Part shown: positions 1-27,356 of the stretch, one piece after another
How positions within the stretch are numbered: position 1 is the stretch's first letter
Layout of the letters: the number at the start of each line of letters is the position of its first letter
DNA from: a virus
Taxonomy: Duplodnaviria > Caudoviricetes
Length of the DNA stretch: 27,356 nucleotides
Virus record (IMG/VR): IMGVR_UViG_3300017909_001965
Span: 1 to 27,356 of that record
Strand: one strand, 5' to 3'
The notes under the pieces: generated by a model
Told to the model about the DNA's origin: nothing
What the model saw: the letters and a program-made list of their open reading frames with translations, nothing else
Database searches by the model: none
Program-made: the position numbers and the translations under genes

Positions 1-2449
1 CAAATATAGCCCCCGTACCACTAGGAAATACTGCTTGCATAAAATCAATAAGACCTACTTCGTCCTGTATTCTTCTTAAAGCATTATTGACTTCATAGTC
101 TCCAAAATCACTTTCTATAAATGCCTCAACAAAATCTCCTATGTTAGGAATATCTCCTGTATGTATATCAGTAACTATGTCTGACATACCTGCAAAAAAA
201 GTATCTTTAAATATTTCCACGTTCATTCCTAAAACTCTTGCAGTATTTTTAAATTGATTTTCTATTTTAGGCTCATTAGCCATTACTAATCCTTCTAATA
301 AACCTCCAGCTTCTTTATTTATAATTGCTTTTTTGCCACGAATAGTTTGACCTAAATTATCTATGTAGTTATCTATGGACCTAATAGTATCTTCCGTTGC
401 CCCTTTTTCCATCAAATCTTCTCTCATTATTTTTAATTGGTCTAAGTCTGCATTAGCTTTTTCTAACTCATTGACACCCTCTCCAATGTTTACAAGACCA
501 TTAGAAAATTCTTCCATAGCTCTATTCTTTTGACCTATCCTGTCAATAATTTTAAACACTGCTGTAAAAGCACCAATAGTAATTGCAATCTTTCCTAGTG
601 TTGCAACTACGCCAGCTAATGCTATTGTCACAGATTTTGCCGCAGCATTTAATCCTATTAAAGTTGCAGTAAATCCTTGTGTTCCTTTAATAGCTACCTT
701 ATTAGTTGCGTTATATTTTTTAACTGCGCCATCAATTTTATTTAAAAAGTTACCGGTTTCTCCAAATACTCCATTGGCTCTTAGGAATTGTAAGACAGTC
801 ATGTTTTGAGCTTGTGCTAGTTTCCTCAAATTAAGTATTGACTGCTGAGTATTTTTGTTGAATATTTGCATACCTCTGCCTATTTTTTCAACACCACCCA
901 TATTTTGTTTTCCTATTAAATCTTGTAAACCTTTATAAGAAGTACCAGCTACAGTTCTAGGACCACCCATAATATTTCTAAAAGGAGTTTGTGCTAAAAG
1001 TAATCTATCTGTTACTTTTTTTGTTGGGGTAAACATTAATTTTGTTTGCTCGGCTGTAAGACCTGAAACTCCAGTTCTTGCCATATTCAAAGCAGCTGTG
1101 TACTCTAATGTGTCTTTAGTCAAAGTATTAAATGCATTTTTTGCCGCAAATGGTACTAAAGCAAATGTACCAAAACCTGCTAATGACATCGTTAATTTTT
1201 GTAAAGCACCCAATGAATCATCACTTGCAGATGATATGTTAAGAAAAGCTTGAACTATAGCGTTTGTTGCTGGTAAAAACTTTTCACCATACACCAATGC
1301 AGTTTCATTTAATCTATTTCTTAATATTTGTACTTGTGAAGCTACAGTTTCATATCTTCTTTCTGCTTCAGTAGTAAGTGCATTATTTTCAATAAATTCT
1401 TGATTAGCCATTTGAAGAGCTTGTGTAACCAAACCTGTATTAGCTGCATCATCTGCTCTAGCTCTTGCTAAAGCCATGTAAGCTCTTCTACTTCTTATTT
1501 GGTCAAGACCTAGTTTTTCAAGAATTGCTATTGCATCTTCACCTCTAGATTCAGCATCGCCTAGTCCTTCAATGAATTGAGCAACAGCCATTGACGGGTC
1601 AATTTCAAAAAGCTCTTGGAATGCTTGAGCTGTAACTCCTGCTGTCCTAGCAACAAGTTCTAATTGAGAACCACCAGTATCTACTAATCTATCTAGTACT
1701 TGAATTAATCTAATAATTGCAGTTGAACCTGCTTGTGCTGGCTGACCTACGGCTCTAAGGGCAGTAGCAAAAGCTAACGCATCTACAGCTGGTTGATTAA
1801 AAGATGTTTGTAATCCAGCAGTAGCAGTTGCTATTTGTGTTGCTGCTGTAATGATTTCTGACTCAGTAGTTGCAAAGTTGTTACCTAGTTTTACAACTAC
1901 AGAAGCTAAGTTATCTATTTCATTAGCAGTTAAGTTAGTTATCTTTTGAAGTCTTGCTAAAGAGAGAGCAGCTTGTTCAGCACTAAGGTTTGTAGCGACT
2001 GTAAGTTTTTGTATAGTATCTGTAAACTTTACAATTTCTTCAGCCTGAATACCTAACTGTCCACCAACAGCAGCTATCTGTGTTAGTTCTGAAACTGCAG
2101 CAGGAGAGGATTTGGCAATATTTCTAAGCTGTTTAGCTATATTATCAAACGCTCTTTCTACTTGTTCTGCATCACCAGCAACATCTAATGTTTTCTTTAC
2201 GTCTGCAAATTGTTGTTCAAATACAACTGCTGCTCTAGCACCTATTGCAAATGCTGCACCTAATGCACCACCTAAACCTAATACAGAACCAGCAGTTAAT
2301 TTTTGTACAGCATTACCAGCCTGATTAACACGACTGGACATAAGTTGCATATTTCTTTCAACATCTTTAACAGCGTTGTTCATCGCTGCTTTGTCGAAAC
2401 CAACCTTCAGGGTTGTGTTGATTGTACCTGCTTGGAATCCCTTAGCCAT
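1..2449 (-). CDS. Tail tape measure protein, TP901-like (partial, runs off the window; missing from the ORF track)
   Basis: ATG at 2449 overlaps the upstream stop (TAATG). Translated by hand: MAKGFQAGTINTTLKVGFDK...AAVVFEQQFADVRKTLD...SELTQIAAVGGQLGI...VKFTDTIQKLTVATNLSAEQAALSLARL. The frame is still open at base 1 (not every intervening codon checked). It directly follows the tail chaperones. Confidence 0.93.
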   Translation of the reverse strand, partial: MAKGFQAGTINTTLKVGFDKAAMNNAVKDVERNMQLMSSRVNQAGNAVQKLTAGSVLGLGGALGAAFAIGARAAVVFEQQFADVKKTLDVAGDAEQVERAFDNIAKQLRNIAKSSPAAVSELTQIAAVGGQLGIQAEEIVKFTDTIQKLTVATNLSAEQAALSLARLQKITNLTANEIDNLASVVVKLGNNFATTESEIITAATQIATATAGLQTSFNQPAVDALAFATALRAVGQPAQAGSTAIIRLIQVLDRLVDTGGSQLELVARTAGVTAQAFQELFEIDPSMAVAQFIEGLGDAESRGEDAIAILEKLGLDQIRSRRAYMALARARADDAANTGLVTQALQMANQEFIENNALTTEAERRYETVASQVQILRNRLNETALVYGEKFLPATNAIVQAFLNISSASDDSLGALQKLTMSLAGFGTFALVPFAAKNAFNTLTKDTLEYTAALNMARTGVSGLTAEQTKLMFTPTKKVTDRLLLAQTPFRNIMGGPRTVAGTSYKGLQDLIGKQNMGGVEKIGRGMQIFNKNTQQSILNLRKLAQAQNMTVLQFLRANGVFGETGNFLNKIDGAVKKYNATNKVAIKGTQGFTATLIGLNAAAKSVTIALAGVVATLGKIAITIGAFTAVFKIIDRIGQKNRAMEEFSNGLVNIGEGVNELEKANADLDQLKIMREDLMEKGATEDTIRSIDNYIDNLGQTIRGKKAIINKEAGGLLEGLVMANEPKIENQFKNTARVLGMNVEIFKDTFFAGMSDIVTDIHTGDIPNIGDFVEAFIESDFGDYEVNNALRRIQDEVGLIDFMQAVFPSGTGAIF

Positions 2450-3122
2450 TATCTTCTCTTACTCATGTCCTTCATAAACTCATCTAAGCTTATAGTATCA
2501 CGAGGTCTATTCCTTCCTCGTATTCTATCTAGCTCCTTTTTCCACCAATTCTTAGGTGGTTCGTTTGAAGTATCGGAATATTCAGGTGTGTATTCTTCAT
2601 CGTTTAATATTGCAGAATACATTGGTCCATAAAAAGCAGACTTATCTATTGGTAGATAAGTTAACAGGACCATAAATTTTCTCCAGCTTAGAGATAGTGG
2701 AGATGGTACATTGTAGAATCTTTGAAAGTCAGCTTCTAAAGATGACCATCTAAAATAAATATCTCTAAAGGAGAAACTTATTTTGGGGAATCATCCCCTT
2801 CTGAATCCTCTGCTGTTTCCATTTCATTAGAAATACCATATTTGTCTAATAGCCAATTTAGTAATGATTCTAATTGTGGCCATGTAGCTCCATTCTCTAC
2901 AACCTCTTCTAAAGTCTTTTTACCTAGTAAAGATTCTAGCCATTCTGGTATAACTGAAGTTGGAACAACACCAGTTTCATCCATGTATCTCATTTGTGTA
3001 AGAATTACTCTTGCAGGTATTTGACCCGGTAACGAATATTGTTTACCACCTAATACGAACTCAAGTTCTTCTTGTGTATCTTCTTCGACATTCGCATCGA
3101 AGTCTTTATAATTGTCAGCCAC
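2449..3122 (-). CDS. Tail assembly chaperone, long (G-T) form made by -1 frameshift, about 224 aa
   Basis: The -1 frame is open from the slippery site and reads KISFSFRDIYFRWSSLEADFQRFYNVPSPLSLSWRKF, joining the 74-aa ORF 2449..2673 in frame. W..LEADF..Y...L.WR.F is typical of chaperone T segments. Confidence 0.85.
2778..3122 (-). CDS. Tail assembly chaperone, short (G) form
   Basis: 114-aa acidic ORF between major tail protein and tape measure, with AGGAGG RBS, GTG start and a slippery heptamer just before the stop. Confidence 0.85.
   Translation of the reverse strand: MADNYKDFDANVEEDTQEELEFVLGGKQYSLPGQIPARVILTQMRYMDETGVVPTSVIPEWLESLLGKKTLEEVVENGATWPQLESLLNWLLDKYGISNEMETAEDSEGDDSPK
2781..2787 (-). 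other. Programmed -1 ribosomal frameshift site C CCA AAA
   Basis: Minus strand reads TCC CCA AAA TAA, an X XXY YYZ heptamer in the correct frame at the canonical lambda G/GT position. Confidence 0.85.
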
Positions 3123-3151
3123 GCCGACCTCCTAGTTTATCCATTAATTTT

Positions 3152-3802
3152 TTAGTTAATATCGAATACTTCTGAGTCATTAGTATTATCAACAATTCTA
3201 AATAATTCTTGAAACTGTGACACAGATTTTGGTGCAAGCACTTTAAACTCAGTTGCGATAACAACTTTTTGAGGTGCTTTTTGGTGAGCCATTGAAAAAG
3301 CTCCAACGTTTATTGAACGTGGAATTTGAACATGTCTATCTGCACCTGCTGGTCCATCAACAATTAACAATAATGATTTCTCATCAAAGTCATCTGTTCC
3401 TGGAGGAGTGATTGCGTTGAACCCAGTCTCGTATCCATTAGAACCGTCACCAGTTGTGAGAGTTCCACCACCAAGAGCTATTTGTAAGTTAGCTTGTGAA
3501 GCTTGTGCAAGTTCACCAGTTAATCTTACCTCTTGAGCAGTTTTGAATGTAGCGATAGGGTCAATTTCTTCAGCGACCATGATATCTTCAAATGTTTTAT
3601 CCATTTCAAGAGTCCAGCCATCTTCAGAATATCCTACGTCGACCCATCCAGCAGCTGGGCTAGCCCATGCTCCTGAACCGTCGCCGCCTGGAAATGCTAC
3701 GTAATCACCAGATGAATTACCATCGTTAGCAATTGCTGCAACGTAAAGTACACCAGTACCGACAATAACTTCAGATATTGTACCGTTTGTTGTATTAGGC
3801 AT
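3152..3802 (-). CDS. Major tail (tube) protein
   Basis: 216 aa; motifs VIVGTGVLYVA and WVDVGYSEDGWTL; position before the chaperones; ACAGGAG RBS. Confidence 0.88.
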   Translation of the reverse strand: MPNTTNGTISEVIVGTGVLYVAAIANDGNSSGDYVAFPGGDGSGAWASPAAGWVDVGYSEDGWTLEMDKTFEDIMVAEEIDPIATFKTAQEVRLTGELAQASQANLQIALGGGTLTTGDGSNGYETGFNAITPPGTDDFDEKSLLLIVDGPAGADRHVQIPRSINVGAFSMAHQKAPQKVVIATEFKVLAPKSVSQFQELFRIVDNTNDSEVFDIN

Positions 3803-3815
3803 ATATTATCTCCTG

Positions 3816-4124
3816 TTATTCTTCTTCTACTTCAGTATCTTGCAAGACACTGCCATTTTCGGCAATCTCTTCTACGTCAGCTTCCCACGGAGCATCCTCA
3901 GCTTCATTGTCTTCCACTGGGGACTCTGAATCTGCTTCAATGAGTAAAGGATATGCTTTACCATCTAAGGTCCAAGTTTTTTCCTTTAGTCTTTTCCAAT
4001 CAGATTCTCCTATTTCCGCCCAATCATTCTGGTTAAACATTATGCCTGTTACTACATCTCTAGCTTGAGATTGCATAAACAAAGCATTCAGCTTAACCTG
4101 AAACTTCTTTTCTTTTTTTGCCAT
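3816..4124 (-). CDS. Hypothetical protein with acidic C-terminus, in tail module
   Basis: 102-aa ORF with AAGGAAAG RBS, co-directional in the late operon. Confidence 0.7.
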   Translation of the reverse strand: MAKKEKKFQVKLNALFMQSQARDVVTGIMFNQNDWAEIGESDWKRLKEKTWTLDGKAYPLLIEADSESPVEDNEAEDAPWEADVEEIAENGSVLQDTEVEEE

Positions 4125-4135
4125 AAGTTCTTTCC

Positions 4136-4618
4136 TTATACCGCTCTATACGTCATAGCTAAAGCGATTGAATACCTACCAAGACCAGTTGAGACTTCTT
4201 CAACCCTTGTAGGAAATTGAACAATGTCAAAACTATATATCTTAGCTCTAGTACTACTATCGCTTGTAGTTATATACCCATTAGCATAGTTGAAAGCTGA
4301 CTGAATCACGGCATTTGCTAAAGACATAGCTGTGCTGTAATCAGCAAAAGGTTTATCATTTCCAGAACCACCCCACCTTCCTGCATAACATTCCATTGGT
4401 ATTAATGCATTTTGTATATGTGCTTCGCTTCTTGGATTAATTAACGCTCCACCAGCTCTAAATAAAGTTAAAAATGGAAGTGCTGAACCTCTAGGTAATC
4501 TTGTCGCTATGTTAGTTCCTACAATATCAGTTATAGCTGTTTGTGATAAAGCCCATTGACGAGCAATTATTTCTGCGTCTGGTGGTACTTTTTGACTTTG
4601 GTCTCTTGTGTTTGACAT
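4136..4618 (-). CDS. Tail terminator/completion protein (SPP1 gp17/DUF3168-like)
   Basis: 160 aa; PDAE...ITDIVGTNIATRLP...PFLTLFRAGG pattern; synteny just upstream of the major tail protein. Confidence 0.75.
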   Translation of the reverse strand: MSNTRDQSQKVPPDAEIIARQWALSQTAITDIVGTNIATRLPRGSALPFLTLFRAGGALINPRSEAHIQNALIPMECYAGRWGGSGNDKPFADYSTAMSLANAVIQSAFNYANGYITTSDSSTRAKIYSFDIVQFPTRVEEVSTGLGRYSIALAMTYRAV

Positions 4619-4624
4619 AACTCT

Positions 4625-4630
4625 ATCTTA
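4625..4630 (-). promoter_or_regulatory. Putative -10 box of a leaderless transcript
   Basis: TAAGAT-agagtt-ATG (6-nt spacer) with no SD before the 4618 start. Confidence 0.45.
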
Positions 4631-7600
4631 CTCAAATAATGTTGGGTCTTCGGTATTCAAATCTCTTTCTGTATCAATAGTGTCATTAAATTTAATTGCG
4701 TTACCAGTTCTACCTGTTATGTAATTTCTTATATCTTCTGATGTAATATCTTTAGGATTACCATTAAATACTTCTCTAATTATTACTGCATTAAATGCTC
4801 TTCTTACATTTGAATTAAGTTGTACTTTTTGTAGTATAAATTCTAGTTCTCCCATTTGATTTGATGTTGCAGCTCTATTTACTTGTGCATCAACATATTT
4901 CTTTTGTTTTCTATAATCACCAACTGCTAGACCATAGTTACTTGCATCTCTCCTAGCAACTTGACCAGCATTAAAATTAGTTGTTCCTCCAAATCTTTCT
5001 GGTTGATTACTTCCATAATGTGTTCCTGGAGTTGATTTAGGTTTTTTACCTCTAATCTCCATAGCATTTACTGACCTACCTTGAGAATCTCTTAATCTAG
5101 CATTACGCAAAAAATTATCAGCAGACTTTTCTATTTCAGCAGCTGCTTCATAAAACATACCCTGTTGGCTCATTTCACCTCTTCTAACTTTTTCTGCCAT
5201 TTTTGCTATTTCTTTTGGTGCTATTGCATCCGCAAACCCATCTATATCAAAAAATATAGAACTTTGAGCACTACTAAATTCTGCATCTCTAATTGCGTCT
5301 TCTCTATTACCAGGTGGTAATTTGATAACCTTTTGTTGTCCTTTAGATTTATCTCTTCCTTTAAATCTGTGTGAGTATATACCCTGTTGTCTAATAGATA
5401 AACTAAGCTTGTCAATATAAGTTAATTGAGTTTCAATTAGAACTGCCATTTCTGCAGGTTGCAAGTTTAAACCAGAACCATCAGGACCCTTAGCTATAAA
5501 ATTTCTAACTATTCTTTGATTAGTTTTGTAAACCAATTCTTCAAGTTGCACATCATTAAGACCTAATGTTGCTTGCTGTTTTTTAAGTATAGGTCTTATC
5601 TTATCTTTCAAGTCCATATTTATTCCTTGCGCTTGAAGTTGTCTTGCTGTAGCACTCAACCCCATTTGGCTCATAAACTTTGGGTCGTCAGGTGATGGTT
5701 CTTGCAATATTCTTAAATCGTCATAAGGAGTTCCACCAGCTAATTCTGCTGTATCTGAACTTACTACACCTTGTCCTCTTGCTGTACCGTATCCTACACT
5801 TCTACCAAACTGAGGTTTGTAACCAGTAATTTCATATACCTGCTGACCGGACTCTTCAGTCAAAACTCTCACATCATATAAACTTATATCAGGCTCATCA
5901 TAGGTTCTTTGTCCTACCCTCATATCAAACAAATCTCTAAATTCATCAGGAGCATCATCAGGTCCGTAAAATCTGAACTCAGAATTTTTTCTTGCAGCCG
6001 TTTGTGCTGTTTTTATATCTATAGCTGGATTGCCTGTGTTCATTGGAGTAAAAGCACTTCTACTGTCTCTTACTCCTTTTGATAAATATCTACCGCCAAA
6101 TATACCATCGTCAATAGTGTCACTCAATATCTCTAGTGTATTGGAATCTACATTGTTCCTCATGACTGCACTCTTATCTAACATAAGCCTTCCATTAGAT
6201 ACAAGTGGATTACCATGTCTATCCTTTCTGCTTTTTGCATACAATTCTTCCATAATCTTATCTTGTCTACCAGAAGATTTGTAAGTAGAACCATGAAGTA
6301 AAGCATCATTATTACCGTCAAACTTTTTACCAAATTGTTTTATTTGTTCTGATGATACTGCTCCCACTGGTTTCTTAGCAGACATGTTGAGACCATATGC
6401 AGTAGCTGCTTTAAGTCCTGCATTATACATAAGTAAGCTAGGAGTGAATACAAAAGCATCAGTTCTATTGTGTAACCTTCCAGCTCTATCAGTAGCAGGT
6501 CCACCCATCTCTATTTGGAAAGCATCTCTAATAGCATCGTTAGTTTTACTCTGTGGTGTTCTACCACCAAAGGCAACATTGATTTCAAAAGTAGAATCTT
6601 TTTTAGTTGTATCTGCTTCTTGTACATGAATAGCAGATTGAATTTGTCTTCTATTAGGAATGAAGTTATGTCTCTGTGGATTGTCATAACTTGTAGCGGT
6701 ATGTGTTTTACCATGATGTTCGTAGGTCTTATTAGCAGCTCTAACTTTTCTAAATTCATTTTCTTGAAAAGTACCAAAGTTTCCTTTTACAGTTTGTCTT
6801 CCAACTACTTTATTTACAGTCTTAATTCTTCTACCTGTTTCATATCTATTAGTTTTACTTGTAGTTTTTGGTTCATAAAATCTAGCATCCATAGCTTCTT
6901 TTGGTGTTAAGTCTCCAGCAGTGATACTTTCTATAAAATCAGCTTCCATAATTACAGTCTCTGTACTTTGCTTAATTATGTTCGAAGTTTGACTAGATGG
7001 AAAGTGTCTTGTAAAAGTACCGTCATCATGCAGCTCATCTATGTAATTACTGTAAAAAGTTTTTGAGCCTACTTTTTTTCTTGTGTATCTTGCTTCACCT
7101 AATAACTCAGTCATATCACCTCTTAAGTACCTTGAGGCATCTGCTACTTTACCAATTTCAGTTGAGTCTAAACCTTTTTCAAAAGTATTCTCTAATATTT
7201 TATTTACAATACCTCCTAGTAATCTATTCCTATCTGTTTTGTATCCGCCAGCGATAGCACCTAAACCTGATATCTCCTCTGCATCTCTTAGTACTTCAGA
7301 GTTTAAAATGTTTACAGCAGTCTCTACTAGTTGCTCTTGATTCATAGTACTAAGCTCACCAAAAGCATAAGTAGCACCTGCCATAGTTTTAAATTCTTCT
7401 AAAACTTCGTCATGATTAAAACCTAAATCTATAACAGATGAGTTGTTAGCCTTAGCAAATTTTTCTGCTGCACTTCTATCTGTAAACCTTGTAGGCTTCA
7501 TTACTGTTGCACCATCTACAGTGGTTCCTCTTGCACTTAAAACACTATATTCTCTTCTTTGGTCTCTTACTGCATTTGCATCTATTACATTTCTTATATC

Positions 7601-8278
7601 CTCAGACTTCAACATAGAATCAATATCTTCAGGAGTATATTGTTGAAAAGATATTGCAGCTGCTACTCCTTCATCGTTATAGCTCAGACCATCTCTTGTT
7701 CTGCTTCTTCTTTCTAAAGCATAATAATCAGGAGCATCAGCTATAGCTATAGCCTGAATGGACCTTGCAACTTTATCTAAACCTATTTTATTTTGTCTAG
7801 CAGCTTTTTTGACTTCGTTATCTACTTTCTTAGCATCTAGTTGAAACTCACCAAGTATTATATTTCTTGCTGTAGCCTCCATTCTTTTTAGTCTTAAAGA
7901 TGAAAATCTACCAGCTACAACTCTTAAATACCTTCCACCTAAACCACCCATTCCAGTAGGCATAACAGAACCTATTGCTGCACCAACAGCTCTACCACCT
8001 ACTTGATATACCATTCTTCGTATAATACTTTCACTTCTCATACGACCAGATGGTTGTTTCAAAGCAGCAAAGTCCCTTCTTCTTTGTAGAAATTGATATG
8101 AAGCTGTTCTAACTGCTTTACTATCTATACCTGATGCTGCAGAAAATGTACCTAAGTTATATGCAAATCTATAACCTTTGTCATCAAAAGAAGGAGAATC
8201 TCTTAAAGATTTGTAAAGTTGAGAAGGTCTTGCTACAGAACCTCTTAAATCTGAAACAAGATTACCTAAGTAACCCAT
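4628..8278 (-). CDS. Giant 1216-aa virion-module protein in the HK97 gp10-like slot
   Basis: Long ORF between head-closure and tail-terminator genes. It shows separated gp10-like motifs at about aa 167-184 and aa 545-620. The CDS is certain; the product call is tentative. Confidence 0.6.
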   Translation of the reverse strand: MGYLGNLVSDLRGSVARPSQLYKSLRDSPSFDDKGYRFAYNLGTFSAASGIDSKAVRTASYQFLQRRRDFAALKQPSGRMRSESIIRRMVYQVGGRAVGAAIGSVMPTGMGGLGGRYLRVVAGRFSSLRLKRMEATARNIILGEFQLDAKKVDNEVKKAARQNKIGLDKVARSIQAIAIADAPDYYALERRSRTRDGLSYNDEGVAAAISFQQYTPEDIDSMLKSEDIRNVIDANAVRDQRREYSVLSARGTTVDGATVMKPTRFTDRSAAEKFAKANNSSVIDLGFNHDEVLEEFKTMAGATYAFGELSTMNQEQLVETAVNILNSEVLRDAEEISGLGAIAGGYKTDRNRLLGGIVNKILENTFEKGLDSTEIGKVADASRYLRGDMTELLGEARYTRKKVGSKTFYSNYIDELHDDGTFTRHFPSSQTSNIIKQSTETVIMEADFIESITAGDLTPKEAMDARFYEPKTTSKTNRYETGRRIKTVNKVVGRQTVKGNFGTFQENEFRKVRAANKTYEHHGKTHTATSYDNPQRHNFIPNRRQIQSAIHVQEADTTKKDSTFEINVAFGGRTPQSKTNDAIRDAFQIEMGGPATDRAGRLHNRTDAFVFTPSLLMYNAGLKAATAYGLNMSAKKPVGAVSSEQIKQFGKKFDGNNDALLHGSTYKSSGRQDKIMEELYAKSRKDRHGNPLVSNGRLMLDKSAVMRNNVDSNTLEILSDTIDDGIFGGRYLSKGVRDSRSAFTPMNTGNPAIDIKTAQTAARKNSEFRFYGPDDAPDEFRDLFDMRVGQRTYDEPDISLYDVRVLTEESGQQVYEITGYKPQFGRSVGYGTARGQGVVSSDTAELAGGTPYDDLRILQEPSPDDPKFMSQMGLSATARQLQAQGINMDLKDKIRPILKKQQATLGLNDVQLEELVYKTNQRIVRNFIAKGPDGSGLNLQPAEMAVLIETQLTYIDKLSLSIRQQGIYSHRFKGRDKSKGQQKVIKLPPGNREDAIRDAEFSSAQSSIFFDIDGFADAIAPKEIAKMAEKVRRGEMSQQGMFYEAAAEIEKSADNFLRNARLRDSQGRSVNAMEIRGKKPKSTPGTHYGSNQPERFGGTTNFNAGQVARRDASNYGLAVGDYRKQKKYVDAQVNRAATSNQMGELEFILQKVQLNSNVRRAFNAVIIREVFNGNPKDITSEDIRNYITGRTGNAIKFNDTIDTERDLNTEDPTLFE

Positions 8279-8280
8279 TT

Positions 8281-8628
8281 CTATTCTCTATATAATAAAC
8301 TTAAACTTTTGTAGTAAACTCCACCATCAAGTTTTCTACCTTCATTCACGCTGTTTATTTCGTAGTATCTACCAGTAGATGCTTCATATAATCTATCTGA
8401 AGCTTTTACATCTGTATCTCCAGGAACTATACAAGAAAAACTTTTTACAACTGTATTAGTACCCTGTCTTGCTTCTGTTTCTGATTGTAAATCTATTCTT
8501 GCAGGTACATTGTTAGAAGTAGTTGCCCAAGCATCTGCTTGATTACCTCTTTCATCGACAGTACTTCCAGAAACTCTTTGTACTGCTACTGAGTCTATTA
8601 AAAGCCTACGAGGAAAACGAGCTGGCAT
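8281..8628 (-). CDS. Head closure/stopper protein (SPP1 gp16-like)
   Basis: 115 aa; V.VQR....DERGN....W......PARI and DVKASDRL....YEI..V pattern; synteny. Confidence 0.85.
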   Translation of the reverse strand: MPARFPRRLLIDSVAVQRVSGSTVDERGNQADAWATTSNNVPARIDLQSETEARQGTNTVVKSFSCIVPGDTDVKASDRLYEASTGRYYEINSVNEGRKLDGGVYYKSLSLLYRE

Positions 8629-9284
8629 TATACAAAGAACTGCCTTCTAAATGGTGATAGTAATGTTAAATCACTAGCAGTTAATACAGTTGCAGCATTC
8701 AAAGCTAATCCACCAGGGTAACTAATTGAATAATCTCCTACTCTCTGACTATCTGATAAAACAAAATTCGAAACTGCAGAGCTTGATTGTCCTTGTATTT
8801 CTCCTGCTTCTTGTTGGGATGCAATTACTAATGTAGATTCTAAAATTCTTGCAGAAGCTCTTTCAGTAACTGATTTAAACTGAATTGGTAATTCAGGATT
8901 AGTACCTGAACCTCTTGCATAATATCCTGCGTTATAAACAACTGTAATGTTAAGTGGTCTAGCATAAGACCATCTAGTTCCTATTCTTGTAACTCTTCCA
9001 TTAGAGTATTTAACAAAGTCTTTTGAATTACCTTCTTCTAGTGTTGTATCATCTTCTGTTATTGATGTTATGGAATTAATAGGAAGATGTGTTAAAAATA
9101 TATCTTTTGTTTGGTCGCCAGTAAATGTCTCTGTTTGTGTAGCTTGTTCTACGTCATATCCGACATATTCTTTGATAGCAGCTTCAACTAATGGAATTAT
9201 GTTATTAGTTAAGTGTGTCTCTAAATCGGAGGATAGAGCAAACTGTACATAGTTTTCTACGTCAGAGGCTGTACAGAAAGCCAT
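8628..9284 (-). CDS. Head-tail adaptor (HK97 gp6/SPP1 gp15-like)
   Basis: 218 aa; MAFCTASDV start, LPINSITSI, VVYNAGY, VGDYSISY and LLSPFRR motifs; GGAGG RBS. Confidence 0.85.
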   Translation of the reverse strand: MAFCTASDVENYVQFALSSDLETHLTNNIIPLVEAAIKEYVGYDVEQATQTETFTGDQTKDIFLTHLPINSITSITEDDTTLEEGNSKDFVKYSNGRVTRIGTRWSYARPLNITVVYNAGYYARGSGTNPELPIQFKSVTERASARILESTLVIASQQEAGEIQGQSSSAVSNFVLSDSQRVGDYSISYPGGLALNAATVLTASDLTLLSPFRRQFFV

Positions 9285-9300
9285 AAGTTAGCCTCCTGTT

Positions 9301-9564
9301 TTATTTATCTTCTTTCTTGACTTTGGCAGCTTTATTTTCTACTGGCTCTTGAGCTTTAGCTTTTGCTGGCTCTGCTTTTTTAGCAGGAGCTTTCTTAGCA
9401 GGAGCTTTCTTTCCCCAACCTTGCTCTTTGAGCCAATCGGTTGGATACTCATGTCCAGCTTTTGCGATTAAGTCTGCTTGAGAAGTTGGTACCTCTGCAG
9501 CAGGTCCTTCCCAAATCTTTCCATCAGGGAGCTTCCAAATATTCTTTTCTGGTATCGTATACAT
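9301..9564 (-). CDS. Small protein with Lys/Ala/Pro (PAKK) repeat tail, post-capsid position
   Basis: 87 aa; contains KKAPAKKAPAKKAEPAKAKA. Confidence 0.75.
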   Translation of the reverse strand: MYTIPEKNIWKLPDGKIWEGPAAEVPTSQADLIAKAGHEYPTDWLKEQGWGKKAPAKKAPAKKAEPAKAKAQEPVENKAAKVKKEDK

Positions 9565-9579
9565 AATAATTATCCTACC

Positions 9580-9639
9580 TTACTTCTTACGCTTTTTAGG
9601 TTTTTTCTTTTTCTTAGGTTTGTACATTCCGTAGCCCAT
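9580..9639 (-). CDS. 19-aa poly-lysine micro-protein (MGYGMYKPKKKKKPKKRKK)
   Basis: Hand translation; ACAGGAG RBS as in other late genes; fills the gap in the late operon. Confidence 0.65.
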   Translation of the reverse strand: MGYGMYKPKKKKKPKKRKK

Positions 9640-9656
9640 AGTTCACTCTCCTGTGA

Positions 9657-9773
9657 TTATTCTTCTTCTTCTACGGCTTCCACTTTTTTAAATATCTCTT
9701 CTGACTTTTTAAAAAATTCCTCATCCCTCTGTATATATCCAAATGGACTTAAGTCTTTTCTTGGATTTTTCAT
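9657..9773 (-). CDS. 38-aa hypothetical micro-protein (MKNPRKDLSPFGYIQRDEEFFKKSEEIFKKVEAVEEEE)
   Basis: Hand translation; GGAGGAG RBS. Confidence 0.65.
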   Translation of the reverse strand: MKNPRKDLSPFGYIQRDEEFFKKSEEIFKKVEAVEEEE

Positions 9774-9788
9774 AGTATCTCCTCCGTT

Positions 9789-9826
9789 TGTTTTTTGGGG
9801 GTAGTACGAACCACCCCCATAAAACA
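9789..9826 (-). terminator. Hairpin after the major capsid gene (attenuator, terminator or mRNA stabiliser)
   Basis: GGGGGTGGT-TCGT-ACTACCCCC stem, extendable by TGTTTT/AAAACA. No U-tract follows, so it is not a canonical intrinsic terminator. Confidence 0.55.
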
Positions 9827-9837
9827 TAGCTTAATTA

Positions 9838-11076
9838 CTAAAAGTTTGTAATTGAGCAGAATGCAGTTGGTCTATAAACAGCAAAACCAAGACGCATTGT
9901 AAGTCTAATTGCCAATTGATTCTTCGCAAAGAAGTCTGAATGGCTATCAGAAACAGCTAGGTCAACGCCTTCTCTCATAATAACTTGAGCAGCGTCTCCA
10001 CCGCCAAACTTACCAACTAATGCAGTTCCAGCAGCAATAACTGATGAAGGTACTACATTGAGACCCCATAGCTTAGGAGCTGGGCTGTCACCGAATCCAC
10101 CAGCAACCATGAACAATGGGTTCTTAGCTGCAGCACCAGATGAAGTAGTTGTGATGTCAGCAACGGATGTTACAACATCATACCAATCTGATGGGTGCAT
10201 AACGATTGCATCTGGTTCAACAAATGCATCTTTTCTAATTTCGGTTATAGCTTGATAAATTTGTCCTAATCTTGCTAGCTCTCCAGAGTATGAAGAGTAG
10301 TCAAATGTATTGATACCTGATTTGTTCAATACACCTGTTAAGTTAGGAGCGGAACCGTCACCATTAACCAATTGATTATCCATTCTCAATTTCATCATTG
10401 TTGATAATCTTGAGTTGACATAACCTTGGATACCGGCAACGTCAGCCAATAATTCGTCAGTTACAGGCAAGAAAGTAGCCATCTTTCTGATGGATTCTGT
10501 TCTTTCTGTAAAAGCGAGTGCGGATTCATTAGCTGAACTAATGTCTCCTGCTTCTGCAATTTCACCAGCATTGTTGGTGAAAGTTGTTTCCTCTAAGTAA
10601 ACATAAGCATTTTGGTTTGTTTGAATTTGGTCAAATAATCCAATAACGCTATCAGGATTACGAAGAGCGGTCTCCAAAATTCCAGGAGCTCTTAGGCTCT
10701 CTGGTGGATAACCAGTGGTGTTAAGAGTTGTTTTAAACTCTACACCGGAGTCTACGCCTTTAACGCCATTCTCATTGTATGCATTATAAGCTTTTGTTTC
10801 TGTGAACATTTCACCAATTGTTTTTGGTTTAGCAGCTTCTTCTGCATTAGGAATTGCATTAACAGGTGTAGGGTCAACTTCCATTGCTTTTTCGTTATTA
10901 GCTTTTGCTTCTTCGATTTTTAAATCATCAACAAGTCCAGCAAGTTCTGTGTTTAAGCCTTTGATTTTTTCTTTGGCTTCAGCAGTGTACTTGCCGTCTT
11001 CTTGTGAATCGAAAGCAGCTTTTAGCTCTTCACGAGATTGAGCAATTTGGTCTTTAAGTTCATTAACTTTACTCAT
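9838..11076 (-). CDS. Major capsid protein, HK97 fold
   Basis: 412 aa; coiled-coil delta domain; VTDELLAD, LVNGDGSAPNLTGVLN, PDAIVMHPSDW and FAKNQLAIRLTMRLGFAVYRPTAF motifs. Confidence 0.97.
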   Translation of the reverse strand: MSKVNELKDQIAQSREELKAAFDSQEDGKYTAEAKEKIKGLNTELAGLVDDLKIEEAKANNEKAMEVDPTPVNAIPNAEEAAKPKTIGEMFTETKAYNAYNENGVKGVDSGVEFKTTLNTTGYPPESLRAPGILETALRNPDSVIGLFDQIQTNQNAYVYLEETTFTNNAGEIAEAGDISSANESALAFTERTESIRKMATFLPVTDELLADVAGIQGYVNSRLSTMMKLRMDNQLVNGDGSAPNLTGVLNKSGINTFDYSSYSGELARLGQIYQAITEIRKDAFVEPDAIVMHPSDWYDVVTSVADITTTSSGAAAKNPLFMVAGGFGDSPAPKLWGLNVVPSSVIAAGTALVGKFGGGDAAQVIMREGVDLAVSDSHSDFFAKNQLAIRLTMRLGFAVYRPTAFCSITNF

Positions 11077-11108
11077 TATTAACTTAATCTCCTGTAATGA
11101 TATTTAAT

Positions 11109-12671
11109 TTATTCTTCGATTAAGTCAGCTTCCAAAGACTCAGCAATTAACGCTTGTCCTTCAGCCCAGAGTGCATCAGATTCTTCGTCGATTTCAGTTT
11201 CAGCTTCCCCTTCTACAACTTCTTCTGATTCACCAACAGGTACAGCGTCAGTCTCTGGTTCAACAGATTCCTCTTCTTCCTTTGGCTCCTCTTCTTCAGT
11301 AACTTCAGGTTCTATAACTTCAACTTCTTCAGTAGTTTCTACTACTGCTTCAGCTTCATCAGTTGCTTCCACTTCTTCCACAGATTCTTCTTCAATAGAT
11401 TCTTCTGCTTCTTCGACGGTATCTTCTAGTGCAACATCATTATCAGCTCCGAATTCAGTTATGAATTCGTCAACCTCTGCCCAAGCTTCAGTTAAATCTT
11501 CTTGAACAGAACGTAATGCTTCTGTAGCTTTCATACCTAGTTTCCTCCCGTCCTTAGCACGCAACATCGCAATGGCGTTAGCTCGTGCCATCAAGTCGTT
11601 AAATGCAGCAAGCACATCTTTGACTTGTTGTGAAAAAGAAACTTTTTCTTGAGTCTCTTCTTCAACACTTTCATCTACCTTGTAATATGATTTACCATCA
11701 ACTTCAACAATGTTAATTGTTTTGCCAGTTGAATCAGCTTCAGCTAGTGCTTTTGCAGGGTCTTCATATATATTTTGCAAAGCTTTTTCTGGTTGTGGGT
11801 CTAAGAGATGGTCTCTTATTTCGTTAATGTCTTTAGCTAAGTTCTTAACTTTATCTACCCACCAATCAGGTAACTCTGCATTTTCATCTTTAGGTAAATT
11901 TTTTAAAATATCTTTCATATCTTCTGCAATAGTCCCTAGGGCTTGCATTACAGTATGTTGAGGTGTATGTCCTTTATCACCTTTACCTATTGCATCTTCA
12001 TATTCATCATGAGTCTTGCAAGGCATAAATACATCTTTACCATTCACCTTATGTGTGTGTACACCTACTGCACAAGATAATTCTTTTGACCTGCTCATAG
12101 CTTCACCAGGATTGTCAAATACATCTTTTGGATTAGCTGCTTTTTCTTCAGGTTCTTCTTTAATTTCTTTAACAAAGGCTTCAACTAAATCTTTATTAGA
12201 TTTAATAGCCATTGTATAAGTTTCTTGATTAGCTCCAACTAATACTGGGCTTACTTCAAATACAGTTAAGCTTTTAAGATATCTGGCATCAGTTTGTTCA
12301 TCATTACCAACCTCTTTAAACTTACCGTGTTCAGCATCATTAACTCTATATCCAAATGACCATTGTTGAAGCTCTCCCATGTTTTTAACAAGTTTGTATG
12401 CTTCTTGTCCAGAATCAGTATCCATAAAGAATTCACCAACAAACGTTGCTTTATCTCCATCTTCTTTGATATAACCTTTGCCTATTGGCATATCCCATTT
12501 GTGAGCCCAAACCATAGGAACCATTCCTGAATCCCATTTTGATTTGATTGCACCTGGAACGACTACATCGCCGTCTGAATCTAAGTTATTGAATACAGAA
12601 AAAACTGCTGATACTTTACCTTCCGCTTCATCATCAAGCTGAAAGTCTATACTTTTGATTTCTTCTTGCAT
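11109..12671 (-). CDS. Prohead protease (HK97/S78 family) with long C-terminal extension
   Basis: N-terminal ~155 aa contain SVFNNLDSDGDVVVPGA, MVWAH...PIG, QWSFGY and FEVSPVLVGAN; about 360 extra residues follow. Confidence 0.93.
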   Translation of the reverse strand: MQEEIKSIDFQLDDEAEGKVSAVFSVFNNLDSDGDVVVPGAIKSKWDSGMVPMVWAHKWDMPIGKGYIKEDGDKATFVGEFFMDTDSGQEAYKLVKNMGELQQWSFGYRVNDAEHGKFKEVGNDEQTDARYLKSLTVFEVSPVLVGANQETYTMAIKSNKDLVEAFVKEIKEEPEEKAANPKDVFDNPGEAMSRSKELSCAVGVHTHKVNGKDVFMPCKTHDEYEDAIGKGDKGHTPQHTVMQALGTIAEDMKDILKNLPKDENAELPDWWVDKVKNLAKDINEIRDHLLDPQPEKALQNIYEDPAKALAEADSTGKTINIVEVDGKSYYKVDESVEEETQEKVSFSQQVKDVLAAFNDLMARANAIAMLRAKDGRKLGMKATEALRSVQEDLTEAWAEVDEFITEFGADNDVALEDTVEEAEESIEEESVEEVEATDEAEAVVETTEEVEVIEPEVTEEEEPKEEEESVEPETDAVPVGESEEVVEGEAETEIDEESDALWAEGQALIAESLEADLIEE

Positions 12672-12715
12672 GCTAAATAAAACTCCTATAGTAGTTACAG
12701 TTTTATATATTTATA

Positions 12716-15334
12716 TTAAACAGATGCGTTTGAATTTAGTGTCTTTTCTTTTGTAATATCTTTAATTACTGTTAGTTTTGAAATAGGTTGAGTTACTCGT
12801 CTATCTGTTTTCTTATGTTTTCCATTTTCTAAAATAGCCCATACTTGCATTGTTGCATCTTTACCATCAACAGAAACTACAACTCCATGAACGGTCGAAG
12901 GTGGGTCCGGGTCCTTATTGATTGACCAACTGACAGATTGCCCAACTCTAACACTAGCTGCTTTCTCCCCATCTTTTTTAGATGAGAGTGGATGAGAAGA
13001 AGGAAGCAAGTCTTGGTCATAAGGCTTTCTCTTAAATCTACCAGTTCTCAATGCGTGAAGGAACCCGTTAACTCTGGCCACTCCCCACTGGTCAGCTCCT
13101 GTAACATTACCTCGAACTGAACCAGGGTTTGTACGATAAGCACCTACACCTCTACGGAACACAGCAATTAAAGTTCTTAAGTTAGCCCTATGCTTAGGAT
13201 TTTTTGCGTTATGTTCCTTTACCTTGTTAGTTAATATCTTTCTGACATTAGCAGAAACCTTTTGTGAAAATACTTCATCTAGTATTTCACCTTGTAATTC
13301 TATACTTTTCTTTCTTCTTTCACGAACAAGTTTTTTTCTTTCGTTTATAATTTTTTTCATAGCAGGAACACCAATGTTTGAAACTCCACCCCATTTAATA
13401 TTTGCAATAGTTCCATTCAGTCTTGTGTTACCTTGATGTCTTCCCATGTAACGTTCTCTTCTTCTAACCCAATTAAGAACAGATTCGCTTCTATCACCTG
13501 CTTTATATTTAGCCCAGTTTCTATAAGCATCATTACCAGTAAATGATGTAGGAGGATTACCACCATTACCAGCTAATCTCCATATCTCTGGCCAATTTTC
13601 TTTTAAATCTTTAGCATAAGCAAAGGGAAACTCTCTATATTTAGAATTACTAATGGAAACTTTTTTGTCTTCACCAGGACTTGGGAAGTTTGTTCTATCC
13701 TTTTTTGGCTTTTCTTTCTTCTCACTACGCCATGAATCAGAATCAATCTCTTCCAATGCTTCAGCTTCTTCTGTAGATACTTTAATTTCTTCTACCTCAG
13801 CTTCTTTTTTCATGTTACTTAGAAAATCTTCAGCTTCTCTTCTAGTCTTAAAACATTTAACAACTTCTTGATTGTCATGTTTGATTACACAGAATGAACC
13901 ATTAGGCATTTGTGCTATATACTTTTCTTCTTCTATTCTTTGAGGTGACTCAACAACCATATTCCTTGTTGTTTCTGGTATTGCTTCTACAGTTCCTAAC
14001 AAAGCTTTACCTTCTTCATCAGGTGAGAATCTATCTCTTTCAAGTAACGGTTGACCATCTTCAGTTATTTGAACTGTGTTTAATGGTCTTAAGTATATAT
14101 TGTGTCTTTCGTCAGCATCCAGACCTACTACTTTTCTAGCTTCACCTATTGTTATCCAACCACCTTGCACACCTGTATTGACTCTTTTGTATAACTCATC
14201 CATATCTTCAGCAAGCGCTCTAACTTTGGTATAGTCAAATTCGCATGTTGCATTATCTTGACTAAAGTCTGGTTCAAGTAATTGATGTGTTAATTCAGAA
14301 GCAACCATTTTCCATAGAGGTATTAGTTTTTGTTCTGTAAAAAATTCTCTTAATTCTCTTGTATTGTTATAAGTTGCAGAATCTAAACCTGCACCAAGTC
14401 CAGCTAATATTGCAGGAACGCCAAGCACTGCAGATATTCTTTCTTCAGGTAATCTTCTTAATTCTTGAAGTTTCATTTGGTCAGGTGAAAATGAAACTAT
14501 ATCAACATTCATTGAACCAGATAAAACCATAGGAGCACCTCTGTTATTACCACCAAACTTTTGTTTGTATGATTCAGAAATAGCTTCTGCTTCTTCTCTA
14601 GTAGGACCACCAAGAGAATCGTTTCTTGGAGATAAAACAACTCCAGGTACAGCCATATTGTGTAATAGAGCAGCTGACCATTGTCCTGCAGCTTCGTCTC
14701 CTAGTATTTCTCTTAATACTCCTTTTAATGGAGCATGACCTCTTCTGTGGTCATTAGGGTCTATTCCTTGTCGGATATGTACTACATCGCCTACTGGAAT
14801 CTTTAAGTTTTCTCCACCTTTACCGTGTTGATAATATTCATAATGTGTTATTAGTTCTTCAGAGTTACCTCTTACTTCAACAAGGTTTGGCATTATGGGA
14901 ACTAATTGAACTACTTGACCTTGTGCGTTTCTGTTCTTATAAAGAAAAGCATCACCAATGGTATTTATTGCCAAAACAATATAGTGAGATAATAAACCTG
15001 CAGACATAAATGGATTAGGTCTTTTGTATAAATTTTCTACTGGGTGGTTATTCAAAATCTCTTTATTACCAAAGCTGTCCATTTTACAGATTTGTAACAA
15101 TGGTTCTGAAAAAGCAGTAGATAAAACATTTAAGCAAGCGATGACTGCGGAGTTAGCAGAACCATCACCAATCTCTCTTAATTTGTCTGTCTCCCAAAAT
15201 CCAGCGGATGTGTTATATCCATATACAGATAAATCTGCACCATAGGTTTGGTTATAGGTAGCTGTAGCCTTACTTTCAAACTCCCTACCTCTTAGAGCAT
15301 CGAAAGCTTTTTGAAATCTATTTCGTTCTGCCAT
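12716..15334 (-). CDS. Portal protein (HK97 family) with ~430-aa multi-domain C-terminal extension
   Basis: AVIACLNVLS, RPNPFMS, GDAFLY, VVHIR...GHAPL, ERISAVLGVP...ATYNN and GWITIGEARKVVGL motifs in the first ~430 aa. Confidence 0.95.
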   Translation of the reverse strand: MAERNRFQKAFDALRGREFESKATATYNQTYGADLSVYGYNTSAGFWETDKLREIGDGSANSAVIACLNVLSTAFSEPLLQICKMDSFGNKEILNNHPVENLYKRPNPFMSAGLLSHYIVLAINTIGDAFLYKNRNAQGQVVQLVPIMPNLVEVRGNSEELITHYEYYQHGKGGENLKIPVGDVVHIRQGIDPNDHRRGHAPLKGVLREILGDEAAGQWSAALLHNMAVPGVVLSPRNDSLGGPTREEAEAISESYKQKFGGNNRGAPMVLSGSMNVDIVSFSPDQMKLQELRRLPEERISAVLGVPAILAGLGAGLDSATYNNTRELREFFTEQKLIPLWKMVASELTHQLLEPDFSQDNATCEFDYTKVRALAEDMDELYKRVNTGVQGGWITIGEARKVVGLDADERHNIYLRPLNTVQITEDGQPLLERDRFSPDEEGKALLGTVEAIPETTRNMVVESPQRIEEEKYIAQMPNGSFCVIKHDNQEVVKCFKTRREAEDFLSNMKKEAEVEEIKVSTEEAEALEEIDSDSWRSEKKEKPKKDRTNFPSPGEDKKVSISNSKYREFPFAYAKDLKENWPEIWRLAGNGGNPPTSFTGNDAYRNWAKYKAGDRSESVLNWVRRRERYMGRHQGNTRLNGTIANIKWGGVSNIGVPAMKKIINERKKLVRERRKKSIELQGEILDEVFSQKVSANVRKILTNKVKEHNAKNPKHRANLRTLIAVFRRGVGAYRTNPGSVRGNVTGADQWGVARVNGFLHALRTGRFKRKPYDQDLLPSSHPLSSKKDGEKAASVRVGQSVSWSINKDPDPPSTVHGVVVSVDGKDATMQVWAILENGKHKKTDRRVTQPISKLTVIKDITKEKTLNSNASV

Positions 15335-15337
15335 TAA

Positions 15338-16552
15338 TTAATATGCTTCCCAGACGCGTCTCTTCTGCATCTCTTGAGCTCCAATAGCTAATGCGTCTAC
15401 CATGTCATCATGCGAACCCAGTGGAAATGCAAGGAGCTCACGCTCTAGGTCCGGTAGCCATGGTGCTTCCGCTTTTAAAAGTACATCTCCGCTTTCCATC
15501 CTAGCTGATAATGGCAAAGCTTTGGTTATTTTATCTTTATCTGCTTTCATTTCTTGTACACGATAACCCTCTCTTGAAAGCATTTGAGAAACAGTTTTAG
15601 AAAGACCAACATTTTCAATACAAACATGTGTCCAATTATATTTCTGATACATAGATTGTATTTCAGGAAATACATCAGGTCCTTCAACCTTGACTCTTTT
15701 TACGTCATTAACAAACAATGTTCCATCAGAATGTTTTGCAAAATCAACTATTGCTGTGTAGTCAGAACTAGTTGCTGTAGTAACAGCTATATCAGCTGCA
15801 CCAAAGTGTGTAAGTTCTAAGGGGTCCCAAGTGCCACCGCCTCCAGACCATAAACCATTTTCTGTTTTTTCATAATAAGATAACCAATGTGGTTTAAATA
15901 AAGATTGTCCATCTTCAATAAACTCTGCAAGATACTCTTGTGTATAAATTACAGAGCCTACTTCTTTCTTTGCTACTTCAACTTCTTCAGGGTCAATAGC
16001 TGGATTATCAACTGTTGCAAATCTAAATGTTTGCCAGTTGTCATCGTCTTCTGCCATCTTCCATAAATCATAAAACCAATTGTTCATTCCCATAGGTGTA
16101 GAGATAAATAAAGCTCCACCTTTTCTTTCAGTAAGTGTTGGTCTTAAAACTTCTCTCCACACTTCTGGTTTAACAAATGCTGCTTCATCCATAACTAGAA
16201 AGTCAAGACCTTCACCTCTTAGTCTTTGAGGATTATCTGCTGACTTAGCTGCTATGAAACCACCATTCTCAAAATGTACTTCCATATTTGCTATGGATAC
16301 TTTTGGTCTTATTTCTTGCGGAAACGACATAGCCGCTGCTTCAATAGCACGCCAGCCAACACGAGCAATAGAAAAAGTAGGAGCAACCCACCACGCTCTT
16401 TTACCTTCGAGAGCTGCTTGAATACAAAGTTGTACACCGAGTCTAGTCTTTCCAAATCTTCTTCCTGCACAAAGTACTTTCCATCTAGCTTCCGAATGTG
16501 CGACTTCTTCCTGTGCTGGATGTAGCAAGGGAAGTTTGGCAGAATATTTCAT
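15338..16552 (-). CDS. terL: Terminase large subunit
   Basis: Walker A AGRRFGKT, Walker B FLVMDEAA, ISTP motif, QEYLAEF, and nuclease motif HDDMVDA. Confidence 0.97.
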   Translation of the reverse strand: MKYSAKLPLLHPAQEEVAHSEARWKVLCAGRRFGKTRLGVQLCIQAALEGKRAWWVAPTFSIARVGWRAIEAAAMSFPQEIRPKVSIANMEVHFENGGFIAAKSADNPQRLRGEGLDFLVMDEAAFVKPEVWREVLRPTLTERKGGALFISTPMGMNNWFYDLWKMAEDDDNWQTFRFATVDNPAIDPEEVEVAKKEVGSVIYTQEYLAEFIEDGQSLFKPHWLSYYEKTENGLWSGGGGTWDPLELTHFGAADIAVTTATSSDYTAIVDFAKHSDGTLFVNDVKRVKVEGPDVFPEIQSMYQKYNWTHVCIENVGLSKTVSQMLSREGYRVQEMKADKDKITKALPLSARMESGDVLLKAEAPWLPDLERELLAFPLGSHDDMVDALAIGAQEMQKRRVWEAY

Positions 16553-17043
16553 TCCCCTTCGTATTCATCCCAAGTTTCTAGTAAAGCAAATACTGTTTCT
16601 TCTAGCTTGTCTAATTCCATTACGACCATACCATCTGAAGTTCCATCAGGCATAGCTACAAAAATAAAAGGTTTATTATTTCCAATGGCAGAATTGTTTT
16701 CATCAGATTGTTGTTTAGCTGCTTTGAACTTTGTCCATAATGATTGAACTTGTTTACCAGCTTTTACTTCTACACGAACATGACCTAACCAACTCTCTTC
16801 ATGTCCCATCATTGAACGAAATTTAGTATTAGGTATTTTTAATTTTTTTCTAGCAAGGTTTTGTTTTCTTCTACCTTTGTTTCTATTACGACGAGCTCTC
16901 TGTGCTGCTTCACTTTTAGCTGGGTCATCGGGGTTGTATCTTTTCTGTCCCATAGCTACATGAAATCCTGGACCTTTCTCTCTAAGTTTTCTTGATTTGT
17001 ATTCAGAATATGTTTCATCATCTCTCATGTCAAAGCCTGACAT
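16549..17043 (-). CDS. PD-(D/E)XK nuclease, Holliday-junction-resolvase-like
   Basis: Basic helix RNRNKGRRKQ followed by VRVEVKAGK (ExK) and a KPFIFV strand. Confidence 0.55.
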   Translation of the reverse strand: MSGFDMRDDETYSEYKSRKLREKGPGFHVAMGQKRYNPDDPAKSEAAQRARRNRNKGRRKQNLARKKLKIPNTKFRSMMGHEESWLGHVRVEVKAGKQVQSLWTKFKAAKQQSDENNSAIGNNKPFIFVAMPDGTSDGMVVMELDKLEETVFALLETWDEYEGE

Positions 17044-17044
17044 A

Positions 17045-17290
17045 TTACCACCTGTACTTTCTTTTCTTTGCCTCCGTATACTTCTTGTAAGAAGTAGCTG
17101 TTAAATCACTGGGGTCTTTTTCCCATTCTACATCAACAGGAGTTTCAAACATTACGTTTCGAGATATTTGTCTTTGCATTACAGAACTGCACTTAGGGCA
17201 GTTAATCTGTGGGTCTTCTGATATCTTATGATTTATTTCAGTTTCTAACTCACATGCACTACTCAAACATTTGTAATCGTATCTTGGCAT
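17045..17290 (-). CDS. FmdB-family zinc-ribbon protein
   Basis: MPRYDYKCxxxxC...H.......CPKC...MQRQIS signature. Confidence 0.88.
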   Translation of the reverse strand: MPRYDYKCLSSACELETEINHKISEDPQINCPKCSSVMQRQISRNVMFETPVDVEWEKDPSDLTATSYKKYTEAKKRKYRW

Positions 17291-17296
17291 GTTGTA

Positions 17297-17302
17297 AGTA
17301 TA
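17297..17302 (-). promoter_or_regulatory. Putative -10 box, leaderless FmdB-family transcript
   Basis: TATACT-tacaac-ATG with no SD. Confidence 0.6.
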
Positions 17303-17311
17303 GTAGTTATT

Positions 17312-17377
17312 TTGAATACGGCTATCCTATGGACAGCCGATGATGGGAGGAGGTCGGTGTGGATGCCGACAATTCAA
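17312..17377. ncRNA. Candidate structured RNA (three-way junction); strand unresolved
   Basis: GC-rich intergenic island with closing stem TTGAAT/ATTCAA, hairpin 17319-17339, GGGAGGAG linker and hairpin 17353-17370. Confidence 0.5.
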
Positions 17378-17379
17378 TA

Positions 17380-17592
17380 TTAGCTGTTCTTAACTTTCTT
17401 AGTGGTATTTGCCACCATGTCTGAATAAAAAATATTTAAATAATTTTGTATGTAATAAGTTACATCTTGACCGATAGGTGCAATAAATTTTTCTACCATT
17501 TGATTTTCTTTTATCATGGATACTAAATATTCTTTTTCATTTAGAACTTTTATTTTGAATCTGCATCCTGCGTATATAAAATCTTGAATCAT
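17380..17592 (-). CDS. Hypothetical protein
   Basis: 70-aa ORF downstream of the extended -10 TGgTATATT (17602-17610). Confidence 0.65.
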   Translation of the reverse strand: MIQDFIYAGCRFKIKVLNEKEYLVSMIKENQMVEKFIAPIGQDVTYYIQNYLNIFYSDMVANTTKKVKNS

Positions 17593-17601
17593 GGTTCTTT
17601 A

Positions 17602-17640
17602 AATATACCACAGGGGTTTGGTATTTAATTATGGTAAGAT
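17602..17640. promoter_or_regulatory. Divergent pair of extended -10 promoters
   Basis: Minus strand TGgTATATT (17610-17602); plus strand TGgTAAGAT (17632-17640) followed by 6 nt and ATG. Confidence 0.55.
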
Positions 17641-17646
17641 ATCCAG

Positions 17647-17820
17647 ATGAAAGATAAATTTTTAGAATGGGAAGACAGAATATTTACTGCACCCTACAAG
17701 TGGTTAATAACAAAAGGTTACATAGCTGCCAAGAAAATATATTTATCTATGGAAGATTTATATGGCAGAACTATCCATGAAGAATACAGAGGTAATCCAA
17801 ACTTTCCAGGTGATGATTAA
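17647..17820 (+). CDS. 57-aa hypothetical protein, leaderless, opposite strand to its neighbours
   Basis: Hand translation MKDKFLEWEDRIFTAPYKWLITKGYIAAKKIYLSMEDLYGRTIHEEYRGNPNFPGDD; has its own promoter and a downstream hairpin. Confidence 0.7.
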   Translation: MKDKFLEWEDRIFTAPYKWLITKGYIAAKKIYLSMEDLYGRTIHEEYRGNPNFPGDD

Positions 17821-17857
17821 AAAGAATACCCGCCTCACAGGACGGGTTTAATTCTTT
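17821..17857. terminator. Likely bidirectional intrinsic terminator between convergent genes
   Basis: Minus strand ACCCGTC-CTGTGA-GGCGGGT then ATTCTTTTT; on the plus strand the stem is followed by TTAATTCTTT. Confidence 0.65.
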
Positions 17858-17907
17858 AGATTCTTACTATGGTCTACCATAGAGATTACTTCCTAATCCT
17901 AGTATCT

Positions 17908-18489
17908 CTAAATAAATATCCAATCAGGTTTTTGGTTTATATTTTGGAATATCTTCGCTAACATTCTTACATCTTCAATAGCAGAGTGTGCTTCATAAGT
18001 TTCTTCTAGCATCCATTTAGCTACATCAACTTGTGAACTAGGTTTATCTGGATACATTTGTTTTATTTCTTTCTTAGTATCTCTCCACTTACAAAGAGGA
18101 GGTAGCAATCCATACTTCTCACAAGTCTGTTCCATAACTAATTTATCAAAACCAAAAGCGTTATGTGCGACTGCAGTCTTTCCTGTCAACACACGCTGTA
18201 CTTCTGGATACACATCAGTCCATTTTTGCAGGTCATCTCTCTTAATAAATTTATCAGGCTCATAACCATGTATCTCTGTAGCCCAATTCTTGCCCTCAAC
18301 AATGTAATCTTTGTGTGGTTCTATGAAATAATGGTACTCTTCACCGCTAGATAAATCTATTAAGGCTAGTTCAATAGGGTCATACCAAGTCTTTGATTTA
18401 AAATATCCCATTTCTTTGGGTGGTGTGTTGTAGATATCACACCCTGTGGTTTCAAAATCAAGTATTACAAACTTATCTTCCATCATCAT
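17908..18489 (-). CDS. DEDDh 3'-5' exonuclease (DnaQ/Pol III epsilon-like)
   Basis: ExoI ILDFETTG, ExoII VAHNAFGFD and ExoIII HSAIEDV motifs. Confidence 0.93.
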   Translation of the reverse strand: MMMEDKFVILDFETTGCDIYNTPPKEMGYFKSKTWYDPIELALIDLSSGEEYHYFIEPHKDYIVEGKNWATEIHGYEPDKFIKRDDLQKWTDVYPEVQRVLTGKTAVAHNAFGFDKLVMEQTCEKYGLLPPLCKWRDTKKEIKQMYPDKPSSQVDVAKWMLEETYEAHSAIEDVRMLAKIFQNINQKPDWIFI

Positions 18490-18718
18490 CCAATGGTTTT
18501 AGGCGTGTAATCTTTTCAGGTATCTCATATCCCTGTGTTTCTAGCCAATAAAACATTTCATGTCTGGTAAATGGTCCTACTAACATAGGCTCATCATCTT
18601 TAGAAAGCCATATCTCCCAATACCAAACAGGTATTTTAGCTTTTCTTCTTTTCCTTTTGCCTTCGTTCTCGTCGAATAGCTCGTCTCTCACGTTCAGATT
18701 TACCACCCCAGATTCCAA
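18473..18718 (-). CDS. Hypothetical protein; start uncertain (possibly ATA at 18634)
   Basis: Fills the gap between whiB and the exonuclease. The annotated TTG start overlaps whiB by more than 80 nt. Confidence 0.55.
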   Translation of the reverse strand: MESGVVNLNVRDELFDENEGKRKRRKAKIPVWYWEIWLSKDDEPMLVGPFTRHEMFYWLETQGYEIPEKITRLKPLDDDGR

Positions 18719-18902
18719 ATCTCTCTTTGCGTTCTACTGCGAATTCTAAACACTCCTCTCTGACTTTACATTCTTTGCATATAGCCTTGGCTTTAACTGT
18801 TGAGCCACCTCTTTCTGGGAAAAACAAGTCCTGATTCTCTCCCATACAATTAGCATCTTTATAAAATTCTGGTATCTCTAGTATGTCGGCCAGCGTCGCT
18901 AT
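18636..18902 (-). CDS. whiB: WhiB-family Fe-S transcriptional regulator (extended to a proposed ATA start, 88 aa)
   Basis: ANC...DLFFP...AKAICKECKVREEC...FGIWGGKSERERR: four Cys plus GIWGG. The first Cys is the codon just upstream of the ATG at 18845. Confidence 0.93.
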   Translation of the reverse strand: MATLADILEIPEFYKDANCMGENQDLFFPERGGSTVKAKAICKECKVREECLEFAVERKERFGIWGGKSERERRAIRRERRQKEKKKS

Positions 18903-19121
18903 AAAATACTCTCCCTTACTGATACCTATATAGTAGAGAGTAACCTAAAGACTTAATAGATTTAATAAGATATACACCATAACCATCCTAAAGAGCTTTA
19001 TTCTTTGATATTTTTCCATCTTGAGTATGGTATGTGTCGAAAAAATTTTTTTTTCTGGGGTATACGGGGTTGTATAGATGAAATAACGTTCAAAACCGAT
19101 ACGCGTATGGGGGGAGCTAAG

Positions 19122-19559
19122 CTAATCCCCGTATTCTATTTGGAATTGTATAACCTCATCCTTGTCTCGGAAGTCCATGGTTGAGCGTTTGCCCCACTTC
19201 TGTGGGAACGACCTCTCTAAGAACCACGCTGACGCTTGCCACGTTCCATTGTCGGCTGCTTTCCTTATATTCCTTATATGCGCACCCTCAGCCTCAGCTC
19301 TTGCTTTTTTTACTGCCTCCGAAAACTCCGAATACATGTTAATAACCTCACCTTCACCGTCCTCCATTATTGCTGGTAAGGAAGAAGGGTCACCTGACTC
19401 TAGGGCTTTCTGATGGTCATCACCCCTTTTCATCCAGTCATAGTAGGTAGAAGCAGAGATACCAGCCATAGTGGCAGCATCCTCTTGATAGTAACCAAGC
19501 TTAAGCCAGTTACATATCTCATCAATCTTCTCTTGAGTTAACTTAGTAGGTCTTGCCAT
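19122..19559 (-). CDS. terS: Terminase small subunit (HTH)
   Basis: MARPTKLT...AATMAGISASTYYDW HTH, FSEAVKKARA and WQASAWFLER motifs. Confidence 0.75.
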   Translation of the reverse strand: MARPTKLTQEKIDEICNWLKLGYYQEDAATMAGISASTYYDWMKRGDDHQKALESGDPSSLPAIMEDGEGEVINMYSEFSEAVKKARAEAEGAHIRNIRKAADNGTWQASAWFLERSFPQKWGKRSTMDFRDKDEVIQFQIEYGD

Positions 19560-19565
19560 GAGGAC

Positions 19566-19574
19566 ATCATATCA
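19566..19574 (-). promoter_or_regulatory. Extended -10 promoter, leaderless terS
   Basis: TGaTATGAT-gtcctc-ATG with no SD. Confidence 0.65.
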
Positions 19575-19737
19575 CAATAGAGGTGGGAAGTGGGGGATAG
19601 GGGGGTGACGATTTCACCTCTACATTGAAAACTAGAAAAAAATTTGCGGGGAGCCAAGTATGAAAAAGGTATTATCTTTTTTGATTTATTCACCCCCCTG
19701 GGTACATCAAGAGTTAATACAAAAGAAAGGATAAATA

Positions 19738-19854
19738 ATGAATAAATTAAGTAACTACTACTACTGGGTAATAAGACCAATTATCTGGAAATATATTGAA
19801 GAACCAATATTGGAAAATAACTGGAGCTTCTATAAAAAATTATTAAAACTCTAG
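19738..19854 (+). CDS. 38-aa early micro-protein
   Basis: AGAAAGGA RBS; MNKLSNYYYWVIRPIIWKYIEEPILENNWSFYKKLLKL. Confidence 0.7.
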   Translation: MNKLSNYYYWVIRPIIWKYIEEPILENNWSFYKKLLKL

Positions 19855-19867
19855 AAAGGAGAACATA

Positions 19868-19996
19868 ATGACTAAGAAACTATCTGACTTTATTTGGGAG
19901 TATCTTATACCAATGTCAATATGTGATTTGATTATTACATATTACAAGAAGAAACATAACGACCCTGATATACGTCTTAATACAAGAATCAAGTAG
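19868..19996 (+). CDS. 42-aa early micro-protein
   Basis: AGAAAGGAG RBS; MTKKLSDFIWEYLIPMSICDLIITYYKKKHNDPDIRLNTRIK. Confidence 0.7.
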   Translation: MTKKLSDFIWEYLIPMSICDLIITYYKKKHNDPDIRLNTRIK

Positions 19997-20038
19997 GTAA
20001 ATCAAGTCTCTAAATACATGGAGGCTTGGACTTACCTA
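19994..20038 (+). promoter_or_regulatory. 45-nt intergenic hairpin (copy 1), putative RNA processing site
   Basis: TAGGTAA-AT-10-bp stem-loop-GAC-TTACCTA. Confidence 0.65.
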
Positions 20039-20067
20039 AATGGTAAGCAACAGGAAAGGAGCTAATT

Positions 20068-20205
20068 ATGGATGGTTATTCTGATTGGCAATTATTACTA
20101 GGCGCAGGTGTAGCAACAAGTACCTACATCTTTGTCATAGTACAGTTACTCAACAATCTAATTCCAAGATGGAAAGAGTATGTTGGGTTAGAAGAAAGGA
20201 AATAA
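20068..20205 (+). CDS. 45-aa single-pass membrane micro-protein
   Basis: GAAAGGAG RBS; MDGYSDWQLLLGAGVATSTYIFVIVQLLNNLIPRWKEYVGLEERK. Confidence 0.7.
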   Translation: MDGYSDWQLLLGAGVATSTYIFVIVQLLNNLIPRWKEYVGLEERK

Positions 20206-20207
20206 CT

Positions 20208-20327
20208 GTGAAAGAGAAAATCTGGAAATGGTTATGTAATCAAGACTCACTAATGGAAAACATTCCGTTAAGTATGGGTCTTTATATAGAAAGGAAAGCA
20301 AATGAATCCATGTGCAGTATGCGGTAA
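20208..20327 (+). CDS. 39-aa early micro-protein (GTG start; replaces the 80-aa track call)
   Basis: AGAAAGGA RBS before the GTG at 20208. Confidence 0.65.
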   Translation: MKEKIWKWLCNQDSLMENIPLSMGLYIERKANESMCSMR

Positions 20328-20388
20328 ACCGTTTTATTACATAATGGTACCTGCTTGTCAGGAATGTTGTAGAAAGGAGACCACATGA
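20302..20388 (+). CDS. 28-aa CxxC-CxxC zinc-finger micro-protein
   Basis: AGAAAGGA RBS; MNPCAVCGKPFYYIMVPACQECCRKETT; ATGA overlap with the next gene. Confidence 0.65.
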   Translation: MNPCAVCGKPFYYIMVPACQECCRKETT

Positions 20389-20519
20389 TAGGTAAAACTA
20401 TGATGATGGAGATTAGAGAACTCTGGACTTATAGAAATCTAATGAGTCTAGAAGATACTCTAGCGTATCTACGTAACAGATGGTATTGGTATAAACAAGA
20501 CCGTCAAAACAAAGAGTAG
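20385..20519 (+). CDS. 44-aa early micro-protein
   Basis: AGAAAGGAG RBS; MIGKTMMMEIRELWTYRNLMSLEDTLAYLRNRWYWYKQDRQNKE. Confidence 0.7.
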   Translation: MIGKTMMMEIRELWTYRNLMSLEDTLAYLRNRWYWYKQDRQNKE

Positions 20520-20561
20520 ATAAATAAAGCCCATGGGAGACTGTGGGCTTTGACTTATCTA
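20517..20561 (+). promoter_or_regulatory. 45-nt intergenic hairpin (copy 2), putative RNA processing site
   Basis: TAGATAA-AT-11-bp stem with GAGA tetraloop-GAC-TTATCTA. Confidence 0.65.
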
Positions 20562-20587
20562 TTAAAGATAAGAGAAAGGAGACTGAA

Positions 20588-20839
20588 ATGTCTCAATCTA
20601 AGAAGGTTGAGCAGTCCAAACTAACTCAGATAGATGAAGAGTTAGAAGTAACTAGAGCTGTATTGCTTGGTCAAGCTAAAGAAGAAGATGGTCAAGTGGT
20701 ATGGACTAGTGAGACTGTTCAAACCATTTCTAAAGAAAAAGAGAACAACAGCATAGTTGATAAGACTACAGCTGCGTTTTCTGCAGACTTCAGTGAAGCT
20801 GAGGATACATTCCTTATGTGGGCTGGAGAGAAAGGATAG
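20588..20839 (+). CDS. 83-aa acidic hypothetical protein (start corrected to the ATG at 20588)
   Basis: AGAAAGGAG RBS precedes MSQSKKVEQ... Confidence 0.75.
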   Translation: MSQSKKVEQSKLTQIDEELEVTRAVLLGQAKEEDGQVVWTSETVQTISKEKENNSIVDKTTAAFSADFSEAEDTFLMWAGEKG

Positions 20840-20841
20840 GT

Positions 20842-21021
20842 ATGGCGACTCAAACTATGACCTATTGCGATGGCTGTATGAAATACAGCAAAATAGCTAA
20901 GAAACAACGCAGATACAGTTCCTACTTTAAGAAATTCTTAAAGCTGGATTTCTGTAAACCCTGTGCAAATAAGTTGGGTATTGTTGTCAGTTATAAGCTG
21001 GCACATCCCACAGCAATATAG
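20842..21021 (+). CDS. 59-aa basic CxxC...CxxC zinc-finger protein
   Basis: AGAAAGGA RBS; CDGC...CKPC. Confidence 0.7.
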   Translation: MATQTMTYCDGCMKYSKIAKKQRRYSSYFKKFLKLDFCKPCANKLGIVVSYKLAHPTAI

Positions 21022-21032
21022 AAAGGATAGAT

Positions 21033-21185
21033 ATGTTACTCAAACGTATCAAATACTTACTGTGGTTATGGAAGGTAGGTAGAAAGAAGTTTCCTATGAA
21101 ACCTCTTATCGATACCAGATATGACACAGTAATACACGAATCCTACTGGACACCAGAAGGATATCAACCGAGAAAGGAGAGGTAG
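21033..21185 (+). CDS. 50-aa early micro-protein
   Basis: AGAAAGGA RBS; MLLKRIKYLLWLWKVGRKKFPMKPLIDTRYDTVIHESYWTPEGYQPRKER. Confidence 0.7.
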   Translation: MLLKRIKYLLWLWKVGRKKFPMKPLIDTRYDTVIHESYWTPEGYQPRKER

Positions 21186-21186
21186 T

Positions 21187-21378
21187 ATGCAAGCACTACC
21201 GCTTTTAGAAGGTAGTGGTGGGGGGAAACTCCCACCTACTACAACAATAATGGCTGCTTCATCAGATGATGGAGAGTTCGAAGCCATAATGATGAACAAC
21301 AATATGTTCCACGAAATGAGGGAGGACTTTGCCACTCCATTTAGTGAGGACATTTTATATGAGAAAGGAGCCAACTAA
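21187..21378 (+). CDS. 63-aa hypothetical protein
   Basis: AGAAAGGAG RBS; TAATG coupling to the next gene. Confidence 0.7.
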   Translation: MQALPLLEGSGGGKLPPTTTIMAASSDDGEFEAIMMNNNMFHEMREDFATPFSEDILYEKGAN

Positions 21379-21623
21379 TGGCTATAGTAACCAAGTTCGT
21401 GGACACCATGAACGCAATAGAAAAAGAAATGGAAGAGAAGAGCGTCGACATTCTAGTAATGGACGAAGTAAAACTCACCATTGATGCAAGAGAGGTAACA
21501 GATGAGGATGGTGTTAAAGACATCATTGAAGAAATCTGCATGGCTTTTGCAGGAGAGTTCGATAGAGGATATATCTTTAATCGTCTTAAAGAAGATGAGG
21601 ATGTAACTATCGACTCAGCTTAA
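21378..21623 (+). CDS. 81-aa acidic hypothetical protein
   Basis: AGAAAGGAG RBS; D/E-rich. Confidence 0.75.
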   Translation: MAIVTKFVDTMNAIEKEMEEKSVDILVMDEVKLTIDAREVTDEDGVKDIIEEICMAFAGEFDRGYIFNRLKEDEDVTIDSA

Positions 21624-21660
21624 CAGCTCGGAGCCCATTACGGTGGGCTCTAGGGTGTTA
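21621..21660 (+). promoter_or_regulatory. Intergenic hairpin (copy 3)
   Basis: TAACA...GAGCCCAT-TACG-GTGGGCTC...TGTTA; the AGCCCAT/GTGGGCT stem is shared with copy 2. Confidence 0.6.
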
Positions 21661-21694
21661 GGAAAGTCCTAATACTGTATAACAAGGAGGCAAT

Positions 21695-21874
21695 ATGTCT
21701 GCAACTTTAGTTATTCATCCTGCTACTAAAGCAGAGATGGACGACTTAATGGACTCTATGAAACTAGAGTCTGATAAAAACAAAGAAGAAGTACTTAACT
21801 TAATCTGGGTACCAGAGGTAGTAAAAGTATATCTTCAAGAAAGAAAAATAAATGGTAACCTTCCAGCTGCTTAG
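21695..21874 (+). CDS. 59-aa hypothetical protein, possibly ribbon-helix-helix
   Basis: AAGGAGG RBS; MSATLVIHPATKAEMDDLMDSMKLESDKNKEEVLNLIWVPEVVKVYLQERKINGNLPAA. The RHH guess rests only on a strand-helix-helix pattern. Confidence 0.65.
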   Translation: MSATLVIHPATKAEMDDLMDSMKLESDKNKEEVLNLIWVPEVVKVYLQERKINGNLPAA

Positions 21875-21946
21875 AGAGTCTAAGTATGGAAGGAAACAGG
21901 GATTAATGTTTACTAGCAATAGCATTAATACCAGGAAGGAAAAAAT

Positions 21947-23911
21947 ATGAAACTATATCCTGCTAGCGATAGCAGATATTCAGACAGAGAGATATGGCAT
22001 CCACGATTCGACACCATCTTCAGAGATGAAACAGATGAAACGATGTACTATCTCGAAATTCCAGTTATGTATTGGGATGACATACTTAATGGTGAATATC
22101 ACGATTGGGTGTACATAACAGATGAGCTGGAAGAACTATCTTATCCAAGAGAGTCATTACCTGATGACTATGCAGAAGAGAATGCTGCAGACTTCAGAAG
22201 TGCTGTCATTGGTAAGATATCACAGTATGTAAGAAGAGATATGCTCTGGCATGTTCAAGAAGATATACAGAACAATACCAATCAAGCTATGGTGTTGGGT
22301 GTATCAGTTTGGACACAAGACACAGGTCAATCTACTTCAGTGAGATACAGACTAGCCAGTCCTCACTACTGGGGTAGAAACCCACACATACTATCTAATG
22401 ACAGTGATGGTAATATTCGACAGATATCAACCAAGCTATCATTGGCTAAAGATACTGGTAGGTTCGAGTACACACGCTGGTTGGAAGGACATAGACCATA
22501 TACAAAATGCAAACTATGTGGTCACTTCAACAAATACAGAACAGAAATGGTTCCTGTCTATCATCAACAGAGAAGATGGCAGAATCGTAAGAACGTATGT
22601 ATCAAGTGTGTATGCTCACTTATCAAGGGCGATACTATTGGTGATGTTGGATATGATGGGGAGAATCAATTGATTATCTCTGACAATCCACAAATATACA
22701 GTCATCTTGATTATCACAACAAGGACTATCTTGTTACGGTAACAGGTGAGTATGGTAGAGCCTTTAGAAAGATTGCTGAGATAGAAGATGAATGGCATGT
22801 CAATATACTCAATGGCATCAAGCTTGTTGAGACAATTGATATACCTGCATGGGACTATGCATTTGATACAAGCATACATGCTTGGAACTGGAGATTCCCA
22901 ATCTTCTTGACTACGCCAAGAACTTATGGTGACCATGATAATCATTTCTTTGAGAGTCATTCACTAGGATACGATTGGCAAGACCCTAGTTGGTACGGTA
23001 ACACTGGACCATACTTTGGTGCAGAGTTTGAGTGCTTTGTCAGAAATGACAGACAAGACTTGCGTGCTAACAATGAGGTCAAGAAAACAGCAATCAAGAT
23101 GTTCCATCCTACTGACTATCCAACTGCATATACACAAGATGCTGAGCATCAACTGATATACGCTAAGGAAGACGGTAGCTTAAGTGATGGCGATGGTGTT
23201 GAGTTTGTGTCTCAACCACTTAGCTATGACTACTGGATGAACCATGTACCTGAAAGATTCTGGAACTATTTCAGAAACAACTTCAGAGCAAGGAACTCAT
23301 CACAGTGTGGTATACACGTACACATAGGATGGGAATCTATGGATGTAGTACAGAGATATATATTCCTGTACTTCTTGAACAGAATGAACCTAAGCAGTTC
23401 AGAACTGTTACAGCGTGTTGCTGGTAGAGGTAGTACATACTACTCAGTATGGAACTCACTTGTCTATCAAGGCTCAAGAGACCAAGTGTTTCAAGTAGCC
23501 CTTGAGAAGACACAAACAGGTGACAATCCTAAGTACAACTCTATCAATACAAGACATGCAGACACAATAGAGTTGAGATACTTTCAAGGTAACACTGGAG
23601 AGAACTCAATCAAAGGTATATTCCAATTCATCAATGGACTCTATCGCATCTCAGATGAGTTAGCTAATCCACACAGGGATTGGGATTATACAGAAGAAGA
23701 GCAACCAGAAGAACTTAAGTTCCTTCTAGAAGGAATCAAAGAACAGACGGACTCTACCTTCTTAAGACAATTGATGAACACTGAGAGACTAACTGCAGAT
23801 GATATCAAGTACTTTGTCAACAGAGTTGGTATAGATTGGATTCGTACCAAACTCAATGATGACGAGTATGGATATATGGCAGACAGGTATCTAGATGTTC
23901 CATCAATATAA
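21947..23911 (+). CDS. Putative amidoligase (COOH-NH2 ligase, glutamine-synthetase fold) with ~350-aa N-terminal extension
   Basis: FGAEFE, KEDGSL..GVEFVSQP, CGIHVH, KYNSIN and TIELRYF motifs; the extension has CKLC...CIKC. Confidence 0.9.
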   Translation: MKLYPASDSRYSDREIWHPRFDTIFRDETDETMYYLEIPVMYWDDILNGEYHDWVYITDELEELSYPRESLPDDYAEENAADFRSAVIGKISQYVRRDMLWHVQEDIQNNTNQAMVLGVSVWTQDTGQSTSVRYRLASPHYWGRNPHILSNDSDGNIRQISTKLSLAKDTGRFEYTRWLEGHRPYTKCKLCGHFNKYRTEMVPVYHQQRRWQNRKNVCIKCVCSLIKGDTIGDVGYDGENQLIISDNPQIYSHLDYHNKDYLVTVTGEYGRAFRKIAEIEDEWHVNILNGIKLVETIDIPAWDYAFDTSIHAWNWRFPIFLTTPRTYGDHDNHFFESHSLGYDWQDPSWYGNTGPYFGAEFECFVRNDRQDLRANNEVKKTAIKMFHPTDYPTAYTQDAEHQLIYAKEDGSLSDGDGVEFVSQPLSYDYWMNHVPERFWNYFRNNFRARNSSQCGIHVHIGWESMDVVQRYIFLYFLNRMNLSSSELLQRVAGRGSTYYSVWNSLVYQGSRDQVFQVALEKTQTGDNPKYNSINTRHADTIELRYFQGNTGENSIKGIFQFINGLYRISDELANPHRDWDYTEEEQPEELKFLLEGIKEQTDSTFLRQLMNTERLTADDIKYFVNRVGIDWIRTKLNDDEYGYMADRYLDVPSI

Positions 23912-23940
23912 AGAAACAATAGACAGAAAGGAGATTACAT

Positions 23941-24924
23941 ATGTGTGTAATCGCTAGCCTCCCACGAGGCAAAAACATATCCAACAAGAACCTCGACCAG
24001 ATGTGGAAGAGAAACCCAGATGGTGGTGGTATTGCTTGGATACAAGACGGTAAAATCCAAGTCTACAAGACTATGGAACTCAAGGACTTCAAGCAGAAGT
24101 TTAAAGAGGTAACAAGCAAGTATGGTGATTCAGACATACTGGTACACATGAGGATAGCAACTCATGGTTCAGTTTGTCTTGACAACAATCATCCATTCCA
24201 TATCGATACGCAGACTGTGTTTGCTCACAATGGCATTATGCCTCATGAGTTTCACCCACCTGCTAAATCAGACTTGTCTGATACAAGATACTTCAACAAA
24301 GTATTCTTGCAGAACATGAAGCCAATAGCATTGGACGACGAACTGTTCCGTACTGCTGTCGGTGACATCATCGGTATGGGTAACAAGCTAGTCATCTTGT
24401 CAGCCAACAAGAAGCTCAAGCAAGATTCATATATTATCAATGAGCATCTTGGTCAATGGGTCAAGGGCGTATGGTATTCCAATACAGCTCACATCCCAAG
24501 CAAGGGTGTCAAGTATGACAAAACAGGTGCAACAATTGGCAACCATCAACAAGGTACGATATGGAACGGATTTGACGGGACATTCGAACATGTTGATGAC
24601 TCATGCGAAATTGAGATAGCACCAGACGTTGACAGTAGCTGGTTTGACGAAGTAGAAGTCAATGACGAGTACTGGTGGTGTGAGACTATACCAGAAGAGG
24701 AGCTAGAGAAGGAATCAGTGCAAGAACAGATTGAGGAATTCTTAGAAGCTGCTGAAGGTAAGTACATGTACCAATACGAAACCTTTGATGACTGTATGGC
24801 AGACTTTGCAATACATTATGATGGTGGTTTCAGATGTCATGAATGTGGGCTACCAGTCAAGGCTGAATCTGGAAAGGTCGTAAGAGATTGTGACGTGGAA
24901 TGTTCAGCTAGGGTGTTTAGCTAA
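23941..24924 (+). CDS. Class II glutamine amidotransferase (Ntn hydrolase) with acidic, Cys-containing C-terminal tail
   Basis: N-terminal nucleophile M-C; NPDGGG, HMRIATHG, NNHPF, FAHNG and SDT motifs. Confidence 0.92.
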   Translation: MCVIASLPRGKNISNKNLDQMWKRNPDGGGIAWIQDGKIQVYKTMELKDFKQKFKEVTSKYGDSDILVHMRIATHGSVCLDNNHPFHIDTQTVFAHNGIMPHEFHPPAKSDLSDTRYFNKVFLQNMKPIALDDELFRTAVGDIIGMGNKLVILSANKKLKQDSYIINEHLGQWVKGVWYSNTAHIPSKGVKYDKTGATIGNHQQGTIWNGFDGTFEHVDDSCEIEIAPDVDSSWFDEVEVNDEYWWCETIPEEELEKESVQEQIEEFLEAAEGKYMYQYETFDDCMADFAIHYDGGFRCHECGLPVKAESGKVVRDCDVECSARVFS

Positions 24925-25313
24925 TGGCTGTACCAGACTGGAACAGAGTAGAAGGGGTGGTATCAACCACCTCTCCTACCGAGCAAGGTGAAAGATATAT
25001 TATGTCAGATGCTGCTTCTTATGATAACGATTCAATCGTAAGAGTAACAACTCATCATGAAGGTAGAGCTACATACCATGAACGTGGTACAACTACATTC
25101 ACTGTGCAACAAATAATAGATGATGGCTTGATGAATGGACATTGGGACAGAGAAGTAATTGATAACGGTCTCATACCTAATCGTCAAGAAATTCACGATT
25201 ATGCCAGAGAATGGATGTATGAATCAGGTGAAGTTGATGATTACGTAGACATTGACTACTCAGACTATGACCAAACTGATTGGGAAGTAGACGATATAGA
25301 AATAATAAACTAA
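24924..25313 (+). CDS. Acidic lysine-free protein A (paralog of 26381..26776)
   Basis: TAATG coupling to the amidotransferase; MAVPDWNRVEG start. Confidence 0.8.
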   Translation: MAVPDWNRVEGVVSTTSPTEQGERYIMSDAASYDNDSIVRVTTHHEGRATYHERGTTTFTVQQIIDDGLMNGHWDREVIDNGLIPNRQEIHDYAREWMYESGEVDDYVDIDYSDYDQTDWEVDDIEIIN

Positions 25314-25325
25314 CAAGGAGGAAAT

Positions 25326-26384
25326 ATGACGGAAGTCAATTTCGAATCGGAGGGACGTGCAAGGTCTCTCCGAGAATCAATACACTATAGTATGGACACA
25401 CAAGTGAACAGCTATAGTACAAGACCAGCATATTATTTCTTCTCACCAGAGAAGATGATAAAGAGTTGGACAAGAGCTACGAAAGTAGAATCTAACTTCA
25501 TAGATAACTATGGGATACCAATGGGTATGGAACTAGAGGTAGAACGTAGAAACTATGTTGGACGTGAAGATGATGCAGATAACATTCGTCACATTAACAA
25601 AGATGCGATGTGGAACTACTACATCAAACGCTTTGGTGAGTATACGAATGATGTTACTGCTGGTGTTGTTGACACACCCGTACAGTTCTTCATAGCTAAG
25701 GAAGATGGTTCACTATCTAATGGTGTTGAGTTTGTATCTCAACCTATGACATTAGGTATGTGGAGCAAAATACCTTTGTTGTTTGAAGACATTACTGGTG
25801 ATTATGCTGCTTACCATAGACGTACTACTGGTTTGCACATACACATACCAAAGGGTGCATTCGAAGATAGTCATCTTCATAGATGGTTACATTTGATGAA
25901 AGCATTAGGTAGTACTCCTGTGAATCACAGAAGATTATCTAATGTCTTAGCACTTATTGGTCAAAGACAGTTTAACAACTGGGCAAGGTTCATTATGCCA
26001 GAGTACAGAAATGTTAAATCACAACTAGCACAGGTAGCTATTGATAGAGTCAATCATGATGGTGGCAGGTACAAGTTCTTGAACTTCAATCCTGGTTCAA
26101 CTATCGAATTAAGATTCTTCAAGGCTAACATGCAGACACAGAGGATACTAAAGAACTTAGAGTTTGTTGACGCAACCTATGAGTTCACTAAGGGCATGAC
26201 TGATATGACACAATGTAATATCAACATGTTCACTTGGTATCTAAGAAACCATTCAATCAAGTATCAGAACTTACTTGAATATCTTGACGCACACAGTGAC
26301 AAGATTGATTGGGACTACAAATATGACCTTGACTCTTTTGAGTTGGAGGCACAAGAAAATATGAGGGAAGGAGAGTTGGTATGA
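25326..26384 (+). CDS. Second putative amidoligase (COOH-NH2 ligase)
   Basis: MGMELE, KEDGSLSNGVEFVSQP, TGLHIH, RYKFLN and TIELRFF motifs; AAGGAGG RBS. Confidence 0.9.
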   Translation: MTEVNFESEGRARSLRESIHYSMDTQVNSYSTRPAYYFFSPEKMIKSWTRATKVESNFIDNYGIPMGMELEVERRNYVGREDDADNIRHINKDAMWNYYIKRFGEYTNDVTAGVVDTPVQFFIAKEDGSLSNGVEFVSQPMTLGMWSKIPLLFEDITGDYAAYHRRTTGLHIHIPKGAFEDSHLHRWLHLMKALGSTPVNHRRLSNVLALIGQRQFNNWARFIMPEYRNVKSQLAQVAIDRVNHDGGRYKFLNFNPGSTIELRFFKANMQTQRILKNLEFVDATYEFTKGMTDMTQCNINMFTWYLRNHSIKYQNLLEYLDAHSDKIDWDYKYDLDSFELEAQENMREGELV

Positions 26385-26776
26385 CTATACCACAATGGAA
26401 TCTAGCAGAAGGAACAGCTACTAGTATTAGCAACTTAAGAAACGCAGGTAACTGGGATGATATGGGTGTTTACTTTGACGTATCACGTACTGAAGTAAGA
26501 CATCACTATCACAGCACAAGTGCTCGTGTTTCTATTGATACACTAGTGGAACTTAACTTACTACCAGAATCATCATTCACTATTGAACAAGATTCAATGG
26601 GTGGTACACATGTTGACTACAACGGTAGTGAATATGATATGAGTCGTGCTATTCAAGAATATGTTGACAATCACATGGACCATGATGATGAGTTTATGTA
26701 TTCAGAATCACAAGACAATGACTTTGCCGAATGGTACGGTCCAGCTAGTTATGACGATTACTATGACTGGGAATAG
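26381..26776 (+). CDS. Acidic lysine-free protein B (paralog of 24924..25313)
   Basis: ATGA overlap with ligase 2; AAGGAG RBS; MTIPQWNLAEG start. Confidence 0.8.
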   Translation: MTIPQWNLAEGTATSISNLRNAGNWDDMGVYFDVSRTEVRHHYHSTSARVSIDTLVELNLLPESSFTIEQDSMGGTHVDYNGSEYDMSRAIQEYVDNHMDHDDEFMYSESQDNDFAEWYGPASYDDYYDWE

Positions 26777-26785
26777 GAGGTAATT

Positions 26786-26878
26786 ATATCTAATTACATT
26801 TGGTTGTACTTTGAAGTGTTGTTCTACACAATAATTACAGCCATCATATTATACAAATACGCAGAACGTAAGTTCTAA
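26786..26878 (+). CDS. 30-aa membrane micro-protein with apparent ATA start
   Basis: AGGAGG-taatt-ATA, then SNYIWLYFEVLFYTIITAIILYKYAERKF*; a long hairpin starts at its stop codon. Confidence 0.5.
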   Translation: MSNYIWLYFEVLFYTIITAIILYKYAERKF

Positions 26879-26922
26879 AGTATATAGGGTCTATCTAAAC
26901 AGGTAGACCTTATTATATTTTA
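26876..26922 (+). terminator. 47-nt hairpin ending the ligase operon (terminator or processing site)
   Basis: TAAAGTATA-TAGGGTCTATCT-AAAC-AGGTAGACCTTA-T-TATATTTTA, 21 bp including G-U pairs. Confidence 0.7.
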
Positions 26923-27046
26923 AGACTAGGATTTAGGGCATTTTGTTGTCAGCATGGCAGAGGTCTATCCTGTCGGATATATAGGGAAAAAAATTTGCCA
27001 ACCAACCTTTCTCCTAATGCGACATTTTTCAAGGTGGGTAATGAGA

Positions 27047-27257
27047 TTTAACCATCAGGCCGTCTGGGTTTTACCATCAGGGTTTTAACTTACAACATCA
27101 AGGTCAATGTTTATAGGGTTTGTGTCTTGTAAGTAAGTTTCTCTTCAGGTCTGGCTGTGCATCTACCTTCTTCTTTGCGACACATACCTCAATGTTTATA
27201 GGCTTTTGTGTCGTGGCGGCGAAGCAGCGTGCTGCGCAGCATCTTTTTGGCCGGCCA
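27047..27257. repeat. Non-coding region with direct repeats and palindromes
   Basis: ACCATCAGG twice; TCAATGTTTATAGG-(1 or 2 nt)-TTTGTGTC at 27104 and 27189; palindromes TGCTGCGCAGCA (27230) and TGGCCGGCCA (27248). Confidence 0.6.
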
Positions 27258-27356
27258 GAGCCAGGCCGATTGTTTCACAACACATTTAGGACTTAATAAA
27301 TTTATTAATTCTTCTGTAACCTTTTCTGGTTTTTGAGTGTCTAAGTAAGGCAAGCA

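Follow-up and report, generated by a model that had tools for sequence, protein, structure and literature searches.

Amidoligases use ATP to form an acyl-phosphate, which is then attacked by an amine. In the cellular EgtA/EgtC and butirosin BtrJ/BtrG pathways, a ligase caps an amine with glutamate, which an Ntn hydrolase or a cyclotransferase later takes off, the substrates being small metabolites or carrier-bound intermediates. The phage module described here may resemble these pairs; no such pathway genes are linked to it. An amidoligase cassette of the phiEco32, RIO-1, and LUZ24 type was reportedly described by Iyer et al. in 2009. According to an excerpted account of that cassette (PMC5498523), it combines, like the locus analyzed here, two COOH-NH2 ligases with a class II glutamine amidotransferase (GATase) and a cyclotransferase, the last of which is found here in relatives. 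Excerpted sources propose a cell-wall or superinfection role for phage amidoligase cassettes (PMC5498523, PMC10580990) and report that the ligase-GATase pair is carried by phages infecting OM43 Betaproteobacteria and by a virus whose assigned host is Marine Group II archaea (PMC10580990, PMC11706807). Adjoining ligase and GATase genes of the same families, at 26-29% identity, also occur in mycobacteriophage Marvin (gp105-106) and OM43 phage MEP402 (gp06-07), where one ligase was detected and neither profile nor motif found a member of the small-protein family described below. As a phage module, the enzyme pair is already known; titles and abstract openings among the papers listed yielded no experimental substrate for phage amidoligases.

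Pupylation (Pup, PafA, and Dop) offers a further comparison, since it uses the same ligase superfamily and also places a small acidic protein beside the ligase. Pup is given in the excerpted source as 50-90 aa long with a C-terminal G[EQ] (PMC2588565), whereas the small proteins here are 107-153 aa long with a conserved N-terminus, and the ligases match Pfam family PF12224, not the PafA/Dop family PF03136.

A packed five-gene operon

The window, by which we mean the whole 27,356-nucleotide stretch of DNA analyzed, from a marine phage, carries five ORFs on the plus strand in the order ligase 1, GATase, small protein A, ligase 2, and small protein B. Gaps of 29 and 12 nt and stop/start overlaps at the GATase-A and ligase 2-B junctions agree with the tightly packed, partly translationally coupled operon described in an earlier note on this DNA.

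21616..21700, plus strand: conserved intergenic hairpin, 5' of a 59-aa gene and ligase 1
21947..23911, plus strand: ligase 1, 654 aa; N-terminal region of about 290 aa without a known family, then an Amidoligase_2 catalytic domain
22841..22855, plus strand: internal I-P-x-W-D segment of ligase 1, just before the catalytic domain, resembling the small-protein motif
23941..24924, plus strand: class II (Ntn) GATase, 327 aa
24550..24564, plus strand: candidate clamp-binding-like pentapeptide QGTIW in the GATase linker, degenerate
24924..25313, plus strand: small protein A, 129 aa; N-terminal V-P-D-W-N and hypervariable body
25326..26384, plus strand: ligase 2, 352 aa; stand-alone Amidoligase_2 domain
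26381..26776, plus strand: small protein B, 131 aa; N-terminal I-P-Q-W-N, start overlapping the ligase 2 stop
26884..26913, plus strand: terminator-like hairpin of 13 pairs closing the operon, from a consensus scan only

Many relatives also have the upstream hairpin ahead of the module; its upper stem shows compensatory changes, and some of these genomes contain several copies. Rfam gave no match across 19000-27356, a range that includes this hairpin. It is probably an early-transcript processing site, which from its resemblance to such sites we take to be RNase III-like. Contigs from two RNA-labelled runs span parts of the operon; transcription cannot be read from them. A possible difference from the phiEco32-type cassette is that no ATP-grasp ligase was seen among the 18 window ORFs scanned with Pfam or the 20 selected ORFs of a complete relative, G001.

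Both ligases and the amidotransferase are intact

Ligase 1 (29.8 bits, E 7e-7) and ligase 2 (25.2 bits, E 2e-5) both score above the 22-bit cut-off of Pfam Amidoligase_2 (PF12224), the only family matched in a scan to E 0.1. They share 26% identity over 291 aa (E 4e-18), and both show the ExE, the acidic residues on strands 2 and 3, the HxH, the arginine fingers, and the ExR of the superfamily. E69, E71, E135, H171, E261, and R263 are invariant in all 92 aligned ligases; at the loop Arg position, the ligase 1 clade has Lys in 15 of 18 members. The two group together in the tree (SH-aLRT 98), in agreement with a lineage-specific duplication, and in this, as in both being Amidoligase_2 members, they differ from the phiEco32-type cassette. 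The earlier description of the ligases as intact paralogues carrying named catalytic motifs thus holds, and both are predicted to carry out ATP-dependent amide formation.

A PDB sequence search gave no match for the ligases. The structure model of ligase 2 (pLDDT 94.8, pTM 0.94) has the predicted fold of the glutamine synthetase/glutamate-cysteine ligase (GS/GCS) group, the best fold matches listed being YbdK (Z 11.3, with 221 residues aligned at an rmsd of 4.0), followed by glutamine synthetases (Z 11.1); PafA and Dop do not appear among the 50 matches listed. In ligase 1, residues 1-160 contain two lysines and the CxxC pairs come after them, and an Atlas search with the N-terminal part returned only scores under 0.8 and no lead. 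IPxW[DNTS] is retained in 11 of the 20 distinct versions of the internal ligase 1 segment listed (the window and relatives down to 43% identity) and is missing in L010, L122, L123, and the sister-B clade.

The GATase matches Pfam GATase_4 (29.5 bits; cut-off 23 bits). Residues 1-185 make up the amidotransferase domain; the protein also has a tail rich in acidic residues and, at its C-terminus, a Cys4 cluster. Among 47 aligned domains, for which the presence of C2 was a selection requirement, C2, R71, H96-N97-G98, and D114 are invariant; HxRxxTxG is found in 45 and [ST]D[TS] in 46. Its nearest solved relative is GlmS (E 4e-4), and the glutamine-binding residues are intact, so that the intact Ntn enzyme read from the sequence earlier is borne out. 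In sister clades, the GATase tails carry QxxL[F]/QxxLPF in 4/4 and 2/3 clusters (0.23 and 0.06 expected), some of them with exact QLSLF; the excerpted beta-clamp-binding consensus is QLxLF (PMC4549789). This pattern, which was fixed after the motif had been seen, matches only 1 of 6 near-clade and 3 of 27 distant GATase clusters. The scan of 20 ORFs of a complete relative revealed no polymerase or clamp gene. The motif on sister-clade GATases hints at a cytoplasmic target near DNA.

The small proteins share an N-terminal motif and lack lysine

Small proteins A and B belong to a lineage-restricted family opened by an invariant [IV]-P-x-W-N. In the 68 members, P, W, and N are present throughout, I or V always precedes P, and nine different residues occupy x; these nine residues and the mixed synonymous codons of the motif indicate that selection acts on the protein. 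The same mixing of codons led us to discard a DNA-level repeat as the origin of the motif. In 64 of the 68, a small residue (T, G, A, V, or S) occupies position 2. The motif does not lie at a fixed distance from the start; in two distant homologues (GVPxW), it comes about 8 residues in. These genomes also encode, at another place, a zinc-finger protein that contains lysine, is unrelated, and opens with the same N-terminal motif. A and B had been taken for paralogues; the shared motif, composition, layout, and joint profile agree with this, but their pairwise alignment is limited to the first 17 residues.

A neighborhood comparison, the check suggested earlier, confirmed that the small genes co-occur with the ligases: the position between the GATase and ligase 2 genes is taken by at least one of them in 42/42 near-clade loci, many of these being near-duplicates, despite changes in copy number and order. 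One, two, or three copies lie beside two ligases, which does not fit the one-to-one ligase-substrate pairs envisaged before. By profile and motif scan, the family was not detected in 70 distant IMG/VR loci or in a GATase-ligase-ligase sister clade. In one sister clade, this position is occupied by a 190-aa acidic protein that starts with IPKF and contains a long stretch free of lysine; the hhalign probability of its kinship with the family is 2.8%. A profile search of 1.84 billion representatives gave 37 matches, three of them very long and repetitive; those inspected among the rest were family members, fragments, one chimera, and the two GVPxW homologues. Pfam gave no family for the small proteins, its weak matches each covering at most 2 of 70 members, and an Atlas search with A gave only scores under 0.8. 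Neither this family nor clamp-type motifs are mentioned in the excerpted description of the phiEco32-type cassette (PMC5498523).

Neither A (23% Asp+Glu) nor B (21%) contains lysine, and Asp+Glu make up about 24% of the family. Across 30 small-protein clusters, lysine accounts for 0.94% of residues (0.28% after residue 20), against 7.4% in 58 clusters of control ORFs, also acidic and taken from these loci (Mann-Whitney p, 4e-14, overstated because clusters are related). Arginine is retained at 5.3%, compared with 3.3% in the acidic controls. Lysine deserts limit self-modification in ubiquitin-ligase receptors, according to an excerpted source (PMC10665810). The AlphaFold model of A is of low confidence (mean pLDDT, 56.5), only helices 61-101 being confident. 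DNA mimics of the Ocr/ArdA type display an acidic surface with the spacing of a DNA backbone; the 24% Asp+Glu would suit such a surface, but the structure model is low in confidence.

Six loci with a GATase domain of 98-99% and a ligase 2 of 94-97% identity have an A of 48-78% identity, and one contig swaps A from base 24945, right after the seven motif codons, through 25302. From these alignments, the body of A is exchanged among near-identical phages. Pup-like ligation through the C-terminus, as first proposed, is not supported: the conserved end is the N-terminus, C-termini are unconserved (A ends IIN and B ends DWE), E or Q is the last residue in 17 of 68 (background, 15.9%), and 1 of 68 ends in G-[EQ]. 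Judged from the sequences, the novelty of this locus lies in its small proteins, which are lineage restricted, linked to the enzymes, lysine poor, and defined by an N-terminal motif and an exchanged body.

Distribution of the module and its likely host

The ligase-GATase pair is present in 74 of 76 viral loci. A gamma-glutamyl cyclotransferase (PF06094) lies 1.1-1.8 kb downstream, on the opposite strand to the module, in 10 of 53 near loci; where a 3-kb flank is available, it is present in 5 of 12 near loci and missing in 7. It is found in 3 of 8 sister-B loci and only 3 of 69 distant loci, and in the complete relative it is encoded elsewhere in the genome. The window ends 580 nt past B. The earlier observation that no cyclotransferase is visible is thus true of the window, but probably reflects where the window ends.

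A WhiB tree supports an actinobacterial host, placed in Acidimicrobiia with no finer resolution within the class. The host lineage had been linked to widespread pupylation; the actinobacterial part of this claim stands, but the link to pupylation is weak, since low-GC Acidimicrobiia genomes of 0.9-1.1 Mb that fit the phage GC gave no match to a Pup ligase and the enzyme pair also occurs in OM43 phages and in a virus assigned to archaea. The likely host group may therefore be without pupylation. Because a Pup ligase is found in one genome of 36% GC and 1.5 Mb, the small proteins may alternatively be lysine free in order to escape host pupylation.

Discussion

We tentatively favor, as possible though short of probable, the reading that this module variant reversibly gamma-glutamylates a macromolecular amine with the help of exchangeable lysine-free adaptors, possibly near the replisome. 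A ligase would join the gamma-carboxyl of glutamate to a primary amine of a macromolecular target, and the bond could later be undone. A cyclotransferase requires a gamma-glutamyl group with a free alpha-amine, so the donor would be free glutamate and not a protein C-terminus. The small proteins would be adaptors and not tags: the [IV]PxWN motif would dock them on a partner common to all, either a ligase or the GATase, target choice would lie with the variable body, and lysines would have been purged so that the adaptor escapes its own modification. The Ntn enzyme would cut the gamma-glutamyl amide or provide ammonia, and the clamp-binding-type motif on the GATase may keep the complex at the host replisome. 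In favor of this adaptor reading are the fold and catalytic residues of the enzymes, the constant linkage of the small genes, the selection on their motif, the depletion of lysine but not arginine, the swapped body of A, the cyclotransferase of relatives, the clamp-type motifs of sister clades, and the lack of a polymerase or clamp among the 20 ORFs scanned in a complete relative. Several observations count against it. Most phages with the enzyme pair do without the small family, so that the enzymes need not always have it; the motif on the zinc-finger protein means that the docking partner may be other than the ligases; the cyclotransferase is on the opposite strand, patchy in near loci, and rare in distant ones; and the clamp-like motif of the window is degenerate, its pattern post hoc and seldom matched in near and distant clusters. 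An acidic, lysine-poor composition also fits DNA mimics. Quite improbable is the bolder, cullin-RING-like form, in which the ligases would recruit lysine-desert receptors via IPxWN, the GATase would ride the host beta-clamp, and replisome or defense proteins of streamlined marine actinobacteria without Pup would be reversibly glutamylated.

The strongest competitor, still rather unlikely, is that the small proteins are independent early anti-defense or host-takeover proteins, acidic inhibitors of a DNA-mimic-like kind with a targeting peptide in common, whose only tie to the enzymes is a joint transcript. The enzymes would then produce a small gamma-glutamyl amide or change the peptides of peptidoglycan, along the lines proposed for cassettes of the phiEco32 type. 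The high Asp+Glu content, the swapping of A alleles typical of arms races, the occurrence of the motif on an unrelated protein outside the operon, the many enzyme pairs lacking the small family, and the cell-wall or superinfection proposal in print, as excerpted (PMC5498523, PMC10580990), all speak for it. Set against these are the constant occupation of the GATase-ligase 2 slot, with an acidic IPKF protein there in the sister clade, the undepleted arginine, and the lack of any export signal visible in the enzymes' sequences. Archaea are without peptidoglycan. The peptidoglycan part in particular is weakened by the pair reported, in an excerpted source, in a virus with a predicted archaeal host (PMC11706807). 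It is unlikely, slightly more so than the anti-defense reading, that the small proteins are covalent substrates or tags, with the N-terminal amine gamma-glutamylated or joined to a target carboxylate, or with Glu/Asp side chains ligated to host-protein lysines; this keeps the idea of the earlier note, though not via the C-terminus. The small residue 2 fits Met removal and would leave a free amine beside the invariant motif, the absence of lysine would block self-crosslinking, and the small genes are tightly linked to the enzymes; yet the C-termini lack the expected conservation, copy number is not coupled to ligase number, the motif-to-start distance varies, and a cyclotransferase would be unable to act on a tag whose alpha-amine lies in a peptide bond. 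Most doubtful is a post-replicative DNA modification in which a clamp-tethered GATase would supply ammonia, or a ligase would add glutamate, to a modified base, with the acidic proteins as DNA-mimicking enzyme regulators. The clamp-type motifs of sister-clade GATases, exact QLSLF included, the intact glutamine-binding residues, and the co-occurrence of amidoligases and amidotransferases with thymidine hypermodification genes on other viral contigs, as given in an excerpted report (PMC8989533), are in its favor, but the 20 scanned ORFs of the complete relative include no base-modifying enzyme, the clamp motif is degenerate in the clade of the window and rare in distant phages, and these phages assemble and sequence normally.

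The question of what phage amidoligases and GATases act on dates from 2009, and the cell-wall guess is still repeated in papers. This lineage offers handles for the bench: a compact, predicted well-folded ligase, a candidate docking motif of seven residues, and lysine-free partners with swapped alleles, in which variation should follow the choice of target. The cullin-RING-like form, if true, would amount to a phage protein-glutamylation writer-eraser system. Should the adaptors be confirmed, the phage would have a modular system for modifying proteins that differs from both pupylation and ubiquitin-like pathways.

Organization of the module and its surroundings

The virus record (27,356 bases, 74% complete, 37% GC) has its structural and packaging genes on the minus strand. 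The module is encoded near the right end, on the plus strand, and ORF calling there confirmed the five genes proposed in the earlier note (21947..26776; ligase 1, GATase, small protein A, ligase 2 and small protein B). Two stop/start overlaps occur within the module. The following features surround it.

After small protein B: terminator-like hairpin
Window 21616-21700, also 20525-20552: conserved hairpin with a bulge, situated between early genes; its stem shows compensatory changes
Window 21187-21378, and L010:2629-2802 in a related locus: conserved ORF of 57-63 aa upstream of the module, acidic and poor in lysine, its N-terminus containing a Gly-rich stretch
Window 4628-8278, minus strand: protein of 1,216 aa without an obvious family, between head-tail connector genes

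The bulged hairpin, present in four copies in related locus L160 and two in L161, had no Rfam match; it resembles RNase III processing sites in T7-like early transcripts. The 57-63 aa ORF had no family match, and the relatives' genomes G001 (complete) and G002 encode homologues of the 1,216-aa protein (1,100-1,250 aa) at the same position. Two contigs from runs X1 and X9 contain about 236 extra bases directly after small protein B (window 26776), probably an optional gene.

Ligases and GATase

The ligase-GATase pair is already known and common in phages; the GATase adjoins the ligase in 74/76 IMG/VR loci, the remaining two ending at the ligase, and the pair is present in mycobacteriophage Marvin and OM43 phage MEP402. 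In the relevant passage of one report the genes are classed under nitrogen metabolism, with no enzyme assay given (PMC10945688). All three enzymes are intact, as previously proposed for the ligases: both ligases score above the Pfam Amidoligase_2 cut-off and keep their catalytic residues, and the middle gene, a GATase_4 match above the Pfam cut-off, retains the N-terminal Cys and the GlmS glutamine-site residues. Across 92 aligned ligases there is no variation at ExE, the strand-3 Glu, the first His or ExR, and the ligase 2 model (pLDDT 94.8) matched YbdK/GCS2 at Z 11.3 and glutamine synthetases at Z 11.1 in a fold search. Because ligases 1 and 2 of the marine lineage cluster together against 49 distant phage ligases (SH-aLRT 98), in a tree that joins long branches, they are probably a lineage-specific duplication. 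The distant loci L075, L077 and L079 carry more than one ligase (two or three), and some of these ligases have zinc-ribbon repeats; ATP-grasp-like ORFs were seen by eye in L075 and L077, the latter also having a cyclotransferase, a set close to the classical cassette.

The earlier statement that no cyclotransferase is visible in the operon holds for the window, which ends 580 nt after small protein B; some relatives do have one. A gamma-glutamyl cyclotransferase (PF06094), encoded on the opposite strand at 1.1-1.8 kb downstream, is present in 10/53 near loci (5/12 of those with 3 kb of flank), 3/8 sister-B, 1/23 sister-A and 3/69 distant loci. Such enzymes cyclise a gamma-glutamyl group bearing a free alpha-amine, and their presence therefore favors free glutamate as the donor, a moderate argument since their linkage to the module is loose.

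The tails of sister-clade GATases contain QTSLF, QTTLF, QPTLF, QLSLF, QQQLPF or QPKLF, and a passage of PMC4549789 gives the clamp-binding consensus as QLxLF. This clamp-type motif, which may tether the enzyme to a clamp, was found in 4/4 and 2/3 sister-clade clusters (shuffles expect 0.23 and 0.06) and in 3/27 distant phage clusters; the near clade has only degenerate linker forms, in 1/6 clusters, by a pattern defined after the data were seen. Among 20 selected ORFs of G001 there was no polymerase, clamp or ATP-grasp match, and reliance on the host replisome is therefore likely. G001 also encodes a SET-domain protein (L166:3123-3425) and an AIPR-family protein (L165:875-2089).

The small-protein family

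A profile run on 77 metagenome loci and viral loci recovered 116 ORFs, all with the N-terminal [IV]PxWN motif, a partly circular count as the motif is part of the profile. All 68 distinct and complete sequences keep P, W and N, with I or V in front; motif codons are mixed and position x is filled by nine residues. The co-occurrence anticipated in the earlier note was borne out, at least one small gene lying between GATase and ligase 2 in 42/42 near-clade loci, many of them near-duplicates. Where at least 900 nt lay beyond ligase 2 (n=32, again with many near-duplicates), 3 loci had one copy, 20 had two and 9 had three. The family matched no Pfam entry, is narrow (37 matches among 1.84 billion representatives in a profile search) and was undetected in distant loci and in the GATase-ligase-ligase sister clade. 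In the second sister clade the same slot is taken by an acidic protein of 190 aa that starts with IPKF and has a long stretch free of lysine; a profile comparison (hhalign) did not establish homology.

Both A and B are devoid of lysine. Mean lysine content was 0.94% in 30 small-protein clusters versus 7.4% in a control set from the same loci (58 clusters of other acidic ORFs), and arginine was higher, not lower, than in these controls. Lysine deserts are tied to avoidance of ubiquitin or Pup ligation in a portion of PMC10665810. Close relatives exchange A: it is 48-78% identical across six loci whose identity is 98-99% in the GATase domain and 94-97% in ligase 2 (one ligase 2 being partial), and in one contig the whole part of A that follows the motif codons is replaced.

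The motif also starts an unrelated zinc-finger protein of normal lysine content in five loci, including the following.

L107:8365-8955, L109:6376-6930, L008:14413-14895 and L129:11495-12070, all minus strand: motif-starting finger protein (IAKWN in L129)

This protein (160-190 aa, C-terminal CxxC...CxxC finger) had no Pfam match and in G001 lies near SSB and DUF932 genes.

Host and pupylation

Window 18636-18845, minus strand: WhiB gene, its frame continuing upstream of the listed ATG

The WhiB match (Pfam E 4e-20), with 7/10 nearest genome records from Acidimicrobiia, points to an actinobacterial host. As the first conserved Cys lies only in the extended frame, translation probably starts upstream of that ATG, at a non-standard codon. 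On pupylation, which the earlier note called widespread in the host lineage, a Pup ligase was found in 233/301 sampled Acidimicrobiia genomes (230/298 without three unpublished ones). Of the no-match genomes listed, 17/20 are 0.9-1.1 Mb, and five such genomes have loci at 34-36% GC. This pattern suggests loss of pupylation on streamlining. Such genomes may be Ca. Actinomarinales, whose GC and size fit (about 32.5% GC and 1.1 Mb, with WhiB-bearing phages of 33.6-36.5% GC, in a passage of PMC7771536). Since a Pup ligase occurs in the 1.5 Mb genome that holds one 36%-GC locus, and a WhiB tree did not place the host within Acidimicrobiia, hosts with and without pupylation both fit.

Possible roles of the small proteins

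We tentatively propose, at somewhat less than even probability, that the small proteins are adaptors and the module performs gamma-glutamylation. The N-terminal motif would be a fixed docking peptide and the rest of the protein a variable body, an arrangement that fits an adaptor better than a covalent tag or substrate, which we consider distinctly unlikely. A Pup-like C-terminal tag, as previously suggested, takes up a small part of that likelihood: in Pup the C-terminal G[EQ] is conserved (in the part of PMC2588565 concerned), whereas the C-termini here are not, ending in E or Q in 17/68 sequences (background, 15.9%) and in G-[EQ] in 1/68. Docking on the ligase is favored by IPxW[DNTS] just before the ligase 1 catalytic domain in 11/20 distinct segments, although this could be chance, as other ORFs, with 482,323 residues in total, contain [IV]PxWN 8 times (four protein families); the finger protein starting with the same motif makes the ligase a less likely partner.

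The small proteins might instead be anti-defense factors unrelated to the enzymes, which would then form a metabolite or cell-wall module, a credible but unlikely alternative; passages of earlier reports guess at cell-wall modification or secondary metabolites for the enzyme pair (PMC10580990, PMC5498523, PMC11706807). Modification of DNA by the module appears very improbable; co-occurrence of the pair with DNA hypermodification genes is described in a section of PMC8989533. Adaptor or not, this is an already known phage module, found here in a new variant.

Follow-up and report, generated by a model that had tools for sequence, protein, structure and literature searches.

Phage genes of the Amidoligase_2 family are known from cassettes with a glutamine amidotransferase (GATase), as in mycobacteriophage Marvin (gp105-106), the OM43 phage MEP402 (gp06-07) and RIO-1-like podoviruses; the parts of the published accounts that were available propose cell-wall change, superinfection exclusion or metabolites as their roles, all of them predictions described there as still to be explored (PMC10580990, PMC5498523). 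In the present study, a stretch of 27,356 nt from a marine virus of the Caudoviricetes (the whole of IMG/VR record IMGVR_UViG_3300017909_001965), referred to here as the window, was analysed. It carries in one operon the same enzyme families as the cassettes of Amidoligase_2 (PF12224) and class II GATase, with or without GGACT, and a relative also has GGACT. The PF12224 motifs and an adjacent class II GATase with an N-terminal Cys place the locus among these cassettes. It differs from them in having two ligases and two tagged, probably paralogous small proteins, A and B, whereas the published roles, in the parts of the papers that were available, name no protein partner. No description of tagged or lysine-free partners of amidoligases was found in the literature searched, which consisted mostly of non-subscription papers without their supplements. 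The enzymes are of a known, uncharacterised kind, and the small-protein family matches no library searched. Acidic proteins unrelated to A and B, with one lysine each, lie near the amidoligase genes of Marvin (gp104; L017:5262-5684) and MEP402 (gp02; L018:309-578); the Marvin ligase is itself very lysine-poor (6 Lys, 40 Arg), so genome composition may explain the low lysine of gp104.

Other described systems share part of this arrangement. As in the Pup/PafA/Dop system, an acidic small protein is found beside a carboxylate-amine ligase and lysine-directed chemistry is plausible; in contrast to it, the ligases here match PF12224 and not PF03136, conservation is N-terminal, there is no C-terminal GG[EQ], and the small proteins are predicted to be folded where Pup is disordered. 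Ocr-type acidic phage DNA mimics provide a further comparison: A and B are likewise small and strongly negative (net charge -19 to -28, median -23, in 52 relatives) and lie in a block typical of host take-over, but neither a sequence match nor a structural one reaching Z 5 was found. F-box proteins combine a constant docking part with a variable part, an arrangement that A and B, with a proposed docking tag and a variable core, would resemble. Lysine-desert ubiquitin substrate receptors, in the parts of the papers available, likewise have a lysine-free region beside a ligase and leftover lysines at one end (PMC13696103, PMC10665810), whereas here there is no ubiquitin or E1-E3 machinery and no sequence relation, and with the 37% GC of the window GC bias is no explanation. 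The T7 kinase, as far as its available description goes, is a phage modifier (PMC13645617); here, in contrast, separate proteins that can be swapped would do the targeting, and the proposed chemistry is amide formation.

The operon and its enzymes

The window has HK97-type head genes, tail genes, a terminase gene and, on the minus strand, a WhiB gene. Its plus-strand block ends with five genes, encoding amidoligase 1, the GATase, A, amidoligase 2 and B (Table 1).

Table 1. Features of the operon in the window, with coordinates counted from the first letter of the window.
Feature	Position	Strand	Remarks
Amidoligase 1, 654 aa	21947..23911	+	Matches Pfam PF12224 at E 7e-07, passing the cut-off
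Class II glutamine amidotransferase-like protein (GATase), 327 aa	23941..24924	+	Pfam PF13230, E 4e-07
Protein A, 129 aa	24924..25313	+	0 Lys, net charge -22; hypervariable; belongs to the tagged acidic family
N-terminal tag of A, M-A-V-P-D-W-N	24924..24944	+	P, W and N invariant in 52/52 relatives
Lysine-free core of A, residues 36-128	25029..25307	+	Predicted strand-three helices-strand; model pLDDT 70
Amidoligase 2, 352 aa	25326..26384	+	Pfam PF12224, E 2e-05
Protein B, 131 aa	26381..26776	+	0 Lys, net charge -22; second subfamily; predicted hairpin insert
N-terminal tag of B, M-T-I-P-Q-W-N	26381..26401	+	
Terminator-like hairpin after the operon	26884..26913	+	13-pair stem; consensus scan only

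The start of A overlaps the stop codon of the GATase gene, and the start of B that of the amidoligase 2 gene. A promoter scan gave fewer matches than chance (16 against 25.5). Two RNA-labelled and two unlabelled sequencing runs were considered as contigs, which cannot show transcription; the RNA runs span parts of the enzymes and B, not A. Past the operon there is a non-coding stretch (27040-27356) which, by eye only, is alike at its end in two related loci (L003:9950-10170 and L006:9800-10150).

Three further genes of the window, all on the minus strand, have features of their own. The portal protein of 872 aa (12716-15334) is extended at length on its C-terminal side and matches DUF5824 weakly, and the ORF of a relative is 667 aa. 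A protein of 1,216 aa (4628-8278) between the head-completion and tail genes has no Pfam or PHROG match. The listed ORF start of the WhiB gene (18636-18845) omits a first Cys region that is present in the L003 copy, therefore the true start is probably upstream.

Amidoligase 1 consists of an N-terminal region with two invariant CxxC pairs and a C-terminal Amidoligase_2 domain, to which amidoligase 2 is 26% identical. Both ligases keep the ExE, D, E, HxH and ExR motifs in 7/7 aligned homologs, residues that we take to be the catalytic residues of a glutamine-synthetase-like fold. No solved relative of amidoligase 2 was found by sequence search. In the GATase, Cys directly follows the first Met and the tail is acidic and Cys-rich; matches to GlmS, EgtC and PurF are weak, far below cut-offs. 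A gamma-glutamyl cyclotransferase, an enzyme that suits gamma-glutamyl amide chemistry, is encoded by the complete relative G001 (PF06094; 64613-64987) and by L004 (10795-11166, minus strand), where the gene follows B at a distance of about 1.1 kb and lies on the opposite strand; none was found in the window, which is itself a genome fragment. In a sister clade (L012, L015 and L016), amidoligase 1 is longer by 250-320 aa and amidoligase 2 (L012:7168-8373, L015:7070-8320, L016:6915-8168) has a Cys- and acid-rich insertion directly after ExE.

Tag, lysine pattern and divergence of the small proteins

An earlier note, made from the sequence alone, had described A and B as lysine-free paralogs, and its counts hold: there are 0 Lys and 13 Arg (8+5) in 260 residues, with 23.3% D+E in A and 20.6% in B, as against the 21-23% first estimated. 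Lysine is abundant elsewhere, as had been claimed, making up 6.5% of the 32 listed genes of the window, so that 0/260 in A and B has a P of about 3e-8. As to paralogy, the aligned blocks on which it was based show up in the family alignment, and the local alignment score of A with B (76) was reached by 0/2,000 shuffles (mean 35.5). BLASTP identity is 22% (composition correction off), and when the profiles of the A and B subfamilies were compared with each other, only the first 14 columns were recovered, at a probability of 72%, against 95% over 68 columns for A with the C/D subfamilies. Past the tag, paralogy of A and B is therefore likely rather than proven, and rests on the shuffle score and on the similar strand-helix-helix-strand layout predicted for both.

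In the AlphaFold models (pLDDT 70 each; pTM 0.57 for A and 0.43 for B), a low-confidence N-terminus leads into a long strand, after which come helices and, to close the fold, another strand. Fold searches with both models against 48,161 chains gave no row at Z 5 or more; T7 Gp2 (Z 2.9, rmsd 3.3, 52 aligned) and PurS, which is among the top rows for A (Z 3.8, rmsd 3.1, 53 aligned), are both within the background. Likewise, Pfam, PHROG and NCBIfam have no family for A or B above noise (E 0.01 for Pfam and PHROG), and the ESM Atlas gave sub-0.8 leads at most for A and nothing for B. A suspected resemblance to DpnD/PcfM-type small proteins found no Pfam support. Complex prediction for amidoligase 1 with A gave a score of 0.02, which counts neither for nor against binding.

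The family was defined as 52 distinct full-length relatives from protein and locus searches, 21 of them at under 50% identity, after the exclusion of seven fragments or chimeric ends (P0003, P0008-10, P0026, P0029, P0038), of P0032 and P0036, which are long repeat proteins, and of two B copies truncated at the ends of contigs. All 52 open with M-x(0-3)-[IV]-P-x-W-N, with P, W and N the only invariant columns, a count that is biased in that the motif scan picked 24 of the 25 members with DNA context, one more coming from the family profile, and in that the motif also raises the profile scores of the other 27. Of the shared start M[AT][VI]PxWNxxEG that had been read from A and B, [IV]PxWN is thus common to the family and xxEG is not conserved. 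At residue 2, 49/52 relatives have T, A, G, V or S. Ligase/GATase loci house all 25 members with DNA context, with a single copy in L006, two each in the window and in L107, and three in L003. The family tree was made by a quick method and has long branches, and no order of events was drawn from it.

When viral contigs were scanned for the tag motif, 114 loci were obtained, with the family present on only 3 contigs and many of the others belonging to one family of 241-245 aa. As unrelated phage proteins start with the motif too, PxWN may simply be a helix cap. The replication genes include one for a protein of 160 aa (L010:12413-12895, minus strand; G001 54611-55093) that starts MIPNWN and has 19% D+E and 8 Lys; its homolog in L032 has A for P, so that chance or a second use of the tag may be involved. 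An IPAWD stretch in amidoligase 1 that looks like the tag was set aside, as L006 and L107 do not share it. Small untagged acidic proteins encoded in the operons of two related loci (L003:9106-9312, L107:3634-3867) resemble a minimal strand-helix-strand core and have 3 Lys each. In the GTDB genomes, a search for a prophage copy gave 41 pattern matches, 0 of which were confirmed. The sister phages G004 and G005, which may be fragments, have the same three enzymes and gave 0 family matches, and there is likewise no family member beside the enzymes in L012, L015 and L016.

Lysine is absent altogether in 25/52 relatives. With the border between head and body set at five residues after WN, the bodies of the 52 have 18 Lys and 325 Arg in 6,165 residues (0.3% and 5.3%) and the heads have 34 Lys in 635 residues (5.4%). 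For the 21 representatives under 50% identity, there are 3 Lys against 136 Arg in the body and 4.7% Lys in the head. By alignment columns, 2 Lys stand against 260 Arg in the 4,790 residues of the folded core, and the pre-core columns have 42 Lys in 1,552 residues. Comparison with equally acidic phage proteins, which the earlier note had proposed as a check, was made using 274 ORFs from 17 phage stretches, 43 of which are of 80-250 aa with at least 18% D+E: lysine makes up 1.1% of the 11 tag-bearing proteins against 8.1% of the 32 others (p 1.5e-6, which is optimistic as the rows are related). In addition, 3-5 Lys were counted in each of five acidic neighbours that are 59-77 aa long and have no tag. 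Because equally acidic proteins of the same phages and the untagged neighbours keep lysine, acidity, GC content and charge do not account for the loss. On these counts, the loss is conserved, confined to the core and specific to lysine rather than to positive charge, which fits the avoidance of a lysine-directed reaction that had been suggested for it. The lysine share K/(K+R) is 0.27-0.55 in 14 ligases against 0.58-0.76 in 6 GATases; the sister-clade ligases, which have no family members beside them, are equally lysine-poor, therefore the lysine-poverty of the ligases does not depend on the small proteins.

Identity of A to the window copy is 46-47% in L002, L020 and L023, 51% in L024 and 77% in L021 and L022, while the GATase and amidoligase 2 of the same loci are 91-98% identical to those of the window and B is 85-95% identical. 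Between A and its L021 copy there are 30 non-synonymous and 7 synonymous codon differences, compared with 14/29 and 22/35 for the enzymes against L001. One base separates 33/94 core codons of A from a lysine codon. From these comparisons, A diversifies or is swapped quickly, its core still gaining no lysine. The tolerance of lysine in the head, the hypervariability of A and the one to three copies in relatives are points absent from the earlier note.

Possible roles of A and B

A tag that stays constant on a flexible head, a core that is acidic and variable, several copies beside a ligase and lysine loss in the core only are as expected of substrate receptors at a lysine-modifying site. The explanation preferred here, tentatively and at somewhat less than even confidence, is that A and B are tagged, exchangeable adaptors that dock on a ligase of the phage and bring it basic host proteins, whose lysines would be the sites of amide modification, while the core of the adaptors is itself lysine-free. 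Docking on the enzyme would be by the fixed IPxWN tag and binding of a basic host protein by the variable acidic core, and the ligase would then form an amide on a lysine of that protein. The core was likely purged of lysine as it would be within reach of the active site, and the head, held at the docking site, could keep lysine. The GATase, with the cyclotransferase of the relative, would supply ammonia or remove gamma-glutamyl amides. Starting from the operon, the tag, the lysine pattern, the constant charge and the hypervariability, we infer the enzyme activity, the docking, the class of target and the reason for the lysine loss.

Intact catalytic motifs in both ligases, the lysine-poor ligases and the cyclotransferase of the relative were also counted as support for the adaptor model. 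Precedents, in the parts of the papers available, are the lysine deserts in components of the ubiquitin system (PMC13696103) and, for a targeted phage modifier, the T7 kinase steered to nucleic-acid-binding defence proteins (PMC13645617). Against the model are the sister phages with three enzymes but no detectable family member, the motif on unrelated proteins, the bias in the 52/52 count and the normal lysine content of the GATase; the literature searched gave no activity for any Amidoligase_2 enzyme, and published ideas favour cell-wall modification. A wider form of the model, which is doubtful, would have a ubiquitin-free phage protein ligase of the glutamine-synthetase fold aimed at host nucleic-acid-binding or defence proteins by interchangeable, IPxWN-plugged DNA-mimic adaptors, evolving in an arms race, with lysine deserts selected to escape the phage's own ligase.

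The same tag and the same asymmetry of lysine between head and core would be seen if A and B were themselves the substrates, in a leader-plus-core style: the tag would be recognised and Asp or Glu of the core activated, then amidated or joined to lysines of other proteins, and a lysine in the core would quench the activated carboxyl. This main rival, which is rather unlikely, draws on the 25% D+E of the core, on E53, invariant in 20 A-type sequences, and on residue 2, which by the rule for removal of the N-terminal Met would put a free N-terminal amine close to the tag. It has to contend with the absence of a family-wide invariant acid (the best columns are 85% D/E), with a core predicted to be folded and not a flexible peptide, and with a rapid allele change that suits target recognition better than a fixed product. 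For the RiPP-like precursor with a conserved leader, offered earlier as an alternative, a conserved leader-like tag and a variable core are present, and no leader peptidase or export gene was recognised in the operon using Pfam and PHROG. Alternatively, A and B could act on their own as acidic inhibitors, similar to DNA mimics, of host nucleic-acid-binding proteins and have no more in common with the enzymes than an early operon, having lost lysine to survive indiscriminate lysine modification by the phage or for charge. The narrow range of net charge, the hypervariability and the enzymes without family members in the sister clade would all suit such inhibitors, but charge alone leaves 5.3% Arg against 0.3% Lys unexplained, as is the invariant tag on a low-confidence linker, and other early acidic proteins keep lysine; this explanation is unlikely. 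Translational coupling to both enzymes could also point to small subunits with a structural part in linking the glutaminase with the ligases, for amidation of small molecules or of the cell wall, as PurS, which is among the top structural rows for A, does in PurLQS. A cell-wall role is proposed in the available parts of the literature. That A and B are such subunits is improbable, given that Z under 5 is background, that a scaffold between 96%-conserved enzymes should not drop to 46% identity and that lysine loss is not predicted.

Two explanations involve Pup. The earlier note had likened the terminal Glu of B and the terminal Asn of A, both correctly identified, to Pup-E and Pup-Q, so that A and B would be modifiers ligated via the C-terminal residue. 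B ends in Glu in close relatives, and amidoligases are assigned the glutamine-synthetase-like fold of PafA. Across the 52 relatives, the last residue varies among 12 amino acids (E 20, N 14, I 5, Q, D, S and A 2 each, T, R, H, V and G 1 each), with close relatives of A ending in H, D or T and relatives of B in N, D, A or G, and a conserved ligation-ready end is therefore refuted. There is in addition no GG[EQ] end, two subfamilies have C-terminal extensions, and the cores are predicted to be folded (mean pLDDT 70), not matching Pup-type intrinsic disorder; ligation of A and B as Pup-like modifiers is hardly credible.

Loss of lysine to escape a host Pup-proteasome system, a hypothesis already published for mycobacteriophages, is very improbable here. 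WhiB points to an actinobacterial host, and Pup ligase is present in 114/151 Acidimicrobiia genomes; 7/10 WhiB matches in GTDB are to Acidimicrobiia, with WhiB identity not discriminating among hosts. All listed genomes with Pup ligase are, however, at least 1.5 Mb, and 18/20 of those listed without it are 0.9-1.1 Mb (17 more without it are unlisted). Three small Pup-ligase-negative genomes have 34-36% GC at the WhiB locus, like the phage, against 63-73% for larger ones. The host group is likely, rather than proven, to be these small low-GC Acidimicrobiia genomes. Ca. Actinomarinales have genomes of about 1.1 Mb and 32.5% GC, and WhiB-bearing phages of 33.6-36.5% GC, according to the available part of the source (PMC7771536); the small genomes and the phage host would probably belong there. 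As the likely host group showed no Pup ligase, escape from host pupylation is argued against, as it also is by the exposed head, which keeps lysine, and by the remaining phage proteome, which is lysine-rich.

Meaning for amidoligase cassettes

Amidoligase_2/GATase cassettes occur in many phages, with roles that are only predicted in the literature examined, as far as its sources were available. The A/B family gives these cassettes candidate partners, a short tag open to mutagenesis and a strong indication of lysine as the reactive amine, and the question of cassette function becomes directly testable. It is also an unusually clean lysine desert, with low GC, Arg kept, matched controls and fast evolution, which bears on whether lysine deserts are selected.
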